From Ignavibacteriota bacterium (GTDB lineage Bacteria > Bacteroidota > Ignavibacteria > UBA10030), in the NCBI GenBank assembly GCA_963701295.1, contig OY969585.1:480001-544000 (forward strand): a stretch of DNA of 64,000 nucleotides. Direction: 5' to 3'. Within the stretch, counting starts at the first letter, position 1, and every line of letters starts with the position of its first letter. The notes beneath the pieces are model-generated. The model was not told where the DNA came from. It did no database searches and was given only the letters and a program-made list of their open reading frames with translations. Positions 1 through 64,000 of this stretch are shown one piece after another. Made by a program: the position numbers and the translations under genes.

Positions 1-318
1 ACAGCAAGAACCGACTGCGCGGTGGGAGAGCCATTCAGAGAGGCGGATATATGTATCAATACTTAATGAAGTTAATTCGACCCCTGTGACACATCTGTTA
101 ATCGACTCAAAGACTCATAGGCTCTTAGACTCGACTTGCATTTTCTTGCTTTTCAAACCAAAAAATACCACACTAAAAAGAGAAGCAACTCAAATGCATA
201 AACCAACGCATGTTGCTTCACATTCTTTTTTTCCCAAAAACGCTTGAAACATTCTGTGTTTTAAGAGTGAATTAGCAAAGTATTTTCACTACTTTTAAAA
301 TATAGATGAAGAATACTT

Positions 319-1806
319 ATGAATAAATTTGAATTCAGTAATAAAGTCGTTGAGAACATTCTGCAGGAGTTGCGGAGGGCAAGGAAATACATAAGAATTG
401 CTGTATTTCAAATTCACCAAGAAGATGTTTTTGCTCTTTTAATCGAAAAACTTAAGCAAGGCGTAAGAGTTGAAATCATCACTCTTCCTTACGATTCAAT
501 TAATCTTGATGTACAGTTAAATGTTACTGCACACTTTGAGAAACTTAAATCCAATGGAGCTCGATTACATTTTTGTGGATGGAACGTTGGTGATCCTGAA
601 AGAACATCAACCGCAATCGGAAGATGGTATTCATTCCACGGAAAATTCATCGTTACTGACAAATCAGCAATTTCACTTTCAGCAAATTTTACAACTAAGA
701 ACGAACTTGATTGCAGTCTGATTTCAAATGACGCGAAAATGATTTCGCATTACAACTTCAAATTTGATGAGTTGTATAATCTTTTCGTAAAAGAAACAGA
801 TGGTTATTCAGGTTCAATCCGAAAAAAGGTTTTAGAGGCGAATCCAAATGCAAGCGAACTTTTCAAGTTGCCAAAAGTCATTGAAACCAAAACACACGAA
901 AGGCATTGGATTCATCACTACCCTTCTTCTCTTTGTCCTCAATTAGTACCAGCGGAAGACGGACTATTCATTGTTCCGTTTGATATTCGCGGAAGAAGCT
1001 TTTATGAGGAGAAAATTAAGAGCGCTAAGAAATTTGTTTTCATTTCAACCGAAAGTTTTACAGATACAGATTTTGCAGATTTCCTGATTAAAACTTCTCT
1101 TAAAGATTTACAGATAAATATTCTCACAGGAGCAACGAGCATGGACTTTGCAGACAGAATGCAAGCCATGCTTCGTGATTTACTTGCAAATAATATCAAA
1201 GTAAAAACTATCAATGACGATTTGCATGGCAAACTTTTACTCACCGACAAACATCTTGTTATAAGTTCAATCAACTTGAATAAGATGAATCTTGGCTTTA
1301 ATAAGACTAGTCAATTTTGGAGAGAAAACACGGAAACAATTACTGTATGCTCCGATAAAGCAGTAATCGTCGAAGCTAAGAAACAGTTCTCTACAACCTT
1401 TAAGAAAGCAATAGATATTGAAGATATATTGGTAAAGAAATTATTATCAAAAGTTGGAAATGTTTTTTCAAAATACTACGGAATCAAATCAGACAAAGAA
1501 GCGAAGAACTTGTTTGCAAAGTTTCTTTTAAGGCAGGAAATTTATGTAAAGAAATTAGCGACAACAGTTGCTAAAATTAGTGGGAGAATTATTACAAAGT
1601 TGAAAAAGAAAAAAGTATGTAAGAATGAATTTATTATGTCGTTAATCCTATATTTCCTTACAGAAAGGAAATTATCAAAGAATGAGATAAAGGATAAAAT
1701 TGATGTGCTGGATACTACTTATGATTTATCCTCATTAATAAAAATTCTTGTAGCAGAAAAATTTATTGAAAAAGATGGCGATTATTATAAAATTAAGATA
1801 ACCTGA
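319..1806 (+). CDS. Tandem phospholipase D-family (two HKD motifs) putative nuclease with C-terminal winged-helix-like segment
   Basis: HxKxxxxD motifs FHGKFIVTD (followed by SANFT) and LHGKLLLTD (followed by SSINLN); immediately upstream of a DNA methyltransferase. Confidence 0.75.
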   Translation: MNKFEFSNKVVENILQELRRARKYIRIAVFQIHQEDVFALLIEKLKQGVRVEIITLPYDSINLDVQLNVTAHFEKLKSNGARLHFCGWNVGDPERTSTAIGRWYSFHGKFIVTDKSAISLSANFTTKNELDCSLISNDAKMISHYNFKFDELYNLFVKETDGYSGSIRKKVLEANPNASELFKLPKVIETKTHERHWIHHYPSSLCPQLVPAEDGLFIVPFDIRGRSFYEEKIKSAKKFVFISTESFTDTDFADFLIKTSLKDLQINILTGATSMDFADRMQAMLRDLLANNIKVKTINDDLHGKLLLTDKHLVISSINLNKMNLGFNKTSQFWRENTETITVCSDKAVIVEAKKQFSTTFKKAIDIEDILVKKLLSKVGNVFSKYYGIKSDKEAKNLFAKFLLRQEIYVKKLATTVAKISGRIITKLKKKKVCKNEFIMSLILYFLTERKLSKNEIKDKIDVLDTTYDLSSLIKILVAEKFIEKDGDYYKIKIT

Positions 1807-1818
1807 GAATAAATTTAA

Positions 1819-2703
1819 ATGAATAGTGAACTAATAAAAGGAAATTGTTTAGCGTTTCTAAAAGGCAAATTAGAGCGATATTTTGATTTGACATTTCTGG
1901 ACCCACCTTTTAATCAAGGTAAATATTATGAAGGGCATGACGACAATATGGATGCAAACGAATATTGGAAATGGATGAAAGAAATATGTTATCATATATT
2001 CCAACACACAGAAGAAGGTGGTTGCATCTATTTTATGCAACGAGAAAAAAACACTCAATATGTTTTAGATACATTATCGACAACTGGTTGGCATTTCCAG
2101 AATATCATTATTTGGAAAAAGAAATCTTCGGCTGTTCCTCAAAACAACAGGTTCGGGAAGCAATATCAAGTGATTGCCTTTGCGACAAAAGGAAATCCAC
2201 CCCGGGTATTTAACAAACTTAGAATTGACCCGCCGCTCTTGGTAACAGAAAAATATGCAAGGGAGAACGGAATGTATGTAACTGATGTTTGGGATGACAT
2301 CCGAGAATTAACCTCTGGTTACTTTGCAGGGGACGAACCATTAAGAGTTGAAGACGGTTCACGTCTCCATAAACAACAAGCACCAGTTCAATTATTGGCT
2401 AGAATAATTTTAAGTTCCTCTAAAGTTGGTGATTTAATCTTTGATCCGTTTGCAGGAACAGCAACTACTCTAGTTGTTGCAAAACAATTGTTGAGAAATT
2501 CAATTGGGATTGAATTGAATCCATTAAACATAGAGAGCGCAGAAAAAAGATTGTCTGAATTAAGGAACAGCGATAATATTTTAAAATTCCGCAACGATTA
2601 TCGATACACGGAAGGACTCGATGATATTTGGAGAGTAACCGACAAACCATCTATTCCATTGCCTGTTAAATCAAAAGATGGAACACTTGCATTTAAGTTT
2701 TAA
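1819..2703 (+). CDS. N6-adenine/N4-cytosine DNA methyltransferase, beta class
   Basis: Catalytic motif IV LDPPFN near the N-terminus; SAM-binding motif I DPFAGTATT near the C-terminus; IIIWKK and TDVWDD motifs. Confidence 0.93.
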   Translation: MNSELIKGNCLAFLKGKLERYFDLTFLDPPFNQGKYYEGHDDNMDANEYWKWMKEICYHIFQHTEEGGCIYFMQREKNTQYVLDTLSTTGWHFQNIIIWKKKSSAVPQNNRFGKQYQVIAFATKGNPPRVFNKLRIDPPLLVTEKYARENGMYVTDVWDDIRELTSGYFAGDEPLRVEDGSRLHKQQAPVQLLARIILSSSKVGDLIFDPFAGTATTLVVAKQLLRNSIGIELNPLNIESAEKRLSELRNSDNILKFRNDYRYTEGLDDIWRVTDKPSIPLPVKSKDGTLAFKF

Positions 2704-2807
2704 AGTCTCACACCTCTTAACCTCAGCGAGTTCGTCACCACACTCACGGAACTCAGCGCCATTGCCCCTGCAGCAAACATAGAGTTGAGTAAACCCATCG
2801 CCGCCAA
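2700..2807 (-). repeat. Copy of the copA 3' end (last 36 codons including stop)
   Basis: Matches 5863-5970 with 7 substitutions; reads [35 protein letters not shown]. Confidence 0.95.
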
Positions 2808-2825
2808 CTAAGGGAGCTCAAAAAA

Positions 2826-4010
2826 CTACATGATTAAAGATCTCTCCATTGCATCTCCAACTTTTCTGGAAGAGCCGGCGCGAAGCTCATTTATAATTCC
2901 GGGTATTATATCTGTTACAGTATTCACTTCTTCTTCTGTTGTGTAACGGCTCAATGAAAACCGTATCGATCCGTGAATAGCATCATCCGGCACTCCCATT
3001 GCCCGCAAAACATGACTCGGCTCGGAAGAACCTGATGAACATGCCGATCCGGCTGAAGCGCAAATGCCGTATGTATCAAGTCGATGTAAAAGAGCCTCGC
3101 TGTCAACATGAGAAAAACTTATACTTGACGTATTCGCCAAACGCTCTGAATCACAGCCATTGATAAATATGCCTGAACATGTACTCTTCAACTTTAATTC
3201 TAAAAGGTCCCTGAGCCCGGCAACACCCGTCTGTTCGCATGCAATATTTTCCAGGGCAAGCTCGCATGCTTTTCCGAGGGCAGCAATCGATGCCAGGTTC
3301 TCGGTGCCGGCTCTCTTTCCGCATTCCTGATGGCCGCCTAATAAATAGGGAAAAAACTTGCAGCCTTTTCTTACATACAGTACACCGATACCTTTCGGCG
3401 CATGCAGTTTGTGGCCCGACATTGAGAGCATATCCACACCAAGCTTTTTCACATCTATTGGGACCTTCCCGACAGCCTGAACCGCATCGGTATGAAAGAG
3501 TATTCCGCGTTCACGGCACATCGCACCAATTTCTGCGATCGGAAAAATTACACCGGTCTCATTGTTCGCATACATGATTGAAACTATTACAGGTTCGTCA
3601 TCAATTGCATTCATGAATGCATCGATATCAAGCCTTCCCGCTCTATCGACCGGCAAATAGGTGGCTTTATATCCTTTCTGTTCCAAATGCTTTACAAGAT
3701 TAAGAACTGCAGGATGTTCTACTTGAGATGTGATTATATGCCGTTTATTTTCACCTAACTGAATCGCGCTTGAAATCGCTGTATTATCACTTTCCGTTCC
3801 GCAGCTTGTAAAAATTATTTCCTCCGGCTCTGCGCCTATCAGTAATGCGACATTTTCTCTGGCCTGCTCTATTTTGTAATAAAGATTTCTGCCAAAGGAA
3901 TGACTGCTCGAAGGATTGCCGTATGATTCTTTTAAGTAAGGGAGCATTTCGTTCAAAACCTCGGGCGAAATAGCAGTAGTAGCGTTATTGTCCAGATATA
4001 TGGTTTTCAT
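2826..4010 (-). CDS. nifS: Group I cysteine desulfurase (NifS/IscS type)
   Basis: YLDNNATT, HTDAVQ, PLP-lysine motif SGHKLHAPKG, catalytic SAGSACSSGS. Confidence 0.92.
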   Translation of the reverse strand: MKTIYLDNNATTAISPEVLNEMLPYLKESYGNPSSSHSFGRNLYYKIEQARENVALLIGAEPEEIIFTSCGTESDNTAISSAIQLGENKRHIITSQVEHPAVLNLVKHLEQKGYKATYLPVDRAGRLDIDAFMNAIDDEPVIVSIMYANNETGVIFPIAEIGAMCRERGILFHTDAVQAVGKVPIDVKKLGVDMLSMSGHKLHAPKGIGVLYVRKGCKFFPYLLGGHQECGKRAGTENLASIAALGKACELALENIACEQTGVAGLRDLLELKLKSTCSGIFINGCDSERLANTSSISFSHVDSEALLHRLDTYGICASAGSACSSGSSEPSHVLRAMGVPDDAIHGSIRFSLSRYTTEEEVNTVTDIIPGIINELRAGSSRKVGDAMERSLIM

Positions 4011-4029
4011 TTTTTCTCTCTTTGAGTTT

Positions 4030-4464
4030 TCATGAACATCTTACATTTTCTTTCTGAAGAATCTCATATAATATGCCGGCCGCCTCGGCGGTTAATTTTT
4101 TGCAATCCAGTTTGATTTTCTGTTTCTCCATCAAATCCAGAATTTTTTGACAATTTGTGGAACTAAAATTTTTTAAAAACTGATTCCTGAATTCAGCTGA
4201 CAATGAATACACCTTTTGTTTATCATCACTTGGATCCTCCCGTCCAAACAAGCAGCCCAGGGCTATAATGCCGCCGGTCAAAGCTCCGCAGGTCTCGCAA
4301 TGGGATCTGCCGATTCCCCCGCCAAAACCGGAGGCAAATTTTGTAATACCTGGATCCGGTTCTTTATTATACAATTCCACAAACGATTTTAGAATTGCCT
4401 CAGCACAGTTGAATCCTGAGTGGAGAAACGTAAAGGTCTTCTGTTCAATATCTACCTTTGTCAT
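4030..4464 (-). CDS. C-GCAxxG-C-C family putative redox protein
   Basis: FNCAEA, GFGGGIG, TCGALTGG and two downstream Cys residues. Confidence 0.88.
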   Translation of the reverse strand: MTKVDIEQKTFTFLHSGFNCAEAILKSFVELYNKEPDPGITKFASGFGGGIGRSHCETCGALTGGIIALGCLFGREDPSDDKQKVYSLSAEFRNQFLKNFSSTNCQKILDLMEKQKIKLDCKKLTAEAAGILYEILQKENVRCS

Positions 4465-4580
4465 GATTTTTCTCCTTAAATTATTGCGTATTTAGAAAGT
4501 TGAATTTTTACGATTATAAGTCTATATTTATATTAATCAATCGGAAACGTTGTGTCAATAGTCCAATATTGATACTGTAA

Positions 4581-4595
4581 ATCGGATAAATCGAT
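4581..4595. promoter_or_regulatory. Putative LysR binding box
   Basis: ATCG-N7-CGAT dyad (contains T-N11-A) in the divergent intergenic region. Confidence 0.45.
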
Positions 4596-4616
4596 AGATA
4601 AAGGGCTATTAAAATT

Positions 4617-5519
4617 TTGGATATAAAGCAATTATTCACTTTTAGAACAATAGCAGCGCTTGGCAGTTTCAACAAGGCCGCAGATGCGCTTAACTATGCA
4701 CAATCGACGGTATCCGAGCAAATCAAAGCGCTTGAAGGAGAATTGAGTGTAAAGCTATTCAATAGAGATGGAAAATATATATCGCTCACTCCGGCGGGTG
4801 AACTTTTTCTACAATACGCTCAAAAGATGATAAACCTTGAAGAAGAGATTCGAACGGAAATAAAAGGAAGCGAAGAAGTTCATGGTTCTTTATCAATTAG
4901 AATTCCAGAAACCATCAGTACCTATTACCTGCCTCCGGTTTTAAAAATATTTAAGAGCCGTTTTCCCCATGTTGATTTTCATTTTAATTCCTGCTCTTCT
5001 TATGGGTTACATGAAGAATTGCGTTCCGGAATAATTAATCTCGCATTTTTGATAACCAAGGACTTCCGGGATGTTGATTTAGAAACACATACTTTAATGG
5101 AAGTTCCGTTAATGATGGTTACATACCCGAAAAATCCAATTGCAGCAAAATCCATTGTGCAGCTAACCGATATAAAAAATGAACCCATATTTGTGACGTC
5201 CAGTGATTGCAGCTATTTCAAAATATTGGAAGAACTTTTTATCAATAAGAAAATCAAGATGTCAACATTATACCGTATCAACAGCATTGAAGCAATAAAG
5301 CAAAATATTGCTGCAGGTACCGGAATCGCCCTTCTTTCAAAGATAGCCGTGCATGAAGAAATATCGAAAGGTTCACTTGTTGAATTGCCTTTGGAAAAAG
5401 GACCTTCGAGCGCCAACATGCTCATGATCCGCTTAAAAAATAAATGGCATCCGCCTATTTTGGAAGCATTTATGGAAATAATGAAAGAAACTTTATCCCT
5501 ACAGCTTCACCCCTCGTAG
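4617..5519 (+). CDS. LysR family transcriptional regulator
   Basis: HTH motif GSFNKAADALNYAQSTVSEQIKALE, LTPAGE, substrate-binding domain; the last codons overlap the antisense copA repeat. Confidence 0.93.
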   Translation: MDIKQLFTFRTIAALGSFNKAADALNYAQSTVSEQIKALEGELSVKLFNRDGKYISLTPAGELFLQYAQKMINLEEEIRTEIKGSEEVHGSLSIRIPETISTYYLPPVLKIFKSRFPHVDFHFNSCSSYGLHEELRSGIINLAFLITKDFRDVDLETHTLMEVPLMMVTYPKNPIAAKSIVQLTDIKNEPIFVTSSDCSYFKILEELFINKKIKMSTLYRINSIEAIKQNIAAGTGIALLSKIAVHEEISKGSLVELPLEKGPSSANMLMIRLKNKWHPPILEAFMEIMKETLSLQLHPS

Positions 5520-5592
5520 CCTCAGCGAATTCGTTACTACACTTACAGAACTCAACGCCATTGCTCCTGCGGCAAACATCGGGTTAAGTAAA
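5499..5592 (-). repeat. Second copy of the copA 3' end (31 codons including stop)
   Basis: 11 substitutions versus copA, all synonymous; encodes [30 protein letters not shown]. Confidence 0.95.
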
Positions 5593-5862
5593 ATTCTTTT
5601 ACTTGCGCCTGCGAAATCGATAGAAGTATACTGGGCTAAGGCGCGAGAGTACTTATTATATCCGATTGATACGTTCTAAACATATTACTCATTGTATCCT
5701 GAATCCGAACTCCACCTTGAGATAACACATTTCGATTTCGCATGCGTTTCTTTCTGCTGCTTTCTTTTCGCCAAAAGAAAGCAGCATTAAGCACAATTCA
5801 CATATCAGTTTTAAGTTACATGTTTCCTGGATTCCCGCCTTCGCAGAAGAGAAAGTAACACC

Positions 5863-8121
5863 CTACAGTTTCACCCCTCGTAACCTCAGCGAGTTCGTCA
5901 CCACACTCACGGAACTCAGCGCCATTGCCCCTGCAGCAAACATCGGGTTGAGTAAACCCATCGCCGCCAAGGGAATGCCGATACTATTATAGACAAATGC
6001 CCAGAAAAGATTCTGCTTGATCGTGCGCATTGTCTGTCGGGAAAGCCGGATTGCCCGGAGAACTCCTCTGAGATCGGATTTCATCAAGGTAATATCCGCC
6101 GTTTCCATGGCTATATCCGTGCCGGTTCCTACGGCAATGCCTACATCTGCCTGCGCCAGCGAAGGCGCATCATTCATCCCGTCGCCCACCATTGCCACGA
6201 TCTTCCCCGCCGACTGAAGTTCTTTTATTTTCGCGGCTTTATCCTGTGGCAAAATTTCCGCAAACACTTTTTCGATACCGGCTTGTGCGGCAATTGCGCG
6301 CGCTGTGCGGGAGTTATCGCCCGTGAGCAGAACGAGTTCGAATCCCATTTCTTTCAATTCCGCTGCCGCTTTTTCCGATGCAGGATGAAGCGTATCCGCA
6401 ACGGCAATGATACCGAGAAGTTTGCCATCGGCGGCAACTAAAATTGACGTTTTGCCTTGCTCCGAGAATCGGAGGATTGCGCTCGATGCAATCGCGGTAT
6501 CGATGGATGCATCCCGCATCATCTTCTCGCTCCCCACCGCCGCCTTTCTGCCGATCACAGTTCCCTCGACTCCAAATCCCGTGAGAGAGCGGAAGGAATC
6601 CGTTTCAACCAACACAAGAGAACGATTTGTTGCTTCCCGCACAATGGCTGTACCCAGCGGATGCTCGGATTTTTTTTCCAGCGAAGCCGCCAAACGCAGG
6701 ACTATCTGTTCATCGATACCATCAAAGCCTTGAATGTCCGTTACGGAAGGCGTGCCGGAAGTGATAGTACCGGTCTTATCAAACACAATCGTATTTATTT
6801 TATGCGCCCGCTCTAGACTTTCGGCATTTTTGATCAGCACACCGAGCGTCGCACCTCTGCCGGTACCGACCATAATCGCCGTGGGGGTTGCAAGTCCGAG
6901 TGTGCACGGGCACGCAATAACAAGAACCGCAATGGCATTCATCAAAGCTGATGCAAGACCAATTCCAAGAACGATATACCAAACGCAAAACGCCGCGAGA
7001 GCAATCACCATTACAACAGGCACAAAGACAGAAGCAATTTTGTCGGCAAGATGCTGAATGGGAGCTTTGGAGCCCTGCGCTTCTTCGACAAGCTTTGCAA
7101 TGTGCGCAACAACCGTATCCGCGCCGACAGCAGAGGCACGGAATTCAAAACTTCCGTTTCGGTTAATCGTACCGCCGATTACCTTATCGCCGATGCTTTT
7201 TTCAACGGGAATACTTTCGCCGCTCACCATCGACTCATCGACGGAAGAAGAACCTTTGAGGATCAAGCCGTCGACCGGAATGCGTTCGCCGGGCCGCATG
7301 ATTAAGACATCACCGACAGTAACATACGCAATCGGAATTTCAAACTCTGTATAGTCTTTCATGATCCGTGCAGTCTTCGGCTGAAGTCCCAATAATAGTT
7401 TTATGGAATCGGATGCCTTGTGTTTTGCGCGGGCTTCGAGCATCCTTCCCATCAAAATGAGCGTAATAATGACAGCCGCTGAATCGAAATAGACATTATA
7501 GAGATTCGTGCCCGCTGGAAACCATTGCGGGAAAAGCACAACAGCGGCGCTGCAGAGAAATGCCGCTCCGGTGCCGACAGCAACCAGGGTATTCATATCC
7601 GCCGCAAAATGTTTTGCCAGTTTCCATGCAGGTTTGAAAAAACGTTTTCCGGAAATAAACATCACCGGTATCGTGAGAATAAGCAAAAGTCTATTGACTT
7701 CATCCATCGATAAAAGAACGAGGGTCATAAACCACACGGTCATGCTCAGCATATTGATCAGCACGATGGGAACGGTAAATATGAGGCTGAGGAAAAATTC
7801 ACTCTTGAGCTGGCGGTAGGATTTTTCTTGATGAGAATCTTCCGAAGACTGCCCTCGTACTTGACTAAGAGAATCTTCGGAAGATTTCCGAGGCAGGACT
7901 AATTGATATCCTGCACCATCAACAGCTTTTGCGAGTTCTTCGAGAGACGTTTTTTCCGGATCGAATGAGAGCGCAACTGCTTCCGTTGCAAGATTGACAC
8001 TGGCGGTTTCAACGCCGTCGATTTTCTTCAGTGTTTTTTCGACCCGTGCAACACAGCTTGCGCACGTCATTCCTTCCACGGGCAGCGTCAATGTTTCTAT
8101 ATGATGAGCAGGCTCATTCAT
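5863..8121 (-). CDS. copA: Copper-translocating P1B-type ATPase
   Basis: GMTCASC metal-binding domain, CPC motif, DKTGT phosphorylation site, SEHP, GDGxND, YN and MxxSS Cu(I) motifs. Confidence 0.96.
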
Positions 8122-8324
8122 TGAATCGAAATAACTTTGTATCCGGCTTCTTCTATTTTCTCGGAAAGAACTTTGATGACATTTTGATCGTCATACCAGA
8201 CTCGCGCTTTGCCGACCTGCACATCTTCGACTTCCAATCCATCGACTGAGTCGAGTGCTTGCTTCACATGCGACACACAGTGACTGCAGCTCATTCCCTG
8301 TATCGTTAATTCGTGAGATTTCAT
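8118..8324 (-). CDS. copZ: Copper chaperone (HMA domain)
   Basis: GMSCSHC motif, 68 aa, overlaps the copA start. Confidence 0.9.
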
Positions 8325-8411
8325 ACATTTTCCTTTTTCTTCTATGAGATGCTCTATGTTTACAAAACGGCTCTTTTCATCATGAACAATGGAACCATGA
8401 AGATGGTTTCA

Positions 8412-8439
8412 GTAGTGGCGATTCATGAATCGCCACTAC
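8412..8439. repeat. GTAG-type REP palindrome
   Basis: Perfect 28-bp palindrome GTAGTGGCGATTCATGAATCGCCACTAC. Confidence 0.9.
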
Positions 8440-8487
8440 AATTTAAAAACGGCACCGGATATTTTCAACATTTCCCGGCAATAAACC

Positions 8488-9057
8488 TTATATCTTTCCC
8501 TTCAACGGATTTTCATTATCATATAACCATTTCACCGGATTATTCATAATATAATCCCGGATGTTGTTTAGATCTTTATCGCTGCGGATGATGTGCTCGT
8601 GATAATTGCGTTGCCATACGGAATTTCCCGATGTATTCCGGAAAAGATTTATTCCTTTTGCCGAAGTCATCTTGAACCGTCCGATGATTTTGGATAATGT
8701 CATTTTCCTTCGCTGTTGTTGTGTCGTTGGTAGGGGCGATTCATGAATCGCCCCTACAGGTTCGGTTAAAGCAATGATGCCATGGATATGATTCGGCATT
8801 ATGACAAATCCGTCTAATTCCACATTCTGATAATACGCTGATATCTCCTCCCAACATTTCTTTACTATTTCTCCTTCCGGAGATAATCGCATCATCTCTT
8901 CCTCAATTTCACCGAAAATACATCCATGATTATGTGTACATATCGTGACAAAATATTCTCCAGGAGATGAATAATCATACTCTTTTAACCGAATAGAACG
9001 GCGCTTGTATCTGTTGATACTGTCCAACGATTGACGTACCGGTAGTAATTCTTTCAT
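8488..9057 (-). mobile_element. REP-associated tyrosine (Y1/HUH) transposase, RAYT
   Basis: RRSIRL..YDYS..G.YFVTICT, HUH motif MPNHIHGII, WQRNYHEHIIR, YIMNNP; REP palindromes inside and downstream. Confidence 0.92.
8730..8757. repeat. GTAG-type REP palindrome inside the RAYT coding sequence
   Basis: Perfect palindrome GTAGGGGCGATTCATGAATCGCCCCTAC, translated in frame as VGAIHESPL. Confidence 0.9.
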
Positions 9058-9182
9058 TATCTATTTAATCTAAAGGAACAAATAAGATGGTTTTAGAGTT
9101 CATATATATAGACAAAGAGTATAGGCGATCATTTTCAATGTTTCTTGACAATCACGTGAACTTATAATACTTTAATATTGAG

Positions 9183-9488
9183 ATGAAAATCAAGATTTAC
9201 AAGCCTATTCTTCGAGCAAAAAAATACTTGCCGCTTTTATTGCTTGTCGTGCTGCTTTCAAGCATGGCTATCGCATCTTTTCATAATCACCATTGTACTG
9301 AAAATTCCGATAATTGCATCGCTTGCAGTTTACAGTATTCATTCTCTACTATGACGATTGAATCGGCAGCCCACAGCACTGTGCTCCCGCGGCCGCTTTC
9401 TGAATCTCTCGTCACCCTGAACGAGAAAATTACAGATCCATCTCAAAAAATTGTTTGTTCTTCTCACGCCCCTCCTCAATTCAGCTAA
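9183..9488 (+). CDS. DUF2946/CruR-like leader protein (signal segment, His cluster, CxxC, C-terminal HAPP)
   Basis: Hydrophobic N-terminus, HNHHC, CIAC, ends SHAPPQFS*; first ORF before a metal-uptake operon. Confidence 0.7.
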   Translation: MKIKIYKPILRAKKYLPLLLLVVLLSSMAIASFHNHHCTENSDNCIACSLQYSFSTMTIESAAHSTVLPRPLSESLVTLNEKITDPSQKIVCSSHAPPQFS

Positions 9489-9626
9489 TCCCTTAATAAA
9501 GAATTTTATCGCTTTCTCTTGCTGCCGTGAAGAGCAGCGGGATTCGGTTTATGTGATATTGCACGATGCGCAATCATATTCTTGTCATTGCCCATAGTGG
9601 TATTACAATAATTTTAAGGAGTTCCT

Positions 9627-10910
9627 ATGAAGTTGAAAAAAACATGCATTTCAGTATTGCTTCTATTATTATTTCTTTTGCCGGGCGGATTGATTTGGGC
9701 ACAATCGAGAGAAGGATCTGCCTTCGATCAGTCCAAATTTGTCCCGGATATTGCGCTCATTCTCGATGTTTCCGGTGTTGCACGGGACATGGCGGATCAA
9801 AAATATTATTCTCTGACCATTCCCGGTTTCAGCTATCCATTCCTGAATCAGCCAAGTTCTTCCGGATTGAATGCGCACCGCGGAATGAATTTTAATTACG
9901 GTGAATTGTCGCTGTATTCCGTCGTCGATCCGTATTTCGACCTCTTTGCCGTTATCGACCTTGCGCCGGAAAGTGCTGGCCTGGAAGAAGCGTATTTTAC
10001 AACAAGGAAACTGCCGTATGGCTTTAAGATAAAGGCAGGAAAATTTCTCGCAAGCTTCGGCAAGGTCAACGAGCAGCATGAACATTACTGGGACTTTGCC
10101 AACCGACCGCTCATTGCAACAGCATTGTTCGGCGAGGATGGGCTGAATGAAATTGGCGCGCAAGCTACCTGGGTTGCGCCAGCCTCGTTTTTTCTTGTGT
10201 TCGGTGCAGAAGTGTTGAACGGCGATAACAAACAAAGTTTCGGTACCACGGGATTCGGCGATCCAAGTGGCAGCGTTGCCGTTGATGCTGTGCAGGGACC
10301 GAATCTTTATATCGGATTTGTCCGCTCGTCATTTGATATCGAGGAGGCTTCGATCTTGTTCGGTATTTCCAATGCAATGGGAACGACAAGAACCGATCAG
10401 GGCTTTTCTTCTATGGTAGGCACGGGAGAAGCCGTCAATGCGAGTACCGATATTGTTGACGGCGACCTGACCGTTAAATATTCTCTCGACGCCATCCGCT
10501 TTGTTTCACTCCAGGGCGAATATATGTATCGGGTGATGAACGGAACGGAATACACACGCGATTCGTTGAATGTTATTTCAACACCGAGTCTGGACAAGCA
10601 TAATTCCGGCTTTTATGCGCAGGTTGCCGCCAAGCTCGATCAGCTCTGGGAAATTGGCGTGCGGTATGACCTGCTGATGCAGAACGATGTCTCGCTCGGT
10701 GGAACGGATCAACACATGCCGTCGAATCTTCCACGGTATTCTGCGATGATCGAATATAGCCCGACCGAATTCTCACGGCTTCGCCTTCAGATCGACAGGG
10801 ACGAGAGCCGTTACGTGCAGGCATCCGGAGGATGGTCCCGGCAGCCGTATACACAAATTATTTTACAAGCGAACCTGACCATCGGCGCTCACGGCGCTCA
10901 TGCATTCTAA
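9627..10910 (+). CDS. Outer-membrane beta-barrel associated with Zn/metal uptake
   Basis: Signal peptide, VDPYFD, LEEAY, NEQHEHYWDF, PTEFSRLRLQ, C-terminal GAHGAHAF. Confidence 0.8.
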   Translation: MKLKKTCISVLLLLLFLLPGGLIWAQSREGSAFDQSKFVPDIALILDVSGVARDMADQKYYSLTIPGFSYPFLNQPSSSGLNAHRGMNFNYGELSLYSVVDPYFDLFAVIDLAPESAGLEEAYFTTRKLPYGFKIKAGKFLASFGKVNEQHEHYWDFANRPLIATALFGEDGLNEIGAQATWVAPASFFLVFGAEVLNGDNKQSFGTTGFGDPSGSVAVDAVQGPNLYIGFVRSSFDIEEASILFGISNAMGTTRTDQGFSSMVGTGEAVNASTDIVDGDLTVKYSLDAIRFVSLQGEYMYRVMNGTEYTRDSLNVISTPSLDKHNSGFYAQVAAKLDQLWEIGVRYDLLMQNDVSLGGTDQHMPSNLPRYSAMIEYSPTEFSRLRLQIDRDESRYVQASGGWSRQPYTQIILQANLTIGAHGAHAF

Positions 10911-10947
10911 TAGAAAAAAAATTTCTCATTTATTTATGGAGCATGGT

Positions 10948-11838
10948 ATGAAATTATTTAAAATTATTTCGCTGGTGCTGCTGTGCGTGCAGACAGCATT
11001 CACAGGCCAGCTGCAGGTTGTGGCAACCTACGGTTATATCGGCGACATCGTTCAGCGCATCGGCAAGGATCGTGTAGAAGTGGTAGTTCTTGCACGGGGA
11101 GATTATAATCCGCATGTGATTATTCCCAAACCATCCTACATTGCCAAATTGCGAAGAGCCGATCTTCTCGTCATCAACGGAGGACAATTGGAGATCGGAT
11201 GGTTGCCGCAAATCATAAAACAGGCAAACAACGGCGCTGTGCAGCCGGGGGAACGGGGATTTCTCGATCTCTCCATGCATGTGCATTTGACCGACGTCCC
11301 GACGAGCGTTTCCCGTGAACTCGGCGATGTGCACCCGGAAGGGAACCCGCACTTCTTTATGGATCCCGATAATATCCCGATCGTTGCAAAAGCAATCACT
11401 GAACGGTTGAGCGAACTCGATCCCGATAATCTAGATTACTATGAAGCGAACAATAAAGAATTGTACGCATTGTGGCAGCAAAATATGAAAGTGTGGGAAG
11501 AAAAATTGAAACCGTTCAAAGGAGAAAAGGTCATCGAATATCACAAGATCTTCGATTACTTCTTAAACCGGTTCGGATTTGTTATCGCGGGCACCATCGA
11601 GCCGCTTCCCGGAATTCCACCGACAACAAAACACATCGCCGATGTCGAGAAATTGATCGAGCGGGAACAGGTGAAGTTTATATTTCAGGATGTCTACAAT
11701 CCGCAGGATGCATCGTTATACTTATCGAAACGGCTCAATGTAAAACTTATTGTTCTGCCGCATGATGTCGGAGCGGTAAAAGAAGCCGACAATGTGTTCA
11801 GCGTGTTTGATGAGATCGTGAGGAGGTTGACGCAATGA
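10948..11838 (+). CDS. Zn/Mn ABC transporter substrate-binding protein (ZnuA-like)
   Basis: NPH, GDVHPEGNPHF, YH and EPLPGIPP motifs; start placed at the ATG following GGAG. Confidence 0.9.
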   Translation: MKLFKIISLVLLCVQTAFTGQLQVVATYGYIGDIVQRIGKDRVEVVVLARGDYNPHVIIPKPSYIAKLRRADLLVINGGQLEIGWLPQIIKQANNGAVQPGERGFLDLSMHVHLTDVPTSVSRELGDVHPEGNPHFFMDPDNIPIVAKAITERLSELDPDNLDYYEANNKELYALWQQNMKVWEEKLKPFKGEKVIEYHKIFDYFLNRFGFVIAGTIEPLPGIPPTTKHIADVEKLIEREQVKFIFQDVYNPQDASLYLSKRLNVKLIVLPHDVGAVKEADNVFSVFDEIVRRLTQ

Positions 11839-12596
11839 CCGACATACTTCTCTCAGCATTTCTTCTTTCGGTGGTATTGCTTGGTATACATTCTTATTTT
11901 GGTCTCGAGATTATTAAGAGAGGAATCATCTTCACCGATCTTGCCATCGGCCAGATGTCGGCATTGGGCGCCGCGCTTTCGATTCTTTTTTTTGACGGTC
12001 TCTTCATTTATCCGCTTTCACTTGTTTTTGCTTTACTTGCAGGTCTTGCCATTGCGATCGCATCCAAGCGGACTGTATCGCACGAAGCATTCATCGGACT
12101 TCTTTATGCGTTTGGAATTTCAGGCGTGTTTATCATCCTTTCCAAGTCGGCACACGGAATGGAGATGTTCGACAAGTTGATGGCATCCGATATTCTCTTT
12201 ACGCCATGGCCGGATATTATCGAGACGGCGATCATTTATGCCCTGCTCGGACTGATACTCGTCTTCGTGTATCCCCGCATGAAGGGATTCTGGAAAGACA
12301 CGCTCTTCTTCGTTTCGTTTGCGGCTACGGTCACAAGCTCCGTGCGATTGGCTGGAGTGCTCATCGTTTTCGCGCTCCTCGTCGCGCCTGCATATGTTGC
12401 ACTGAGGATCAATAAAGGAAAATTGCTTCTCACTGCCTGGATTATTGGGACGTGTGTAAATTTAGTGTCAATTCTTGTTTCCTATAATCTGGATCTGCCT
12501 ACAGGATATACGCTTGTGTTTTTTCATGCACTGCTTGCATTGAGCGTATCGATTTTATTTCCGATGACGAAAAAGAAGGAACAAGAGGTGGAGTAG
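11835..12596 (+). CDS. Metal ABC transporter permease (ZnuB-like)
   Basis: Multiple TM segments, RGIIFTDLA, EAFIG, GVLIVFALLVAPA, DLPTG. Confidence 0.85.
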   Translation: MTDILLSAFLLSVVLLGIHSYFGLEIIKRGIIFTDLAIGQMSALGAALSILFFDGLFIYPLSLVFALLAGLAIAIASKRTVSHEAFIGLLYAFGISGVFIILSKSAHGMEMFDKLMASDILFTPWPDIIETAIIYALLGLILVFVYPRMKGFWKDTLFFVSFAATVTSSVRLAGVLIVFALLVAPAYVALRINKGKLLLTAWIIGTCVNLVSILVSYNLDLPTGYTLVFFHALLALSVSILFPMTKKKEQEVE

Positions 12597-12665
12597 CTGT
12601 TTCTATTCCTATGGAACTTTTCTATAGCATTATCGTTACCATATAAGAAGTTCATCATTAAGATA

Positions 12666-13019
12666 ATGGTTCAAACAAGAAGTAAAATATTCGCACTTTT
12701 CCTTATTCTAAGCCATTTACTTGGGTTCGGACTTCACTCCGTATTTCACAATGATTTCATTGTTTTCCCCGGTTCACTGGAACACCAGGTTTTTCCGCAC
12801 GAAGATACAGATCATTGCAAGCATATTCCATTGTCGGAACATTCTGACTGCCCAATCTGTCTTTCTCATCAGAGCGTAACCGCTCCTGATCAAGACTCGT
12901 TTGATAACGGCCAACTTCAGATTGTCGGTAAGACGGGAATTGTTCCAACGGTTCCATCTCTTCAAACCCATCTCTTCGGATCGTTCTCTCGTCGCGGCCC
13001 TCCTTTTCTTCTCGGTTAA
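12666..13019 (+). CDS. DUF2946/CruR-like leader protein (His-rich, CxxC, C-terminal RGPP)
   Basis: Hydrophobic N-terminus, His-rich region, CPIC, ends SRRGPPFLLG*; directly upstream of a TonB-dependent receptor. Confidence 0.75.
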   Translation: MVQTRSKIFALFLILSHLLGFGLHSVFHNDFIVFPGSLEHQVFPHEDTDHCKHIPLSEHSDCPICLSHQSVTAPDQDSFDNGQLQIVGKTGIVPTVPSLQTHLFGSFSRRGPPFLLG

Positions 13020-13106
13020 ATATTCTTTTTACAATTTAAAAAACAGAACACTGGAAAGTTTTCTTTTCGGCGTTCTCATCTATTCTTATATCGAGGAGAA
13101 GGAAAT

Positions 13107-15539
13107 ATGCGTTTCATTTTTATTCTTACAACCTTGCTTGTGCTCTCTAAATTTTCTTTTGCACAAAATTCATCGGAGCGAATAACGCGCAATAGTAGTA
13201 GTATCTTGGAAACATCCTCCGAAGGGCCAGATAAATCAAATTTAAACCCAAGTGGAAATGAACGCGGCATTCAATGGAAAGTTACCGTCAACGACTCTAG
13301 CGGAAATGCACCTGTTGAACTCGCACGTGTCGTACTAAAACGAAATGGAAAATTTATTTCGGAAGAAGTTACTACTCCTGCCGGACAAGCGCGATTTCGC
13401 GATATTGCACCGGGCAAGTATGTTGTGCAAGCATGGTTTGTCGGTTACAGGACATTTACAGACACTGTTATAATCGACAATAATCATTCTACGTATCAGA
13501 TATTTCTTCGCTCACAAGGAAACTCTGAAAAAGACGTGGAAGTTTTCGGACAACGGGAGCTTACCGTTACAAGCATCAATCTCAATACGGGAAATCAAGT
13601 GTTCGAGTCTGAAACATTTCATCCTGCGCCAACTGCTCAGATGACGAACCTGGTACAGGAAAACATTTTGGGCGCGGCACGCGCTCCGACAGGCGAGGTG
13701 CATATTAGAGGCCAGCATGGAGAATTCACATACTATGTCGACGGCCTTCCTGTCCCGCTTGGCGTATTCGGCGGACTCAATGACGTCGTCGATCAAAAAG
13801 TTATCGATCATGCTACATTCATCACGGGAGGATTTACGGCGGAATACGGTGGGCAAAATGCCGCAATTATTGACCTGAAAAATCGAGTTCCAACCGGAGA
13901 GTTCCATTTTGATGCGTCGACATTTGTAGGAAGCTATTTAGTGTCTGGTGACGCATCCAAAGAATCAGAACGAGTTGGGCCGTTTCGTGCATTGAATTCC
14001 AACGGTCAGGCATTATCGATGAGCGATCATGTTGGTGATCTCGGTCTCTTTATTTCAGGTTCGCGACAGGAATCCGACCGCCGCATCGATCAACCAGTCG
14101 AGCAACTTTTTCATGACCACGGGCAGGATTATTTTCTCTATGGCAAAGCCGATTATGTCTTGAGCGATGTTGACTATGTAACGGCAAATTTAAATTTCGG
14201 AAAAACGAACACGCAAATCCCGTTTGATTCTTTAGAGCAAATTGCGAACGATATGCAGACCACGACAAATTCGTTTCAGACTCTTTCATATTTTCGTACT
14301 ATCAACTCAGAAGCCGACCATGAAGCAAACTTTTTTGCTGGTGTTTATGCGCGGGAAGGCGGTTTGATATACTCTCCGGGCAGCAACGATCCGGCTCTGT
14401 CTCAATTTGCAGGAGACACGACGCACAGCTATCTGATTGCAGAGAATCGGAGTTTCACAACATTTGGTATACGGTCGACATACGACAAGAGGATTTCTCA
14501 CGAGTTTATGTACAAAGCTGGCTTTAACTTCAGTGCAACGACTGGAACAGAAAATTTTACTTCACATGATTCTGCCGGCAATGCAGGCCCTTTTTTGGTA
14601 ACTGATTTTAACGGATCGGATTTTGGCATATTTCTGCAAGCAGAATGGCATCCCATGGAATGGACATCGTTCGAGTTCGGTGCTCGATATGACCAACACA
14701 TTGCTCCGGATATGCCTCTTCAAAGTCAAATAAGTCCACGCATCCGTTGGAATTTTTTGATTGATGAAGACAATACGGCATATTTATATTATGGACGCAT
14801 GTTTATGCCGAATAATATCGAGGGGTTGAAATCTATTGCGGTGAATTTCAATGGCTCGGACGTTACGCTGGTGCCAACGTTGCCCGAACGGGATGATTTT
14901 TATGAAGCAGTATTCACGCATCTATTCCCATTCGGTTTACGCAGTAAGGCCGATGTGTTCTACAAATATGCCACGCCAGGGGTAGATGATCAAACCATTG
15001 GATCGTCTGCAATCAAAACTCCCGTGAACATTGCACAAGTAAGGACAACAGGTATTGAGCTCGGACTTTCGTACAGCGATCCCGTGATTCCTTTCTCCGG
15101 TTATCTCAACACATCGATCATTCATGCTTATGGAACCGGTCTCATTAGTGGTGGTTTTCTTCCACTCGATGATGACGGGCCTGCAACAGATCTCGATCAC
15201 GACCAGAGACTATCCGTCGTTGCAGGAATTAATTATCAACCTCAGAACTGGTTTGCCAATCTTGTTGCTATTTATGGATCAGGCCTTACGAACGGGAATG
15301 CAATCTCATTTGGAACAGGGTTATTCGATTTTAATCAAGCTGCGCATACTACTCCATCTTGGATTATCAATATTGGCGGCGGATATACATTCCATTTAGA
15401 AGGAAGTGCTACACTTGAGCCTTCCATTTATATCACCAATTTACTCGACAACGAACATTTGATTAAAGGTGCGTACTTCAGTGCAGCAAGTTGGGAAGAA
15501 CCGCGAAACGTTGTATTGAAGGTCGCTGTTCATATTTAA
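13107..15539 (+). CDS. TonB-dependent receptor with N-terminal carboxypeptidase-regulatory-like domain
   Basis: Signal peptide, PGKY..FVGY domain, plug motifs HIRG..YYVDG and TGGFTAEYG, NLLD near the C-terminus. Confidence 0.9.
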   Translation: MRFIFILTTLLVLSKFSFAQNSSERITRNSSSILETSSEGPDKSNLNPSGNERGIQWKVTVNDSSGNAPVELARVVLKRNGKFISEEVTTPAGQARFRDIAPGKYVVQAWFVGYRTFTDTVIIDNNHSTYQIFLRSQGNSEKDVEVFGQRELTVTSINLNTGNQVFESETFHPAPTAQMTNLVQENILGAARAPTGEVHIRGQHGEFTYYVDGLPVPLGVFGGLNDVVDQKVIDHATFITGGFTAEYGGQNAAIIDLKNRVPTGEFHFDASTFVGSYLVSGDASKESERVGPFRALNSNGQALSMSDHVGDLGLFISGSRQESDRRIDQPVEQLFHDHGQDYFLYGKADYVLSDVDYVTANLNFGKTNTQIPFDSLEQIANDMQTTTNSFQTLSYFRTINSEADHEANFFAGVYAREGGLIYSPGSNDPALSQFAGDTTHSYLIAENRSFTTFGIRSTYDKRISHEFMYKAGFNFSATTGTENFTSHDSAGNAGPFLVTDFNGSDFGIFLQAEWHPMEWTSFEFGARYDQHIAPDMPLQSQISPRIRWNFLIDEDNTAYLYYGRMFMPNNIEGLKSIAVNFNGSDVTLVPTLPERDDFYEAVFTHLFPFGLRSKADVFYKYATPGVDDQTIGSSAIKTPVNIAQVRTTGIELGLSYSDPVIPFSGYLNTSIIHAYGTGLISGGFLPLDDDGPATDLDHDQRLSVVAGINYQPQNWFANLVAIYGSGLTNGNAISFGTGLFDFNQAAHTTPSWIINIGGGYTFHLEGSATLEPSIYITNLLDNEHLIKGAYFSAASWEEPRNVVLKVAVHI

Positions 15540-15565
15540 GAAACATTTCTTTCGATGTATTTTGG

Positions 15566-15589
15566 GGAGTGAGCACATAGGCTCACTCC
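15566..15589 (+). terminator. Hairpin after the TonB-dependent receptor gene
   Basis: GGAGTGAGC-loop-GCTCACTCC stem; U-tract is weak. Confidence 0.5.
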
Positions 15590-17273
15590 TCTTGAACTTT
15601 AATTTGATTCTCTTATATGAGAGCAGTAAAAGTACATAGGTACATAATAGCAATTGCAATATTGTTAGTGCATTGGTTTAACGGAAATGCACAAGAATTC
15701 TCCCACCAGAAGAAATCTTTCCAAACTGTTCTTTCAATTCTGAATCCAAATCAAAGTCCGGCCGCTGAAATCAAGACTTTGAAAAGTGGCACACCTCTCG
15801 TTGCACTCTCGCATCTGCACTGGAACCAACTTTCACTACAATCCAAAACATTGATTGCTCAATCGTTGCAAGCAACTGAAACTCAAAAGAGCCGCCTTAG
15901 TCCTTCCGGCAGGTTCAGAGTTCATTACGACACAACAGGGAACAATACTCCTGCATTGTTAAATGCCGACCAAACTCAGGCATTACCCAATACATACGAA
16001 GCATACGTCGATTCAGTTGGAGCGGTATTTGATTATTGCTGGACGTTTCAAATTGATTCTCTTGGGTACAATCCTCCTGCTCCACACCTTGGACCAAGCG
16101 GGAATCCGGAATATGACATCTATATTGAAAACATCGGGCCGGATACATTCGGTTACACAAACTGGGATGATTCTACGCAAGTTGCCTCGCCGCCCAATAG
16201 TGCACCACACTACTGGACATACACAGTCGTCGATAATGATTTTCTTGAATTTCGTACAAAAGGAATAGATGCCCTCCGTGCGACTGCGGCACATGAATTT
16301 CAACATGCCATTCATCTGGGCGGCTATGGCTTATGGGATCTAAGAGATGAATTCTTTTTTGAACTGAGCGCAGGTTGGATGGAAGGAGTTACGTTTCCTT
16401 TTGTTCATGATTACTTCTACGATGTTGCTGAATACTTTACAGGTTTTCGAGATGCAAACGGATCGCTCCCTTTTTTTAATAATTCTCAGTATGGATCGGA
16501 AAGGGGCATCTGGGGGCAATTTATTGCGAAGCGATTTGGCCGCGATATGATGAGAAAAATCTGGGAGTTTGAGATTAAGGAAGATGTCATGCATGCCATC
16601 AATGATGCTCTAATGACTCAAGGATCGGATATGCGAACTGAATTTTATCTATTTTCGTATTGGAATTATTTTACTGCTGATAGAGCCGATACTATTCTGT
16701 ATTATCCGGAAGGAAAAAACTATCCGCGGTTTATACCAAATTCCACAACAGCTTATACTGGAACTACAACATTGATATCTAGCCAAGCCCACACTCTTTC
16801 GACAAGTTTCTATGAATTCAATTTAAGCGCAGATACACTCACAGCAATTGTCACGAATGCGGACATCCCAATTGCACAACAATATGATGACACTATCTAT
16901 TCATTGCAGATGGAGTTGGGGGCATCTTTCAGCGGTTTGCCAACTCAAACCCTATCGAATGGGTTGAAAGTAGGATTTGGTGTCTCAGATCAAACGAAAT
17001 GGACTGAACGATACTTACTAGCGTCCACCAAAACGGATATTCCAAAATCCATCGTCTATGCTTCACCCAATCCATTTTTACTTTCCAAGGCCACTCGTCT
17101 TGCGCTGCCTGTAAACGATCCAATAAACTCTCTTGTGCACGTCTTTTGTTTCACAATTTCTATGTCTTTGGCGTTTTCAGGTGACTATTCAGTTTCCAAT
17201 TATTCCGGCGGAAGTTTTATTTTTATTCCTTCTACAGATTTACGTTCCCACCTTTCTTCGGGTATTTATTTTA

Positions 17274-18102
17274 GGTAATTAGGTAGAAACGTAACCGAAA
17301 TAGATTAGAGTAAAGAGTTTCAACAAATTGTCATCGCGATGGTTAAAACGATATTCAACTTCTTTAAGATACATAGGAAAATGATATTTTGAAACACCGC
17401 GATAATTATATAAGACATGTTTAGCAAAAGACCAAAATCCTTCAATACCATTAATATGATTCTTTGTTTTCGGAAATTTCTTTCCATGACTAATGGTATG
17501 ATGTTTTCCAAAGCGTTTCAAGGAGCGATAACTACGAAAGGTGTCCGTGAAGTAGACCGATCCTTTCTTGGTATGTTGTCGAATATGATCCATCAATTCA
17601 TTGGCCGAGACAGAATCAACAACCTTAGTATAGACCCGTCCATTGCGCTCCAGAAGCCCAAAAACGATACTTTTTCCGCCTGCACCGCGTCCTCGTTTGC
17701 CTTTGCGACGACCACCAAAATACGCTTCGTCCAATTCTATTTCTCCTTTGAGCTTGCCAGCTTCAAGTTCGCTCACATGATAAATCGCTTCTCGAATGCG
17801 CTGATAGACTCTGGTAACAGTTTTATAATTTATTCCAAGATCATTTGCCAATCGATACGCCGGTTGCTGTTGATAAAAACCAAGAATGATTTTCAACTCT
17901 CGCCGAAGAAGATGACTTCCTTTTTGTCTTTGACACTTGTTGCATTTTACGTAGCCGCGTTTCGTTCGACAGACGTTGAACGATCCACAATACACACACT
18001 TCTTTCCACTCAAAAAGTTGTCATGGTAACTGATTTTACTGGAACTTGCCATAAAATAATATACTTACAATTATTCTATGGTTACATTCTTACCTAATTA
18101 CC
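17274..18102 (-). mobile_element. IS1595-family insertion sequence (829 bp)
   Basis: 23-bp terminal IRs GGTAATTAGGTAGAAACGTAACC (20/23 match); 8-bp target duplication TTATTTTA at 17266-17273 and 18103-18110. Confidence 0.95.
17279..18052 (-). CDS. IS1595 (ISXO2-like) DDE transposase
   Basis: Zn ribbon CxxC..CxxC, ELDEAYFGG, FTD, NGIEGFWS, YLKEVEYRFN. Confidence 0.95.
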   Translation of the reverse strand: MASSSKISYHDNFLSGKKCVYCGSFNVCRTKRGYVKCNKCQRQKGSHLLRRELKIILGFYQQQPAYRLANDLGINYKTVTRVYQRIREAIYHVSELEAGKLKGEIELDEAYFGGRRKGKRGRGAGGKSIVFGLLERNGRVYTKVVDSVSANELMDHIRQHTKKGSVYFTDTFRSYRSLKRFGKHHTISHGKKFPKTKNHINGIEGFWSFAKHVLYNYRGVSKYHFPMYLKEVEYRFNHRDDNLLKLFTLIYFGYVST

Positions 18103-18175
18103 TTATTTTATTATTGCCCGTACAGACAATGCTGATTATCGATGGAAAGTTGCGGTCATTCGATAAATTTTCCAT

Positions 18176-18894
18176 TTACCCTGCGATTTGTATAACAGCA
18201 TAGAGTATTCCCATTCCAAGAAGTGTCATAATCGTTGTAAGTGTTTTAGGGTGGGCATGATGACTTTCCGGAAGAAGGTCACTCGCACCGATATAAATAA
18301 AACATCCGCAGAAAACACTAAGGACGATACCTAATGCTTCCTTTGGGATTGAATAGAAGAATGTACTGCAAACCCCTAGAACCGGAGCGAGTGCATCTAC
18401 AACAAGCCACCACAATGCTTGTCTGCGTTCTCCACCACTTCGTAGGATCATCGTTACCGTATTGATGCCATTGGAAAAATCGTGTAAGGACTGCAACCGT
18501 TACGATTGTTCCTACTGAATTGGATATTTGAAATGCGAGGCCGATACTTACACCATCCAGGAAGCTGTGTAATGAGAGACTTCCTGCTCCAAGAATGCCG
18601 CGGTGCCGGGTATTTTCGCAGCCGCTCTCCTGGTGGGAATGCAGAACTATCATCCTTTCCAGAATCATATACACAATGAATCCGATATCGATCAAGAGCG
18701 ATACCTGCGAAATACCTTGAGTTTCATTTTTTAGTACGACGGCTTCTGGAAGAAGATCGAAGAATGCGACGCCAATGATTGCTCCCACACTGAATCCTGT
18801 AATAAGGTGCAGCTTGTCTTTAAATCTGAGCACAAATAGCCCTCCAAGAAAAGTTACGATAAATGCAGCCGGCTCCGATGCCTAGCACAATCAT
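18176..18894 (-). pseudogene. ZIP-family metal transporter, two frameshifts
   Basis: AFFDLLPEA, LHSFLDG, HDFSNG and SDLLPESHH lie in different frames; shifts near 18875 and 18485; ATG at 18894 follows GAGGAG. Confidence 0.85.
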
Positions 18895-19175
18895 ATTTGA
18901 TCTCCTCTATTTCTCAGCATTGCTGTAAATAACGGCAAGCTTTTTTCTGTATCTGATCAAATGAATGCAACTGTGATAAAGTTTATCTCGATAAAACTAC
19001 CCTTTATATTTGTTTGGTCATTTTAAAGCATGATTACTTAATCGTCAATTTTATCATACTACTTTCCACACATCGGACCACCTCTTTCTCTTTCTGATTG
19101 AAGCCAATTTTCATGCCACCAAATTCTTATGTACATTGTTAAAAGCTGAAAAATTGAACACCGAGTTCTATCGGT

Positions 19176-20261
19176 ATGAAACTTCTGACTTCAAATATGA
19201 AAATGGCGGATGTTGTGCACAGCAACTATCTCCTCATGCCAGTCATCAGCCGTTTTGGAATTCCACTGGGATTCGGCGAGAAAACTGTTACGGCAGTCTG
19301 CCGGAAACACAGAATTGATGTTGATTTTTTTCTAGCCATTGCAAACGCATTCAGCAATGAGAATTATTTTCCAGAGAAGAAACTTCAGACATTCAATGTG
19401 TTGATGATCGTCGATTACTTGCAGAAGACGCATGCGTATTATATCGAAACACAGGTTCCGATTATCGAAAAACTACTCAATAATTTGCTCCGCAGCCGCC
19501 CGTCTGATGTGAAGAATTTGAAGCTCATCAAAAAATTCTTTCTAGACTACAAAGAAGAATTATTCAATCATCTGGAGCGAGAAGAAACAACAACCTTTCC
19601 CTATGTGAATAAAGTGTATCGGTTATTCCATTCACCCGATCCATCAACGAGGGAAAAGCGAGCGCTCTCGAAATATTCCATGCATGTCTATGAAGAAGAG
19701 CATACCGATGTGGATGAAAAACTTTACGATCTTAAAAATATCCTCATCAAGTACGTTCCCGGTGATTCGATGAATGAGGTGTATCAAGAAATGATTTTTG
19801 AATTGTTCCGCCTGGAAAAGGATATCCAGGACCACACACGCATCGAAAATAATATTTTGCTCCCTCTTGTGGAGGAAATGGAAGACGCATTGTTTTATCC
19901 GGCGGAGCATTCCAGACGCACTGCAGGCAAGGATGCTCTTGCACAGGCGGAAATAAAATCTTCCCCGCGAACAGAAACTCATCGGACTGAGCCTGCAAAA
20001 GGAATCTATCAAGTACCTCAAGGCATACCGAAACCAGGTAAACAGAAATTAGAAGGGCTCACATCACGCGAGCTGGAAGTGCTTCAACTGGTTGCTTGCG
20101 GCTTCCTCAACAAACAAATCGCAGACAAACTTTCTATTAGTCTCCACACAGTTATTTCCCATAGAAAAAATATCACGCGCAAGCTGCAAATAAAAACTGT
20201 CGCCGGATTGACGATCTATGCATTACTCAATGGGTTGATCTCGTCGAAGAACATCAGCTGA
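19176..20261 (+). CDS. ScdA/Ric-like hemerythrin domain fused to a LuxR-type HTH regulator
   Basis: FGI.LGFGEKTV..VC, THAYY, HLEREE..FPY, EH, HTRIENNIL; C-terminal LTSRELEVLQLVACG...HRKNITRKL. Confidence 0.88.
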   Translation: MKLLTSNMKMADVVHSNYLLMPVISRFGIPLGFGEKTVTAVCRKHRIDVDFFLAIANAFSNENYFPEKKLQTFNVLMIVDYLQKTHAYYIETQVPIIEKLLNNLLRSRPSDVKNLKLIKKFFLDYKEELFNHLEREETTTFPYVNKVYRLFHSPDPSTREKRALSKYSMHVYEEEHTDVDEKLYDLKNILIKYVPGDSMNEVYQEMIFELFRLEKDIQDHTRIENNILLPLVEEMEDALFYPAEHSRRTAGKDALAQAEIKSSPRTETHRTEPAKGIYQVPQGIPKPGKQKLEGLTSRELEVLQLVACGFLNKQIADKLSISLHTVISHRKNITRKLQIKTVAGLTIYALLNGLISSKNIS

Positions 20262-20322
20262 ACCTGCATTCACATCCTTCGTCTTCTCATCTCTTTCATA
20301 AGCAGAAATGGTGCAGTGCCTC

Positions 20323-20343
20323 TATCCCAACAAATGGGGATTG
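20323..20343. promoter_or_regulatory. Putative operator upstream of feoA
   Basis: Imperfect dyad ATCCCAACAAATGGGGAT between the regulator and feoA. Confidence 0.35.
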
Positions 20344-20463
20344 TGTACAACATCGTTGCTTGTTAATTTAAAGAGAGGATGATACCATCCCTTAAAGATT
20401 TCAATGTATATGCAACCATATTCTTGCGTGCAGTATTGATGCAGAGAGAGAAGAAATGATTCA

Positions 20464-20709
20464 ATGACAGAAAACAAGTTAGTACCCCTCCATAAAATAT
20501 TCAAAGGAAGCCGTGTTTGGATTGTACAAGTGCCTGAAGGCAAACGAAGGAGCCAGTTAATTCGATTGGGAATTTCAAAGGGAGAGTTTATCCGATGTCT
20601 TGAACGCCTTCCAGGAGGAACGGTGGTGATCGAAAAGAATCGCCGCGAAATTGCTATCGGCATGTCGCTGGCAAAATCTATTTTTGTTACTTATGCCAAT
20701 ACCGAATAG
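20464..20709 (+). CDS. feoA: Ferrous iron transport protein A
   Basis: SH3-like, LIRLGI..G, EIAIG..LA motifs; precedes feoB. Confidence 0.9.
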   Translation: MTENKLVPLHKIFKGSRVWIVQVPEGKRRSQLIRLGISKGEFIRCLERLPGGTVVIEKNRREIAIGMSLAKSIFVTYANTE

Positions 20710-20734
20710 GCCGAGGGAAAAGTGAGAAAGAAAT

Positions 20735-22636
20735 ATGTCTGAGCATTTAACGACGATAAGTGAAGTAAATTTACATCCTGAACATATCGACCATCATAAA
20801 CATTTCAAAGCCACGCCGGTCGCAGGTGACACGCCCCATCTGAAAATAGCGCTGGTCGGGAATCCGAATGTGGGCAAATCGGTCATATTCAATTATCTCT
20901 CTGGATTGTATATGGATGTTTCGAATTACCCCGGAACGACGGTAGAGTTTTCGAAAGGCAAGTATAAGAATTATGTAGTATATGATACGCCGGGTGTGTA
21001 CGGAATTTCTTCCTTCAGTGCAGAAGAAAATGTCACGCGGGATGTCGTCCTTGAATCAGATGCGGTTCTCAACATTGTCGACTCCGTGCACCTCGAACGT
21101 GATCTCTTTCTTACCCAACAATTGATCGATATGGGTAAATGTGTCTCTGTCATTCTTAACTTCAAAGATGAGCTGGAACGCGAAGGCATTACCATCGATA
21201 CGATACAGCTTTCGGCTTCACTGGGTGTACCGGTGTTTCAAACATCGGCTGTGCAAAAAACAGGATTTGAACAACTGGACGATGCCATTATTGGCGCACA
21301 GCATGGGAAAATCGATCAGGAGCTTCACACGAAACTGCACACCATGCTGATCGAAGTTGGTTCGCAAGCAGAAGCATTGCTCGTTCTAGAAGGAGACGAA
21401 TCGTTAGCGCAGAAACATGGCATACACGCCGGGAATGAACGTGAAGATATCTACATTAAGAGACGTAATCGTGTCAACCTCATCGTCAACGATGTGCTGA
21501 AGGAGACAAAAACACGGACCAGGATTTCCACACTGTTCGGACGCTGGGCGGTCAATATTTGGACCGGTATCCCGATGCTGCTTGCCGCTCTCTATCTTAT
21601 TTATCTCTTTGTTGGAAAACTCGTTGCGAGCGACTTAGTCAATGTCACAGAAAAGCATCTCGGGAATGAAATATGGGAACCGTGGATTCGAAGCGTTGTA
21701 ACACATTTCATCCCGCTCAACTCTTGGCTCGGCACCCTGCTTGTCGGTGAGTTCGGTGTCATTTCCATGACCGTCACCTATCTTTTCTTTTTGCTGCTGC
21801 CGCTTGTCATTGCATTTTATCTTGCACTCTCATTGATGGAAGACAGCGGTTATTTGCCGCGGTTAGCAACGCTGGTAGACAGGAGCCTGAATGCGATTGG
21901 GTTGAATGGCGGCGCTGTCATTCCCCTCATACTGGGCTTCGGATGTGTCACGATGGCAACCATCACAACACGTCTTCTTGGCAGCGAACGGGAAAAAACT
22001 ATTGCAACAACCATTCTTCAGTTTGCGATTCCATGTTCGGCACAAATTGCAGTCGTCGCCGCATTATTGGCAGGAGCCGGGTTCGGCGCGATGATCATTT
22101 ATTCCGTTACAATTTTTGCTGTGTTCATCGCCATCGGTACAATTCTGCATCGTTTGTTGCCGGGGGAATCAAGTCCTTTGCTTCTCGATTTACCGCCTAT
22201 GCGGCTGCCGCGGCTCGACAACATTGTTCGGAAGACAACGTTTCGATCCTATGCCTTTATGAAAGAAGCGACACCATGGTTTTTTGCCGGCGCACTTGGC
22301 ATAGGCATTATGCAAATAACCGGACTCCTCGTCATTTGGCAAAACTTATTGGCACCGATTGATACAGGATGGTTGCAACTGCCGCGTGCAGCATCAACTG
22401 CATTTGTAATGGGGCTTGTGCGACGAGACTTTGGTGCTGCCGGATTATATGAGTTAGCTTTAACACCGCATCAAGTTGTTGTTGCTCTCGTGACCATTAC
22501 TCTCTTTGTTCCGTGTATCGCTTCATTGATGGTGATGCTGAAAGAACGCGGAATTAAGGAGGCACTCATTATCTGGTTCGCAACATGGATTGGCGCGTTC
22601 GTCATCGGCGGATTTGTTTCCCAAATACTTATCTAG
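20735..22636 (+). CDS. feoB: Ferrous iron transporter B
   Basis: GNPNVGKS, NYPGTTVE, DTPG, MEDSGYLPR, LGFGC, IPCSAQ, FVPC. Confidence 0.96.
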   Translation: MSEHLTTISEVNLHPEHIDHHKHFKATPVAGDTPHLKIALVGNPNVGKSVIFNYLSGLYMDVSNYPGTTVEFSKGKYKNYVVYDTPGVYGISSFSAEENVTRDVVLESDAVLNIVDSVHLERDLFLTQQLIDMGKCVSVILNFKDELEREGITIDTIQLSASLGVPVFQTSAVQKTGFEQLDDAIIGAQHGKIDQELHTKLHTMLIEVGSQAEALLVLEGDESLAQKHGIHAGNEREDIYIKRRNRVNLIVNDVLKETKTRTRISTLFGRWAVNIWTGIPMLLAALYLIYLFVGKLVASDLVNVTEKHLGNEIWEPWIRSVVTHFIPLNSWLGTLLVGEFGVISMTVTYLFFLLLPLVIAFYLALSLMEDSGYLPRLATLVDRSLNAIGLNGGAVIPLILGFGCVTMATITTRLLGSEREKTIATTILQFAIPCSAQIAVVAALLAGAGFGAMIIYSVTIFAVFIAIGTILHRLLPGESSPLLLDLPPMRLPRLDNIVRKTTFRSYAFMKEATPWFFAGALGIGIMQITGLLVIWQNLLAPIDTGWLQLPRAASTAFVMGLVRRDFGAAGLYELALTPHQVVVALVTITLFVPCIASLMVMLKERGIKEALIIWFATWIGAFVIGGFVSQILI

Positions 22637-22767
22637 AGAAATTGCAAACATCGATATTCAAATGACAAACAAATCACACCTATCAAATTTCGAACCGTTC
22701 TATTCTTGGAATTTGTCCCGCTTTTTGGGATCCCGTGCAACGGGATTTGCTATTTGTGATTTGATTA

Positions 22768-22980
22768 TTGGGATTTAGAAAAGTGCTTTTTACACTCGAA
22801 GAACAATTAAAGCTTGAAGTTCGTCTCTGTCCGCAGTGCCAATGTAAAATCGCCAGTCCGTTCATCACACGGTGCCCGCGATGTTTGGCATCTATCCCCG
22901 TACAGAAACTTGGGTGTTCTTCTTGTATGCACAGAACGAGCTGCCCTGTTATACCTGCTTCAACGGCAAAATCGCTGTAA
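22768..22980 (+). CDS. Small Cys-rich protein (possible FeoC-like or zinc ribbon)
   Basis: CPQC, CPRC, CSSC..C clusters right after feoB; start codon uncertain. Confidence 0.55.
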   Translation: MGFRKVLFTLEEQLKLEVRLCPQCQCKIASPFITRCPRCLASIPVQKLGCSSCMHRTSCPVIPASTAKSL

Positions 22981-23126
22981 ATCGCCATAGTAACCGTTTC
23001 TTCCCAAGTCTCTTATCGAGACAATAATTTTAACAATATTTATTGATATTTGCTTTCTCAAGAATATTCAGTATCATTTTACAAATCCACTAAATTTCAA
23101 TTTTTCAACAATTGCTGGGAGTTACT

Positions 23127-23873
23127 ATGGATGATCGATCACCATTACCTTCTGCCCCTTCATTGGGAAAAGTACTGCCTGATGTGTTTGCTTCACCATC
23201 AGAAGTTTATCAGAATTTGAAGAATACTGCTCCTTCTCCAACATTGTGGGTTATACCGCTTATTGCTACACTTCTCATTGTCGTCGTTTCAGTTATTATG
23301 ATCTTCACGAATGAGACACTGAAGAGCGAGATGAAAGAAATCCAGAGCAAAGCTATTCAAAAAATGGTTGATGAAAAGAAGCTTACGCAAGAAGATGCTG
23401 ATAAGGCAGAAGCCCGAACCGAATCCATGGGTGGCATGATGATTGCTTTTGGAATTATTGGTGGAGTTATTTTTATGGCTGCCTTCTATTTCGGTGGTGC
23501 GCTTTTCTTATGGTTAGCCAACAAGACTATTCTTAAATCGGCTGTCGGCTATGGAAAACACCTTGAGTTATACGGCATTGCATCGTGGATTGGAGTACTT
23601 GGCGGTGTCATTACAATCTTGATGATGGTAGGATTCGGTTCTATGTCGGCAACTCCCAGCGCTGCACTTGCACTCATGGGCAGTTTTGATCCCACGAATA
23701 AACTTCACATGCTGCTCGCATCACTCAACATTTTTTCTATTTGGCAGACAGCGGTCATAGGCATTGGGTTGAGCAAATTTTCAGATAAGCATACGAGTGC
23801 AGGTATAGGTGTTGCGTTTGCGCTGTGGATTGTCTGGGTTGCACTGTCGATCCTCATCGGCATTGCCCGATAA
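23127..23873 (+). CDS. Yip1-family membrane protein
   Basis: VFASPSEVY..L N-terminal motif and about five TM segments. Confidence 0.75.
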   Translation: MDDRSPLPSAPSLGKVLPDVFASPSEVYQNLKNTAPSPTLWVIPLIATLLIVVVSVIMIFTNETLKSEMKEIQSKAIQKMVDEKKLTQEDADKAEARTESMGGMMIAFGIIGGVIFMAAFYFGGALFLWLANKTILKSAVGYGKHLELYGIASWIGVLGGVITILMMVGFGSMSATPSAALALMGSFDPTNKLHMLLASLNIFSIWQTAVIGIGLSKFSDKHTSAGIGVAFALWIVWVALSILIGIAR

Positions 23874-23892
23874 TCCAAAAGAAAATTACACA

Positions 23893-23930
23893 GAAAGCCT
23901 TCCTCTCAGAACACAGGGGAAGGCTTTTCT
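23893..23930. terminator. Intrinsic terminator between convergent genes
   Basis: AAAGCCTTCCTC...GGGGAAGGCTTTT stem. Confidence 0.7.
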
Positions 23931-23931
23931 C

Positions 23932-24330
23932 TTATTCTTTACTCTCTCGTATTAGTTGTCGCAATTCCGCAAGCTGCCGTTCCACGCGGTCCATCTGGTC
24001 ATTGTGATGGTGCCAGACTTCACTGCGCCGTACCGATTGACGCTCTGCCATCTGTCCGGCACGGACAATTTTATCCATAAAGAATCCAAATAGCCACACG
24101 CCAAGAAAACCTATAGGTATGATAACGATCATCAGTTCTCGCAAGCGCGGGATGCCGAAGAAGATCATAAGCTTATCACTCGCTGTGATGATAAGAAGCG
24201 TGAAGTTGAGAATGACGAGAAATGATTGGCCGAGATCGAATCGATATTTTTGTGAAAAGAATATTTCGCGCCAGCGTGCTAAACGTATACGTAATCGAGC
24301 GGATGCTTGTTCGGGTTGGTGTTTCATCAT
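23932..24330 (-). CDS. Hypothetical two-TM protein with C-terminal coiled coil
   Basis: ORF with AGGAG upstream of the ATG at 24330; two hydrophobic segments. Confidence 0.7.
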   Translation of the reverse strand: MMKHQPEQASARLRIRLARWREIFFSQKYRFDLGQSFLVILNFTLLIITASDKLMIFFGIPRLRELMIVIIPIGFLGVWLFGFFMDKIVRAGQMAERQSVRRSEVWHHHNDQMDRVERQLAELRQLIRESKE

Positions 24331-24413
24331 TGATACTCCTGAGGTCGATGGATGGAAAAAAGAAACGGCGCACAAGGCGCCGAAGTTATTCAAATTGGCG
24401 ATACACTGTTCAC

Positions 24414-26051
24414 TCAGTTTTTCGTAATGGGAAGATAGATACTGATGGTCGTCCCCTTCCCCATCATGCTGTCGATCTCTATCTTTCCGTTGTGATCATC
24501 GATTACCTTCTTGACAATGGCCATACCAAGTCCTGTGCCATGCTTCTTACCATACGACATAAACGGTTCAAAGATACGGTTCTTCACTTCTTCCGGCATG
24601 CCGGTGCCTGTGTCCGTAAAATCGATACGCACATATCTGTTATGCTCAACCGTTGCAACAGTAAGTGAACCGCCTTCAGACATTGCATCGCGCGCGTTGC
24701 TGGCAATATTATAGAACACGCGCACCATTTTATCCTGATCCAACCGCACGATGCCTTTGAACTGTGCATTCTTTACCAGTGTAATTTTATTCTTCTCTAA
24801 ATCTTTTTCGATGAAATTCAACACCTCGTTCATCACATCGGAGAATTCGAGTTCTTTGAAATTCGATGCGCTCACACCGCGTGTAAAATCCAATATTTCC
24901 TGTGTCATATTCACAAAGCGATCTACCTGACGGATCATCTCATCAGCAAGTTTGTTCGCTTCCTCGTTGCCCGATTTCTTTTTCATTACCTGGGCGTACA
25001 CTCGGAGCGTTCCCATCGGATTTTTTATATCATGGATGATGACACTCGCCATTCGTCCGACAGCAGACAAACGTTCATTCTGCACCATTTCTTGTGCCAT
25101 GCGAGCATTCTCGATTGCAACAGAAGCGTGAGCAGAAAAGGCATCAATGAATGAAATATCCTCGCTATCAAAAGACCCTTGATTCTTATTTAAGAGTTGA
25201 AACACACCGATGATTTTGCCATCTTTGTTCTTCAACGGCATGCAGAGCATATTATATGTATGATACCCGCTACGTTTGTCAATGTCAGGATTAAAACGAG
25301 GATCGGCATACGTATCCGCGATGTTGATCGTCTCGCCCGTCTCCGCAACATATCCGGATAAACCTTTACCGATGGGCAAACGGATCTCAACCATGTTTGT
25401 ACCTTGCAGGACTTTTGACCACAATTCTTTCTTGATGTTATCGACAAGGTACAGCGTACCACGGTCGGCATTGATGCTTTTTGCCGCTGAGTCAAGAATT
25501 AATCCAAGTAATTTATCGAGGTCAAGTGTAGAGTTAATGATTTTGCTTGCTTCAATGAGCCGTTGAAGTTTGTTGAAACGTATTTCATTGGCCTGACGCT
25601 GCTCTTCGAGCCTCTTGACGATATTATCGTCTGCCTTGCGGATGCGTGCGCTCAGTTCGCGGAGAAGATTGAATGCCGCTTTGTGGCTTGAACGGAGTAA
25701 TTCTTCAAATTCAATTTTTGTCATCGAGAGAAGAATCGAGTCCTCGATGCACGAAGCGCGTGCAGAACGTGTACGACCATCGAGCGATACAAGCTCTCCA
25801 ACAATTTCTCCACACTCCAATACATCGAGTGTCGTCTCCTCGCCAAAAGTTGTCACGCGGGAGATCCGGATTTTCCCTTTTTCGATAATAAATACTTTAT
25901 CGCCTGATGTATCCGCATCAAAGAGCATCGCACCTGCTGGGTGATGTTCCTCATGGAATTTATTGATTACTTGCAGCACTTCATCGCGCGACAGCTGATA
26001 GAATAAAACGGTAGACTGAAGACTGCGTATGCGTTCATCCTGCGTAGGCAT
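24414..26051 (-). CDS. cNMP-binding/GAF sensor histidine kinase
   Basis: GELVSLDGRTRSA cNMP motif, GAF with D.RFN..D and QLLNK, HDIKNP H-box, N/G boxes (DTGTG, GTGLG). Confidence 0.93.
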   Translation of the reverse strand: MPTQDERIRSLQSTVLFYQLSRDEVLQVINKFHEEHHPAGAMLFDADTSGDKVFIIEKGKIRISRVTTFGEETTLDVLECGEIVGELVSLDGRTRSARASCIEDSILLSMTKIEFEELLRSSHKAAFNLLRELSARIRKADDNIVKRLEEQRQANEIRFNKLQRLIEASKIINSTLDLDKLLGLILDSAAKSINADRGTLYLVDNIKKELWSKVLQGTNMVEIRLPIGKGLSGYVAETGETINIADTYADPRFNPDIDKRSGYHTYNMLCMPLKNKDGKIIGVFQLLNKNQGSFDSEDISFIDAFSAHASVAIENARMAQEMVQNERLSAVGRMASVIIHDIKNPMGTLRVYAQVMKKKSGNEEANKLADEMIRQVDRFVNMTQEILDFTRGVSASNFKELEFSDVMNEVLNFIEKDLEKNKITLVKNAQFKGIVRLDQDKMVRVFYNIASNARDAMSEGGSLTVATVEHNRYVRIDFTDTGTGMPEEVKNRIFEPFMSYGKKHGTGLGMAIVKKVIDDHNGKIEIDSMMGKGTTISIYLPITKN

Positions 26052-26108
26052 TCAAAGTACTTTCATACTGGGAAACACACTAACTGCGTGAATAATAACA
26101 AGAATCAG

Positions 26109-26714
26109 TCACTTAGTCAAGAAATGGAGCTTTACTTTCAGAACTTCTTTCATTTTTGCTAATGATCGGGCACGGTGACTGATGAGATTCTTTTCTTCGG
26201 CTGTGAGTTCCGCATATGTTTTGGCAAACCCAGTAGGGATAAATATTGGATCATACCCAAATCCATTGGTGCCACGAGGTGTTTCGCCAAGCATACCGGT
26301 ACAGATTCCTTCCGTCATTTCTTCCACACCATTACCGACAAGTGCGAGTATTGAACGGAATTGCGCTCTCCGGCGCCGCGGCGCCACGGCGCGCATCTCT
26401 GTCAGCAGCTTCTGATTATTCATCTTATCCGTCGCTTCTTCACCGGCATAGCGTGCAGAGAACACTCCGGGTCTGCTGTTAAGATAAAATACTTCCAAAC
26501 CAGAATCATCTGCCAATGCAAGTAATTTCGTGTGATGATACACTGTACGCGCCTTTTGAAATGCATTCGCCTCGAATGTAGTCCCATCTTCTCTCAATAG
26601 AAGTTCAGTGGAGACATCGTTAAGTGTGAGCACATCGACATCGAGATCGCCGAGCAGCGTCTGCAACTCTTGCGCTTTGTGAATATTTCGCGTGGCAAGA
26701 ATGAGCTTGGTCAT
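26109..26714 (-). CDS. rdgB: Non-canonical purine NTP pyrophosphatase
   Basis: ATRNIHK, NAFQKA, ADDSGL, GFGYDPIF, SHR. Confidence 0.96.
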   Translation of the reverse strand: MTKLILATRNIHKAQELQTLLGDLDVDVLTLNDVSTELLLREDGTTFEANAFQKARTVYHHTKLLALADDSGLEVFYLNSRPGVFSARYAGEEATDKMNNQKLLTEMRAVAPRRRRAQFRSILALVGNGVEEMTEGICTGMLGETPRGTNGFGYDPIFIPTGFAKTYAELTAEEKNLISHRARSLAKMKEVLKVKLHFLTK

Positions 26715-26883
26715 TGGAGGTTTGAGATGAGTGAATTGAAAAATTAGAATTTTATGACGTATGATGTAGCGATTTTTGCGATTTAAATATGTACTCTCTA
26801 CTCAAGATTGAGATGATATATGTGCAATCTTCATTTTCTTCTCTTTTTCATTTTCCATCTCACCTCTCAATACTCAAATGGTA

Positions 26884-28242
26884 TCACCCAATCAATGCTT
26901 CGATGGCTTTTTCAATGCGATCGACTCCGATAATCTCAATTTCGCCATTGGGCTTGAACGTTTTCAAATTATGTTGAGGAACAATAATGCGTTTGAAACC
27001 AAGTTTTGCCGCTTCATGTACACGTTTTTCAATTTGTCCGATGGTGCGAATCTCTCCACCCAATCCGATTTCACCCACTGCAACGGATGATGAATCAACA
27101 GGAATATCGCGAAGACTCAATGCGATGGAAGCGGCAATTCCTAAATCTACTGCCGGCTCATCGATGCGGATACCGCCGGCAACATTCACAAATACATCTT
27201 GCTGGCCAAGATTCATTCCAACACGCTTTTCCAACACGGCAAGCAACAATGCCAAACGTCGATAGTCAAAACCAGTGCTTGTACGCTGCGGCATTCCATA
27301 GTTCGTCGGTGTCACCAGCGCTTGCACTTCAACAAGGATGGGGCGCGAGCCTTCAATGCTCGCAACGACAGTGGAACCGGATGTGCCATAGTGACGCTCT
27401 GAGAGAAATATTTCTGATGGATTAAGCACCTCTCGCAAACCAGTCTCGTGCATTTCAAAAATGCCGATTTCATTCGTCGAACCGAATCGGTTTTTTAACG
27501 CACGCAGAATTCGATAGGCGTAATGTGCCTCGCCCTCAAATTGCAGAACCGTGTCCACCATATGCTCTATCACCTTTGGACCAGCAATAACACCTTCTTT
27601 TGTTACATGACCAACGAGGAAGATCGGAATGCCGCGCATCTTGGCAAGACGCAGCAGTAAGGCGGCAGATTCCCGCACCTGACTTACACTACCCGGTGCG
27701 CTCTCAAGTCCAGGACGAAACATGGTCTGAATGGAATCCACGATCACGATATCGGGAGTGCCGGAAGCAATCACATCCAGAATGAGATCAAGATTGGTTT
27801 CAGCAAGAAGTAAAATATTTTTTGCCGAGAGGACATTCAACCGTTCAGCACGAAGCTTGATTTGGCGGACGGATTCTTCACCGGTCACATACAAGACCGC
27901 TTGATCCTTCAATGCAATCGCTAGTTGCATCATGAGCGTGGATTTACCAATACCTGGGTCGCCGCCAAGCAGAACGAGCGAACCCGGTACAAGTCCGCCG
28001 CCAAGTACACGATCAAATTCATTCAACGTTGTTTTAATGCGCGGAACATCTTCCTTCTCAATTTGATCGAAAGAAACCGGTTCAATCTTTGAGGTAACTC
28101 CTGTTTTGCGCGATGCTCTTACCGGCGCCGAAACTTCTTCGACAAATGTATTCCACTCGGAACAATTCGGACACCTGCCAATCCACCTCGGTGAAACATA
28201 ACCACACGATTGGCAGACATATTTTGTGATGTTTTTGGACAT
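26884..28242 (-). CDS. radA: DNA repair protein RadA/Sms
   Basis: C4 zinc finger, GDPGIGKST, KNRFG, Lon-like C-terminus. Confidence 0.98.
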   Translation of the reverse strand: MSKNITKYVCQSCGYVSPRWIGRCPNCSEWNTFVEEVSAPVRASRKTGVTSKIEPVSFDQIEKEDVPRIKTTLNEFDRVLGGGLVPGSLVLLGGDPGIGKSTLMMQLAIALKDQAVLYVTGEESVRQIKLRAERLNVLSAKNILLLAETNLDLILDVIASGTPDIVIVDSIQTMFRPGLESAPGSVSQVRESAALLLRLAKMRGIPIFLVGHVTKEGVIAGPKVIEHMVDTVLQFEGEAHYAYRILRALKNRFGSTNEIGIFEMHETGLREVLNPSEIFLSERHYGTSGSTVVASIEGSRPILVEVQALVTPTNYGMPQRTSTGFDYRRLALLLAVLEKRVGMNLGQQDVFVNVAGGIRIDEPAVDLGIAASIALSLRDIPVDSSSVAVGEIGLGGEIRTIGQIEKRVHEAAKLGFKRIIVPQHNLKTFKPNGEIEIIGVDRIEKAIEALIG

Positions 28243-28391
28243 ATATTCAATATAGCGATGGAAGAAGATGAATTCAATGATAGATGGGGCCGAAAAGGAA
28301 CAAGACAGAAAGTGGGGTTCACCTTGACCTTTCCAACGGAAGATGGTATATTTTCCTCAATTTCATTATCCACGAAAGGAAAGGGCTAAGT

Positions 28392-29222
28392 ATGAAACGC
28401 GTCATGCTGCTATTCCTCACGATGAGTGCGACGATTTCATTTCTTGCTTACAGGATGGTCGATGATACAGCAACCGGTATCCTGAAACAACTGGGGATCA
28501 ATAATGATGATGCGAAAGAGTACATATGGTCGAATATTGTCAGAACTTCATTTTCTCATCCGACTACGAATGAAATGAGGACTCTAACTGCCGGTAACCG
28601 TCCTGCCATTGTTCGACAACTGGTCGCTTATGCACAACAATATATTACAAGCGAGGAGTTCAATAAGAAGTACCTAGAATACCGTCTTGGCATGAAACCC
28701 GAACCTCCCGAAAAACCGAAATCTATGGACGAACTTCGGCTGGAACAGAAAGCCCAACTTCAACATAGCATCGAGGAAATGGAAAAGACCAAAAAGTCTT
28801 TTGCTGCCGACCAGCAGAAACAATTTGACGACTATATTCATCAGATGCATGAACAACTTGCATCGGTTGATAACCCGAAAAATCCGATGTTCAATAAAGA
28901 GATGGAGGAGTATTTCAAACAGTCGTACGATGCCCAGATGAAGGAACACGAAACCAAAGTGAGCGAATGGCAAAACGAATGGCCAGAGAACCCTGCGCCT
29001 GTTATTATTCGGTCTCTCCAGAAATTTTTAGATGTGTCAAAGGATATCGACTATCGTGCAGAAGTTTTTAAGGACGCGTATGGTAAACTCTTATTCTCCA
29101 AAACTGTATATGAAAACAAGCCGGCGGAATGGAAGCTTTGCTATCGTGCAGGCAAAGAAACTGTAGAAGCGGCCCGGGCTGCTTCTAGTCAGTGGTTGGA
29201 CGAATTGAAGCGTGCTAAGTGA
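28392..29222 (+). CDS. Hypothetical exported helical protein
   Basis: Signal-peptide-like N-terminus from the ATG at 28392; YENKP.EWK.CYRAG near the C-terminus. Confidence 0.75.
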   Translation: MKRVMLLFLTMSATISFLAYRMVDDTATGILKQLGINNDDAKEYIWSNIVRTSFSHPTTNEMRTLTAGNRPAIVRQLVAYAQQYITSEEFNKKYLEYRLGMKPEPPEKPKSMDELRLEQKAQLQHSIEEMEKTKKSFAADQQKQFDDYIHQMHEQLASVDNPKNPMFNKEMEEYFKQSYDAQMKEHETKVSEWQNEWPENPAPVIIRSLQKFLDVSKDIDYRAEVFKDAYGKLLFSKTVYENKPAEWKLCYRAGKETVEAARAASSQWLDELKRAK

Positions 29223-29281
29223 CACATGGAATGTGGCACATCGCTCCCGCGGTACCTAAATTTCGATGAAGTGTTAAAAAT

Positions 29282-29318
29282 AAAAAAACCCGTCGCATTG
29301 CAGCCAGCGGGTTTTTTT
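29282..29318. terminator. Bidirectional intrinsic terminator
   Basis: A-tract, CCCG...CGGG stem and T-tract between convergent genes. Confidence 0.75.
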
Positions 29319-29338
29319 CACTCTTGTTGAAAAATGAA

Positions 29339-30214
29339 TTATAATTTTGCCCAATGTGCCTTTGCTGCTTTTACGTTCTTGCTCATCGGATAATTCTTTA
29401 CGACTTTTTCATAAGCTGCTTTTGCCTTTGCCTTGCTGCCAAGGTTTTCATACGATCGCGCGATCATGTATTGAGCATCTGCTTTCTTTTCGGAATTTTT
29501 CATTTTAAGCACTTCCTGAAACAACGGCAATGCTTCTTTATACTTCTTCTGTGCAAAGTAGGTTTCACCCAACCAGTATTTTGATCGATTAGCGACCTCA
29601 TCATCCGTTCCGCCATTAACAATCGCTTTGAAACCCTTTAGAGCACTATCATACTTACGTGCTTTAAATGCTTTCATTGCATTATCATAAGTCGCCTGGG
29701 AAACCGGAAGAGTCTTCTCTTCTGCGGGACGTGCTTCAACGCCTTTTGACGCTAAATCAGAAGTCTTGCTCAGTACTTCTACCGAGTCAGCACGGTGCTT
29801 TTCTATTGCATATTTTGTATCGATTTCGGTCATGCGTGCATTAATGCTTCTATTCTCTTGTTCAAGCTTTACAATGTTTTGTTTCAAACTTGTATTCTCA
29901 GTGCGAAGACCTTCAATTTGCTTTTCATATTGCGCTAATTGAGCCGGTGAGGCAGCAGGAGCCGGAGGTGGCGCTTCCGATTGACTGGTATCAGCTCCAA
30001 TGAAGTTCGTTAATGCTTGATCCGACGGATTCTCCTCCTTCGGTTTTTCTTTTTCAACTTTTACTGCCGGCTTTACTCCTTGAGCTTGAGACTCTTCCTT
30101 CGTAGCTTCTTCGCTTTCACCGCAGCCAATCAGCAAAAATGTGAATAGGACGAGAATGATAAACCAAGAATGTCTTTGTAAAGAACTACTGTCAATCAAG
30201 TTTTTGAGACCCAT
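29339..30214 (-). CDS. CpoB/YbgF-like TPR lipoprotein
   Basis: LIGC lipobox, coiled coil, three TPRs with YWLGE and V..NYP.S. Confidence 0.75.
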   Translation of the reverse strand: MGLKNLIDSSSLQRHSWFIILVLFTFLLIGCGESEEATKEESQAQGVKPAVKVEKEKPKEENPSDQALTNFIGADTSQSEAPPPAPAASPAQLAQYEKQIEGLRTENTSLKQNIVKLEQENRSINARMTEIDTKYAIEKHRADSVEVLSKTSDLASKGVEARPAEEKTLPVSQATYDNAMKAFKARKYDSALKGFKAIVNGGTDDEVANRSKYWLGETYFAQKKYKEALPLFQEVLKMKNSEKKADAQYMIARSYENLGSKAKAKAAYEKVVKNYPMSKNVKAAKAHWAKL

Positions 30215-30349
30215 AAAGCCTCCAAACAATAGCGAATGAATAGTGGATTTCACACAGCCTGTGCTAATTTATCAATACACTCGTTGAAAGTCAAGTGGTT
30301 TTCCCAAAATCATCGACGAATTTTGTTCTGACCAACCCCAGAAATTCTT

Positions 30350-31273
30350 TCACTTCACATACTTTGTCATTCGGGCAACGATCTGTTGTATAATGATATC
30401 CGGCACACCGTCAGGAAACTGCGATTGAAGCCGCATATCACACATTTCATTCACGTAATCTACCGCAACACATCTTCCATCGATCGTGAAAGATAATTCC
30501 GTTGAAAAGAATTCAAGTTGACAAATGGTGTGAATACGCTCCGTGATTGTTCGGAGTTGTTCAAGACCTAATCGCCGTTCTTCTTCTTCAGGTATCGGAG
30601 AATAGATATGAGTGATGTCATTCCACCAAGAAGGGATGATATCACCAAAAGCGTAGAATACGCGAAACCATGCACGATGCTCAGCAAGAATGGTCGGCGT
30701 GATCGTCTCCTGCAATAGATATTTATCATTCTTATGGGATTGACGTGCATCGATGACTTCTTTCAAGGTTTCGGCACCGATCACCACACCGATACCGCCC
30801 CCGGTTGTATTTGCTGGTTTGATGATAAACGGTCGACCGAGCTTTGCCAACTCGCTCAACGAAAGTTCAATCTCATGTTTATGGTTGTACGGGGAGATAA
30901 TGATGGTATAAGGAACCTCAATGTTGTGCGCAAGAAATTCGAGATGCATCGTCGCTTTATCGGCAGCAATGATTCGGAGATCATACGGGTTGATGGGATG
31001 CGGTGCATACCTTTCACGAGAATGAAATTGGCGTAGTACATACCATGCCAAAGGTTGAAACATTTCGTCTTCATCAGAGGCACGGTCGAGAAAGTATCGA
31101 AAGCGAATTTTTCCTTTTCTCAACAAATTGAAAATTTCTTCTACGGTTTCATTGCGAATTTCTAATACTTTAATATCATTCCGGCAGGCAACTTCGTACA
31201 CATGATCAATAAACCCGTAGTCATATTCCCAGTTCCAAGCGATGGCAAGATCGTATATCTGAGCCGTTTCCAT
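30350..31273 (-). CDS. ATP-grasp-fold protein of unknown substrate
   Basis: INP, ADKA, PFIIKP...GGGIGV, YLLQE, FRVF, DYVNE..D. Confidence 0.7.
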   Translation of the reverse strand: METAQIYDLAIAWNWEYDYGFIDHVYEVACRNDIKVLEIRNETVEEIFNLLRKGKIRFRYFLDRASDEDEMFQPLAWYVLRQFHSRERYAPHPINPYDLRIIAADKATMHLEFLAHNIEVPYTIIISPYNHKHEIELSLSELAKLGRPFIIKPANTTGGGIGVVIGAETLKEVIDARQSHKNDKYLLQETITPTILAEHRAWFRVFYAFGDIIPSWWNDITHIYSPIPEEEERRLGLEQLRTITERIHTICQLEFFSTELSFTIDGRCVAVDYVNEMCDMRLQSQFPDGVPDIIIQQIVARMTKYVK

Positions 31274-31373
31274 TTATAAGTAAAAGTACATGCTTTCCGT
31301 TTACGAAACAAGCACCTACAATACTTGTAAGTGGTGTGCTGTTTCAATATATTTATATGTGATGAATAACACC

Positions 31374-33101
31374 ATGAAGTCATTTTCATTCCTCACCTCC
31401 ATTGTGGGGATTTTTTTTCTATCCGGTTGTGGTAGTTCACAGCAATTATCTCAACCAACACGTTCTGAACGTACGAACATGCTGCAAAACGATAAAATCC
31501 AAGAGATGCGGCATGATCACGCACTCGAGCATTTTATCGAGGGCACAGCGCTGGATGCAAAAGGTTCATATGCCGAAGCAATTCTTGAATATCAAGAAGC
31601 GCTTCAAGCAGAACCGAATGCCGCAATTTTCTTTGCTATTTCTAGAGATTATTTGCTACTGAATAAATTTAATCGTGCCGCCGAAACAGCAGGTGAAGCT
31701 GTTCGGATGGAGCCACAGAACATCTCCTACCGCGAAAATCTTGGAACTATTTATTTTCAAGCATCACGAGCAGATTTAGCTATCCACGAGTACGAAGAGA
31801 TCATAAAGATCGATTCAAATTATACGGCCGGTTGGTTCGCACTGGCACGTCTCTACCAACCGTTGCAACTTCAGAAAGCAGTTGAGATCTACGAGAAGAT
31901 GCTGAGCCGAGATGACGGGCAATTGGAAGTTCTTTTTCAATGTGCGCAGCTTTATTCCTCACTCGGACGTTATGATGAAGCTGCAACAAAATATAAGCGG
32001 ATGTTAGAACTTGATCCAAGCAACAAGCAACTCCAGAGACAACTCGCTGAAACTTTTGCAAAAGGCGGCAGGTTAGACGAGGCGCAGACATTACTTAACA
32101 CAATGGTTGCTGCAGACTCTTCCGATGCGGAGGTACTTGCAACACTCGCCGATGTTTATCTAAACCAAAAGCAATTCCAAAAAGCAATCGATCTTTATGA
32201 AAAACTCTTGAGTCTAGGCACAACGAACATAGAAATTAAATTACGGATCGGTATCGGTTTTTTTGGATTGACCGAGCATGACTCTACGTTGATTCCAAGA
32301 ACAAATACTCTTTTTGAAAACTTGCAGAAAGAAATTCCTGCTGATTGGCGGCCGTATTGGTATCTCGGAGCCATTGCTGCGAACCAGCATAAGGACTCGC
32401 TTGCGGGAAGCTACTTCGAGCAAGTAACAAAGCTGGAAGAACATCACGGCGATGCGTGGTGGTTCTTCGGTTACTCCTTATTTGAACAAGAAAAGTATGA
32501 CAAGTTGCTTGAAACGATGGAACAGGCACAAAAAATGCTTCCGAACGATTTCCGTTTCTACTTATTGCAGGGACTTGCACTCACACGAATGGAGAAACAG
32601 GAAGAAGCTGTGAAACCATTAGAGAAAGCGTACGAGCTGAATCCGAAAGATCTAAATACCCTCAGCACACTCGCTTTAACACTGGATGGATTACAACGTT
32701 ATCCACGAAGCGATAGTTTATACGAAGAAGGATTAAAACAGGATCCAAAGTCCGCTCTCCTTCTCAACAACTATGGATACAGTCTCGCCGAACGAGGGCT
32801 TCAGCTGCAGCGCGCATTGGAAATGGCAAAACAAGCTATCACTGTAGAACCGGATAACTCCGCGTACCTTGATACATACGGTTGGATTCTTTTCAAATTG
32901 CAGAAGTACGAAGATGCTGCGATGTACATTGAAAAGTCCATTGCAACCGGAAAGGCCAGTTCTGTTGTTCACGAACACCTCGGCGATGTTTATGAGAAGT
33001 TGGGGCAAAAGGAGAAGGCCCTAGAGTTGTGGAAAAAAGCATTCGAGATGGATTCCAAGAACAAAGATGCAAAAGAAAAAATCGCGCGCGGAGCGAAGTG
33101 A
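31374..33101 (+). CDS. TPR-repeat lipoprotein
   Basis: LSGC lipobox, many TPRs, LNNYGY and YLDTYGW..HLGD C-terminus. Confidence 0.9.
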   Translation: MKSFSFLTSIVGIFFLSGCGSSQQLSQPTRSERTNMLQNDKIQEMRHDHALEHFIEGTALDAKGSYAEAILEYQEALQAEPNAAIFFAISRDYLLLNKFNRAAETAGEAVRMEPQNISYRENLGTIYFQASRADLAIHEYEEIIKIDSNYTAGWFALARLYQPLQLQKAVEIYEKMLSRDDGQLEVLFQCAQLYSSLGRYDEAATKYKRMLELDPSNKQLQRQLAETFAKGGRLDEAQTLLNTMVAADSSDAEVLATLADVYLNQKQFQKAIDLYEKLLSLGTTNIEIKLRIGIGFFGLTEHDSTLIPRTNTLFENLQKEIPADWRPYWYLGAIAANQHKDSLAGSYFEQVTKLEEHHGDAWWFFGYSLFEQEKYDKLLETMEQAQKMLPNDFRFYLLQGLALTRMEKQEEAVKPLEKAYELNPKDLNTLSTLALTLDGLQRYPRSDSLYEEGLKQDPKSALLLNNYGYSLAERGLQLQRALEMAKQAITVEPDNSAYLDTYGWILFKLQKYEDAAMYIEKSIATGKASSVVHEHLGDVYEKLGQKEKALELWKKAFEMDSKNKDAKEKIARGAK

Positions 33102-33874
33102 TGGTACAACGTTTTTCTTTCGCATTGGTTCTTTTCTTTCTCTCGTTCATAGGATGCCGAACAACGAGCACGTTGAATCTAAGCAACCGATCTATCACTT
33201 CAGCGGAAGTTCAGGAAATCGCTCGTACACATCACGCACGTATTCAATCCATACAAGGTAAAGGGCGGATATCTGTTGAAACACAGGAGATGGCTCAAAG
33301 CGGTGCATTCATCTTAACACTTAGAAAACCTGACTCCGTTCTCATCAATCTTCAAGGACCGTTCGGTATCAAAGTTGGATCAGCACTTGTAACCCGCACG
33401 GGATTTTCTTTCTATAATAGTCTAGAGAATCAACTCATCACTGGTTCTACAAGCATAGAAAACCTGAATCGCATCCTTCACGTCCAACTAGATTTTGATG
33501 ACCTGCTGAACATCTTTTCCGGCGGTGGGTTTCTTGATGACGACCTCCGCTCACCCGACGAAACACGCATTGAAGACGACCAGTTTGTTTTCATCTATAC
33601 TTCCCACAACTCCAGCCGGCGGTATTGGATCGAACCAACATCTTTAAACATCCAAAGAATCCAGTTTTTGGATCGAAGCGGGAAGGTTACTCTTGAGCAG
33701 GCCTTCAATGACTTCGAGAATGTCGATGGGCTTGCGATGCCGTACGCCATTTGTATCACACAGCCAAAAACGCAGCAAATGCTAACTCTAAAGTATTCCG
33801 ATATCATGGTGAACGTCAAACAACTTCAGTTCACCTTTACGATTCCACAGAACGCAGAACGAATTCGCTGGTAA
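33101..33874 (+). CDS. DUF4292/LolB-like lipoprotein
   Basis: FIGC lipobox, DSV.I...GPFGI; translationally coupled between the TPR gene and envC. Confidence 0.7.
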   Translation: MVQRFSFALVLFFLSFIGCRTTSTLNLSNRSITSAEVQEIARTHHARIQSIQGKGRISVETQEMAQSGAFILTLRKPDSVLINLQGPFGIKVGSALVTRTGFSFYNSLENQLITGSTSIENLNRILHVQLDFDDLLNIFSGGGFLDDDLRSPDETRIEDDQFVFIYTSHNSSRRYWIEPTSLNIQRIQFLDRSGKVTLEQAFNDFENVDGLAMPYAICITQPKTQQMLTLKYSDIMVNVKQLQFTFTIPQNAERIRW

Positions 33875-35133
33875 TGTGCTCTCTGTCTCGCATCTTTCTC
33901 TTCATCCTGTCTCTCCTCTTCGTGCTTCCTGCTACTGCCCAAAAAACGGAACGGGAGATTAAACAGAAGGAAGATGAGCTGCAAAAACTTCGCAGCGACA
34001 TTCAAGCGTACGAAAAGATATTAAGGGAGAGCGACAAGAAAGAAAAAGCCACGCTTGAACGCCTCAATAATCTCGAACGGCAGTCCATTCTTATCCGCCA
34101 ATTGATTCAGAAACTTCGAGAAGAAGAACTTGGAATGACTGCAGAAATCGACACCGCCAAAACAGCGATTGCCGGATTGGAGGGACAACTTCAGTTTCTG
34201 AAATCTCATTATGCCAACTATGTCTGTTCGGTATATAAACATGGACGTGTGTACGATCTCGAATTACTTTTCTCTTCTCAATCGATCAACCAGCTTTCTA
34301 TCCGCATTCAATATTTGAAGAAATTTTCCGAGCAACGCGCTAAAGACCTCAAAGAAATCGACGAAAACAAAGTAATACTGGAACAGAAGAATGAGCAGTT
34401 GCAAGTAAAGCTGCAGAGCGAACGACAACTTCTGATTGAGAAAACCCGTGAAGAGGAAAACCTCAAGAGAACATTTTCCCGGCGACAAACAGTGCTCAAG
34501 AAAATTCGGAAAAATAAAAAAACATATCAAAAAGAACTTAACCGCAAGATGGGAGCGTTTCAGCAAATTGAAAAACTTATTGCAGATCTGATTGAGAAAG
34601 AACAAATTCGGAAAGAACGTGAGGAAACCGAACGTCGGGAACGTGAGATAGCAGAAGCGCGGGAACGCGAACAAGTAAAAAGTATTCCATCGCCCACACT
34701 AAAATCGGTTGAACTGAAGACCTCTTTTGCCTTTGCACAGCAAAGAGGAAAGCTCCGATGGCCAGTTACACATGGATCAGTGCAATCACGCTTTGGCAAT
34801 CAGATCAATCCTGTTCTGAAAACAGTCACACAGAACACTGGTATCGACATAGCCACACCAGTTGGTTCCGATGTCCTTGCTGTTGCAGACGGAGAAGTAG
34901 CCGTACTGTCTTTCATTCCCGGTTTCGGTAATGTACTCATCTTAAATCACTACAACGGTTACCGTACAGTATATGCACATCTCTCAGATGTTTCAGTCAC
35001 AGAGTCACAACGCATCACAGAGGGAACGGTCATAGCAAAAAGCGGCGACACTGTAGCAGGTGCTATTCTCCACTTTGAAATTTGGAAAGAACGGGAAAAA
35101 CAAAATCCTGAATGGTGGTTGGCAAAACGTTGA
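33874..35133 (+). CDS. envC: Murein hydrolase activator EnvC (coiled coil plus degenerate M23 domain)
   Basis: Long coiled coil, GKLRWPV, NTGIDI, TVYAHL, LHFEIW. Confidence 0.85.
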   Translation: MCSLSRIFLFILSLLFVLPATAQKTEREIKQKEDELQKLRSDIQAYEKILRESDKKEKATLERLNNLERQSILIRQLIQKLREEELGMTAEIDTAKTAIAGLEGQLQFLKSHYANYVCSVYKHGRVYDLELLFSSQSINQLSIRIQYLKKFSEQRAKDLKEIDENKVILEQKNEQLQVKLQSERQLLIEKTREEENLKRTFSRRQTVLKKIRKNKKTYQKELNRKMGAFQQIEKLIADLIEKEQIRKEREETERREREIAEAREREQVKSIPSPTLKSVELKTSFAFAQQRGKLRWPVTHGSVQSRFGNQINPVLKTVTQNTGIDIATPVGSDVLAVADGEVAVLSFIPGFGNVLILNHYNGYRTVYAHLSDVSVTESQRITEGTVIAKSGDTVAGAILHFEIWKEREKQNPEWWLAKR

Positions 35134-35349
35134 TAATTTTCAGTATTCACCAGTCGTTATCGTGTCGCTCCAATCATCAAATCAAACCTCTATCCATTTA
35201 TCCAAAGCATCAATACTCCACAAATTTCCGCACTTCCAAAAATATATTTATGGATTGTAATAAGTTTCTCTTTTCTTTACAAAAACGTCAAAGAGTAATT
35301 GTTGTTTTGCCCCCATCTTTTCCTTACATTAGAATCAGGTGTAAGAATT

Positions 35350-35424
35350 CGGGGTGTGGCTCAGCCCGGTTAGAGCGCCTGCCTTGGGCGCAGGAGGCCG
35401 GAGGTTCGAATCCTCTCACCCCGA
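35350..35424 (+). tRNA. tRNA-Pro(TGG)
   Basis: Cloverleaf CGGGGTG/CACCCCG, anticodon arm CCTGC-CTTGGGC-GCAGG, GTTCGAATC T-loop. Confidence 0.96.
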
Positions 35425-35557
35425 CATATTCTTACATATTTTATAGCATTTTTACAACAATTCCGTTGTATGGTGCATTCAGATTCATTTTTGAGGCAGC
35501 ATCTATCAGACATCTTCGTCAGTGCCGCCTTCTTGTTCTTTTGAGTGACTTGGTTTA

Positions 35558-35586
35558 TTGACAATATCTTGGAAATTATCTACCAT
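35558..35586 (+). promoter_or_regulatory. Sigma70-type promoter
   Basis: TTGACA-17 bp-TACCAT upstream of the 35646 ORF. Confidence 0.6.
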
Positions 35587-35645
35587 GAATCGCCGAAGTG
35601 TATTTTTGCTAATAGAAATAATAAGCTCCTCAAAAGGAGAGAGCA

Positions 35646-38345
35646 ATGGCTAAAGGGCCAGAAAATCCAAGAAGTGCTGAGCAGTTAAAAGAAGTCGCGA
35701 TATTCCTGAAGCAAGCTGATAAACTTGTACGAGAAGGGAACCACGTTGCTGCATTGGAAGAGATTGCCAAAGCACGCGCACGGGATCCAAGGAATCTGTA
35801 TGCTTTAGCATATGAGGAACGAGTCCGTTCTCTTGTCACGGCTCAGAAAGATAAGAAACCGGAGATGGGTTACACTTCTCCGCAACCTACAACACCTCAA
35901 CCTCTTCCGGCTGCTTTAGAACACATCTCGAACCTTGCTATTGTGGAAGCGCAACGTTCTGCTGCCGTTGCAGTAAAGCAAGAACAAGAAGTAATACTTC
36001 GCAAAAAGGAGGAAGAAGACCGCCGGAAGAATGAAGAGCTTCGGCGACAAGCCATCGAATCTAAGATTACCACCTTCCTCACACGCTCAAAGGATTATTT
36101 AGAAAAAGGAGACTTCGATCGTGCGCTGGATGAAATTGCGCGTGCATACCTGCTTGATCCTGCTAATGAAAAAATTCATGCAGCAGAAAACAACATACGG
36201 AAGAGGCAAGAAGAGACCCGATTACGTGATGAACAAGAACGACTTCAGAAACAGCAGGATGACGAACGCAAGCGCCAAGAGCTTCTGAGAGCTCAAGTGG
36301 CGCGCATGCAAAAAGAGAAGGAAGAAAAGCGGCGCAAAGAAGAAGAAGCGCGCAGACAGGCACAACAACAGAAGATTACCCAATATCTTGATCGTGCGGA
36401 AGATTTCCTCAATAACGGACATCTTGATGATGCGTTAAGTGAATTAGCATTTGTCGTTGTAATAGATCCACTGAATGAAGAAGTCCTGGCATTAGAGCGA
36501 AAAATTCGTGATGCCCAAGAACAGGAACAAGCAGAACAATTTGAGCAATACCGTAAACGGGAAGAAGAGCAGCGAAAAAAGCGAGAAGCAATCTTTGGAG
36601 CGATTCAAAAGCACATCGAAAATGCCGAACGGCTCGCCGGTCAACAAAAATGGTCGGAAGCGTTGCGAGTTATTACACGGGCATATGTATTGGATCCTGT
36701 GAATGATGCATTGCAAGCTTGCGAGAAACGTATTCAGGCAGCACAAGAAGAGGCATTGGATATTGCTGGAGAGCAACGCCGAGTTCAAGAAGAAACCGTA
36801 CGCCGCCGACAAGAAGAAGAACTTCGCCAGCTTGAACAAGCAGAACGTGAACGTGCCGTACTCGGCGAGAGTGCTGAAACCGAAGCGAAACGACGTGCTG
36901 ACAAGGAGAAGGTTTTCCTCTACCTGACCAAGGCCCGTGGGTACCTGACCGATGGAAGATACGAAGATGCTCTCGGTGAAGTCGCGCTTGCATTTATCGT
37001 CAATCCGTTTGATGAAGATGTAAAACAGATGGAGCAGGAAGTTATTGCGGCACAGGACCAGAAAAAAGCACAAGAAGCAGCTTCAGCGAAAGAGGATTTA
37101 GCAGCTATTCCTGCTGACGAGACCGCTGAACAAATTTCCAATTATATCGCGGAAGCATCTCGTTATGCATCCGAGAGTGAGTTCAGTAAGGCACTCGACG
37201 AGGTTGCAAAAGCATTCATGCTTGATCCTTTAAATGAGTCAATCCAGAAATTCGAATCTCAACTTCAAAAAGAATTTCACGATTACCAAGAGGAACAGCA
37301 TAAGATACAACAAGAAGAAGCTCGAGAAAATGCCATCATCAAACATCAAGCACGGGCAAAGGAATTTCTTAATCGAGAAGCATTTGACGAAGCATTGACA
37401 GAAGTTGCAGATGGATATTCCTACGACCCAAACAATGCAACACTCATAGCTCTCGAGCAACAGATTCAAGATGCCTATCAACGGTGGCAAGGAAGGCAGG
37501 CAGAGGAAGAGAAAAATACTCAAATTGAAGATTTCCTTTTCAAAGCAAAAGAGTACCTCGCAAAGGAATTATTCGAAGAGGCTCTCAAGACTATCACACA
37601 AGCTATCGTATTGGATCCAAAGAGAGAAGCTTTAAAATCAACAAAAGGGGAAATCGAAAAGGCACAAGAAGCATTCAAGAAACGGAAGCAGTCAGAAGAA
37701 AGCAATAAAGTCATCCAAAAACACATCTTCCGTGCGAAGGAATGCAGGGTCCTCCGCAGCTACGAAGAAGCCATTGACGAAATCGATCAAGCGCTCACAA
37801 TCGATTCTTCACGGGAAGATTTACTCCAGCTTAAAAATCAATTACAACAGGAGTTTACCGAGTGGCAAGCACAGAAAGATCAGAATACCCAACAGACATC
37901 GCTCAAACAGCATCTCCGTCAGGCACGTGAACATCTTACTAATAAAGTATACGATGAAGCGCTTATGGAGATTGCCCTTGGATTATCGATCGATCCCAAA
38001 AACTCAGATCTCGTAGCACTTGAAGAAGAGGTTATCAAGACCCAGGCAGATGCTGAGCTGGCAGAGAGTGAACTTGCCGCGAAATCATCCGAATCTAGTT
38101 TCAAAAATGAGGAACGAGATCAGTTGATATGGATTCATTTACGGGCGGCAGACGAACTCCAGAAACAAAATGAATTTGCTCAAGCACTTGATGAATTGGC
38201 GAAAGCATATGTCATTGACCCGTTGAACAAGGAAGTCAAAAAAGCAGAACTCCGCGTACGGCAAAATGAAATCCGACATGCACAACAGACCGGTCAGACA
38301 CTAAAATTGATTTACCCAAACGAAAAATCAATGGGCGGAAGCTGA
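35646..38345 (+). CDS. Large cytoplasmic protein with 11 dispersed TPR-like units joined by charged coiled coils
   Basis: Repeated unit L..A...L....F..AL.E+A.A+.+DP.N; no signal peptide or TM segment. Confidence 0.85.
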   Translation: MAKGPENPRSAEQLKEVAIFLKQADKLVREGNHVAALEEIAKARARDPRNLYALAYEERVRSLVTAQKDKKPEMGYTSPQPTTPQPLPAALEHISNLAIVEAQRSAAVAVKQEQEVILRKKEEEDRRKNEELRRQAIESKITTFLTRSKDYLEKGDFDRALDEIARAYLLDPANEKIHAAENNIRKRQEETRLRDEQERLQKQQDDERKRQELLRAQVARMQKEKEEKRRKEEEARRQAQQQKITQYLDRAEDFLNNGHLDDALSELAFVVVIDPLNEEVLALERKIRDAQEQEQAEQFEQYRKREEEQRKKREAIFGAIQKHIENAERLAGQQKWSEALRVITRAYVLDPVNDALQACEKRIQAAQEEALDIAGEQRRVQEETVRRRQEEELRQLEQAERERAVLGESAETEAKRRADKEKVFLYLTKARGYLTDGRYEDALGEVALAFIVNPFDEDVKQMEQEVIAAQDQKKAQEAASAKEDLAAIPADETAEQISNYIAEASRYASESEFSKALDEVAKAFMLDPLNESIQKFESQLQKEFHDYQEEQHKIQQEEARENAIIKHQARAKEFLNREAFDEALTEVADGYSYDPNNATLIALEQQIQDAYQRWQGRQAEEEKNTQIEDFLFKAKEYLAKELFEEALKTITQAIVLDPKREALKSTKGEIEKAQEAFKKRKQSEESNKVIQKHIFRAKECRVLRSYEEAIDEIDQALTIDSSREDLLQLKNQLQQEFTEWQAQKDQNTQQTSLKQHLRQAREHLTNKVYDEALMEIALGLSIDPKNSDLVALEEEVIKTQADAELAESELAAKSSESSFKNEERDQLIWIHLRAADELQKQNEFAQALDELAKAYVIDPLNKEVKKAELRVRQNEIRHAQQTGQTLKLIYPNEKSMGGS

Positions 38346-38372
38346 TAACAGTACATACAACGAGACGACAAC

Positions 38373-39692
38373 ATGGAACCACAAGATATATTGACCACTC
38401 AACAATTCGTTGTCGATCGATTGCATGATATTCAGCGAAAAGCGGAAACCAGTAAGTTCACTGATGCTCTTACGACCATAAAAGAAGTAAAGACGGCGGA
38501 TTCAAAGAACATATACCTTATCGCCATTGAAAAACAGATTGCAAAATTATGTGATAGTTCGTTGCCGGAGGAAAGCCGTTCTGGAATTGTAAGATCACTT
38601 CCTTCCATGATTGATCGCGCTATCAGCGATATCCAACGCCGTGCTTCAGTTCCTAAAGTAGATGATTCACAAAAGGAACAAAAGGAAGCCGCTCTCGAAA
38701 AACTAAAAAATCAGTATTTTCAACGTGCAGATGATTATGTTGAAAAACAAGAATATCAACGCGCACTGGAAGAAATCAGACGTATTTATATTATCGAACC
38801 GGGAAGCGTTGTTGCTAAGGAATATGAACAAAAGATTGAACAACTCGCTGCTTTGCATGCCCGCAACGAAGCAGAAGCAGCAACTTCAGCAGAAATAAAA
38901 GGAACTAAAGCAGATATAAAAGAACCGCAAGTAGAAGTCAAGAAGCCAAAAAAGACAGTTCCAGACATTGAGCCTCCAAAAGAAAAAGTCGCGTTGCAAC
39001 CTGAAGGAAGTTCAAAGAAATCAAAATTATCCATATTGATAGCAGCTGCAGCGGTAGTGATTCTTGCTCTTGGGGCATGGATTTTTTTCTCTCGTAATTC
39101 CTCAAGTGGTACACAGACAAATCAACAACAGATACAACCACCATCGCCTCGGCAGGATAGCGTGATTATACTTTCACCCACAACTACTTCAACTCCTCAA
39201 TCCGGAAAGGGATCTGCTCCTATTGCAGAAACATCGAAACAACCTGCAAAAATTGAAAAGAAACAACCAGAAGTGAAACCTGTTCAACCTGCTGTAGCAA
39301 CAACGCAACCAACGAATACGAAGCCACTAACTGGGCAGACTCCTTCCGCTACGCCAACACAACAACCTGCACAACAACCCAGCACGACAGAAAGCGCCCC
39401 AGCACCAATGCCTTTTGTCGCAATCGAAAATCCACCTGAGATTATTCGTCGTGAGCCCGCAAAGTACCCGGAAATTGCTATCAAGATGGGAATTCAGGGA
39501 AGGGTTACAGTTGAAGTCACTGTCGATGTTCAAGGGAAACCGATTCAGACGAAAGTAGTGAAAAGTTCGAGCGATGTCTTTAATGATGCAGCTATTGAAG
39601 CTGTCATGAAGTATACATTTAAACCTGCAATGCAATCTACTGGTCCGGTAACCGCAAAAGTATATATACCTATTGATTTCCGCTTAAAGTGA
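38373..39692 (+). CDS. TonB-family energy transducer with N-terminal TPR-like cytoplasmic domain
   Basis: Single TM, Pro/Thr/Gln-rich linker, YPE.A...GIQGRV and FKPA TonB C-terminal domain. Confidence 0.88.
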   Translation: MEPQDILTTQQFVVDRLHDIQRKAETSKFTDALTTIKEVKTADSKNIYLIAIEKQIAKLCDSSLPEESRSGIVRSLPSMIDRAISDIQRRASVPKVDDSQKEQKEAALEKLKNQYFQRADDYVEKQEYQRALEEIRRIYIIEPGSVVAKEYEQKIEQLAALHARNEAEAATSAEIKGTKADIKEPQVEVKKPKKTVPDIEPPKEKVALQPEGSSKKSKLSILIAAAAVVILALGAWIFFSRNSSSGTQTNQQQIQPPSPRQDSVIILSPTTTSTPQSGKGSAPIAETSKQPAKIEKKQPEVKPVQPAVATTQPTNTKPLTGQTPSATPTQQPAQQPSTTESAPAPMPFVAIENPPEIIRREPAKYPEIAIKMGIQGRVTVEVTVDVQGKPIQTKVVKSSSDVFNDAAIEAVMKYTFKPAMQSTGPVTAKVYIPIDFRLK

Positions 39693-39693
39693 A

Positions 39694-39736
39694 AATAAAA
39701 AGGCTTCTTCATAATCAAGAAGAAGTCTTTTTATTT
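39694..39736. terminator. Bidirectional intrinsic terminator
   Basis: AATAAAAAGGCTTCTT...AAGAAGTCTTTTTATT. Confidence 0.7.
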
Positions 39737-39761
39737 AATCTTGTTGTGACTCTATCGATGC

Positions 39762-42700
39762 TCACTGAATCATTTTCGCGGAGGACTTTGTTCGCTTTAT
39801 ATATTCAGGAACATGTTTTAGATCTACCTCTTGCCCATTGTGCCTTCTTTTAAAAAGTGCCGATGGTTTTTTAAAGAATGCTGGGATTTTTTCTTTCCAT
39901 TCATCTATTTTCATATAGACAACAGGTACAACAATTAATGTTAGGAACAATGAGCTTGTTAAACCACCGATGATTGCCCATGCTAGACCAGATTTAAATT
40001 CTGAACCAGAAGAAGTCGATAATGCAATTGGCATCATACCAAAAATCATCGTAAATGTCGTCATTAAAATTGGTCGCAATCGGGATTTAGCAGCTTCTAA
40101 TAAAGCGTCATGAACTGATAAGCCTTGTTCCGACCTGGTCTGAATGGTTCTATCAACAAGCAGAATTGCATTCTTGGTCACTAGTCCAACCAACATAATA
40201 ATACCGAGGATGGTAAAGATACTAAGCGATTTCCCAGTAACTGCCAGTGCAATCATTGCACCGATTATTGCCAGTGGAATTGCAAATAGAACAACGAAAG
40301 GATAGACATACGAATCGTACAAAGCGACCATAATCAGATAGACAAATAGAATGCCGGTTAACAAGGCAAGAAAAAGGTTGATGAAGCTGTCACCACGCAT
40401 CTTTTCCATGCCAAGGTACGAGAGGGTAATTCCGGTTGGAAGCTGCACGCCCGCAATTTTATTTTTAAAATCTTGCATAATCGTTCCTGTCGGCCTGCCT
40501 AATGTTTGAGCATACACATTCACCATGCTGATGCGATCTCTTCGTTCCAATTTTGTCGGTCCGGAAGACATAAATACATTGGCAAATTGTTTCAGTTCAA
40601 TCAATTGGCCGCGATTGTTCATAAAGGTAATACCGCCGATACTTTCAGTACGCGAACGATTGTATTCATCAAACTGAATGCGAATATCATATTCGTTTGT
40701 ACCATCACGGTACTTCGATTCATCGTCTCCGGTTAATGCCACACGCAGTGTCGTACCGACATCCGCAACAGATAAACCAAGCTGTGCCAACTTTGCGCGA
40801 TCAATCGAAATCTGCATCTCAGGTTTTCCAGATTCAGAAGAAAGGCGGACATCAGTTGTTCCTTCTATAGAACTTAAGACATTCTTGACTTGATCTGCAG
40901 CTTGCGCAATAAGTTTGTTATCGGTTCCGTTAACTCCTATTTGAATAGCAGATTGATCTGAAGAGCCAAATATACCGATTGGATTTACATACACTTTTGC
41001 TCCCGGAATCTGACGCACTTTTGCTTTGATTTCTTCACCCACTTGCAATGTGGTTTTTTTACGATTCTCTTTTGGGATAAGCGCCACATTAAACTGTACC
41101 AGGTTATTGCTTGACAAAGTAAGAGAGCCACTTTCCTGTGCTCCGACCCCTGTAAAGACCTTTTTTATTTCCGGCATTTGAGATAGTATCTTTTCTATCT
41201 GTAATCCCGCCTGGTTGGTCTGTTCCACAGAATATCCGGGCATAAATTCAACAGATACACCAAATTCACCACGATCCGTCTGAGGCATAAATTCATTACC
41301 TATAAGTCCAAAGGCGGGAATCAACAATGCTAAAATAAATATGCCGGTTGCTCCGAGAGCAACCTTTCCTTTGTTCACAAGAGACCATTTTAGCATTTTT
41401 TGATAGAAATCAGAGAACCTGTGATAAAACCTTTCAAATGCAAGCGCAAATCTTCCCAGCAACGTCCGGTCCGTCAATCGTTCTAATTTTGCAAAACGCG
41501 ATGCAAGCGTTGGTGTAACAGTAAATGATACAAAGAGGCTCATTAAGGTCGCGCCTACGACAACAAGTGCATATTGCCGCATAATTTGTCCCACAATGCC
41601 AGAAACTAATGACAACGGTAAGAACACCACCACATCTACCATAGTGATTGAAAGTGCTGCTAAACCGATTTCATTTCTTCCGCGTAACGCAGCAGTACGA
41701 GATTCTTCTCCTTTTTCTATGTGATGATAAATATTTTCTAAGACAACTATTGAATCGTCTACAAGAATACCAATCACGAGCGACAAACCGAGCAGTGTCA
41801 TTATATTCATGGAAAAATCAAATGCATACATGAATATGAAAGTCGCTATTAAGGAACAAGGAATCGCGACTAGTACAATAAGCGAATTCCGAATGCTGTG
41901 TAAAAAGAGCAGCATCACGATAGCTACCATCAGAACTGCCAGCATGAGGTCTTTTTTCACGGCATTCGCAGATTCCATCGTAAAAGTTGAGCTGTCTTGA
42001 GCAATATCAAAAACAATTCCCTGCTCTTTGTACTCCGCTTGAATTTTCTGCAATTCTTTCCGCACTAATTCACTAACACTCACAGCATTGGCGTCGGATT
42101 GCTTGACAACTTGAATTCCTACAGATGTTCGTCCATTCACACGGTTCATTTGTTCATACTCTTTGATTCCATCCTGGACTTCTGCAATATCCCGCAAACG
42201 TATATCACCGCCTTGGCGAGAATGTCCCACAACAAGATCCCTGAGATCTTCAATAGATTTGAACTTACCTGCGATACGCACTACAAATTGTGCATCCTCA
42301 TCTTTTATTTTCCCTGTTGGAAAATCCATATTGGCTGAACGTACCGTTTGAACAACCTGCATAATAGACATACCGTATGCGCGTACCTTATTCGCATCCA
42401 TGTTCACTTTGATCTCGCGTTCTTCACCGCCCGTGAGAGATACTTGAGCAACGCCGGCAATCTTGGATATTCTAGGTTGTACGCGATCCTTTAGGAATTG
42501 AAAGAATTCCCGGGAGTCCATTTGACTGGTAACTCCCATTTTTAGAACGGGAATTTCATCGAATGCGATCTTCGATACAGTAGGCGTTTTTGCGTCTGTC
42601 GGAAGATTGGCAAGAATCGCATTTACTTTGCGAGATGCATCTTGTACTGCAAAGTCGATGTTTGCATCCTGTTTAAATTCGATAATAACGAGAGACATAC

Positions 42701-42959
42701 TCTCATACGACCTGGAACTTACAGCATCAATTTTATCTATTCCGGACACGGCATCCTCAATAACTTTTGAAACATTGTTTTCTACCTCATATGGAGATGC
42801 ACCGGGGTAAATCGTTTGCACCACGACGACAGGAATGGACATTTTTGGAAGTAACTCATAATTCAACTGGAAGTAACTAAATAGTCCCAGCACGGCTATT
42901 ACCGTGAAAGCTACAACTACAAGTGTGGGACGTTTTATAGATAATTCTGTAATCGTCAT
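39762..42959 (-). CDS. RND efflux permease (AcrB family)
   Basis: SIKRP, GILVDDSIVVLENI, KNAILLVD, RLRPILMT. Confidence 0.96.
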   Translation of the reverse strand: MTITELSIKRPTLVVVAFTVIAVLGLFSYFQLNYELLPKMSIPVVVVQTIYPGASPYEVENNVSKVIEDAVSGIDKIDAVSSRSYESMSLVIIEFKQDANIDFAVQDASRKVNAILANLPTDAKTPTVSKIAFDEIPVLKMGVTSQMDSREFFQFLKDRVQPRISKIAGVAQVSLTGGEEREIKVNMDANKVRAYGMSIMQVVQTVRSANMDFPTGKIKDEDAQFVVRIAGKFKSIEDLRDLVVGHSRQGGDIRLRDIAEVQDGIKEYEQMNRVNGRTSVGIQVVKQSDANAVSVSELVRKELQKIQAEYKEQGIVFDIAQDSSTFTMESANAVKKDLMLAVLMVAIVMLLFLHSIRNSLIVLVAIPCSLIATFIFMYAFDFSMNIMTLLGLSLVIGILVDDSIVVLENIYHHIEKGEESRTAALRGRNEIGLAALSITMVDVVVFLPLSLVSGIVGQIMRQYALVVVGATLMSLFVSFTVTPTLASRFAKLERLTDRTLLGRFALAFERFYHRFSDFYQKMLKWSLVNKGKVALGATGIFILALLIPAFGLIGNEFMPQTDRGEFGVSVEFMPGYSVEQTNQAGLQIEKILSQMPEIKKVFTGVGAQESGSLTLSSNNLVQFNVALIPKENRKKTTLQVGEEIKAKVRQIPGAKVYVNPIGIFGSSDQSAIQIGVNGTDNKLIAQAADQVKNVLSSIEGTTDVRLSSESGKPEMQISIDRAKLAQLGLSVADVGTTLRVALTGDDESKYRDGTNEYDIRIQFDEYNRSRTESIGGITFMNNRGQLIELKQFANVFMSSGPTKLERRDRISMVNVYAQTLGRPTGTIMQDFKNKIAGVQLPTGITLSYLGMEKMRGDSFINLFLALLTGILFVYLIMVALYDSYVYPFVVLFAIPLAIIGAMIALAVTGKSLSIFTILGIIMLVGLVTKNAILLVDRTIQTRSEQGLSVHDALLEAAKSRLRPILMTTFTMIFGMMPIALSTSSGSEFKSGLAWAIIGGLTSSLFLTLIVVPVVYMKIDEWKEKIPAFFKKPSALFKRRHNGQEVDLKHVPEYIKRTKSSAKMIQ

Positions 42960-42981
42960 TGTTCTATTCCTTTATTTCACA

Positions 42982-44047
42982 TTACTTTCGGATAATCACT
43001 GGAGCATTATCGCTTAAATTATTCTGCCCGTTCATAACCACCAATTCACCTTCCTGCAAGCCATTCAAGATTTCGATGTTCGTACCAGCCTCTTTTCCCG
43101 TTACAACAGAACGAAGTTTCGCTCTATCATTCTCAACAATGTAAATTTTTGCATCCTTTACACTTCCGATAATAGATTCACGAGGTATCACAATCAGATT
43201 ACCGGAAGACTTTGGCATGAACATGACCCGTCCAAACATACCGGCTTTTAATTGCTGCTTGGAATTTTTAAGCACTACTTCCACCGGATATGTATGACCT
43301 TCATCCCCCTTCGAGGAAATACTAAAGATTGAACCTGTGAACACTGCATTGGGGAATACATCCGTTGTTACATCAACTTTTTCACCAACCTTTAAACGAA
43401 TAACATCTTTTTCCGCAACATTCACTTTTACTTTTAAGCGGGAAATATCGACCACATTAGCCATCGAGAGTCGCCTGCGGTGCACCCATCACCATCGAAC
43501 CGATATTCACATTGCGGGCAGTTACAATCCCAGAAATAGGAGTCGTAATCTTTGTATCGCTTAATTGACGCCGTGCGACAATGTACTGCGATTCGGCCGA
43601 TTGATAACTCCATCGTGCCTGCTCAATTTGAGAATCAGAAATAGATCCCTCTTTATAGAGTGCCTCATATCGTTCAAGATCCTTTTTTGCCTTTTCGTAC
43701 GTCACATCTGCTGCTTTATACGCGGCTTCCTTAAGTTCGCTGTCAACTTCGACAAGCACTGAACCTGCTGGTTTATAATCACCAACCTCAGCATCCACTT
43801 TTACCACACGTCCTGATGTTTCGGAAATCACCGCCACATCATTATACGCCACAATCGTGCCAACCTGCGAAAAGCTATCAGTCACATCTTTCCTTGTCGC
43901 TGCTATCACGGAGACAGAATAGGATGTTGCAATCGTCGTGGTTGCACTATTTTGCCCGTCACTTTTCGCTTTGTTACACGAATAGAAGCCAAATACGAGA
44001 GCAACTAGCACCAGTCCTAAAGTGATATATTTTATTGTTGTATTCAT
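42982..44047 (-). pseudogene. RND periplasmic adaptor, split by a +1 frameshift near 43465 (real or sequencing error)
   Basis: ITTPISGIV half and ANVVDISRLKV...LKAGMF half lie in adjacent frames. Confidence 0.85.
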
Positions 44048-44078
44048 TGTTCTTATCCTTTTAGTAATAATTTTATAA

Positions 44079-45426
44079 TTACTCACCTATTGCTTTGGAA
44101 AGCTGCGCGATGGCAAGTTCGTAATCGACTAATGATTGCGTTAAATTTAATTTTGCCTGAAGTAATGCTACTTCAGCATCTTGAAGTTCTGAATTTGTAG
44201 CAAGGCCCTGTTTGTATTTCCCATCCAGTGACCCTATAATTTTCTTCTGCCTGATTCACGCCTTGTTCCGAAACTACTTTTCGTTCTTTTGCTTTTTGAA
44301 TATTCAGATAGCTCTGCGTTACTTCTAATGTAATGCCGTCCTTCGTCATCGAAAGCCCTTCTTGCGCCTGCGCTAATTGTGCTTGCGCCTGCGTTGTTTG
44401 GTGCCCGGTTTGATTCCAATTCCAGAGATCAAAAGAAACGGCAACAGATACATCCCATGAATTTTGAAACTCATCAAGTACAGGAAAATAGCGTTGATTC
44501 GGACGATTGTAATAATAATTTCCAACTAAGTATATTTGCGGCCACCATCCACCGCGAGCTGATGTCAATCCTGCTTCGCCTGCCTTTACACGAGCATTCA
44601 TACCTAATACTTCCGGACGTTTTTCAAATGCAGTTTTAATTAATTGATCTGCTGGCGCCCAATCCCGGTCTGTAATATTTATAGTAGAAGCGAGTTCTAT
44701 TTCAGTTTGTAACGGAAGCCCCAGCGTATTGTTCAACATATACATTGCCAATTGCACAATATTTTTTGCATCTATTTGACGAACCATTGCATCAGAAAGC
44801 TGAACACGCACTTTCATAACATCGTTAGTCGTCAGGAGTCCTTGTTTGAACAAATTTTCTGCATCGACGGTATGCGACTTTATTTGATCGACATTCTCAT
44901 CGACAAATTTTTTAAATTCGATTGCACGATATAAATTCCAATATGATGCTTTGATATCATAAAGAACATCCGCTTCATCTTTTTTTAGATCTTCTTTTGT
45001 CGCCTCTGCCGTATATCCCGCTGCATTGATGGCTCCTGATATTTTTCCCCCGGTGAATAGCGGCTGTTGAAGTGTTCCTTTTAGTCCATAATTATTAAGA
45101 ATTGTAGGGGAAAGCACCATGCTCACATCGCTTGGCGGAAAACCCATACCAAAAGAGTTAGCTGGAAGCGTCACCGCCTCCGGCGGAACATTGCTTAATC
45201 GCGTATACGTTCCATTAAATTTCAAAGACGGCAGTCCAAGTGTATTAACCTCACTCGCTTTTGCATCTGCCGCATGTACTTTAAATTGCGATGTTCGGAG
45301 CGCCTTGCTGTTATCCATTCCAATTTGAACTGCCTGTTCAATCGTTAAAGACATTTTCTGCTGCGCGAGCAGAGGAAGCGCAAACAGACAAAGTGTTGTT
45401 ATTCCTTTTATGAATCGTAGTATCAT
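44079..45426 (-). pseudogene. TolC-family outer membrane protein with a +1 frameshift near 44226 (real or sequencing error)
   Basis: LQQPLFTGG; correcting the frame restores KYKQGLATNSELQDAE...LSKAIGE* ending at 44079. Confidence 0.85.
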
Positions 45427-45457
45427 TGTTTCCTCTTGTCTAATTATTGTCCAACCA

Positions 45458-46132
45458 TCATCCATGTGTTAAAGCCGCATATTCAGTACGCCCACGATTT
45501 GTGAGGATCGATTCAAACAATAATGTATTGGATATTTCTAGCGTATGTTCTAAATCGATATTAAACCGTTTTTTCCACATTTCACCTTCATTGTCTATCC
45601 GAAATAAAAGAGCTGTAGTATTGGACCAAAGAATTACACCGAGTTCAATAGGGTTGAAATTCGGACACAGCACACCTTCTTCCACACCGCGTTGCAAAAC
45701 GCTATTAATAACATTCCACACCTTTTGCCCATCTGCATCACAGCTCTGTTTCATTTCATCAGAAACTTGCTTGTAAAAATGTGGGGATTGTAAAAAATTA
45801 GTCATCCGAAAGAATTTTCTTTCTTTGTAAAAATAATCTACGTACGTTGCTTCAAGTTTTACCATCTTCTCAACCGTAGAGATATTGGACAATCCAATAC
45901 GTTCAAATTCTGCATGTAGTCCTTCCATCCCACGCATCATCACGCCAAGATACATATCTTCTTTGCTTTTATAGTAAAGGTATAATGTTCCCTTACTCAA
46001 CTCTGCTGCTTCAGCGATTTCATCCATAGTTGCTGTTGCAAGTCCTTTTTCAAAGAAGACCTTCTGAGCTGCATCTAAGATTTCCTCTTTTCTATGCTCT
46101 TTTTCTCGCTCTTTTCGCTCTATTATACCCAC
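45458..46132 (-). CDS. TetR/AcrR family regulator
   Basis: ILDAAQKVF..KG...TMDEIAEAAELSKGTLYLYYKSKE. Confidence 0.95.
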   Translation of the reverse strand: MGIIERKEREKEHRKEEILDAAQKVFFEKGLATATMDEIAEAAELSKGTLYLYYKSKEDMYLGVMMRGMEGLHAEFERIGLSNISTVEKMVKLEATYVDYFYKERKFFRMTNFLQSPHFYKQVSDEMKQSCDADGQKVWNVINSVLQRGVEEGVLCPNFNPIELGVILWSNTTALLFRIDNEGEMWKKRFNIDLEHTLEISNTLLFESILTNRGRTEYAALTHG

Positions 46133-46151
46133 TTTATCACCTTTTAATTAC

Positions 46152-46206
46152 TGACCCATAGTCATTCATTACGATACAGTATAATAAAAGTTTCATCTTA
46201 TGTCAA
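46152..46206 (-). promoter_or_regulatory. Sigma70 promoter plus putative TetR operator
   Basis: Minus-strand TTGACA (46206-46201), 17 bp, TATACT (46183-46178); TGAC-N5-GTCA dyad at 46152-46164. Confidence 0.75.
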
Positions 46207-46344
46207 CTATTTTCTATTAAGATTTTCTAATGAATCAGAAATAATATCTAGTTTTCAAATCAATAATCTTTTACTAAAATACCATAGGAAGATAGAAATG
46301 TTGCAAGAATTTCGGCGATTGGAGAGGAATTATCGGTCGATAAC

Positions 46345-46380
46345 TAAAAAAGACATGAGGTTTTGACCATGTCCTTTTAA
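46345..46380 (-). terminator. Putative terminator after nfnB
   Basis: AAAAAAGACATG...CATGTCCTTTT stem. Confidence 0.55.
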
Positions 46381-46399
46381 CATACAGAAAGATTGAGAT

Positions 46400-47830
46400 T
46401 TATTGCTTTTTCTTCTGAAGATACTGATGAATTTCATTCGCAGCTATCTTCCCATCGCGCATCGCAAGTATCACAGTTGCACCGCCGCGAGAAAGATCAC
46501 CACCCGCAAAAATTCCTTCCCTGCTTGTGCGTTGAACATCATCCGCAATAACAACACCTTTCCGCCCTGTTTTTAAACCAGGAGTTGTCGATTGAATGAT
46601 AGGATTGGGCGATTGTCCAACAGCTTCAATAACATTTTGCACTTCAACGACAAATTCCGGTTCGGTGGATGGAATGGGTTTACGGCGCCCGGATTCATCC
46701 TGTTCACCATGTTCCATTTTCTGGCACTCGATGCTACGTACGTTTCCGTTTTGATCGCCAAGAATACGAGTCGGATTCGTCAGCATCATAAATTCAATAC
46801 CCTCTTCCTCTGCATGATGAACTTCTTCCGCACGTGCAGGCATTTCCGTATGTGAGCGGCGATAGATTAAGTATGCATGTTCCGCTCCAAGACGTTTTGA
46901 TGTGCGTACTGCATCCATAGCTGTGTTACCGCCGCCGATCACTGCGACACTTTTCCCGACTTTAATCGGCGTATCATACTCAGGAAATTTGTATGCCTTC
47001 ATCAGATTGACGCGTGTGAGGAATTCATTCGCCGAGTAAACACCATTGAGATTCTCGCCAGGAATTCTCATAAACTGCGGCGTGCCAGCACCGGTTCCAA
47101 GAAAGATTGCATTGAAGCCCCACTCTACTAAAAACTCGTCGATGGTCGCGGTGCGCCCAACTAGAAAATTTGTTTCGATCTTAACACCTAGAGCTTTTAT
47201 GCGCTCTACTTCCAAATCAAGAACAGTCCGTGGAAGGCGAAACTCCGGAATACCGTATCTTAGCACTCCGCCAACTGCATGGAGCGCTTCAAAGATCGTC
47301 ACTTGATAGCCGAGCTTCGCTAGCTCAGCGGCGCATGTCAAACCAGCCGGACCCGAACCGACGATTGCGATTTTCTCAGAGCGATGCTCATTAATAACTG
47401 GCAGAGAAAATAATTTATGTTTCAATTCATAATCGGCAACGAATCGTTCAAGCTTGCCGATCGCTACGGGATCATGCTTTTTGCCAAGTGTGCAAACCTG
47501 TTCGCACTGCTCCTCTTGCGGACAAACGCGCCCGCAAATAGCCGGCAGATAATTCGACTCACGAATCTTGTTGACGGCGCCAACATAGTCTTTCTGATAG
47601 ACCAATTGAACAAAGGAACGAATATCGATATTGACCGGGCAGCCTTCCTGGCAAATAGGGTTCTGACATTCAAGACAACGGGCCGCTTCGAGCAAAGCTC
47701 TTTCTTCATCTACTCCGAAAGACACTTCGGTGAAATTGCGTTTTCGCTCATTGGGTTGCTGCTCGAGAGAAGATTGTCTCGGAATTTTCATCCTCTCGGA
47801 GGGTTTCATCTTATTCACATTCGTCTTCAT
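46400..47830 (-). CDS. nfnB: GltD-like Fe-S flavoprotein, NfnB/SudA large subunit
   Basis: EAARCLEC...C.EGCPV, CGRVCPQE..C, GSGPAG, GGGNTAMD; paired with an NfnA homolog and no gltB nearby. Confidence 0.85.
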   Translation of the reverse strand: MKTNVNKMKPSERMKIPRQSSLEQQPNERKRNFTEVSFGVDEERALLEAARCLECQNPICQEGCPVNIDIRSFVQLVYQKDYVGAVNKIRESNYLPAICGRVCPQEEQCEQVCTLGKKHDPVAIGKLERFVADYELKHKLFSLPVINEHRSEKIAIVGSGPAGLTCAAELAKLGYQVTIFEALHAVGGVLRYGIPEFRLPRTVLDLEVERIKALGVKIETNFLVGRTATIDEFLVEWGFNAIFLGTGAGTPQFMRIPGENLNGVYSANEFLTRVNLMKAYKFPEYDTPIKVGKSVAVIGGGNTAMDAVRTSKRLGAEHAYLIYRRSHTEMPARAEEVHHAEEEGIEFMMLTNPTRILGDQNGNVRSIECQKMEHGEQDESGRRKPIPSTEPEFVVEVQNVIEAVGQSPNPIIQSTTPGLKTGRKGVVIADDVQRTSREGIFAGGDLSRGGATVILAMRDGKIAANEIHQYLQKKKQ

Positions 47831-48681
47831 GCCATACCCTCCCGTTTGCAAACGTGAGGCTCTTCTGTAAATCGGTCAACTGATATTTTTTCCATATCAG
47901 TATAGTTTCGATTGCGCAAGAGCATTTCGTCGAAATCTACTTCATGCCCTTCAAACTCTGGACCATCAATACATGCAAATTTCATTTGTCCATTTATCGA
48001 CACACGGCATCCGCCGCACATACCTGTACCGTCCACCATCACGGCATTTAAGCTTACAACTGTTCGCACATTATATGGCATCGTAAGATTGGACACCGCC
48101 TTCATCATTGGCAATGGACCAATAGCGTAGACCAGGTTAATTCCAAGATTGGTATCGAGTAATTCCTTAAGTTGATCCGTTACAAATCCTTTACGTTTGT
48201 ATGAACCGTCATCTGTTGTGATATATAATGTATCAGAGACTTGTTGCATTTCTTTTTCGAGAATCACCAACTCCTTAGACCGTGCACCAACAATCGTGTA
48301 AATTGTATTCCCTGCTTCCTTTAATGCCTTTGTTATCGGATACAATTCAGCAGTGCCAACACCACCGCCTATACAGGCAATTGTTTTTCCCGTTTCGATT
48401 GGCGTAGGATTCCCCAATGGACCCATAAGATCCATAATGTACTCTCCGGCATTTTTCGCAGCGAGCGCTTTTGTTGTTTTTCCAATGGCTTGCACTATTA
48501 AAGTAACAGTGCCCTCTTTGAGATTGCTGTCAACCAATGTGAGCGGAATACGCTCACCGGTTTCTTCTACACGAATGATGACGAAATTTCCCGCTTTTCG
48601 TTTTCGCGCTACATATGGTGCCTCAATTATATATTTTGTAATGGTCGATGCAAGAATTTCTTTTTGAATAATCCGATACAC
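47827..48681 (-). CDS. nfnA: NfnA/SudB small subunit (FAD/NAD-binding, 2Fe-2S)
   Basis: ERIPLT, GPLG, GGGVG, MVDGTGMCGGCRV, CIDGPEF. Confidence 0.87.
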   Translation of the reverse strand: MYRIIQKEILASTITKYIIEAPYVARKRKAGNFVIIRVEETGERIPLTLVDSNLKEGTVTLIVQAIGKTTKALAAKNAGEYIMDLMGPLGNPTPIETGKTIACIGGGVGTAELYPITKALKEAGNTIYTIVGARSKELVILEKEMQQVSDTLYITTDDGSYKRKGFVTDQLKELLDTNLGINLVYAIGPLPMMKAVSNLTMPYNVRTVVSLNAVMVDGTGMCGGCRVSINGQMKFACIDGPEFEGHEVDFDEMLLRNRNYTDMEKISVDRFTEEPHVCKREGMA

Positions 48682-48956
48682 AACAACTCCTTCATTTTTT
48701 TTCACTGAACTAGAAAAGCACTATTATGTCTGCAACCTTTATGCCGCTTTTTACAAAACGTGAGCTGTCAAAATCTTTGTCAGTTAGCCTTCTTCAATAT
48801 AATTTATCGGGAGATCTTCTCAAATCCTATACACTGCTTCTAACAATTGAGAACGAGAGCATGAAAATAATCTTGCCTTTGCGTACACAATTCGATATCT
48901 TGATACAGCTACAATAAGCCTGTTATGCAAATAACGGGCTTTATTGTCTATTTCAT

Positions 48957-49031
48957 GGTGGCCATAGTTCAGTTGGTTAGAACGCCAGGTTGTGGCCCTG
49001 GAGGTCGTGGGTTCAAATCCCACTGGTCACC
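48957..49031 (+). tRNA. tRNA-His(GTG)
   Basis: G-1, GTGGCCA/TGGTCAC acceptor stem, CCAGG-TTGTGGC-CCTGG anticodon arm. Confidence 0.96.
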
Positions 49032-49141
49032 CTAAGTGCATTGAGTGATTTGCGGTTTGATGAGTATATGATTGCGTGTATAGGTGACTTTTCTTTTTCT
49101 TCCAATCATTAAATCGTCAATCAGAAAATCTACAATGACTC

Positions 49142-49214
49142 GCCCCTATCGTCTAGAGGCCTAGGACACGGGCTTTTCAAGCCTGGAACACGAGTTCGAA
49201 TCTCGTTGGGGGCA
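49142..49214 (+). tRNA. tRNA-Glu(TTC)
   Basis: GCCCCTA/TGGGGGC acceptor stem, CGGGC-TTTTCAA-GCCTG anticodon arm, GTTCGAATC. Confidence 0.95.
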
Positions 49215-49243
49215 CAAGGGTTTTAGCATTTTCCTCTCCTAAT

Positions 49244-49266
49244 TGCTAACACTTCTGCTAACACTT
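49244..49266 (+). repeat. Tandem 11-bp direct repeat, putative integrase arm-type sites
   Basis: TGCTAACACTT-C-TGCTAACACTT between tRNA-Glu and the integrase start. Confidence 0.7.
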
Positions 49267-49283
49267 TTCTGCAGGAGTGCACT

Positions 49284-50363
49284 ATGGCTTCCTTGATTAA
49301 ACGTTCTAACGGTATCTACTATTTCATTACTCAATTCAATGGTGTGCGTCGTTGGATTAGTACGGGTGAGAAAACTCGTGAGAAAGCTCTCAAGAGAATC
49401 CCTTCCCTCAGCTTCGAACACAGACACAAAAACAAAATTCCCAATCTTTCTGACTACATAGAGCAATTTCTCAGCATCGGATGCAATAGCTATCGAGAAG
49501 GAACGAAAGAAATTTATGAAAGAGCAATGTATTCCTTTCTCGATTGCGTGGGTAATAAAAAGCTCTCTCTCATTAGCATAAAAGATATTGATAAGTACAG
49601 ACAAGCAAAGCTTCAAATTATTCTCCCTACTACTATGAATATTTATCTTCGAACTCTCAAATCCGCATTTAATAAAGCAGTTCAATGGGAGCTCTTGCAG
49701 CATAATCCTTTTTCAAGACTACCACTCTGTCCTGTTCCTCAACGAGCTCCACAGTTCTTCACTCTCGATCATTTTAAAGCATTGACAAAAACGATCAAGG
49801 AACCATGGCTGTTGCAGGCCATCCATCTTGCAGTCTTTACCGGAATGCGAAGATCCGAGATAGTAAATTTGCAATGGAAGCATATTGATTTTTCAAGGGA
49901 GTTAATTATTGTCGAATCGGATGCAAATTTTCAAACAAAGACCGGAAAACGACGGCTTCTTCCGATGAACTCTATAGTATTTCAAATGCTACGGTCTATG
50001 TTTATCACAAGAACAGGAGAATATGTCATTATGTTGAATGGAAAGAAGTTGCGAGACATTTGGCTTTCAAGGAGATTTAAACAATACATCTGCAAAATGA
50101 ATATTGACATTTCCATGCATTTTCACATTCTTCGTCACACTTTCGGCAGTTGGCTAGCACAGGCCGGAGTGCCTATATACGAAATACAAGCACTTATGGG
50201 TCATTCAAACATAAGGGTTACAATGTCGTATAGCCACTTAATACCGAAACAATTGAGAGCGAGCGTTGAGATGCTTGTACCGTTTGATCAATTAATTCAT
50301 AACGGACAACCCTGCGAGGACATTGATCCTCGCAAGACTTCTTCGCAAGCCATCGTTTTCTAG
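49284..50363 (+). CDS. Tyrosine recombinase/integrase 1
   Basis: TGMRRSE, KTG, HILRH, MGHS, catalytic Y (MSYSH). Confidence 0.95.
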   Translation: MASLIKRSNGIYYFITQFNGVRRWISTGEKTREKALKRIPSLSFEHRHKNKIPNLSDYIEQFLSIGCNSYREGTKEIYERAMYSFLDCVGNKKLSLISIKDIDKYRQAKLQIILPTTMNIYLRTLKSAFNKAVQWELLQHNPFSRLPLCPVPQRAPQFFTLDHFKALTKTIKEPWLLQAIHLAVFTGMRRSEIVNLQWKHIDFSRELIIVESDANFQTKTGKRRLLPMNSIVFQMLRSMFITRTGEYVIMLNGKKLRDIWLSRRFKQYICKMNIDISMHFHILRHTFGSWLAQAGVPIYEIQALMGHSNIRVTMSYSHLIPKQLRASVEMLVPFDQLIHNGQPCEDIDPRKTSSQAIVF

Positions 50364-51314
50364 GTGGCAATAGATTTCGGTAGTGCTCAAATTTTTATGG
50401 CCCAGTAGCTTTTGAACTTCATAGATGGGGGTTTGTGCTTGTGTAAGCCAAGAAGCACAGGTATCTCTGAGATTATGAAAATGATAATGTTCTGACAAAC
50501 CACTTTTGTGGACATATTGTTTAAAAACTCTTGTGATATAATGAGGTTTCAGTGCTTTTTCCTCTTTATTGACAAACACATATCCCTCTGTTTTCCTCAG
50601 CGTAAGTAGCATTTTTTTGATAAATGGATGCATCGGTATTGTTCGGGGATGCATACCTTTTACACGAAACGTACCTCTATTACGTATTCGGATCAGAGAA
50701 TTTTGAAAATCTAGATCTTCCCACATTAAATTACAAATTTCACCTCTTCTCATACCTTCATGAACTGCGATTATAATAATATTTCGGAATTGAATATCAT
50801 TTACGCTATCCAATAATGTTTTAAAGTCTGTTTTTGTAAAATATGTTGGCTCCTTATCAGGGACTGGTATTTCCTTGCAGCGCTGGGCGGGATTATCTGA
50901 TACTAATCTCCAGTTCACTCCCAAATTAAATGCTGCCTGAATAGTGCGAAGATAAATATTAACTGTCACAGGCTTCACATCTGCTAAACATTTTTGTTTA
51001 AACTTTTCGATTAACAAGGGCGTCACTCCAATTAACGCTATATCTCCCAGGGCATGGATTAATTTATCAAAGCTCCGTTGATAGATCGATAGAGTACCAG
51101 AAGATAAATTTGTCGATACATATTGACAGACCAATTTTTGAAAGGCACTTAAGGTCATAAGTTTTGGTCTTTCAAGACTACTCGAGATAGTTTCGGCGAT
51201 TCTTTTGGCTTCTTCTTGATCCCGGGAACGTGTAGAACGCCATCTACGATTTCCTTCAAAATCGTAAAATGCAATATAAAAGATCCCATTATTCCGTTTA
51301 AAGAGAGAAGCCAT
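50292..51314 (-). CDS. Tyrosine recombinase/integrase 2
   Basis: GMRRGE, VKG, HNLR, LGHK, catalytic Y (EIYCH). Confidence 0.95.
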   Translation of the reverse strand: MASLFKRNNGIFYIAFYDFEGNRRWRSTRSRDQEEAKRIAETISSSLERPKLMTLSAFQKLVCQYVSTNLSSGTLSIYQRSFDKLIHALGDIALIGVTPLLIEKFKQKCLADVKPVTVNIYLRTIQAAFNLGVNWRLVSDNPAQRCKEIPVPDKEPTYFTKTDFKTLLDSVNDIQFRNIIIIAVHEGMRRGEICNLMWEDLDFQNSLIRIRNRGTFRVKGMHPRTIPMHPFIKKMLLTLRKTEGYVFVNKEEKALKPHYITRVFKQYVHKSGLSEHYHFHNLRDTCASWLTQAQTPIYEVQKLLGHKNLSTTEIYCHLENDGLRRSLARINVLAGLSVMN

Positions 51315-51386
51315 TGCTTTTATCTAACCTTTACAATTACCCAACTTCATAACACTCTATTTTTGAAATTATGTGCATACGCTTAA

Positions 51387-52142
51387 TCATTTCTTTTTAG
51401 GGAAATGTTTATTTAAATATTCCTCATCATTTTCAAACAACGATGCATTAATTTCTGCTCTTCGATTTATTTGATCAAACTCTTCATCAGAGATGCCTAT
51501 CATTTGTGCTATGGAATAATTCAGTCTTTCCGATTCACTTTTAAAAACCCTTGGCGATTTGACCGAACCAGTAGGTGCTTGAATTGATGTAGGATCACTA
51601 CTCCCTATTCCATATTGTTTTTTTAACCTCTGAAATTCGGAATGAAAACCTAATTCCCAAGCTGGTCCCGAAATCATAACGCTTGCTGGTGAAGAAGGTT
51701 TAGGTTTGCGTGTGCTATTATATACCAGCCTATGGCAATCTCTGCATCCCAGCGTTTGCTCGCCCGGAGGCAGATAAAGAATACTCACTGTTTGGTTGCA
51801 AGTATTACCGTTTTCCCTCTCAAAAGGACAAGTTAGATAGAGACGTTCACCTCCACGCGATAATTTAGAAGGATAGGTCAATATTGAATAATCAAATTCA
51901 TCAGTTTTTGGACTGTTTCCAGAATAAGCCGGATACGTTACATCGATATAAAACCTCCCTTGCCAATCCACAGTTGTTCTCCCCCAAATACATATTCTAC
52001 CTACTTCACGATCTGTAGGAGGGTTCGTTATTTGAGTGATTTCACCAATATTTTCAGAAAATAAACCTGAGTCACAGAGTTCTCTAATGTTCAGCGTCCA
52101 GCAATCTTCAACTCTAAATTTTGAATCATATTTTCCAGTCAT
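51387..52142 (-). CDS. Hypothetical protein with C4 zinc-finger motif
   Basis: CPF....C...V.ILYL....GCRDCHRLVYNS; AGGAGG upstream. Confidence 0.75.
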   Translation of the reverse strand: MTGKYDSKFRVEDCWTLNIRELCDSGLFSENIGEITQITNPPTDREVGRICIWGRTTVDWQGRFYIDVTYPAYSGNSPKTDEFDYSILTYPSKLSRGGERLYLTCPFERENGNTCNQTVSILYLPPGEQTLGCRDCHRLVYNSTRKPKPSSPASVMISGPAWELGFHSEFQRLKKQYGIGSSDPTSIQAPTGSVKSPRVFKSESERLNYSIAQMIGISDEEFDQINRRAEINASLFENDEEYLNKHFPKKK

Positions 52143-52194
52143 CTTACCTCCTAAATCTTTCTAAATTTTCAATAGAAATCATTTTTTAACCATT

Positions 52195-52746
52195 TTACTC
52201 TAAGAGCAAATTAGACTCAGAATTGTTCGTTTCCCCTGGTCTGGTTTCAGATATAACCGCTGACTGGGTCGAGTCTGTTTCTTCAGACTGTTTACCAGAT
52301 TCCCTCCATTCACTTTCCACACGTTTTTTCACTTCTTGCAGATCCGTCAAATTTTGCCTGCAAAAATCAATGTGGCAGAGAATGAACTGCTTTGGAGTTA
52401 TACCTACTACTTTTGCGATCGATCCTAAATTGCCAGGCCAGTACATTCTATTTCGTCGATCCTCTGGTCTCTGGGATATAAGCCATTGACTTATAATTGG
52501 GAACAATGTGAAATCACTAGCATCTAATGAATAATCGCGATAATGTAATTTTAGTTTAGATTTCTCCATGTCAATTCGAAATAGATTTTCAAGCGTCGAT
52601 AGTTTCAAGAGTCGAATTTTATGTCTTTTTTTCATCCTTTTTTTGGCCGCTGGTTTAACCGAAATGGCATCTCCTGATTCCTTGAAAATTTCCAATAATT
52701 GCACATTACTCATTTTATTCTCCTCTGTTTTTTCTATTGGTCTCAT
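52195..52746 (-). CDS. Hypothetical protein, possible HTH
   Basis: 183-aa ORF; LGSIAKVVGITPKQF resembles a helix-turn-helix. Confidence 0.6.
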   Translation of the reverse strand: MRPIEKTEENKMSNVQLLEIFKESGDAISVKPAAKKRMKKRHKIRLLKLSTLENLFRIDMEKSKLKLHYRDYSLDASDFTLFPIISQWLISQRPEDRRNRMYWPGNLGSIAKVVGITPKQFILCHIDFCRQNLTDLQEVKKRVESEWRESGKQSEETDSTQSAVISETRPGETNNSESNLLLE

Positions 52747-52966
52747 TAATTTTCGTAATTGACATCATTTATATTCCTCATATGTCCAATATTTAGCCTT
52801 CCAGCAGAAAAAAGCAACTTTTTAAGTACATATAATTACACTTAATTATTTGAGTAATAGCCGTAATTCGCATGCTTTAGCAAATATTTTCCTAAATCTT
52901 CTTAATATTATCTCATATCCCCTTGTCATATTGGACAAAACGACTATTTCGATAAAGCCACATGGT

Positions 52967-53503
52967 TTATTTTACTGAACAAAACTCATGTTTTAATACA
53001 TCGGACTTTCTTTTTGCTAGCCTTAGAGCAAGCTTCATGTATTTATCTGACTCACAATTATTAGGACATATGTATTTAATTTCTCGATCTTGAGTAATTT
53101 CAGCCAAACACTGCATATAAATTTTAATTTCTGGATCGTTCCCTTGACCATTTTTCTTCCACCCACAATTATTTCTCCAGTACTTGCAATTTGCCAGATA
53201 TTCCTTGATATCATGATCGGGACAAATAACGATTATCGGTATGCTATAGTCAGTAATCGAACTCATAGCATGCGAACATGCTTCTAAAAGTGCTTTTTCT
53301 CGAGATCCATTAAATATGTACCCAGAATTATTCAATTCCCTGTCAATTCCTACAATTACTAATCCCCATACCCATATATATTTTCCATTTTGTATGTTTT
53401 TTCTCAAGGCTGAAAGATAAATCATCTTTTTAAAAGGTCGATTTTCCTCGTTATAATTTTTAGTTTCTTTCAATTTTATAATCACTTTAATCCCCCTCCC
53501 CAT
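52967..53503 (-). CDS. RNase HI-fold protein lacking catalytic carboxylates
   Basis: Colinear by eye with E. coli RNase HI, including the W(R/K)..GWK basic protrusion; D10/E48/D70/D134 positions are S/L/P/L. Confidence 0.65.
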   Translation of the reverse strand: MGRGIKVIIKLKETKNYNEENRPFKKMIYLSALRKNIQNGKYIWVWGLVIVGIDRELNNSGYIFNGSREKALLEACSHAMSSITDYSIPIIVICPDHDIKEYLANCKYWRNNCGWKKNGQGNDPEIKIYMQCLAEITQDREIKYICPNNCESDKYMKLALRLAKRKSDVLKHEFCSVK

Positions 53504-53609
53504 TTTATCTAGTACAACACAAGTTTAATTTGATTTTTTTAATTCAGTATATTGTTGTTTGATTTGTCATTATTACTTCAGGTACAACAGTGTATACATG
53601 CAAACATCT

Positions 53610-54038
53610 TCGCACTTCGTGCGATTGCGAACACCTCGCAAATAACGCTCGTGTTCGCAAATTATGTATTTTTCTTCTTTCATTTTATCCTACCTTAGGG
53701 CGGATTTCAGCCAGCCCTTTTTTCTCAAGGGCTATTTTTCTATTAAACTCAAATTGTTACGTCTTATGAAAAGAAGTTATGAGCTTCTCTCTAGTTTTAT
53801 CCTACCTCAGGTATGGATTCTTTACCACATAGATCAAACTCTTTTAAGAAGATTGAATAGGCCGGGGTGCCCGTCTGCCTATGCGGATAACTTTCATATG
53901 TGAATTTATCCATTTTATGTGGTCCCAGTCCCGGTCTATAAACGACCCAGGAAGCACCGCTGGCTACTACTTGGATTTCCTTTTCAGGAAGAGCAATCCG
54001 TTAGAATCTTTTCGACATCGACATTGAGTTATTTTTTT
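53610..54038 (+). ncRNA. Candidate large structured non-coding RNA (or structured ssDNA element)
   Basis: Nested long-range stems and about 10 local hairpins in a relatively GC-richer patch, followed by a T7 tract; strand inferred from G-U pairs. Confidence 0.5.
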
Positions 54039-54301
54039 CATTTAATTGCAATCTTATTTTGTTTAACATTTTCTGTTATTGTTGTCAATTTATAAAAGCT
54101 ATATATAATGTTGATGAACATATTTTGTTCTTCTATACTATATATAGCCTTGAACAAAATTTTAGCAACTGAAATGAGTGTAAAAAGAGACGCCCATATA
54201 GGAACTTCCTATATGGAAAATCGAAGGAAAAATCAGTTTATGAAGAGATGGTTTGGTAGAAAAAACAATTCAGAACAATATAATGAACGACACCTCAATG
54301 A

Positions 54302-54937
54302 TCAGTCAGACAAGATTTCTACTTCTCCCGAAATAAAATCATCCAGCTTTATTTCCCTCTGACCTGAATTCTCAGTGTAAACTAAAGTCGGAACAACAAT
54401 CACTATTTTCATAGGTTTGATACAGAGCTTCCTCCTGAATATTCTATTTTTCGCACCTAATCTTTTATCTTTCCTAAACGCTGTAACTAGGTTCATTAGA
54501 TTCAAGAAATCTCTTATTTTTTTGTCAGATAGTGAATTGTCATTTTCAAGAATATTAATCTGACCATGTCTGAGTAATGCATAACACAGTGCTACTCGCA
54601 ACAATTGGTTCCACATTTCATTAGTGATTTTATCTGATAGACTATATCGCCATTTAGCCTGCTCATTATATTTTTTATCTATTTCAACATGTTCGAAACC
54701 CTCTGATGGCGCATCTCTATTATAAATCCATCGACTACGCATTTTATCAATAAGGGTACTAATATCATCGTATGAGCACTTATGCTTGACAAGCCTGTCA
54801 TTCATTTTTTCCATAATATCACTTGCAAAGATTCCTTTTTTTCTAATTTTCATATTTAGTTTATCTTCAACAAGGATTGCTAATAACTGCAAGGCTCGAT
54901 ATTCCATCTCTAATTCTTCAGTAGCCATTTCACCCAT
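54302..54937 (-). CDS. Putative wHTH + WYL-like regulator
   Basis: N-terminal wHTH-like pattern; LVTAF...IKPMKI...LVY....REIKLDDF resembles a degenerate WYL domain. Confidence 0.5.
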   Translation of the reverse strand: MGEMATEELEMEYRALQLLAILVEDKLNMKIRKKGIFASDIMEKMNDRLVKHKCSYDDISTLIDKMRSRWIYNRDAPSEGFEHVEIDKKYNEQAKWRYSLSDKITNEMWNQLLRVALCYALLRHGQINILENDNSLSDKKIRDFLNLMNLVTAFRKDKRLGAKNRIFRRKLCIKPMKIVIVVPTLVYTENSGQREIKLDDFISGEVEILSD

Positions 54938-55613
54938 AGGTCAATTCCTTCTTTTTCTGAGTTTGTTCATTCTTGTCTGACATCAATGCAGTGATACCAG
55001 ACCCGTGTTCGTTAAACATATAGTATGAATTTGATAATAGTCAAAAATCCTTTTACAGTTACTCGTTATGGACTCGAATGGCATTTCGCACTCTCGATAC
55101 TTCCTTTAAAATCACTAAAACCATTTTGCGAGTTATGCATAAAATATCTTCTCTTTAAACTATCATCTTGAAAGTTAAGAATCAATAACGATTGCATTCA
55201 ATGACAAGTGCCACCACAATTCCCCATGTCAGAGGCCTTCAGTGCCAGATGATTTCCTGTTTCCTCTAACATTTTATCCAAAAAGTTTGGTGATCTATTT
55301 CAATCTGAAAATCACCAAATATTTGCTTAGTAAGGAGTTTATTTTAGATATATTTGTCTCATCACAGGTCCCTCTGCATACACTACAAACAATTGAAATA
55401 ACCCCAAAAATGCTCCTATTACTGCTAAGAAGATTACGAGACCTAGCCATTCCCACATCATAATTGCTAATATCAGCCCTTCAAAAACTGCCATTACAAC
55501 TAACTACACCATTGTTCCAGAAGAAGTGTCAGGTACTGCCCCCCGAATCATGGTCCAATTTGAATGTTAGTTTTTTGTTACATTCACATTATTGGAGCTA
55601 GGAGGAACAGACC

Positions 55614-55877
55614 ATGAAGAAACGATTCACGGAAGCACAGATAGCATTTGCCTTGAGACAGGCGTCATCAGGGATACCCATTGGAGAGATCACCCGAAAG
55701 ATGGGAGTCTCGGATGTGACATTCTATCGATGGAAAAAGCTCTATGCAAATTTAGAAGTATCGGAGATACGGCGCCTGAAGCAGCTGGAGGAAGATAATC
55801 GCCGATTGAAACAACTTGTGGCAGATTTGACACTCGATAAGCAAATGCTGCAGGAAGTATTATCAAAAAAGCTCTAA
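55614..55877 (+). CDS. IS3 transposase OrfA
   Basis: KRFTEAQI, GVSDVTFYRWKK, LKQLEEDN.RLK. Confidence 0.93.
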   Translation: MKKRFTEAQIAFALRQASSGIPIGEITRKMGVSDVTFYRWKKLYANLEVSEIRRLKQLEEDNRRLKQLVADLTLDKQMLQEVLSKKL

Positions 55878-55897
55878 AGCCTGCCCTTCGCCGGGAG

Positions 55898-56716
55898 TTG
55901 ATCCAGGAGGTGCAGGCAATCTATGGAGCAAGTGAACGGCGGGCTTTGAGAGTAATGAAATGGCCACGGTCAACACATCGCCAAAAAAGCGCTCGAGATC
56001 CGCAACTGCCATTACGGTTGCGCTTGCGGGAGTTAGCAGCAACACGCATAGCATACGGATATCGTCGGCTTCATGTGCTTTTAAGACGTGAAGGTTGGCA
56101 GATCAACCACAAAAGAGTGTATAGGCTATATCGTATGGAAGGCCTGTCAATACGTAAGAAAATACCTCGACGAAGAGTGGCTTGTGTAAAGCGGGAGATA
56201 CGCCCGGCGGCATTGACGAGGAATGAGTGTTGGAGTATGGACTTTGTCTCTGATCAACTATTTGACAATAGACGTCTAAGAGTGCTGGTGATCTTAGAGA
56301 ATTACACCAGGCAATGTTTAGCACTTGAAGTAAATGCAAAGATACGAGGTATCGATGTGGCAACGACGTTAGAACAAATCACACGTGAACATGGATTTCC
56401 GAAACAGATCAAGGTGGACAATGGACCGGAATTTATCTCGAAGGATTTAGATCGATGGGCGTACTGGAATCATGTTGAATTGGATTTTAGTCGTCCGGGC
56501 AGACCATCGGACAATGCACTGGTGGAAGCGTTCAACTCTCGTTTTAGACAAGAGTGTTTAAATCAGCATTGGTTCCTGTCGCTGGAAGATGCAAAAGAGA
56601 AACTTTCTGCCTGGCGAAACGAATACAATACCCAGAGGCCGCACAGCTCTTTAGGTTATAGAACACCGTTGGAAGGTAGGATGAAAACAAGCAATGCTGA
56701 AGCCTTTGCAGCATAA
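55898..56716 (+). CDS. IS3 transposase OrfB (DDE; expressed via -1 frameshift)
   Basis: YGYRR, WSMDF, VDNGPEF, VEAFN, YN..RPHSSL. Confidence 0.93.
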   Translation: MIQEVQAIYGASERRALRVMKWPRSTHRQKSARDPQLPLRLRLRELAATRIAYGYRRLHVLLRREGWQINHKRVYRLYRMEGLSIRKKIPRRRVACVKREIRPAALTRNECWSMDFVSDQLFDNRRLRVLVILENYTRQCLALEVNAKIRGIDVATTLEQITREHGFPKQIKVDNGPEFISKDLDRWAYWNHVELDFSRPGRPSDNALVEAFNSRFRQECLNQHWFLSLEDAKEKLSAWRNEYNTQRPHSSLGYRTPLEGRMKTSNAEAFAA

Positions 56717-56774
56717 AATCACAAAAAAACTTACATTGAACTTGGACCTGCGATGGGGGCAAGTACCCAATATA

Positions 56775-56819
56775 CTTTTTACTAAATTTATATTGGATCA
56801 CTTTTTGGGGGGCAGGTCA
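56775..56819 (-). mobile_element. Orphan terminal IR of a second IS407-group element
   Basis: Minus strand reads TGACCTGCCCCCCAAAAAGTGATCCAA from 56819. Confidence 0.7.
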
Positions 56820-57166
56820 GTCGCATACTTGACACTCTTGCCGATTAGATGCTGGAGGTAGGATTCAATATGTTGCTGCTGAATCCTGATAATGGCCGCT
56901 GGTTCGATTGAATCGACCGATATATCCTGACTTTGGAGAAATCCTTTCAGATCACTGATATAGGACTCAATGGAGTTTTCTGCGACCTTCTGCTTTTTCA
57001 AGGATTGAATAAAGGCACTTAACGAAATAAAGTTCGATTCGGATGGTTGACTTTGATTCAACGAGATATCCTCTGGTTCGATTAACTCACCACTAGTCAG
57101 AAAAAATTCTTCTATAAGGCGATTTCCAAGCTCATAGATGCCAATAACAGCACTTTTAAAAATCAA
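56798..57166 (-). pseudogene. Truncated XerD-like integrase (N-terminal SAM-like domain only)
   Basis: FIQSL...AENSIESYISDLKGF...IESYLQHL...KYAT, cut at the IS end; the DLPPKK* tail is IS-derived. Confidence 0.7.
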
Positions 57167-57304
57167 TGTTATAGAATAACAGCGTTTTCAAAAAATTAGT
57201 GTTATTCGTTTGTTCACAGGCGGTTCTGATCTTTTGTGACCGCTGAATCAGAGAAGTTATTCTCTAATGATGGGGATACAATTAAAGGGATTCGAAAGGT
57301 GAAA

Positions 57305-57328
57305 CAAGCAGGAATTTATTCCTGCTTG
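57305..57328. repeat. Palindrome with 11-bp arms (operator or REP-like)
   Basis: CAAGCAGGAAT-TT-ATTCCTGCTTG. Confidence 0.55.
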
Positions 57329-57541
57329 ATTTTAAAGAAAATGATAATCGAAACATTACTCAACAATACAGATTATGAATGAAGGAAAGGATTACTCATC
57401 AAAAGATAAAAAAGGATGAGTCTTTACCCTGTTTCCATCGGAACCATTGATATTTAGCATATGTTTAAATAGTATCGTCACTAATAATTTTGATGTAATC
57501 CGAAAAGCAAATATCAAAGAAACGAAAGGTGAAATTAATCC

Positions 57542-58480
57542 ATGATTGCCGTAATATTTGCTTCACGAATAAGTAAGTTCACGAGATCATTAATAGCAGT
57601 AGCCATCATCCTCCTATCGTTTCCTGCAGTGGGCAATGCGTGTGCATGTGGCTGCAATGTTTTCTCTGTCAGTTCAATGTGGGGGATGCCGACTTCTTCC
57701 GGCATCAGAATGGCTTTACTTTACGATTATATGGATCAGCGCAATAACTGGTCTGACTGGCGAACCGCGGCATCAAATCTCAATAGCAATATTGAACTGC
57801 GAACGAATTTTTATACATTCGGATTACAATATATGGCAGACCGGAAGTGGGGTGTGATGATTGAACTCCCTGTGTGGGATCGTTACTTCGTCACGACAGA
57901 TGATGACGGTGTCACATCATCCGCACAGCACACAACATTAGCGGATGTTAGGGTGATGGGCATGTATACAGGTTTATCTGAAGACATGTCAATGGGTATC
58001 CTCTTTGGTTTGAAGCTGCCAACCGGATCTTTCAACCAATCACTTTTGGATAGGGATACACAGATTGGAACAGGAACAACGGATTTATTGTTGGGCGCGT
58101 ACAGAATGGGACAGGAAAATGGATGGGGATGGTATACACAGGCATTGTTTCAACATGCACTGAGTCCGCGTGATGACTACCGACCTGGCGACAACTTCGA
58201 TATAAGTATCGGGATGCATTATGATAATCTTTTAGAGAGGTATAACATTATACCGATGGTGCAGCTTGTAGCATCCTTCCGAGGTATGGACAGCGGATTA
58301 AATGCAAGTCCCGATAATACGGGCTATGAACGGTTGTACATTTCTCCCGGCCTCGAAGTTACTGCAATCGGTCATCTCAGTATCTTGGGAAACTTGAAGA
58401 TACCCATCATGACACACGTGAACGGATATCAACTTGTCGCACCAGCACTATCAACTGTAACCTTGAGTTACCGTTTTTAG
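57542..58480 (+). CDS. Outer-membrane beta-barrel (MetA-pathway/transporter-like) with N-terminal CACGC
   Basis: Signal peptide, GLKLPTG, QIGTGTTD, YRPG, terminal YRF. Confidence 0.75.
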   Translation: MIAVIFASRISKFTRSLIAVAIILLSFPAVGNACACGCNVFSVSSMWGMPTSSGIRMALLYDYMDQRNNWSDWRTAASNLNSNIELRTNFYTFGLQYMADRKWGVMIELPVWDRYFVTTDDDGVTSSAQHTTLADVRVMGMYTGLSEDMSMGILFGLKLPTGSFNQSLLDRDTQIGTGTTDLLLGAYRMGQENGWGWYTQALFQHALSPRDDYRPGDNFDISIGMHYDNLLERYNIIPMVQLVASFRGMDSGLNASPDNTGYERLYISPGLEVTAIGHLSILGNLKIPIMTHVNGYQLVAPALSTVTLSYRF

Positions 58481-58505
58481 ATTCAATAATTACAACTTTA
58501 CATCT

Positions 58506-59558
58506 CTATTTTGAAAGAACGGTAACGTGTCTTTCTTTAAGCCATAAAGAAACATTTACCAAACTGATAAGTACAGGTACTTCAACTAATGGGCCAATAA
58601 CGGCTGCAAATGCAACACCGGAATTGATTCCAAATACTGCAATAGAGACTGCTATTGCCAATTCGAAGTTATTGCTCGCAGCCGTAAAGGAAAGCGTTGC
58701 GGACTTTGCGTAATCGGCTCCCGCCTTCTTTGCTAGATAAAATGATATAAAGAACATCAAAACGAAATACACGACAAGAGGAAGAGCAATGCGTAATACA
58801 TCCAGAGGAATTTTCACTATGTACTCACCTTTTAGTGAGAACATAACTACGATCGTAAACAAGAGTGCAATGAGGGTTATCGGTGAGATTTTAGGAATGA
58901 ACTTTTGCTCGTACCATTGCTTTCCTTTCAGTCGCAACATTGTGAATCGAGTAATTATTCCTGCAAAGAAAGGAATGCCGAGATAGATGAAAACGCTTTT
59001 AGCTATTTGTCCTATTGTGATATCCACAGCAAATGTCCGCAAACCTAACCACGTCGGAAGCACCGTCAGAAACACATACGCATAGACAGAAAAGAACAGC
59101 ACTTGGAAGATCGAATTGAAGGCAACAAGTCCTGCAGCATATTCCGTATCACCTTTTGCAAGTTCATTCCAAACGATAACCATAGCGATGCAGCGAGCAA
59201 GTCCGATGATGATCAATCCTGCCATATATTCTGGATATCCGCGGAGAAAAATAATAGCAAGAATGAACATCATCACAGGTCCAACAAGCCAGTTTTGGAT
59301 CAGGGAAAGTGAAAGCACTTTTGTATTCTTGAAAACATCGCCAAGTTCTTCATATTTCACTTTTGCTAATGGCAGATACATCATGAGAATCAAACCGATG
59401 GCAATAGGAATATTGGTCGTTCCGGACTGAAAGGAATTCCAGAAGCCAACGATGCCTGGGAAGAAATAACCCGACAATACTCCAAAAACCATCGCGAGAA
59501 ATATCCAGAGCGTCAGATACCGGTCAAGAAATGAAAGCCGCTTTATCACATTTTGCAT
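58506..59558 (-). CDS. acr3: ACR3-family arsenite efflux transporter
   Basis: [45 protein letters not shown]. Confidence 0.96.
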
Positions 59559-59567
59559 GTCAAGCTC

Positions 59568-60011
59568 TTAGTTTAATCTTGAGGGTTGTGGTTCAGCAAT
59601 CCATTTTTCGATTTGAGCTTTTATTTGATTGCGGATATCTATTGTTTTGTGAAGTTTCTCTTCGAATGTCCCTTGCAGATTTGAAGGATCGGGAAAGCTC
59701 CAATGAAGCTTCTTTGCAATACCCGGGAATATTGGACATCGCTCACTGCTTGCTTCATCACAGACTGTAATGACATAATTAAAACGCCGTCCCTGCTTAT
59801 AAAGATCAAACACATCTTGTGTCTTCTTTTGAGAAATATCAATTGCCATGTCCTTCATAGCTTCGATTGCAAGAGGATTAAGTATTCCGGGTTCAAGTCC
59901 GGCGCTTTCAGCAATGAACCTATTTCCTGCAAGATGGTTTAATAGCGCTTCTGCCATTTGGCTTCTCGCACTATTATGAACGCAAACGAAAAGAACTTTT
60001 TCTTTCTCCAT
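59568..60011 (-). CDS. arsC: Thioredoxin-coupled arsenate reductase (LMW-PTP fold)
   Basis: [16 protein letters not shown]....RCP, HWSFPDP. Confidence 0.95.
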
Positions 60012-60155
60012 AGTATCTCCTTAACGATTTAATGATTCCATTGAATATTCTTGCGGAAATATTTTAAGTCTGTTCCTGTCATTTAGATTACTTTCACGCA
60101 ATGTAATATAATGGGAATAGACAATGGAGAGAAGTTACCTTATTGTTAACTTTTT

Positions 60156-60935
60156 TCAATTCTTCAACTTCTTGTATAGTGCATTCAATCTGTCTTGATA
60201 AAATCCTTTGATTGTGGTTTCTTCTTCAGCTAATGGTCTTACCGGCACTAAATCCATAACTTCGGCCGGTGTCAACCCAGATTCGTACATTGTCTTTGCA
60301 GCACCGTTAAGCATTTTTGGAATGGCATCCTCCAGAGTATTATCCGATATGCCAAAGGATTTTGCTAGTTCCTGCAATTCATACAATTGAAACCAAAAAT
60401 AGGTCGGTCCCATCGCTGTGGTAATTGCAAATGATTCTAGGAGTTCCTCCGGCACTTCCGGGCAATCACCTAGTATGCCGAACAGTTCGAGCACTGTCTT
60501 CCTTTTATCTTCACTTATAGTGCTGGAGAATGCAACCGGATTGTATCCGGCATTTACAACGGAGGGGGCGTTTGGATTAATACGAGCAATGTTTTTAAAT
60601 CCACCGAGTCCCTCAGAGAGTTTAGCAATTGATACTTTTGGAGCTAGTGATATAACAAGCGCTGATGGATTCATAACGGATTTGATTTCCTGCAATATCT
60701 CACTAACTACCGGAGGGTGAAGTCCGACAAGAACAATATCACACGATGCCGGTAGTTTTGCATTGTTGACTACCATTTCGATGTGTTGAAACTCGTTTTT
60801 TAGTTTATTCAAAACATCTGCATTGTTATCGCTCACGACGATCTTGTTCGGAAGTTTTCCGACACGGCTCCATCCCTTTAATATGATCTTTGCAACACGA
60901 CCGCCGCCTATAAAGCCAATTGTCAATTGTTCCAT
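60156..60935 (-). CDS. Pyrroline-5-carboxylate reductase-like NAD(P) oxidoreductase
   Basis: GFIGGGRVA Rossmann motif, RINPNAP, AMGPTYF. Confidence 0.75.
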   Translation of the reverse strand: MEQLTIGFIGGGRVAKIILKGWSRVGKLPNKIVVSDNNADVLNKLKNEFQHIEMVVNNAKLPASCDIVLVGLHPPVVSEILQEIKSVMNPSALVISLAPKVSIAKLSEGLGGFKNIARINPNAPSVVNAGYNPVAFSSTISEDKRKTVLELFGILGDCPEVPEELLESFAITTAMGPTYFWFQLYELQELAKSFGISDNTLEDAIPKMLNGAAKTMYESGLTPAEVMDLVPVRPLAEEETTIKGFYQDRLNALYKKLKN

Positions 60936-60949
60936 ATCTGACTCTCCCC

Positions 60950-61357
60950 TTAATGTAATTTTTCAGTGTGATCTAATATCGTTCCGGCTATAACGGCTTG
61001 CACAGCTTCATCAATTGTTGTTATATCCGTTACAACAGGTTTGATGTGTAATTGAAGCATACTTTGATACGCCCCGTTACCCATGCCGCGTGCAAGTAAA
61101 ATCTGGCAATCCTTAATTGCTTCAGCCATACTGATATGCTTATTGTGGGATGACTCATCAAGGCCGTGTTGAGTGCCGGAATGATGATGTTCTTCGTGAG
61201 CGAAATTGTGATGGCCTATTTTCTCGCGGCGTTCTCTTTTAACAACTATGCCGTTTTCGACAAACAATACTTCATAGAACTTTGCTCTTCCGAAATGCTG
61301 ACTGATTGTCAAGCCGTCATCTGTAACGACCGCAATATTGATGTTTTTATTTTCCAT
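60950..61357 (-). CDS. NifB/NifX-family (FeMo-co-binding fold) His-rich protein
   Basis: ISQHFGRA, GMG.GA, His-rich loop. Confidence 0.85.
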   Translation of the reverse strand: MENKNINIAVVTDDGLTISQHFGRAKFYEVLFVENGIVVKRERREKIGHHNFAHEEHHHSGTQHGLDESSHNKHISMAEAIKDCQILLARGMGNGAYQSMLQLHIKPVVTDITTIDEAVQAVIAGTILDHTEKLH

Positions 61358-61369
61358 TTTGATATTCCT

Positions 61370-62071
61370 TTAGAATGATGAATAGAAAGTGTAGATTCCG
61401 CCAAGAATGACGAGAACTCCTGCAATGCGTTTTATCCATAAAACGATATTCGATCTGTTTGTCCAATCGAGATATGCTTGTATACGGGAAGTAAGTCCGC
61501 CCGCTGCAACGATAACTCCGCAATGTCCGAGTCCGAAAGCGAGAAGCAACATTCCCCCTGCTATAACGTTTGTGCTCGACATCTGAAACACAATACCTAA
61601 AACCGGTGCCATAAATGCAAATGTGCACGGACCAAGTGCTATTCCGAATATCAATCCGAGAACAAATGCAGACCAGAGCGCTGAACGATTCTGTATGGGA
61701 CGTAGATTCACTCCTGTATCAGGAAGGCGAATAATGTCCATCAGGTACAGCCCAACGATAAAGAAAACAACTGCAACAGCATATTTTCCATATGCACCAA
61801 CATCTCCCATAATTCTTCCGAGAGATGCAGTGATAATTCCGAGAACAGCAATTGTCAGTAAGATTCCAACAGCGAAAACGAAAGCAAGAAATACACCCCG
61901 TGATGTCTTTTTCTCATTTTTTGATGTGAGGAAACCAATGATAAGTGGAATACTTGATAAATGACACGGGCTTAGAAGAATGCTTAATATTCCCCATGAA
62001 AAGGAAGCAAGCAATGCAAGTGCCAGGTTTCCGTATAGAGCTTCCGTGAGTGCTGTGAAGAGAGACTCCAT
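61370..62071 (-). CDS. ccdA: CcdA/DsbD-beta thiol-disulfide transporter
   Basis: LSPCHL and GPCT cysteine motifs, six TMs. Confidence 0.85.
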   Translation of the reverse strand: MESLFTALTEALYGNLALALLASFSWGILSILLSPCHLSSIPLIIGFLTSKNEKKTSRGVFLAFVFAVGILLTIAVLGIITASLGRIMGDVGAYGKYAVAVVFFIVGLYLMDIIRLPDTGVNLRPIQNRSALWSAFVLGLIFGIALGPCTFAFMAPVLGIVFQMSSTNVIAGGMLLLAFGLGHCGVIVAAGGLTSRIQAYLDWTNRSNIVLWIKRIAGVLVILGGIYTFYSSF

Positions 62072-62074
62072 CGG

Positions 62075-62512
62075 TTATCCTTTTGAGTTGGAATTAGGTT
62101 TCAAACCTTTCGATTGCAGGAAAGCATCAATCTCTTTTTCCGGAAAATATCCTTCATGCCGCATAAGCTCTTTGCCGTTTGCATCAAGAAAGACTTGCGT
62201 TGGTATCAAGCGGATATTATAGTCTTTTGCAAAATGCGCTTGTTCTTCTTTCCATACATCGTAAAATACTATCTTGATTTGACTGCCGTATTTTTCTTCA
62301 ACTGCTTTCATCACCTTTTGCATGGCTTTGCAGGGAATACAATTTACCGATCCGAGTTCAACGAATGTGATGAGCGGGTTGGCAATTGTTGCGCTGGTAT
62401 CCTTCGTTACAGAAGTGGGTTTTGTTTTCTTCGTGGTTTTCTTTGATTGTGCAAATGCCGCTGAACCAAAAGCGATGCTTAGAATCAGAAATAATACTAT
62501 TTGTCTTTTCAT
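62075..62512 (-). CDS. Exported thioredoxin-family protein
   Basis: Signal peptide, CIPC, IPTQVFLD..GKE..RH.G. Confidence 0.9.
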   Translation of the reverse strand: MKRQIVLFLILSIAFGSAAFAQSKKTTKKTKPTSVTKDTSATIANPLITFVELGSVNCIPCKAMQKVMKAVEEKYGSQIKIVFYDVWKEEQAHFAKDYNIRLIPTQVFLDANGKELMRHEGYFPEKEIDAFLQSKGLKPNSNSKG

Positions 62513-62751
62513 GTGTGTGCTCCACTCAACCAAGAAAGGAGTTGTTCGTCTTTAGGAATTGAACCTGAACTCTTCACAGCGCCATCAACGACTAAGCCGG
62601 GAGTAGCGAGAATGCCGAATTTCATAATTTCCTGCAGATCGGTCACTTTTTCGATTTCCAAATTAAGTCGATGCTTATCATTCAACGACCGGACTTTTTG
62701 TTCAAGTGTTTTACATTTCGCACAGCCTGAACCGAGTATTTGAATTTTCAT
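62509..62751 (-). CDS. Small redox-active disulfide protein (MTH895/ArsE family)
   Basis: ILGSGCAKC, TPGLVVDG. Confidence 0.9.
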   Translation of the reverse strand: MKIQILGSGCAKCKTLEQKVRSLNDKHRLNLEIEKVTDLQEIMKFGILATPGLVVDGAVKSSGSIPKDEQLLSWLSGAHT

Positions 62752-62772
62752 CTGTAGATTCCTACTATTTTG

Positions 62773-63798
62773 TTAATACACAAGGTTAAATACATACCCT
62801 ACGATGATAATACCTACTGCAACGACGCTAACAAAAATGAATATCAACGGCATTTTCAAAACTTTCCGCAATATAATTGTTTCAGGCAATGAGAGACCAA
62901 TCACCGACATCATAAAGGCAAGCGTTGTGCCGAGCGATGCACCTTTTTCAAGCAGTGCATGAACAACGGGAATGATACCAGCTGCATTCGAGTAGAGTGG
63001 AACACCGATGAGGACAGCAATGGGAACTGACCACCATGCGGACTTTCCCATAAGACTGGCCATGAAATTCTCCGGCACATATCCATGAATACCTGCTCCG
63101 ACGGCTATGCCGACGAGAAGATATGGCCATACTTTTCCAACAATATCATTTACTGCGTCATAACCCGAGTGCATCCGGTCACGGAATGTTTGCACTGTTT
63201 CTTCCGGTGAAGCAGCATTGGAATGGATTTGATAGACCCAATCTTCAACGAAATGTTCGACCTTCAACCTGCCAATGACGTAACCGGAAGTGATGGCGAT
63301 GAGCAATCCTGTACTCACATAGAGCAAAGCTGTCTGCCAACCGAATAAACCGAATAACAATACAACGGCCACTTCATTGATCATTGGCGCTGCAATGAGG
63401 AAAGAGAATGTGACGCCAAGAGGGATTCCCGACTCCACGAAACCAATGAAGAGTGGGATTGCTGAACATGAGCAAAACGGAGTGACAATGCCGAGCATAC
63501 TTGCAAGAACATTGCCTGTAAAGAGAGATTTTCCTCCTAACATCTTGCGAGTACGTTCCGGGGAAAAGTATGTCCGCACAATACCGACTGCAAAAACCAC
63601 AAGTGTAAGAAGCAATAATACTTTCGGCGCTTCGTAAACAAAGAATCTTACGGCTTCCATCAATCGTTGGCCTTGGACTAATCCTGTCAAAGAAATAAAT
63701 GCGTCTGCAAGAGGCTGCAACGCTGTATACAGTATAACCCAAAGCAGCAAAAGAATCGTTGCGGCGCTAAGCGTATATTGTTCAATCATCTTCTTCAT
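62773..63798 (-). CDS. arsP: ArsP/DUF318 permease
   Basis: TPFCSCSAIP, APMINE, GVPLYSNAAG, LSLPE. Confidence 0.88.
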   Translation of the reverse strand: MKKMIEQYTLSAATILLLLWVILYTALQPLADAFISLTGLVQGQRLMEAVRFFVYEAPKVLLLLTLVVFAVGIVRTYFSPERTRKMLGGKSLFTGNVLASMLGIVTPFCSCSAIPLFIGFVESGIPLGVTFSFLIAAPMINEVAVVLLFGLFGWQTALLYVSTGLLIAITSGYVIGRLKVEHFVEDWVYQIHSNAASPEETVQTFRDRMHSGYDAVNDIVGKVWPYLLVGIAVGAGIHGYVPENFMASLMGKSAWWSVPIAVLIGVPLYSNAAGIIPVVHALLEKGASLGTTLAFMMSVIGLSLPETIILRKVLKMPLIFIFVSVVAVGIIIVGYVFNLVY

Positions 63799-64000
63799 AA
63801 TACACTCGTGTGCTCCAAGAGAATCTCTTTAAGCTTTTCTACGGTAGGCACAAAGCCCGCTATAGCGACCTTTTCGTCTATGACCAATCCGGGTGTCCGC
63901 ATGATGCCGTAGGAAGCGATCTTCTGATAGTCTTGGACCTTTTCAACGACAGCTTCGAGGTTCAATTCCTGTAACGCTTCCTTCGTCCGCTTTTCTAGTG
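63795..64000 (-). CDS. Second MTH895/ArsE-family redox protein, 5' end outside the window
   Basis: Minus strand reads LEKRTKEAL...VEKVQDYQKIASYGIMRTPGLVIDEKV...*; stop overlaps the arsP start. Confidence 0.85.
   Translation of the reverse strand, partial: LEKRTKEALQELNLEAVVEKVQDYQKIASYGIMRTPGLVIDEKVAIAGFVPTVEKLKEILLEHTSVL

What the first reader, a model, noticed from the sequence alone, without database searches (positions are those of the whole stretch)
2700..5970. Cassette array anchored on repeated copies of the copA 3' end
Seen: the last ~100 bp of copA occur three times in direct orientation (5863-5970, 5499-5592, 2700-2807), each ending at a stop codon and each followed by different DNA: a 270-bp spacer, then LysR/redox/nifS, then methyltransferase/PLD. 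Copy 2 has 11 changes in 31 codons, all synonymous, so it probably evolved as a functional copA end in a relative. Both extra copies overlap the 3' end of a convergent gene. No recombinase lies in the cassettes, and the copies begin at different codons. Inference: iterative gene capture at a protein-coding 3' end with terminus replacement, by a trans-acting recombinase or homology-anchored recombination. The repeats would also allow excision, and read-through could produce antisense RNA to copA.
Basis: partly seen in the sequence, partly recalled or inferred. Interest (0 to 1): 0.8.

Follow-up and report, generated by a model that had tools for sequence, protein, structure and literature searches.

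The report
Gene cassettes stacked behind copA ends
Behind the copper-pump gene copA of an uncultured Ignavibacteria-type genus, different accessory genes are stacked in rows separated by partial copies of copA's last codons with no integrase nearby, likely because incoming DNA recombines into copA and pushes the old gene end downstream, which would be a visible footprint of how bacteria gain genes without mobile elements.

Summary
In detail: three direct copies of the copA 3' end. Copy 2 differs by 11 synonymous and 0 nonsynonymous changes. The array is genus-wide: 12 of 16 genomes carry displaced copA ends among different cargo genes. One genome has an empty site. No orphan copies were found in 70 genomes of other genera. 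No integrase, recombinase or reverse transcriptase was found among 162 ORFs. Copy edges run from -37 to -307, so there is no fixed att site. The same footprint occurs at unrelated genes of this genome: 3' ends are copied downstream 12 times against once upstream. The best reading is recombinase-free, homology-anchored capture with terminus displacement, then shuffling between copies. It works like Rhs/T6SS displacement arrays, but the anchor is a housekeeping gene and the cargo is arbitrary. The mechanism is inferred. The convergent, lagging-strand bias of cargo is unexplained. This scan noted similar arrays before at rnj, rumA, metG and guaA in other taxa (unchecked here).

The parts
5863..8121 (-). 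intact copA, P1B-type heavy-metal ATPase (752 aa); anchor gene, on the leading strand
   Evidence: GC skew
5863..5970 (-). functional copA 3' end (reference copy 1)
5593..5862 (.). mini-cassette: 270-bp non-coding spacer
   Evidence: 203 bp of it present at 100% in run X1
5598..5786 (-). about 190-bp dispersed hairpin repeat (7 hits in G000, also in the array regions of 7 genomes); its tail abuts copy 2; no Rfam match
5499..5592 (-). displaced copA end, copy 2 (from about -96 to the stop); foreign-type allele, 11 synonymous and 0 nonsynonymous changes
4617..5519 (+). LysR regulator, convergent to copA; its last codons and stop are read from the antisense strand of copy 2; same junction in G004
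4030..4464 (-). C_GCAxxG_C_C putative redox protein (cargo)
2826..4010 (-). NifS-like class V aminotransferase (cargo)
2807..2823 (-). 17-bp stretch matching a decayed copA fragment (about -62 to -46) seen in G006 at 16 of 17 bases; possibly a relic of an older copy at the nifS junction (inferred)
2700..2807 (-). displaced copA end, copy 3 (from about -109); shares this genome's own alleles up to about -19, last 18 nt of another allele type
   Evidence: groups with G000 copA, support 93/78
1819..2703 (+). N6/N4 DNA methyltransferase, convergent; stop overlaps the stop of copy 3; 36% GC
   Evidence: junction bridged in run X2
319..1806 (+). PLD-domain protein, candidate restriction partner of the MTase (role inferred, not tested); 33% GC

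Best explanation
The locus is a genus-wide stack of accessory cassettes separated by partial copA 3' ends, likely built without a dedicated recombinase: DNA from a relative carrying a copA end plus cargo would recombine into copA by homology, and its free end would join the resident copA some 40-300 bp before the stop. The incoming end completes the gene and the resident end is pushed downstream as a relic. This can happen through a linear homology-facilitated illegitimate event or through a trimmed, re-circularised fragment and one crossover. The relics, and small repeats that invade them, then likely serve as homology for duplicating and shuffling cassettes. Shown: the architecture, variable content, variable edges, absence of recombinase genes, shared decayed variants, and the same polarity at other genes. 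Inferred: the DNA-entry route, RecA dependence and the order of events. Not explained: how new cargo first becomes attached just behind the stop, and why it is mostly convergent.
For: (1) Displaced ends occur in 12 of 16 genus genomes: 30 stop-reaching copies in 11 genomes, one of them at a contig edge and possibly an intact gene, plus a fragment in G014. The distance from copA to a conserved distal gene runs from 2.0 kb (G002, empty) to 25.6 kb in the 9 genomes where both lie on one contig. (2) 5' homology edges range from -37 to -307; 3' divergence points range from about -12 to +100. (3) No integrase, recombinase or RT family among 162 ORFs; one Y1 transposase. No tblastn hit in 307 kb with 9 queries: 8 tyrosine recombinases of the genome and one IS transposase. 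(4) The PAP2/DAGK cassette follows intact copA in G010 and displaced copies in G006, G009 and G011. (5) Genome-wide polarity over 2719 ORFs: 3' ends copied downstream 12 vs upstream 1; 5' ends upstream 7 vs downstream 1; mid-gene 3 vs 2 (after dropping queries with more than 6 genome hits; 16 vs 3 and 10 vs 1 before). (6) At a sensor kinase, 3 of 5 relatives examined are empty and G000 has 2.4 kb between 36-bp duplicates. At a PolB-exonuclease-like gene the displaced 198 bp is nearer than the functional end to 5 of 7 relatives. (7) 11 of 11 synonymous changes are improbable for a local duplicate decaying neutrally, P about 7e-5 to 3e-4. (8) Decayed variants are shared between copies with different neighbours (G011 pair, G008 pair, a variant shared by G004, G008 and G010), and a 142-bp unit is tandemly repeated in L068. 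(9) Precedent: in E. coli conjugation with one homologous end, 56 of 60 clones gave the PCR product diagnostic of a partial duplication, 109-950 bp in 14 sequenced (PMC3240628, section 12). (10) ComEC and DprA families are present (weak, since they also ring in 10 and 11 of 14 control genomes).
Against: Classic HFIR usually deletes recipient DNA rather than duplicating it (PMC3240628 introduction passage). Exact microhomology was clear at only 1 of 5 junctions with a candidate parent: 7-8 bp with two of three copA alleles tried, 1 bp with the third; the other four gave 0-2 bp. Displaced copies are not generally host-like: the host's own allele ranks on average about 6th of 13 over 24 copies. 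Intact ends track gene-body distances, so between-species replacement is not frequent. At the kinase and H+-pyrophosphatase loci the functional end, not the copy, is nearer to most relatives. Copy edges are often eroded by repeats, so the number of independent junctions is smaller than the number of copies. The model does not predict the orientation bias (34 of 40 first ORFs, 29 of 43 cargo families convergent), nor why copA is used so much more than other genes. Only 8 candidate gene-end copies were inspected by alignment, and at least two are partial paralogue duplications.
Confidence: 0.65

Rival explanations
1. A REP-associated Y1 (HUH) transposase makes the free ends or strand transfers: it cuts at small palindromes and joins single-stranded DNA near the copA stop, duplicating the end, with larger cargo carried between palindromes.
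For: Many 5' edges abut GTAG-type palindromes or other small repeats, and several mini-cassettes consist only of such repeats. In L068 a repeat with inverted ends begins at the stop codon and recurs with copA -68..0. The best Y1 match in G000 lies about 370 bp upstream of copA, and another sits between two copies in G008. G002 and G007, with no displaced copy, have the fewest Y1 matches, one each (two genomes only).
Against: Y1 genes are scattered and were not found beside copA in the other regions fetched. Many junctions join cargo directly to copA with no repeat (-307, -195, -119, -106, -103). One repeat-to-copy junction near -71 recurs in several genomes and looks inherited rather than remade.
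Confidence: 0.13
2. A site-specific tyrosine or serine recombinase acting in trans, or lost from each element, integrates cassettes at an attB in the copA tail, as e14 does in icd.
For: The product geometry is the same as icd/icdC (PMC13626634 passages). Sequence similarity persists about 20 nt past the stop. G000 has 14 Phage_integrase matches.
Against: No fixed 5' or 3' edge. No integrase or relic in 307 kb. Unrelated genes show the same footprint. No viral contig carried either of two patterns, and the four phage-record matches were 74-80% identical and from Listeria and Enterococcus phages.
Confidence: 0.1
3. Local tandem duplications of the copA end, or of copA itself, decayed and were later filled by unrelated insertions.
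For: Copy 3 is host-like. Many copies in relatives carry nonsynonymous decay. Short tandem units exist (G006, G008, L068).
Against: Copy 2's changes are all synonymous. The locus is not invariant. No copy extends beyond -307. Cassettes shared between species occupy different array positions.
Confidence: 0.08
4. The copies are attC-like sites used by the genome's integron integrase.
For: The genome has an IntI-like gene and many attC-like arrays. Cargo genes are biased to one orientation, with their 3' ends near the repeat.
Against: Three attC-like queries gave no hit in the array regions. The IntI-like gene is about 0.56 Mb away on a circular map. There is no fixed crossover, and cassettes include divergent gene pairs.
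Confidence: 0.03
5. Assembly artefact.
For: No raw reads spanning the whole array were available.
Against: The copies differ by 6-12%. The junctions recur in G004 and in an independent run, and arrays occur in 11 other genomes.
Confidence: 0.01

Closest known systems
Rhs C-terminal displacement arrays (Jackson et al. 2009, PMC2935791; passages read)
   Same: An intact gene followed by direct, partial 3' core copies of varying length; incumbent end shunted downstream; no integrase known to co-occur; circle-plus-crossover model proposed.
   Different: In Rhs the exchanged tip is the selected, variable part. Here the CopA tip is nearly invariant and the payload is unrelated genes behind the stop.
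Vibrio cholerae T6SS immunity-gene arrays by sequential displacement (Kirchberger et al. 2017, PMC5361080; passages read)
   Same: Stepwise addition at the front of an array by proposed homology-facilitated illegitimate recombination, then spread by homologous recombination.
   Different: Those arrays hold effector-immunity modules under competition. Here the anchor is a metal-efflux gene and the cargo is functionally mixed.
HFIR and degraded-recircularised single crossover (Amarir-Bouhram et al. 2011, PMC3240628; passages and section 12 read; author name recalled)
   Same: One homologous end; variable-length partial duplication of the anchor (109-950 bp) without a recombinase.
   Different: A laboratory event at about 1e-9 per recipient. 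True HFIR gave deletions, and no natural arrays are described in the parts read.
MGE-free hotspots and minimal mobile elements (Oliveira et al. 2017, PMC5635113; PMC3787668; passages read)
   Same: Variable gene content between conserved core genes, no mobility genes.
   Different: Their mechanism is double crossover at the flanks, which replaces content and leaves no duplicated gene end. Here content accumulates and leaves relic ends.
Integrase-mediated insertion into a coding 3' end (e14 in icd with the icdC relic; PMC13626634 passages) and tandem genomic islands (recalled)
   Same: Gene restored by an incoming end, old end displaced as a pseudogene fragment.
   Different: Those elements encode an integrase and use a fixed core (recalled). 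Neither is found here.
Integrons and CALINs (features recalled)
   Same: Tandem small cassettes, orientation bias, stress, redox and defence-type cargo.
   Different: No attC, no neighbouring IntI, no fixed crossover; the delimiters are coding sequence.

Membership tests
Integron / CALIN | attC sites delimit cassettes | tested here: not met
   no hit with three genome-derived attC-like queries in the array regions
Integron / CALIN | fixed crossover base at the cassette boundary | tested here: not met
   edges vary on both sides
Integrase-mediated island at a coding 3' end (e14/icdC type) | integrase gene in or beside the element | tested here: not met
   none among 162 ORFs, no tblastn relic in 307 kb
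Integrase-mediated island at a coding 3' end (e14/icdC type) | constant att core start | tested here: not met
   5' edges from -37 to -307; some edges are eroded by repeats, but direct junctions also differ
Integrase-mediated island at a coding 3' end (e14/icdC type) | target gene restored, relic end downstream | tested here: met
Rhs/T6SS displacement array | direct partial copies of varying length downstream of an intact gene | tested here: met
Rhs/T6SS displacement array | non-homologous toxic tips with immunity genes | tested here: not met
   the CopA C-terminus is conserved and the cargo families are unrelated enzymes, regulators and transporters
Rhs/T6SS displacement array | episomal circular intermediate | not testable with these tools
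   only contigs were available
HFIR product | 3-10 bp microhomology at the illegitimate joint | tested here: inconclusive
   1 of 5 joints with 7-8 bp, four with 0-2 bp; parents are diverged
HFIR product | deletion of recipient DNA next to the anchor | tested here: not met
   duplication is seen; at the kinase locus relatives continue directly into the flank kept in G000
HFIR product | RecA dependence and DNA uptake | not testable with these tools
   ComEC and DprA families present only
MGE-free hotspot / minimal mobile element | variable gene content between conserved flanking genes, no mobility genes | tested here: met
   2.0-25.6 kb between copA and a conserved distal gene
MGE-free hotspot / minimal mobile element | elevated homologous recombination in the flanking core gene | tested here: inconclusive
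   the copA end tracks body distances between species; no within-species genomes were available
Diversity-generating retroelement | reverse transcriptase and adenine-specific differences between repeats | tested here: not met
   no RT family in the regions; differences fall at third positions of all base types
REP/RAYT-mobilised repeats | Y1 transposase with GTAG palindromes acting at the junctions | tested here: inconclusive
   Y1 gene and palindromes are present; only some junctions abut repeats

The most novel reading that the evidence does not exclude
A general, enzyme-free integron analogue: a conserved housekeeping gene end acts as a self-renewing landing pad, and its relics become a population-wide pool of homology-targeted cassettes. 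A strand-biased single-stranded step, possibly a REP-associated HUH nuclease, attaches new genes tail-to-tail behind the stop. This would be an undescribed route by which MGE-free hotspots gain genes.
Probability: 0.25. Interest if true: 0.8.

Novelty: new variant of a known kind. Interest (0 to 1): 0.58.

Why it matters
Many gene-transfer hotspots lack integrases, and double crossover at the flanks explains swapping but not how new genes are added (PMC5635113 and PMC5361080 passages). Here each addition leaves a datable relic of the anchor gene, so order, donor type and junction can be read from sequence. The genome-wide polarity (3' ends copied downstream, 5' ends upstream) gives a simple signature that can be searched in any genome. 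It also means that a duplicated gene end is not by itself evidence of a lost integrase.

Tried and rejected
More copies left of the window: none in the whole genome. tRNA-anchored island: only tRNA-Ala and tRNA-Ile in 40 kb to the left. attC, DGR and fixed-att readings were rejected (see membership). A tree of 24 ends was almost unresolved: 18 of 21 inner branches open, none starred, bootstrap not settled. Between-species incongruence of the copA end was not found. Promoter and terminator scans of 1-6300 gave 24 vs 15.5 +/- 4.0 promoter-like sites and 8 vs 5.5 +/- 2.1 terminator-like sites; no promoter-like site lay in a copy, and folds around 8 stops showed no shared terminator. Rfam gave no match in the spacer. 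Helper elements: none in viral contigs with two patterns; phage matches were irrelevant. Distant copA loci: of 80, 60 had a full gene and at least 3 kb downstream; 2 gave a hit (a 275-bp 65% match and a 22-bp match), neither a terminal copy of this kind. Sequencing runs: two small-share DNA holders, no RNA holder listed, so antisense transcription and excised circles remain untested. Literature: searches returned no paper; the listings showed none describing integrase-free arrays at housekeeping gene ends. The library lacks most subscription papers, and no supplements were read. bioRxiv 10.64898/2026.01.13.699239 (abstract and outline) concerns oriT-bearing islands and was not pursued.
Full report
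Observation. The window is G000:C1:480001-544000 of a single-contig 3.64-Mb genome. The nearest titled relative (85% CopA identity) is labelled an uncultured Ignavibacteriaceae bacterium. The copA end occurs three times in direct orientation and nowhere else in the genome. If copy 2 were a local duplicate decaying neutrally, 11 of 11 synonymous differences would have P about 7e-5, or 3e-4 with transitions weighted fourfold. It therefore likely evolved as a working end in another lineage. Copy 3 shares this genome's alleles: 3 synonymous and 2 nonsynonymous codon differences, against 9 and 2 for the next nearest allele. The spacer is mostly a dispersed hairpin repeat of about 190 bp.

Relatives. 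A DNA search of 61 genomes found matches in 13 of 15 other members of the genus, 10 of them with 2-6 matches, but at most one match in each of the 45 genomes of other genera. I fetched and oriented the copA regions of 14 relatives. They hold 30 stop-reaching displaced ends in 11 genomes including G000, plus fragments. One of the 30 (G015:C11) is at a contig edge and may be an intact gene, and G008's copies lie on a contig without copA. G014 has a fragment only. G002 has an empty site, G007 shows no copy, G013's contig ends 2.1 kb after the stop, and copA was not found in G003. The span to a conserved distal gene is 2.0-25.6 kb in nine genomes. A C-terminal protein query over 86 family genomes showed no nearby orphan copy in the 70 outside the genus, nor did 60 distant copA loci. 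Six metagenome contigs matched a copA-end pattern; one is identical to G010, and others add further arrangements, including a tandem 142-bp unit of repeat plus copA -68..0.

Anatomy. Cassettes are 0.17-7.6 kb stop to stop, with one 17-kb gap. Cargo includes PAP2/DAGK/phosphatase, SPFH, aldo-keto reductase, RND efflux, XRE-peptidase and LysR/redox/NifS modules. The same cassette occupies different positions in different species and stays attached to the copA end in front of it. 5' edges span -37 to -307. Some are cut by small repeats, but several join cargo directly at different positions. Similarity after the stop fades over about 20 nt, and pairwise divergence points range from about -12 to +100. 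No integrase, recombinase or RT family was found among 162 ORFs of at least 100 aa, and no relic by tblastn in 307 kb; one Y1 transposase lies between two copies in G008. The genome's attC-like repeats do not match the arrays. Decayed variants are shared between copies with different neighbours, which implies recombination among relics. First genes are convergent in 34 of 40 ends with an ORF (not independent), and 29 of 43 copy-bounded families are convergent (P 0.016 against 0.5; 1e-6 against the genome's 31% lagging-strand share). copA is on the leading strand by GC skew, so the cargo is mostly head-on to replication. I cannot explain this.

Not only copA. A scan of 2719 ORFs found 3' ends copied downstream for 12 genes and upstream for 1, 5' ends upstream for 7 and downstream for 1, and little polarity for mid-gene pieces (queries with more than 6 genome hits dropped). 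I aligned 8 candidates; at least two are partial paralogue duplications, such as emrA-emrB-tolC'|'emrA-emrB-tolC. Three were compared with relatives. The sensor kinase has a 2.4-kb insert between 36-bp duplicates and is empty in 3 of 5 relatives. At the PolB-exonuclease-like gene the displaced 198 bp (25 synonymous, 9 nonsynonymous codon changes) is nearer than the functional end to 5 of 7 relatives, which fits terminus replacement. At the kinase and the H+-pyrophosphatase the functional end is the nearer one, which does not. These targets are unrelated genes, so one site-specific enzyme is unlikely to serve them all.

Mechanism. The best fit is homology-anchored capture without a dedicated recombinase, followed by homologous shuffling (0.65). 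For this window the simplest inferred history has three steps. A host copA was first followed by the MTase/PLD pair. A foreign end with LysR/redox/nifS then displaced the host end (copy 3). A host-type end with the 270-bp spacer finally displaced the foreign end (copy 2). Neither copy is mosaic upstream of about -19, which suits a crossover upstream in copA better than a crossover inside a short circle, though repair or later allele replacement could mask mosaics. Against the model: microhomology is clear at 1 of 5 joints; copies are not generally host-like (mean rank about 6 of 13); intact ends follow gene-body distances; and classic HFIR deletes rather than duplicates. A trimmed, re-circularised fragment gives variable partial duplications in E. 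coli (PMC3240628 section 12), so both routes remain open. A Y1/REP-assisted step (0.13), a trans-acting integrase (0.10), local duplication and decay (0.08), IntI (0.03) and artefact (0.01) are the rivals.

Comparison and verdict. It works like Rhs and T6SS displacement arrays, and it is an instance of an MGE-free hotspot. It fails defining tests for integrons, integrase islands, DGRs and polymorphic-toxin arrays. My searches listed no paper describing such arrays at housekeeping gene ends; coverage is limited to open-licence papers. Earlier notes of this scan report the same pattern at rnj, rumA, metG, guaA and CPR genes. I did not check them, and they are not counted as support. Verdict: real, genus-wide, a new variant of a known kind; interest 0.58.

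Noticed in passing
window 8412-9057: Y1 (IS200-like) transposase ORF 8488-9057 with GTAG-type palindromes at 8412-8439 and 8730-8757; the only PF01797 match in G000, though two weaker relatives appear by protein search.
   Followed up: partly
window 49284-51314: Two convergent phage-integrase-family ORFs (359 and 340 aa) overlapping at their 3' ends, about 43 kb from the copA stop; no relic of them in the arrays.
   Followed up: partly
G000:C1:3566706-3567665; clusters such as 2.46-2.50 Mb: IntI-like gene and many attC-like clusters across the genome; two copies of the 190-bp spacer repeat lie just after the IntI-like gene.
   Followed up: partly
L070 (G000:C1:51652-55503): Sensor kinase 3' end duplicated (36 bp) around a convergent S41 peptidase plus XRE cassette; empty in G004, G009 and G010, other inserts in G002 and G006.
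   Followed up: yes
L072 (G000:C1:3250431-3256689): Two facing genes (PolB-exonuclease-like and AlbA_2) each have a displaced 3' end copy within the same 6-kb interval.
   Followed up: partly
L071 (G000:C1:1496484-1501066); L085: H+-pyrophosphatase end duplicated around a TPR gene; G002 has its own displaced copy of this end about 2.4 kb downstream.
   Followed up: partly
G000:C1:1462206-1468006: Efflux operon with two diverged emrB-like genes joined through a tolC-like 5' stub fused to an emrA-like 3' stub (gene names inferred from sequence, not from a family search); no exact microhomology at the joint.
   Followed up: partly
L073 (G000:C1:834615-836513): MerR-family 3' end recurs after a citrate synthase gene.
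   Followed up: no
G008:C15 (L050, L060): A run of copA-end copies and the PAP2 cassette on a contig without copA, next to other metabolic genes; translocation or bin contamination (4%).
   Followed up: no
G005:C84 (L046): A second, divergent LysR/redox/NifS module in the opposite orientation between copA-end fragments.
   Followed up: no
copies at window 2701-2807, G009:C4 and G012:C3: The conserved Pro codon of the LNPM motif reads Ser-type in several displaced copies; recurrent mutation or shared descent is unresolved.
   Followed up: no
run X2 contigs on window 5863-5969: A contig jumps back 107 bp from 5969 to 5863, consistent with a relative carrying two copA ends with an edge near that of copy 3 (single contig, depth 4.8).
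   Followed up: no

Follow-up and report, generated by a model that had tools for sequence, protein, structure and literature searches.

Downstream of a tRNA-Glu gene in an Ignavibacteriota bacterium, two tyrosine recombinase genes, several small genes and a long non-coding gap lie side by side (positions 49284..54937 of the 64,000-nucleotide stretch analyzed here, the window), which raises the question of whether they form a system of their own. An earlier note, made from the sequence alone, had described a compact 5.6-kb module in which an inactive RNase H would bind a large structured RNA, or an RNA:DNA hybrid, to control recombination or defense, with induction through a WYL-type sensor.

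The boundaries of the element argue against such a compact module. The six genes do not stand alone but occupy one end, the left, of a mobile island of 52.9 kb in tRNA-Glu, as indicated by a 45-bp attR, arm repeats and empty sites in relatives. The 3' 45 bp (49171-49215, attL) of tRNA-Glu(TTC) (49142..49215, + strand) recur as an exact copy at the far boundary, 52.9 kb away and beyond the window's end (attR, genome positions 582074-582118). Directly behind the tRNA, an arm-type direct repeat, TGCTAACA-N4-TGCTAACA (49244..49263, + strand), is likely to be a binding site of the first integrase; the whole genome holds four such pairs, located here, inside attR (581986) and at positions 2369414 and 2420093. 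The latter two mark where a sister island, located at tRNA-Phe, begins and ends. In three relatives, tRNA-Glu is joined directly to the DNA that follows attR, with matches across the junction of 130 nt at 87% (G008), 79 nt at 89% (G007) and 70 nt at 90% (G006). The island carries arsenic, metal and defense-like genes, the last comprising TIR, NACHT/WD40 and AbiEi/AbiEii genes. A Pfam scan (E<=1e-5) of 46 chosen longer ORFs, with small or divergent ORFs outside its scope, returned no relaxase, type IV secretion system (T4SS), capsid, reverse transcriptase, DnaB, Rep or polymerase family, in agreement with the earlier observation that no conjugation, capsid or reverse transcriptase gene is visible. 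One DNA run (X1) yielded only short identical pieces, none spanning the gap at 53504-54301. An IS3-family element with 30-nt terminal inverted repeats (55532..56815, + strand) interrupts the DNA upstream of the regulator gene ORF6, and it and an integrase fragment come after that gene.

Two intact tyrosine recombinases occupy the left end, as had been proposed. Int1 (49284..50363, + strand) and Int2 (50292..51314, - strand) face each other with 3' ends overlapping by 72 nt, both match PF00589 (E 2e-31 and 2e-34), and, at 38% mutual identity, neither has lost any of the catalytic residues R, HxxR, H and Y. Int1, whose ortholog (80%) lies at the same tRNA in G002, is by sequence likely to be the island integrase. 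Orthologs of Int2 were identified in 3 of 276 other genomes of the order (E<=1e-85), and a facing partner accompanies it in two of the three, G002 (80%/58% for the pair) and G469, with none in G470; G010 retains a remnant of the pair. The neighbor of Int2 in G002 and G470 is different, of AAA-ATPase type. We found no paper on a convergent pair of tyrosine recombinases at tRNA genomic islands.

At the other end of the stretch, ORF6 (54302..54937, - strand) is predicted by AlphaFold2 (AF2; pLDDT 77) to fold as a winged helix followed by a WYL-like barrel, which bears out the suggested WYL-like regulator at the level of a structural model. The best Foldseek matches were PafBC, CapW, BrxR and DriD (E 1.4e-3 to 9e-3), and residues 131-211 superposed on CapW with Z 8.0 and an rmsd of 2.2 A over 74 aligned residues. 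This predicted order of a winged helix and then an Sm/SH3-like barrel is shared with these regulators and with the class B HTH-WYL architecture (Muller et al. 2019, PMC6789036, available part), as are a palindromic candidate operator and a location on a mobile island. However, ORF6 ends at 211 aa, directly after the barrel, and thus lacks the WCX domain of class A proteins such as BrxR, CapW, DriD and PafBC; according to the portion of PMC6789036 at hand, the WCX-less class accounts for 15% of WYL proteins. The protein also scores below all Pfam WYL models. The same portion lists the WYL tyrosine and two loop arginines as conserved ligand residues, whereas the W-Y-L triplet and the second loop arginine appear to be absent from ORF6 and its close homologs in a by-eye comparison of a poorly aligned C-terminus. 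Although the barrel expected of a WYL-type sensor is predicted, induction through it is therefore uncertain. The family is rare, occurring in only 2 of 276 genomes of the order, and in G007 its members have no integrase or RNase H alongside.

A palindrome, ATAGGAANTTCCTAT (54195..54215), follows the ORF6 stop codon at a distance of about 90 nt, is present as a single exact copy in the genome and is, from sequence comparison, likely to be the ORF6 operator; a terminator predicted at 54193-54217 may also be valid, since the two roles do not exclude each other. Copies stand about 100 nt behind both ORF6 homologs of G007 and cluster around one of them, with six sites (<=2 mismatches) in 20.6 kb against 0.84 expected and in 0 of 100 shuffles; of the six G007 sites found at <=1 mismatch, four fall on the contig of the homolog, within 11 kb of the gene. 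Six of nine copies next to the ORF6 homologs precede a -35/-10 promoter (nTGnnn-17-nAnnnT) by exactly 19 bp, compared with 0/9 at the other 31 offsets and a background of 0.005, a geometry that derives from this one genome and from sites found with the window's own pattern. Genes behind these promoter-linked sites include SbcD/SbcC-like repair genes. The window palindrome is the top matrix match in its own genome by a small margin (18.2 vs 17.0), and it shows no such promoter at any offset from 8 to 39. No palindrome site lies behind the ORF6 homolog of G469 (25% identical). Exact operator 15-mers in G011 and G470, with no ORF6 homolog nearby, were set aside as background, and an operator 17-mer in 81 viral stretches as chance, given that none of the 80 examined (mean GC 0.32) contained homologs of ORF3-6.

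Taken together, these genes appear to be the core of a WYL-regulated integrative element, and we consider the following account of it, on balance, probable. As the left-end core of the tRNA-Glu island, it would rely on Int1 for integration and excision, while ORF6 would bind the palindrome at 54195-54215 and, once bound, switch on the leftward genes, namely the pseudo-RNase H, ORF4, ORF3 and Int2. ORF6 may activate as a dimer bound to a site centered near -61, as at the six G007 promoters. The pseudo-RNase H, ORF5, could bind RNA:DNA hybrids and leave them uncut, in a role accessory to the transcription or replication of the element.

Among these leftward genes, ORF3 (51387..52142, - strand) represents an unnamed Cys4 family without a Pfam, PHROG or PADLOC match. 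Its CP-x9-C and CxxC cysteines are invariant in 4/4 aligned homologs, which supports the cysteine pattern behind the earlier zinc-finger label, while zinc binding itself, as a Zn-ribbon, is a prediction. The family occurs in 12 of 276 other genomes of the order, without ORF4-6, and in a second island of the same genome; elsewhere, it is found in satellite-like integrative elements with Int, DnaB and Phage_rep_O. ORF4 (52195..52746, - strand) has no homolog in 85 family genomes, and its proposed helix-turn-helix identity is only a lead, drawn from an Atlas score of 0.89 to a putative HTH cluster. Metagenome scans with ORF3 and ORF6 returned 0 loci, viral scans with ORF3, ORF4, ORF5 and ORF6 gave no match, and ORF3 and ORF6 each have a homolog (72-73%) on a JGI contig 114,382 bp long, whereas none was found for ORF5. 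By these searches, ORF4 and ORF5 are orphans.

As judged by alignment, ORF5 (52967..53503, - strand; likely start GTG at 53485) is homologous to RNase HI, yet at least three of the four acidic residues used in catalysis are gone, consistent with the inactive RNase H described earlier. It scored 0.93 against RNase_H clusters in Atlas and aligned with ten RNase HI proteins of the order (hhalign 90%, E 1.6e-6). It can be aligned with RNase HI (PF00075) over 135 columns and partly retains the W..NG basic-protrusion motif; unlike an active enzyme, it carries S, L, an ambiguous P or D, and L at D10, E48, D70 and D134, respectively, and H124 is also replaced (E. coli numbering). The host genome encodes its own RNase H elsewhere. 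A single-sequence AF2 model of ORF5 reached pLDDT 37, no PDB sequence matched, and tblastn in phages and plasmids gave only hits at E>=0.2.

Upstream of ORF5, the gap at 53504-54301 contains a truncated integron attC-like site (53583..53670, + strand) with a left box and inner hairpins. Three of 85 family genomes contain attC-like hairpins of 158-163 nt whose inner arm matches its 53611-53659 segment (48-49 nt) at 83-90% identity, but, in contrast to a true attC, the single copy in the island's own genome lacks a complementary right box and outer stem. One of the relatives' hairpins lies directly behind an IntI-like integrase. Further along, two 17-nt dyad-symmetric repeats (53683 and 53795, within 53683..53830) surround a terminator-like hairpin (53713-53733); these are their only genomic copies at <=2 mismatches, and five viral contigs match the repeat with no further likeness. 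A CRISPR-like array was ruled out, there being two repeats only. An 11/12 match to a sigma-70-like promoter on the + strand lies inside an inverted repeat with 26-bp arms (54082..54151).

In G469, which belongs to another genus of the family, the order is Int1 and Int2 facing each other, two small ORFs, a pseudo-RNase H upstream of Int2, a polymerase-like ORF, a 308-aa ORF and, at a distance of 6.7 kb, an ORF6 homolog. Since this genome repeats the integrase pair, the pseudo-RNase H and the ORF6 homolog, the protein trio appears partly real and is likely to be a recurring control unit. The co-occurrence that the earlier note offered as a check thus holds for these components in G469, while parts also occur apart: the pair without ORF3-6 in G002, ORF6 homologs in G007 and ORF3 in its own genomes. 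The 615-aa polymerase-like product weakly resembles single-subunit RNA polymerase or Pol A, and its gene is coupled to the pseudo-RNase H; because the window module has no counterpart, the version found here has probably undergone reduction and rearrangement that disturbed its operator spacing. The G469 RNase H homolog lacks D10, H124 and D134. It and ORF5 have lost different residues and show no mutual match at E<=0.05, so the two may be independent recruits. A chance mosaic of non-cooperating pieces (a satellite gene, the remains of an integron cassette that include a decayed RNase H, and a WYL gene) would accommodate the separate occurrences, the orphan status of ORF4 and ORF5, the attC remnant directly before ORF5, the IS3 element and integrase fragment after ORF6, and the operator geometry lost in the window. 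We nevertheless regard it as unlikely, given that all six frames are open at full length, that one of the three other Int2 genomes repeats the trio despite the rarity of the ORF6 family, and that the ORF3 and ORF6 homologs each derive from a contig of 114,382 bp.

A more elaborate extension, doubtful as a whole, is that RNase HI, once catalytically dead, serves as a clamp on RNA:DNA hybrids in an unnamed family of elements with two integrases, which recruits it for this purpose. Its parts, equally doubtful when taken jointly, are that a WCX-less WYL activator at -61 would turn on an operon with a long folded leader, that an R-loop would form from this leader or from a primer made by a polymerase, as in G469, and that the pseudo-RNase H would shield the R-loop from host RNase H and pass it to Int2 or an element polymerase. 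No paper was found that joins a catalytically inactive RNase H-like protein, a bacterial non-coding RNA and a tyrosine recombinase.

The earlier ribonucleoprotein model, in which the pseudo-RNase H binds structured gap RNA and steers recombination or defense, appears improbable. In its favor, the gap is predicted to fold more stably than shuffled sequence (z -4.7 and -5.7 for 53500-54110) and ranks second among the 102 long gaps of the genome that were scored; an orphan four-way junction is predicted at 53824..53923, a position that would put it within the leftward operon's long leader (53815-53950; z -4.0 on the + strand, -2.8 on the - strand); ORF5 retains part of the hybrid-binding basic protrusion; and G469 also has local intergenic hairpins (z -3.5 and -4.2, 120-nt windows). 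However, the signal is patchy, with the strongest windows being the attC remnant and DNA palindromes, and Rfam yielded nothing meaningful at gathering thresholds or E<=10. BLAST and a covariance model recovered only the attC fragment in 85 family genomes, the junction model found no homolog there or in 43 further loci, BLAST against G469 and G470 found nothing similar, and distant BLAST against plasmids and phages gave only 30-50-nt chance matches. A large structured RNA, with no homolog and hence no covariation behind it, is thus not borne out, and the model built on it is left unsupported. A retron, DGR or other RT-RNA system was ruled out, no reverse transcriptase being present in the module or the 46 chosen ORFs. 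The gap likely consists of operator, promoter and leader DNA together with what is left of an attC site, rather than encoding a trans-acting guide RNA. A WYL-regulated anti-phage cassette comparable to BrxR/CapW, with ORF5 sensing phage RNA:DNA hybrids or acting as a decoy for them and ORF6 repressing or activating a defense operon, is more improbable still: the ORF6 fold matches, the island's defense-like genes and the co-localization of BrxR homologs with defense islands (PMC9122601, available part) favor it, but ORF3-6 have no PADLOC match, the operon has no effector domain, the G007 regulon resembles repair/recombination genes and the G007 site position fits an activator.

The island core, as we interpret it, resembles several known elements. 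With tRNA-targeted islands, CIMEs and PICI-like satellites, as generally known, it shares the 45-bp attL/attR, arm repeats, an integrase beside the tRNA and metal/arsenic cargo, and with the satellites the ORF3 family found alongside Int, DnaB and Phage_rep_O; it differs in having no relaxase, T4SS, DnaB or Rep among the 46 chosen ORFs. Pipolins, as described in the available part of PMC11551731, are likewise tRNA-integrated, with two tyrosine recombinases, a WYL gene, orphan core genes and exchangeable defense cargo, and the G469 element also has a polymerase-like gene; in contrast, no primer-independent PolB (piPolB) was found here, the integrases face each other, and a pseudo-RNase H is present, which that part does not mention for pipolins.

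Should the hybrid clamp prove true, tyrosine-recombinase islands would gain a further layer of control, one that depends on RNA, although the RNA part of this reading is unsupported on present evidence. More directly, the locus offers an operator and a promoter geometry that can be tested for a WYL protein lacking WCX: the G007 site lies 19 bp upstream of the -35 box, whereas the DriD site overlaps the -35 position (PMC13004042, available part) and BrxR represses from a site downstream of the promoter (PMC9122601, likewise in part). Finally, in two genera a pseudo-RNase HI lies upstream of Int2, a hint that mobile elements may use RNase H for something other than catalysis.

The six-gene stretch is the end of a genomic island inserted at tRNA-Glu, and gene and tRNA calls confirmed the tRNA and all six ORFs where the earlier note placed them. 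A whole-genome search found the last 45 bp of the tRNA (attL, 49171–49215) repeated exactly at contig positions 582074–582118 (attR), 52.9 kb away. A direct-repeat pair of TGCTAACA lies inside each end of this island and of its sister at tRNA-Phe, and these four pairs are the only ones in the genome. In three relatives (G006, G007 and G008), post-attR sequence joins the tRNA directly, with no island between. The attL-arm sequence is the same in several of 15 same-genus genomes, identifying tRNA-Glu as a hot spot.

Pfam scanning revealed arsenic and metal genes, AbiEi/AbiEii, TIR, WD40 and cREC_REC genes among the cargo, including a defence-like cluster (L001:6060–17806) encoding a 1441-aa WD40 protein, a 539-aa membrane protein, a TIR protein and a RyR-domain protein. 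Among the 46 chosen island ORFs scanned, no relaxase, T4SS, capsid or reverse transcriptase families were seen. Just inside attR, tblastn detected a tyrosine recombinase C-terminal fragment (G000:C1 581744–581880, end of L002), which by eye we take to resemble integron integrase ends; an Integrase N-terminal SAM-like fragment, cut by an IS3 end, lies at window 56798–57166 (−). The sister island (51 kb, G000:C1 2369336–2420232; L003, L048, L049) has the same arm repeats and an IS3-interrupted Int1 homolog; many of its genes encode secreted proteins on one strand, in a cassette-array-like arrangement.

Int1 (49284–50363, +) and Int2 (50292–51314, −) are indeed a dual integrase pair: facing PF00589 recombinases with 38% identity and retained catalytic motifs. 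Int2 orthologs (E ≤ 1e-85) occur in three of 276 order genomes. G002 has a facing pair at the same tRNA with different upstream genes, and in G470 no integrase faces Int2; in both genomes, a similar AAA-type ORF adjoins Int2. The third, G469, from another genus, carries a facing pair. Upstream of its Int2 lie two small ORFs, then a homolog of RNase H (38 bits with Pfam; D10→K, D70→E, D134→T, H124 absent), a 615-aa ORF and a 308-aa ORF. The 615-aa ORF (L224:12915–14759), translationally coupled to the pseudo-RNase H, has weak RNA-polymerase matches (PF00940, E 1.6e-4, below cut-off; PHROG 2051, E 7e-4). These matches are to single-subunit RNA polymerase, and Pol A-like motifs are visible by eye. 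An ORF6 homolog there is divergently oriented, and after it come the AAA and cREC_REC-like genes also seen in G007. In G469, the proposed co-occurrence of components is seen for the facing pair, pseudo-RNase H and ORF6 homolog; this element contains no homologs of ORF3, ORF4 or the gap.

ORF5 (52967–53503, −) was grouped with RNase_H clusters by Atlas (0.93). Aligned with ten RNase HI sequences, it shows D10→S, E48→L, H124→N and D134→L, with D70 ambiguous (E. coli numbering); judged by these residues, its description as a dead RNase H holds. Close homologs were not found, the single match among 63 candidates being ORF5 itself, and no direct match links it to the G469 RNase H. Of 276 order genomes, 23 gave weak matches; 17 of these were translated, and all but one proved to be ordinary RNase HI genes. 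The pseudo-RNase H is likely a recurring accessory and putative hybrid binder.

The ribonucleoprotein model, in which the pseudo-RNase H acts with an RNA from the gap (53504–54301), is improbable, gap folding being its sole positive evidence. The gap folds better than shuffles and ranks second among the 102 gaps scored (of 123 of at least 600 nt), with 120-nt windows peaking at 53541–53720 and 54081–54200. A four-way junction is predicted (z −4.0), but a single-sequence covariance model retrieved no homologs from 85 family genomes and 43 fetched loci. By sequence, the first of the two peaks is what remains of an attC site: 53611–53659 aligns to the inner arm of complete attC-like hairpins in G003, G007 and G028, one of which follows an IntI-like integrase (231 bits against a cut-off of 265), and the right box is missing. 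The second consists of palindromic promoter-like DNA. Rfam searches with the window's attC-like copy gave no match; branched attC-like sites of ~160 nt at L016, L017 and L018 form one family within this bacterial family. A 36-aa Cys-rich ORF (P0013, 53573–53683, −) spans the remnant towards ORF5, its purine-rich ribosome-site-like stretch supplied by the first 17-nt repeat; this frame could encode a leader peptide or have arisen by chance.

Searches of Pfam, PHROG, NCBIfam and PADLOC assigned none of ORF3–6 to a family at useful E-values. The ORF3 family (ORF3, 51387–52142, −) occurs in 12 of 276 order genomes, with a tRNA within 10 of the 12 fetched loci and no ORF4, ORF5, RNase H or ORF6 match (E ≤ 0.01) in any of them; one member is accompanied by DnaB and Phage_rep_O in another island of the same genome. 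An ORF3 homolog and an ORF6 homolog lie on contigs of equal length (114,382 bp), putatively a single contig. The Pfam-less ORF3 family adjoins the att site in many satellite-like elements, such as a 7.8-kb element at tRNA-Arg (L011:8184–15920) with integrase, DnaB, Phage_rep_O and an ORF3-family gene. ORF4 (52195–52746, −) has no homologs in 85 family genomes, and its possible HTH is a lead only; 10-bp inverted repeats ~140 bp apart upstream (52782–52791, 52929–52938) are a candidate ORF4 site.

ORF6 (54302–54937, −) has rare homologs: three matches among 134 candidates, itself included, four among 1.84 billion representatives, and two of 276 order genomes. The WYL-like label is borne out by a model built from eight sequences (pLDDT 77), whose top Foldseek rows were PafBC, CapW, BrxR and DriD, none below E 1e-3. 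In the model, residues 1–103 fit winged helices and residues 131–211 superpose on CapW (Z 8.0, rmsd 2.2 Å). Absence of WCX agrees with class B of PMC6789036, which also shows a requirement for the WYL tyrosine and a pair of loop arginines; these are not retained in the alignment read by eye, so ligand sensing is uncertain.

A palindrome at 54199–54211, the sole exact copy in the genome, has counterparts ~100 nt behind both G007 ORF6 homologs, loci whose fetched DNA contains no integrase, RNase H or ORF3 match. Near one homolog, six sites with at most two mismatches occur in 20.6 kb against 0.84 expected. The exact 15-mer of this putative operator is found in four of 86 family genomes, two without ORF6 nearby, and its reversed control in one. 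Of nine sites in G007, the single genome that supplies this evidence, located with a search pattern derived from the window, six have nTGnnn exactly 19 bp further on and then, past a 17-bp spacer, nAnnnT. This promoter pattern is present at none of 31 other offsets, and it centres the site near −61. We take this to be a class I activator position, as with CAP. It differs from DriD, whose own site overlaps −35 (PMC13004042), and from BrxR, a repressor with its binding site downstream of the promoter (PMC9122601). This geometry is absent at the window's own site. Genes behind the G007 sites include SbcD/SbcC-like and AAA/cREC_REC genes. The predicted ORF6-family regulon (L006, L007, L172) comprises at least six promoters whose −35 box lies 19 bp past the putative operator; they would drive peptidase/AAA/cREC_REC, SbcD/SbcC/HNH-like and further genes of unknown function, amid Fic and AbiE genes.

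Among the described systems consulted, pipolins come closest, with a core made up of two recombinases, a WYL gene and a polymerase (PMC11551731), although piPolB is absent here. Int1 and its arm sites would move the island, Int2 would be the end gene of a leftward operon, and ORF6 would likely control that operon through the palindrome, its putative operator; the polymerase-like partner of the pseudo-RNase H would be present in G469 and missing here. The best-fitting explanation is that tRNA-targeted islands of this family have a modular core, of which this stretch is an example.

What the first reader, a model, noticed from the sequence alone, without database searches (positions are those of the whole stretch)
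52967..53503. RNase HI homolog with all four catalytic acids replaced
Seen, by manual alignment to E. coli RNase HI: IFTDGS/IYLSAL, YGAIL/WGLVI, NRMELMAA/EKALLEAC, LSTDSQY/VICPDHD, WKKRGWK/WRNNCGWK, ERCDELA/KLALRLA. The hybrid-binding basic protrusion is kept, the active site is lost, and the ORF is uninterrupted. Inference: a pseudo-enzyme that binds or protects RNA:DNA hybrids or structured RNA, or inhibits host RNase H or retron-type defences.
Basis: partly seen in the sequence, partly recalled or inferred. Interest (0 to 1): 0.7.

Follow-up and report, generated by a model that had tools for sequence, protein, structure and literature searches.

The report
Orphan catalytically dead RNase HI relative
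An intact gene in a bacterial genomic island encodes a distant relative of the RNA:DNA-hybrid-cutting enzyme RNase HI that has lost its metal-binding residues, so it is likely a non-cutting binding protein, though it has no close relative and its target is untested.

Summary
The ORF (52967-53503, minus strand) is real and descends from bacterial RNase HI. A language-model search and profile tests agree; 7 of 7 examined best hits in related genomes are ordinary RNase HI. D10→S31, E48→L72, D134→L160 and H124→C150 are secure. D70→P95 holds gap-free, but profile aligners use neighbouring D96, so 'all four' is likely, not certain. D10 binds both metals, so cleavage is predicted lost either way. Neutral decay never left the frame open (0 of 18000 runs); 22 of 27 core positions stay hydrophobic. 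Hybrid binding is weaker than claimed: 2 of 19 invariant polar/Gly positions survive and the protrusion register is unresolved. The gene lies in a ~53 kb tRNA-Glu island. The host has its own intact-looking RNase HI, and no reverse transcriptase was found, so the retron idea has no local support. No close relative was found, so dN/dS is impossible and drift stays a real rival. This scan noted two similar dead RNase HI genes on other DNA (unchecked).

The parts
52967..53503 (-). ORF P0001, RNase HI-fold protein without the catalytic residues (178 aa from ATG; 172 aa from the likelier GTG at 53485)
53492..53501 (-). Shine-Dalgarno-like G-run containing GGAGG, 6 nt before the GTG start
   Evidence: sequence; SD-like motifs precede 379 of 1874 long genes against 3.5% background
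53411..53413 (-). S31 at the D10 position
   Evidence: D in 82 of 83 canonical rows
53288..53290 (-). L72 at the E48 position
   Evidence: E in 83 of 83
53216..53221 (-). P95 at the D70 position (gap-free register) followed by D96, the only acid next to a catalytic position
   Evidence: rival register
53135..53215 (-). residues 97-123, helix B / helix C / handle region (basic-protrusion equivalent); register uncertain
53054..53056 (-). C150 at the H124 position
   Evidence: H in 83 of 83
53024..53026 (-). L160 at the D134 position
   Evidence: D in 83 of 83; a contig of run X1 covers 52925-53149 with no difference
49171..49215 (+). 3' part of tRNA-Glu, the left attachment site of the island; repeated exactly (45 bp) at G000:C1:582074-582118, outside the window
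49284..50363 (+). tyrosine integrase 1 of the island
   Evidence: PF00589
50292..51314 (-). tyrosine integrase 2 of the island
   Evidence: PF00589
51387..52142 (-). 251-aa Cys-motif ORF; weak relatives lie beside integrases or recombinases in other integrated elements
52195..52746 (-). orphan 183-aa ORF, 220 bp downstream of the RNase HI-like gene on the same strand
54302..54937 (-). orphan 211-aa ORF upstream of the RNase HI-like gene on the same strand

Best explanation
The gene is an intact, distant descendant of bacterial RNase HI, lying in a tRNA-Glu genomic island, that has lost at least three and likely all four metal-binding acids, so it is predicted not to cut and likely works as a basic, non-catalytic nucleic-acid-binding protein with little of the hybrid-specific readout left. 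Shown: open frame, homology, the substitutions, the island, an apparently intact host RNase HI and RNase HII. Inferred: the five-strand, four-to-five-helix core was kept by selection after the active site was lost. Inferred: the old active-site face turned from acidic to basic (acids gone; R34, K35 and R68 in place of small polar residues; net charge +8), which would grip duplex backbone (hybrid, dsRNA or DNA) without cleaving. Inferred: it serves the mobile element as accessory cargo, for example by covering duplexes against nucleases. The ligand is untested.
For: Homology. Shared clade marks with one RNase HI subgroup: beta1-beta2 spacer of 11 residues in 60 of 61 long-loop enzymes and in the query, against 8 in 22 of 22 short-loop enzymes; 'AC' motif in helix A in 55 of 61 and in the query. 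D10 binds both metal sites (PMC4032109, passages), and D10N abolishes cleavage but not binding (PMC11594918, passages). Selection for an open frame: neutral evolution of three intact RNase HI genes to 23-30% identity gave 7-11 stops on average and 0 of 18000 open frames. Selection for the fold: 22 of 27 core columns hydrophobic against a neutral mean of 15.7-17.7 (7, 19 and 52 of 1000 runs reach 22). The model made without an alignment already gives a strand/helix order close to RNase HI's, though without strand 3 and at pLDDT 37. With an alignment of 83 canonical enzymes the model reaches pLDDT 89.5 and matches RNase HI (Foldseek E 2.8e-7, TM 0.70; VIA Z 15.5, rmsd 3.1, 142 aligned), which is partly circular. 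Net charge +8, pI 9.0; canonical range -3 to +9. Strong SD-like motif. Island.
Against: Singleton: no relative by phmmer over 1.84 billion representatives (2 non-self hits, both long repeat proteins) or in any other search, so purifying selection today cannot be measured. Amino-acid composition is more random-like than in the seven other island ORFs tested (-0.108 bits per residue against -0.043 to +0.052; Cys 4.7% against 1.0% genome-wide). Host codon usage does not favour the reading frame over the other two sense frames (the same holds for two other orphan ORFs). The neutral-decay test starts from sampled relatives, not the true ancestor, and the core test uses an alignment optimised with the query. 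No coordinates were available, so the basic face is read from an alignment, not from a computed surface. Net charge is within the canonical range.
Confidence: 0.42

Rival explanations
1. A once-selected dead RNase HI that is now drifting: it has no current function, and the frame is open only because selection ended recently.
For: Singleton; random-like composition with 8 Cys and no codon preference for the frame; neighbourhood has decay marks: an IS3-type element, a truncated XerD-like fragment, a partial attC-like hairpin and a short AbiEii ORF further along the island.
Against: Full-length frame, SD-like motif and core hydrophobicity above neutral expectation. The neighbouring ORFs are singletons too, so orphan status reflects poor sampling of this element as much as decay.
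Confidence: 0.25
2. A specific RNA:DNA-hybrid binder that shields R-loops or primers from the host's RNase HI, like an engineered D10N mutant.
For: S67 at the T43 position, K70 at R46, K164 at R138, two Trp and five K/R in the helix B-C region are kept (E. coli numbering via and recall). Dead D10N RNase HI binds R-loops well (PMC11594918, passages). The host's own RNase HI is the short type (133 aa, best family RVT_3).
Against: 17 of 19 invariant polar/Gly positions changed, far beyond the catalytic ones; handle loop shortened and low-confidence in the model; 13 of 48 near-invariant columns kept overall.
Confidence: 0.15
3. The fold is kept purely as a protein-binding scaffold or decoy, for example for a partner among the neighbouring orphan ORFs or for a phage or host factor that targets RNase H.
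For: Core kept while the functional surface is almost wholly changed. Dead RNase H domains serve as structural modules in retroviral RT (connection domain) and Prp8 (PMC5603734, passages). The island carries defence-type cargo (AbiE, TIR, SLATT, WD40-repeat proteins).
Against: No conserved gene neighbour: none of 8 related element stretches has an RNase H-like ORF. No PADLOC match. No reverse transcriptase in the genome.
Confidence: 0.1
4. It is still a metal-dependent enzyme with a rebuilt site, using D96 with nearby E69/D98, or a Cys/His site from C94, H97, C146 and C150 at the ends of strands 4 and 5.
For: D96 aligns to D70 in some alignments. The sequence shows ICPxH and ICPxxC at the ends of two adjacent strands. 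Relocated acids are known in YqgF and Tex (PMC3985635, passages).
Against: D10, needed by both metal sites, is Ser. E48 and D134 are Leu. Cys excess is also what AT-rich drift gives. Geometry could not be checked without coordinates.
Confidence: 0.06
5. The resemblance to RNase HI is chance.
For: No family-library hit; model without alignment finds no significant fold match.
Confidence: 0.02

Closest known systems
Bacterial type-1 RNase H (RNase HI, RnhA; Pfam PF00075): E. coli RNase HI (PDB 1G15, 1GOA), Chlorobium tepidum RNase H1 (PDB 3H08), and the long-loop RNase HI of Ignavibacteria/Bacteroidota (names)
   Same: Length, predicted fold and element order, beta1-beta2 and helix A-beta4 spacers of the long-loop subgroup, WG in strand 2, AC in helix A, LA in the last helix, basic net charge; 16-27% identity to that subgroup.
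   Different: D10, E48, D134, H124, N44, N130 and most likely D70 replaced; 2 of 19 invariant polar/Gly positions kept; about 20 extra N-terminal residues; branch of 6.3 substitutions per site against a median of 0.13; island-borne, not a housekeeping gene.
Inactive RNase H-fold domains: retroviral RT connection (tether) domain and Prp8 RNase H-like domain
   Same: RNase H fold retained without catalysis and used for binding or structure (PMC5603734 and PMC3985635, passages).
   Different: Those are domains of large eukaryotic or viral proteins; this is a stand-alone bacterial protein that keeps the last helix and a helix C-like segment.
Short 'Group A' RNase HI of Firmicutes that cannot replace RNase HII/HIII (PMC1950709, passages)
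   Same: Extra RNase HI gene of doubtful activity beside other RNases H.
   Different: Group A lacks the basic protrusion; this protein has a protrusion-length segment and has lost the catalytic acids. The paper passages seen do not describe loss of all acids.
Engineered dead RNase HI (D10N) used as a hybrid binder
   Same: No cleavage expected.
   Different: D10N keeps the whole substrate groove; here the groove is also rewritten, so hybrid specificity cannot be assumed.

Membership tests
RNase HI (type-1 RNase H, PF00075) | Sequence homology to the family | tested here: met
   weak but consistent
RNase HI (type-1 RNase H, PF00075) | Reaches the Pfam/NCBIfam family model | tested here: not met
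   no RNase H model at E<=1 (Pfam) or E<=10 (NCBIfam); not found by the PF00075 genome scan
RNase HI (type-1 RNase H, PF00075) | RNase H fold (five-stranded sheet, helices A-E) | tested here: inconclusive
   alignment-based model matches but was built on RNase HI rows; the alignment-free model has a similar element order at pLDDT 37 and no significant match
RNase HI (type-1 RNase H, PF00075) | D10, E48 and D134 carboxylates | tested here: not met
   S31, L72, L160
RNase HI (type-1 RNase H, PF00075) | D70 carboxylate | tested here: inconclusive
   P95 by gap-free spacer and model; D96 by gapped profile alignments
RNase HI (type-1 RNase H, PF00075) | H124 loop histidine | tested here: not met
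   C150
RNase HI (type-1 RNase H, PF00075) | Basic protrusion (helix C plus handle loop) | tested here: inconclusive
   5 K/R in 24 residues against mean 6.2 in 28; register ambiguous, pLDDT 57
RNase HI (type-1 RNase H, PF00075) | Metal-dependent cleavage of RNA in RNA:DNA hybrids | not testable with these tools
   needs an assay
Retron / reverse-transcriptase-associated module | Reverse transcriptase encoded in the locus or genome | tested here: not met
   PF00078: 0 matches in G000 (99.3% complete); control rang in 3 of 14 genomes
Catalogued anti-phage defence protein (PADLOC) | Match to a system model | tested here: not met
   0 families at E<=0.01
Integron gene cassette | ORF bounded by complete attC sites | tested here: inconclusive
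   one partial attC-like hairpin on the opposite strand at about 53582-53665; none seen by eye on the other side; attC label recalled, no attC model run

The most novel reading that the evidence does not exclude
Mobile elements have repeatedly turned RNase HI into stand-alone, nuclease-dead duplex clamps, and this protein is one: it covers R-loops, primers or msDNA-like hybrids on behalf of its island, blocking host or phage RNase H and so acting as a natural counterpart of the D10N hybrid sensor.
Probability: 0.15. Interest if true: 0.75.

Novelty: new variant of a known kind. Interest (0 to 1): 0.4.

Why it matters
Dead RNase H folds are known as domains of large proteins (retroviral connection domain, Prp8). 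A stand-alone bacterial RNase HI that lost its whole active site yet kept its frame and core was not found in seven literature searches of the open-access library (listings seen, subscription papers not covered). If it binds hybrids, it would show that mobile elements steer R-loop or primer processing with pseudo-nucleases, and it is small and easy to assay. The scan's two other, unchecked cases on mobile DNA would make this a recurring theme. As a singleton with no measured function it is at present a lead, not a system.

Tried and rejected
Searches for relatives that found none: word search near length (1 of 63 candidates, itself) and longer (0 of 284); phmmer of representatives (2 non-self hits, both long repeat proteins, rejected); genome contigs (0 of 63 stretches); viral contigs (1 of 14, L012, rejected because no ORF covers the match in frame and it stems from a shared short word at the end of an unrelated gene); metagenome contigs (0 of 135); phages (10 records, best E 0.1; the widest match, E 5, is annotated 'Rnase H'); plasmids (1 record, E 2). 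In 150 related genomes 12 matched at E<=0.1; 7 were fetched and are RNase HI, one more overlaps a PF00075 hit, 4 were not examined. In 400 phylum genomes 15 non-self places matched at E<=0.01; 5 are the same RNase HI genes and 10 (9 with stops inside) were not examined. The alignment-free model gave no significant fold match. Direct BLASTP against the host's RNase HI gave nothing, so a recent duplication of the host gene was rejected. Elements sharing the integrases (G002, G010, G019; 20 kb each) or the 251-aa ORF (G138, G594, G559, G576, 15 kb each; a second element in G000, 11 kb) hold no RNase H-like ORF (0 of 8). The 183-aa and 211-aa neighbours have no relatives in the scans run. Promoter scan: 12 sites against 7.8 +/- 3.5 expected, uninformative. 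Rfam: only tRNAs. Sequencing runs: no RNA holder listed; one DNA run covers part of the ORF and may be the source sample. The tree places the query among long-loop enzymes with low support on a saturated branch, so no donor is claimed (host RNase HI left out, 91 well-aligned columns only). No complex prediction was run, as no binding partner is claimed. Supplements of the papers were not read.

Full report
The ORF. Window 52967-53503 (minus strand) is an open frame of 178 codons. The public gene call starts at the GTG at 53485 and gives 172 residues. That GTG follows a G-run containing GGAGG at a 6-nt spacing, and SD-like motifs precede 379 of 1874 long genes of this genome against 3.5% background. 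A contig from run X1 covers 52925-53149 with no difference, so the C-terminal third is not an assembly slip, though that run may be the source sample.

Is it RNase HI? Family libraries and PDB sequences give no RNase H hit. Several weaker lines agree, however. The ESM Atlas returns RNase H clusters at 0.93 (19 of 30 hits with PF00075), many of them viral; with the RNase H families excluded the nearest named clusters are still called ribonuclease H. Searching 150 related genomes gave 12 matches at E<=0.1, and all 7 that were fetched are canonical RNase HI genes. A profile of those 7 scores the query at 22.5 bits, a profile of 120 further homologues at 19.0, and 0 of 2000 shuffles reach either. 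The query ranks second of 19387 ORFs in its genome, after the host enzyme. These profiles were drawn with the query's help, so their scores are inflated; the Atlas result is not subject to that. The AlphaFold model made without an alignment is poor (pLDDT 37) and finds no fold match, but its order of strands and helices is close to that of RNase HI, lacking strand 3. With 83 canonical rows the model reaches pLDDT 89.5 and matches RNase HI best in all three libraries; this is partly circular. The query shares two loop lengths and the helix-A 'AC' motif with a long-loop subgroup whose named members are Ignavibacteria and Bacteroidota enzymes. It is not a copy of the host's short RNase HI.

The active site. 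In blocks on which all aligners agree, D10 is S31, E48 is L72, D134 is L160, H124 is C150, N44 is R68 and N130 is M156. D70 is less certain. The spacer from E48 to D70 is 22 residues in 56 of 61 long-loop enzymes, which puts P95 there with no gap, and the model begins helix B at H97 with D96 as its cap. Profile aligners instead open gaps to place D96 on D70. D10 ligates both metal ions (PMC4032109, passages) and D10N alone almost abolishes activity (PMC11594918, passages), so canonical cleavage is predicted lost in either register. Relocated acids occur in this superfamily (PMC3985635, passages), and D96, E69, D98 and a Cys/His group (C94, H97, C146, C150) lie near the old site by alignment; no coordinates were available to test them.

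Selection or decay? Neutral evolution of three intact RNase HI genes down to 23-30% identity produced 7-11 stops on average, and 0 of 18000 runs stayed open. In the 91 well-aligned columns, 22 of 27 core positions remain hydrophobic, against 15.7-17.7 expected when only stops are forbidden (7-52 of 1000 runs reach 22), while 2 of 19 invariant polar or Gly positions are kept. That is the pattern of a fold kept and a function discarded. Against it: the composition is the most random-like of eight island ORFs tested, with 4.7% Cys; host codon usage does not favour the frame; the true ancestor is unsampled; and no relative exists for dN/dS. Past selection is therefore well supported and present selection is not shown.

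Hybrid binding. The helix B-to-D segment keeps two Trp and five K/R in 24 residues (canonical mean 6.2 in 28), and S67, K70 and K164 sit at T43, R46 and R138. But the segment aligns in at least two ways, has pLDDT 57, and in the model helix C is residues 113-118 followed by a loop of about five residues, much shorter than the canonical handle. The beta1 motif and N44, which I recall as substrate-groove contacts, are rewritten, partly to Arg and Lys (R34, K35, R68). The protein is basic (net +8, pI 9.0). General duplex binding is thus more likely than a preserved hybrid-specific readout. Both are inference.

Context. The gene lies 3.8 kb inside a ~53 kb island bounded by a 45-bp repeat of the tRNA-Glu 3' end, after two integrases and among orphan ORFs. 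The island also carries AbiE, TIR, SLATT-like and WD40-repeat genes. Eight related element stretches carry no RNase H-like ORF, so it is variable cargo. The host has RNase HI and HII, and no reverse transcriptase was found, which removes local support for a retron link.

Comparison with what is known. It works like the dead RNase H domains of retroviral RT and Prp8 (PMC5603734, passages) in keeping a fold without catalysis, and it fails membership of active RNase HI on D10, E48, D134 and H124. Extra RNase HI genes of doubtful activity and pseudogenising copies are known in bacteria (PMC1950709, passages). Phage RNase H fusions with new roles exist but need catalysis (PMC13648698, abstract). 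PMC9719913 (passages) gave only background. Seven searches of the open-access library listed no stand-alone bacterial RNase HI lacking all acids. Two earlier notes of this scan describe dead RNase HI genes on other mobile DNA (e1-5953684, e1-6509363); they are unchecked, and a sequence look-up found no look-alike of this protein, so they are leads for a theme and not support.

Verdict. Observation partly confirmed: dead RNase HI descendant yes, fourth acid likely, protrusion unresolved. Best explanation: non-catalytic, basic nucleic-acid binder carried by a mobile island (0.42). Rivals: drifting relic (0.25), hybrid-specific shield (0.15), protein scaffold or decoy (0.10), rebuilt metal site (0.06), chance (0.02). 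Novelty: new variant of a known kind. Interest 0.4.

Noticed in passing
window 49171 to G000:C1:582118: A ~53 kb island integrated at tRNA-Glu with a perfect 45-bp terminal repeat and two convergent, overlapping tyrosine integrases; the same integrase pair sits in G002 with wholly different cargo.
   Followed up: partly
window about 53582-53665 (+): Partial attC-like hairpin; 49 bp of it match longer attC-like palindromes in G003 (90%) and G028 (83%) that end in a GTT core. The attC label is recalled; no other copy was found in G000.
   Followed up: partly
L002:6061-17807 (G000:C1 about 549060-560800): Cluster of large conflict-type genes in the island: a 1441-aa WD40-repeat protein, a SLATT-like protein (below cut-off), a TIR protein and an AAA-RyR protein.
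   Followed up: partly
L002:2670-3691: AbiEi antitoxin with a short (128-aa) AbiEii ORF that covers only the first part of the toxin model.
   Followed up: partly
window 55614-56716 and 56798-57166: IS3-type element (a second identical copy at G000:C1:2370079-2371314) next to a truncated XerD-like N-terminal fragment.
   Followed up: partly
window 58506-64000 (-): Genes that look like an arsenic-resistance and redox cluster (Acr3-, ArsC-, thioredoxin- and permease-like; names recalled from the sequences, not scanned).
   Followed up: no
G000:C1:399096-399476: The host's RNase HI is the short type (best family RVT_3) with D10/E48/D70/D134 equivalents visible; all 7 same-family genomes sampled give similarly weak PF00075 scores, while some sister families have the E. 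coli-like type.
   Followed up: partly
window 54095-54151 and 54193-54217: A 26-bp-arm AT-rich inverted repeat and a terminator-like hairpin downstream of the 211-aa ORF.
   Followed up: no
G000:C1:2196000-2207000 (L089): A second small integrated element near tRNA-Arg with an integrase, an ORF that looks like a replicative helicase (recalled) and a relative of the 251-aa ORF.
   Followed up: partly

Follow-up and report, generated by a model that had tools for sequence, protein, structure and literature searches.

A candidate structured RNA upstream of an RNase H-like gene and an integrase gene in a tRNA-Glu genomic island of an Ignavibacteriota bacterium

Few systems are known in which a structured RNA controls an integrative element. 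The sgm-sRNA of Salmonella Genomic Island 1 (SGI1) is a conserved non-coding element of ~280 nt, overlapped by dispensable ORFs, which lies between oriT and the atypical relaxase gene mpsA and is needed in trans for transfer of the island, by a mechanism that is not known (PMC9299015). We analyzed a folded core at positions 53746-54030 of the window, the whole 64,000-nucleotide stretch of DNA studied. The core resembles sgm-sRNA as an apparently non-coding stretch of ~280 nt in an integrative island with genes of the tyrosine-recombinase family. Unlike at the sgm-sRNA locus, each of the two recombinases here has the look of a usual integrase of full length, and no oriT or relaxase was identified. 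A comparison of the core with plasmids and E. coli genomes, a set that may not include SGI1, gave no DNA match.

Other mobile elements encode leader and immunity RNAs, such as CI of phage P4 and C4 of phages P1 and P7, and plasmid rep genes have leaders controlled by antisense RNAs. The core is like these RNAs in its cloverleaf-like structure, its short repeated target sequences and its putative place as leader of a mobile-element operon. P4 CI and P1 C4 are processed RNAs that bring about premature termination at targets complementary to them. The core is unlike them in having no Rfam match, and no same-strand complement of its repeats was noted beyond their own hairpins. Like retron msr-msd RNAs, the core has a long-range closing stem round several hairpins, and an RNase H-like gene lies next to it. 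With respect to the flanking inverted repeats of retrons, closing stems exist and a branching G is not assignable; no reverse transcriptase was found in the complete genome (PF00078, 0 matches, controls positive). In a comparison with the repeat arrays that adjoin the Ssn gene of this genome, only the basal stem was alike by eye, and none of the best 30 short BLAST matches lay in that array. Searches of the literature other than subscription papers found no description of this element.

Island setting and make-up of the flagged stretch

The flagged stretch (53610-54038) sits 4.4 kb within a 53-kb genomic island at tRNA-Glu. The left attachment repeat (45 bp, 49171-49215, + strand) is the 3' part of the tRNA gene, and an identical copy is found 52.9 kb downstream (582074-582118 of the genome). 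Pairs of 9-bp direct repeats, likely integrase arm sites, stand beside both attachment sites (49244-49264 of the window and 581986-582006 of the genome); stem arms at 53626 and 53659 are one base off this 9-mer. A second, related integrase start is located next to a tRNA that has arm repeats of a similar kind (genome 2369414-2371314), where it is cut by an IS3 copy identical to that at 55532-56767 of the window. Beyond the window, at window-relative positions 69060-80806, the island carries large defense-like genes (1441, 475, 917 and 863 aa) with TIR-like N-termini by eye, and arsenic and thiol-redox cargo lies closer to the window.

Two convergent tyrosine integrases open the island. Integrase 1 (49284-50363, + strand) adjoins the attachment site, and integrase 2 (50292-51314, - strand) is the final gene of a minus-strand run. 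Read on that strand, the order is a 211-aa gene (54302-54937), the flagged region, the RNase H-like gene (52967-53503), a 183-aa gene (52195-52746), a 251-aa gene with Cys pairs (51387-52142) and integrase 2. No family was found for the 183-aa gene (0 matches in 200 genomes) or the 251-aa gene (0 matches in 85 genomes). The 211-aa gene belongs to a small uncharacterized family, with homologues P0003 (72%), P0004 (50%), L024 and L025, and the nearest named loci come from an Ignavibacteriaceae genome. Members of this family (54302-54937 of the window, L024:7914-8543 and L025:10001-10615) lie in variable regions with changing neighbors. Searches of Pfam, PHROG, NCBIfam, PADLOC and PDB gave nothing above noise for it, and the domain and PDB/PADLOC searches left the idea of a WYL-type regulator unsupported.

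The original prediction called the gene next to the flagged stretch a dead RNase H gene. The Atlas groups its product with RNase_H clusters (0.93; 10 of the 10 named matches), and it can be aligned to a profile built from 14 RNase HI proteins with an E-value of 9e-4, a score bettered by 7 of 1000 shuffles. This alignment shows other residues at the first, second and fourth catalytic acids (D10, E48 and D134 in E. coli numbering) and an uncertain third, while preserving the W..GWK motif. These results weakly support this part of the claim, a protein of the RNase H fold that has lost most of its catalytic acids. The assignment drew nothing from hhalign (probability 0.4) or from structure prediction: the AlphaFold models of this protein and of the 211-aa protein were both unusable (pLDDT 39 and 41, respectively), and Foldseek returned no match for either. 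PDB and PADLOC searches were empty or trivial.

The flagged stretch had been proposed as a single structured unit of about 430 nt. It is instead composite, consisting of a palindrome scrap, a terminator-like hairpin and the 285-base folded core. Its left 50 nt derive from a palindrome of the kind associated with integrons: the 49 nt at 53611-53659 are a fragment of the interior of a long attC-like palindrome, with 83-90% identity to those of loci L002, L003 and L004. This fragment is present in four of 201 genomes of the order, including the genome analyzed here, and the other three are of the same family. The palindromes (L002:1345-1560, L003:1468-1700 and L004:495-720) form nested hairpins within a paired AAC...GTT frame and match once per genome; they extend over ~240 nt and end in a GTT core directly before a gene. 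The L003 palindrome directly follows an integrase of the integron type, which scores 231 bits on TIGR02249 against a cut-off of 265. They have no Rfam match and are much longer than the short attC-like sites of the window's own genome, in which a profile built from them found nothing further. The attC features used for comparison were the paired AAC...GTT ends and the L boxes. Unlike the L002-L004 homologues, 53611-53659 lacks these features and the outer GC-rich stem and folds into hairpins unlike theirs. Neither an integron integrase nor a cassette array lies alongside; the two integrases of the window reach 72 and 56 bits with TIGR02249. The fragment is foreign in origin. Between it and the core, the terminator scan placed an intrinsic-terminator-like hairpin with a T-tract (53713-53741, + strand) that faces into the core.

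Folding, strand and repeats of the core

All stems listed in the original prediction were found in the sequence, as was the T7 run after the closing stem (54032-54038). The minimum free energy structure of the + strand includes most of them, the region of the 53973-53999 hairpin being paired otherwise. Against dinucleotide shuffles, the full 429 nt show the better fold, with z of -3.46 on the + strand and -4.58 on the - strand (0 of 100 shuffles as good), and the fold energy was -121.7 kcal/mol on minus vs -112.2 on plus. The 53610-53660 portion (z -4.7/-4.5), together with the junction, accounts for most of this signal. The core itself (285 nt, assigned here to the minus strand) is closed by the long-range stems 53746-53752/54024-54030 and 53768-53774/54007-54013, with pair probabilities of 0.4-0.6 on + and mostly 0.7-0.9 on -. 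Alone, it reached z -2.1/-2.5, and 7 of 64 random 285-nt windows of the genome reach -2.5 (best of both strands). Inside the core, a closing stem of 8-10 bp and three hairpins form a four-way junction (53824-53923) that is predicted on both strands, as RNA (z -4.9/-3.9) and as DNA (53820-53930 with DNA parameters, z -5.6/-4.8). This inner region was picked after the fold was seen. Among random 110-nt windows of the genome, 14 of 344 reach z -3 and 2 of 344 reach -4 (best of both strands), and the 110-nt window at 53820 scored -3.9/-3.1 in this background run. Two more hairpin domains (53925-53999) are alone no better than shuffles (z -0.6/-0.2). Against the random-window background of its own genome, therefore, the junction is unusual and the whole core ordinary. 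The original prediction could not assign the element to a known RNA family, and the search gave no family either: Rfam 15 (4227 models) found only three tRNAs at gathering threshold in the window, and within 53300-54400 the best E-value was 0.14, every score being far under threshold.

The original prediction placed the RNA on the + strand, divergent from the RNase H-like gene, and counted most G-U pairs in favor of that strand. Neither claim was supported. There are 7 G-U pairs on + (3 with p ≥ 0.5) vs 6 on - (5 with p ≥ 0.5), the minus strand folds better, the promoter scan found no + promoter between 53457 and 54082, and the + terminator-like hairpin stands just before the core. In total, the scan returned 18 promoter-like sites vs 11.5 expected by chance. 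A candidate leader promoter on the minus strand (54060-54088), found by eye and not in the scan list, has a perfect -35 (54088-54083), a 17-nt spacer, a TG and a weak 3/6 -10 (54065-54060). Its -35 is in common with a strong + promoter-like site from the scan (54082-54109, 11/12), which points away from the core and is covered by a 57-bp AT-rich palindrome (54095-54151) of operator- or origin-like appearance. The 54060-54220 segment, outside the flagged coordinates, contains 110-nt windows as strongly folded (z of -4.9 to -6.0) as any part of the flagged stretch. It also holds an 11-bp hairpin, beside the overlapping divergent -35 hexamers. The terminator-like hairpin of the 211-aa gene lies at 54217-54193. 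From 54193 to 52700 the scan lists no further terminator on minus, which would leave a minus transcript free to continue across the core and into the RNase H-like gene. Judged from folding, G-U pairs and the layout of promoters and terminators, the strand leans tentatively to minus.

Two hairpins of the minus strand, 112 nt apart, carry a 17-nt repeat that occurs at only these two sites genome-wide with at most one mismatch. Copy 1 (53683-53705) stands before the start codon (ATG) of a frame of 36 codons, the codon score of which is poor. Copy 2 (53795-53818) has a 3' arm like the start region of integrase 2; the minus 3' arm of the repeat hairpin agrees with this region (51318-51330) at 11 of 13 nt, and the island holds 9 such sites.

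Conservation of the core in one relative

The minus strand of the core contains a 75-codon frame (53797-54024) interrupted by one stop at codon 8. A query with its 64 open residues had a single match, P0007, which aligns without gaps to the frame read from 54024 to 53797, at 60 of 75 positions and with the same start and stop. P0007 and P0003, the 72% homologue of the neighboring 211-aa protein, are JGI singletons whose longest contig is in each case 114,382 bp, and we infer that both lie on one contig. The two differ by radical changes, among them W to R, Y to D, G to D, I to G and D to L. Their mean BLOSUM62 score is -1.29 (1/14 positive) vs +0.09 for the neighbor gene (25/56 positive; p = 0.007), and, with a mean of -0.51 for neutral change, substitutions as radical or worse have P = 0.04. 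The substitutions between the frame and P0007 are not of the conservative kind expected of a small protein gene, and the frame is probably not a real gene. From these radical changes, the DNA rather than the protein looks conserved.

At minimum, the core frame has 19 changes in 228 nt, and the amino-acid-changing differences of the neighbor gene number 67 in 624 nt. In simulations, 60/75 needs ~10% divergence and was reached in 0.05% of runs at 20%. With the protein as proxy, nucleotide conservation of the core would be ~90% in this one relative. The quarter of the neighbor gene closest to the core is its most diverged (29/52), and this speaks against a tract recently exchanged that reached in from there. 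Selection on the nucleotides of the core would be the simplest explanation. What survives of the original candidate non-coding RNA is a core that looks conserved in one relative, as a functional RNA or DNA structure would be; its extent is ~285 nt and not 430.

Beyond P0007, no relative was recovered. The core was absent beside the L024 and L025 copies of the 211-aa family, and DNA homologues were found neither in its own genome and 60 relatives nor among plasmids, phages and E. coli genomes; in 400 genomes of the class, the matches were all short and AT-rich, and almost all of them fell beyond the core. A covariance model built from the single sequence had no match in 85 genomes of the family, 150 of the class or the individual loci examined. 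Pattern scans of viral contigs yielded 0, 33, 7 and 0 matches, all judged chance. Peptide-pattern scans found none in viral sequences, bar one chance match, none in one metagenome set and two false matches among the matches listed in another. The single DNA sequencing run examined does not cover 53214-54116. At L105:1504-1633, a 21-bp perfect stem encloses hairpins between two phage early genes and has no Rfam match. It was rejected as a relative of the core: the 20-nt word that they have in common was judged chance and arose by pattern selection.

We also asked whether the fold is retained in the relative, using back-translations of P0007 as proxy in eight tests (P from 0.03 to 0.43). On minus, 2 of 72 pairs were forced to break vs 4.9 in the null (P = 0.09), and on plus 4 of 71 (P = 0.43); with a stricter pair probability, this test gave P = 0.25 and 0.17. 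For 72 minimal back-translations, the minus distance to the window fold was 28 vs 67 for neutral mutants (P = 0.03, 418 runs), with P = 0.09 for energy; on plus, energy had P = 0.04 and distance P = 0.14. Two of the eight tests thus pass 0.05, one on each strand. The best back-translated variants hold the four-way junction and have a remodeled third hairpin. These results do no more than suggest that the fold tends to survive in the relative.

Leader of an integrase operon and alternative readings

The core is a reasonable candidate for a new structured regulatory RNA of ~285 nt, more likely on the minus strand. Our best explanation, held tentatively, is that 53746-54030 may be the 5' leader RNA, and a candidate switch, of an operon with the RNase H-like gene as its first member and integrase 2 as its last. 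Transcription would start near 54053 on the minus strand, and the leader would fold while being made. The two repeat hairpins, whose minus 3' arms resemble ribosome-entry sequences, would be opened or kept shut under the control of a protein or an antisense RNA; such an antisense RNA could run from a + promoter-like site at 53429-53457 (start ~53464) to the terminator at 53713-53741. The state of these hairpins would then set read-through into the integrase operon. The leader reading is favored by the gapless match to P0007 with its nonprotein-like changes, by the low divergence of the core, by the minus-strand retention test, by four codons that need double changes, by the better minus fold with its firmer long-range stems and by the four same-strand genes that end in integrase 2. 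It is weakened by the single relative seen through a proxy, the pass of two of eight retention tests (one per strand), the ordinary z of the core, the weak minus promoter and a junction that folds equally well as DNA. In addition, among 63 candidates the RNase H-like protein had no homologue but itself. The downstream operon may therefore be missing from the relative, and this weakens the leader role.

A rather unlikely alternative, raised in the original prediction as a single-strand DNA origin and fitted equally by the same conservation of nucleotides, is a DNA element acting as the replication or transfer origin of the excised island, with the direct repeats as protein sites, hairpins that are recognized when the DNA is single-stranded, and an opening region at the AT-rich palindrome. 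The junction on both strands and under DNA parameters, the two unique direct repeats and the presence of the palindrome agree with an origin, as do 9-mers like DnaA boxes at 53821 and 53890, each with one mismatch to the consensus. Six such one-mismatch boxes per 1 kb make a weak signal, however; the repeats are only two, and no replication protein or relaxase was identified among nearby genes.

We consider it unlikely, and slightly more so, that the 75-aa frame is a small protein gene, intact in the relative and a pseudogene here, with incidental folding. The frame is open in the relative, with start, stop and gapless length in common, and its codon score is like that of real island genes and the best of six frames. 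This score is not significant (P = 0.08, or 0.33 as best-of-six), and P0007 is a singleton and the sole match, with none for the 64-aa frame in 300 genomes of the phylum. Against a protein also stand changes at least as radical as neutral ones and an excess of double-change codons, four codons needing two changes (P = 0.01; clustering alone P = 0.11).

An independent small RNA of the + strand ending at the T7 run, or a trans-acting RNA of either strand that aids movement of the island in the manner of sgm-sRNA of SGI1, is somewhat less likely again. The T7 run after the closing stem, the + fold energy retained in the relative and a G-U pair at 53832/53915 (p = 0.93) would suit such an RNA, and its + repeats could pair with the integrase 2 start region (11/13). 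Yet no + promoter-like site precedes the core, where a + terminator-like hairpin is found, and the long-range stems are weaker on that strand.

Under a further reading, only just below the independent RNA in our estimate, the stretch is neutral intergenic DNA with chance hairpins, an attC-like scrap and a terminator, its similarity to the relative being due to recent exchange. Random windows do equal the z of the core, radical changes are also expected of neutral DNA, and the relative was detectable only thanks to its open frame. Against neutrality, conservation is higher in the core than at the amino-acid-changing sites of the neighbor gene, the nearest part of which is the most diverged. The junction also ranks among the top few percent of windows of 110 nt, and the pair of repeat hairpins is unique. 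More doubtful still, the core could be the first of a new Ignavibacteria family of ~300-nt multi-junction RNAs in a ribonucleoprotein, with the dead RNase H-fold protein as partner, that licenses excision, replication priming or transfer by the two tyrosine recombinases of the island. The lack of an RNase H-like homologue among the 63 candidates counts against so tight an RNA-protein pair. A CRISPR-repeat decoy or an antisense to a host gene was rejected, as there was no match elsewhere in the genome.

If the leader reading is true, a conserved four-way-junction RNA from a little-studied phylum, with a dead RNase H-like protein and an integrase encoded behind it, would be a new motif with a testable partner among the RNAs of integrative elements. 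The case also illustrates that a spurious ORF of a gene-caller can expose a conserved non-coding element.
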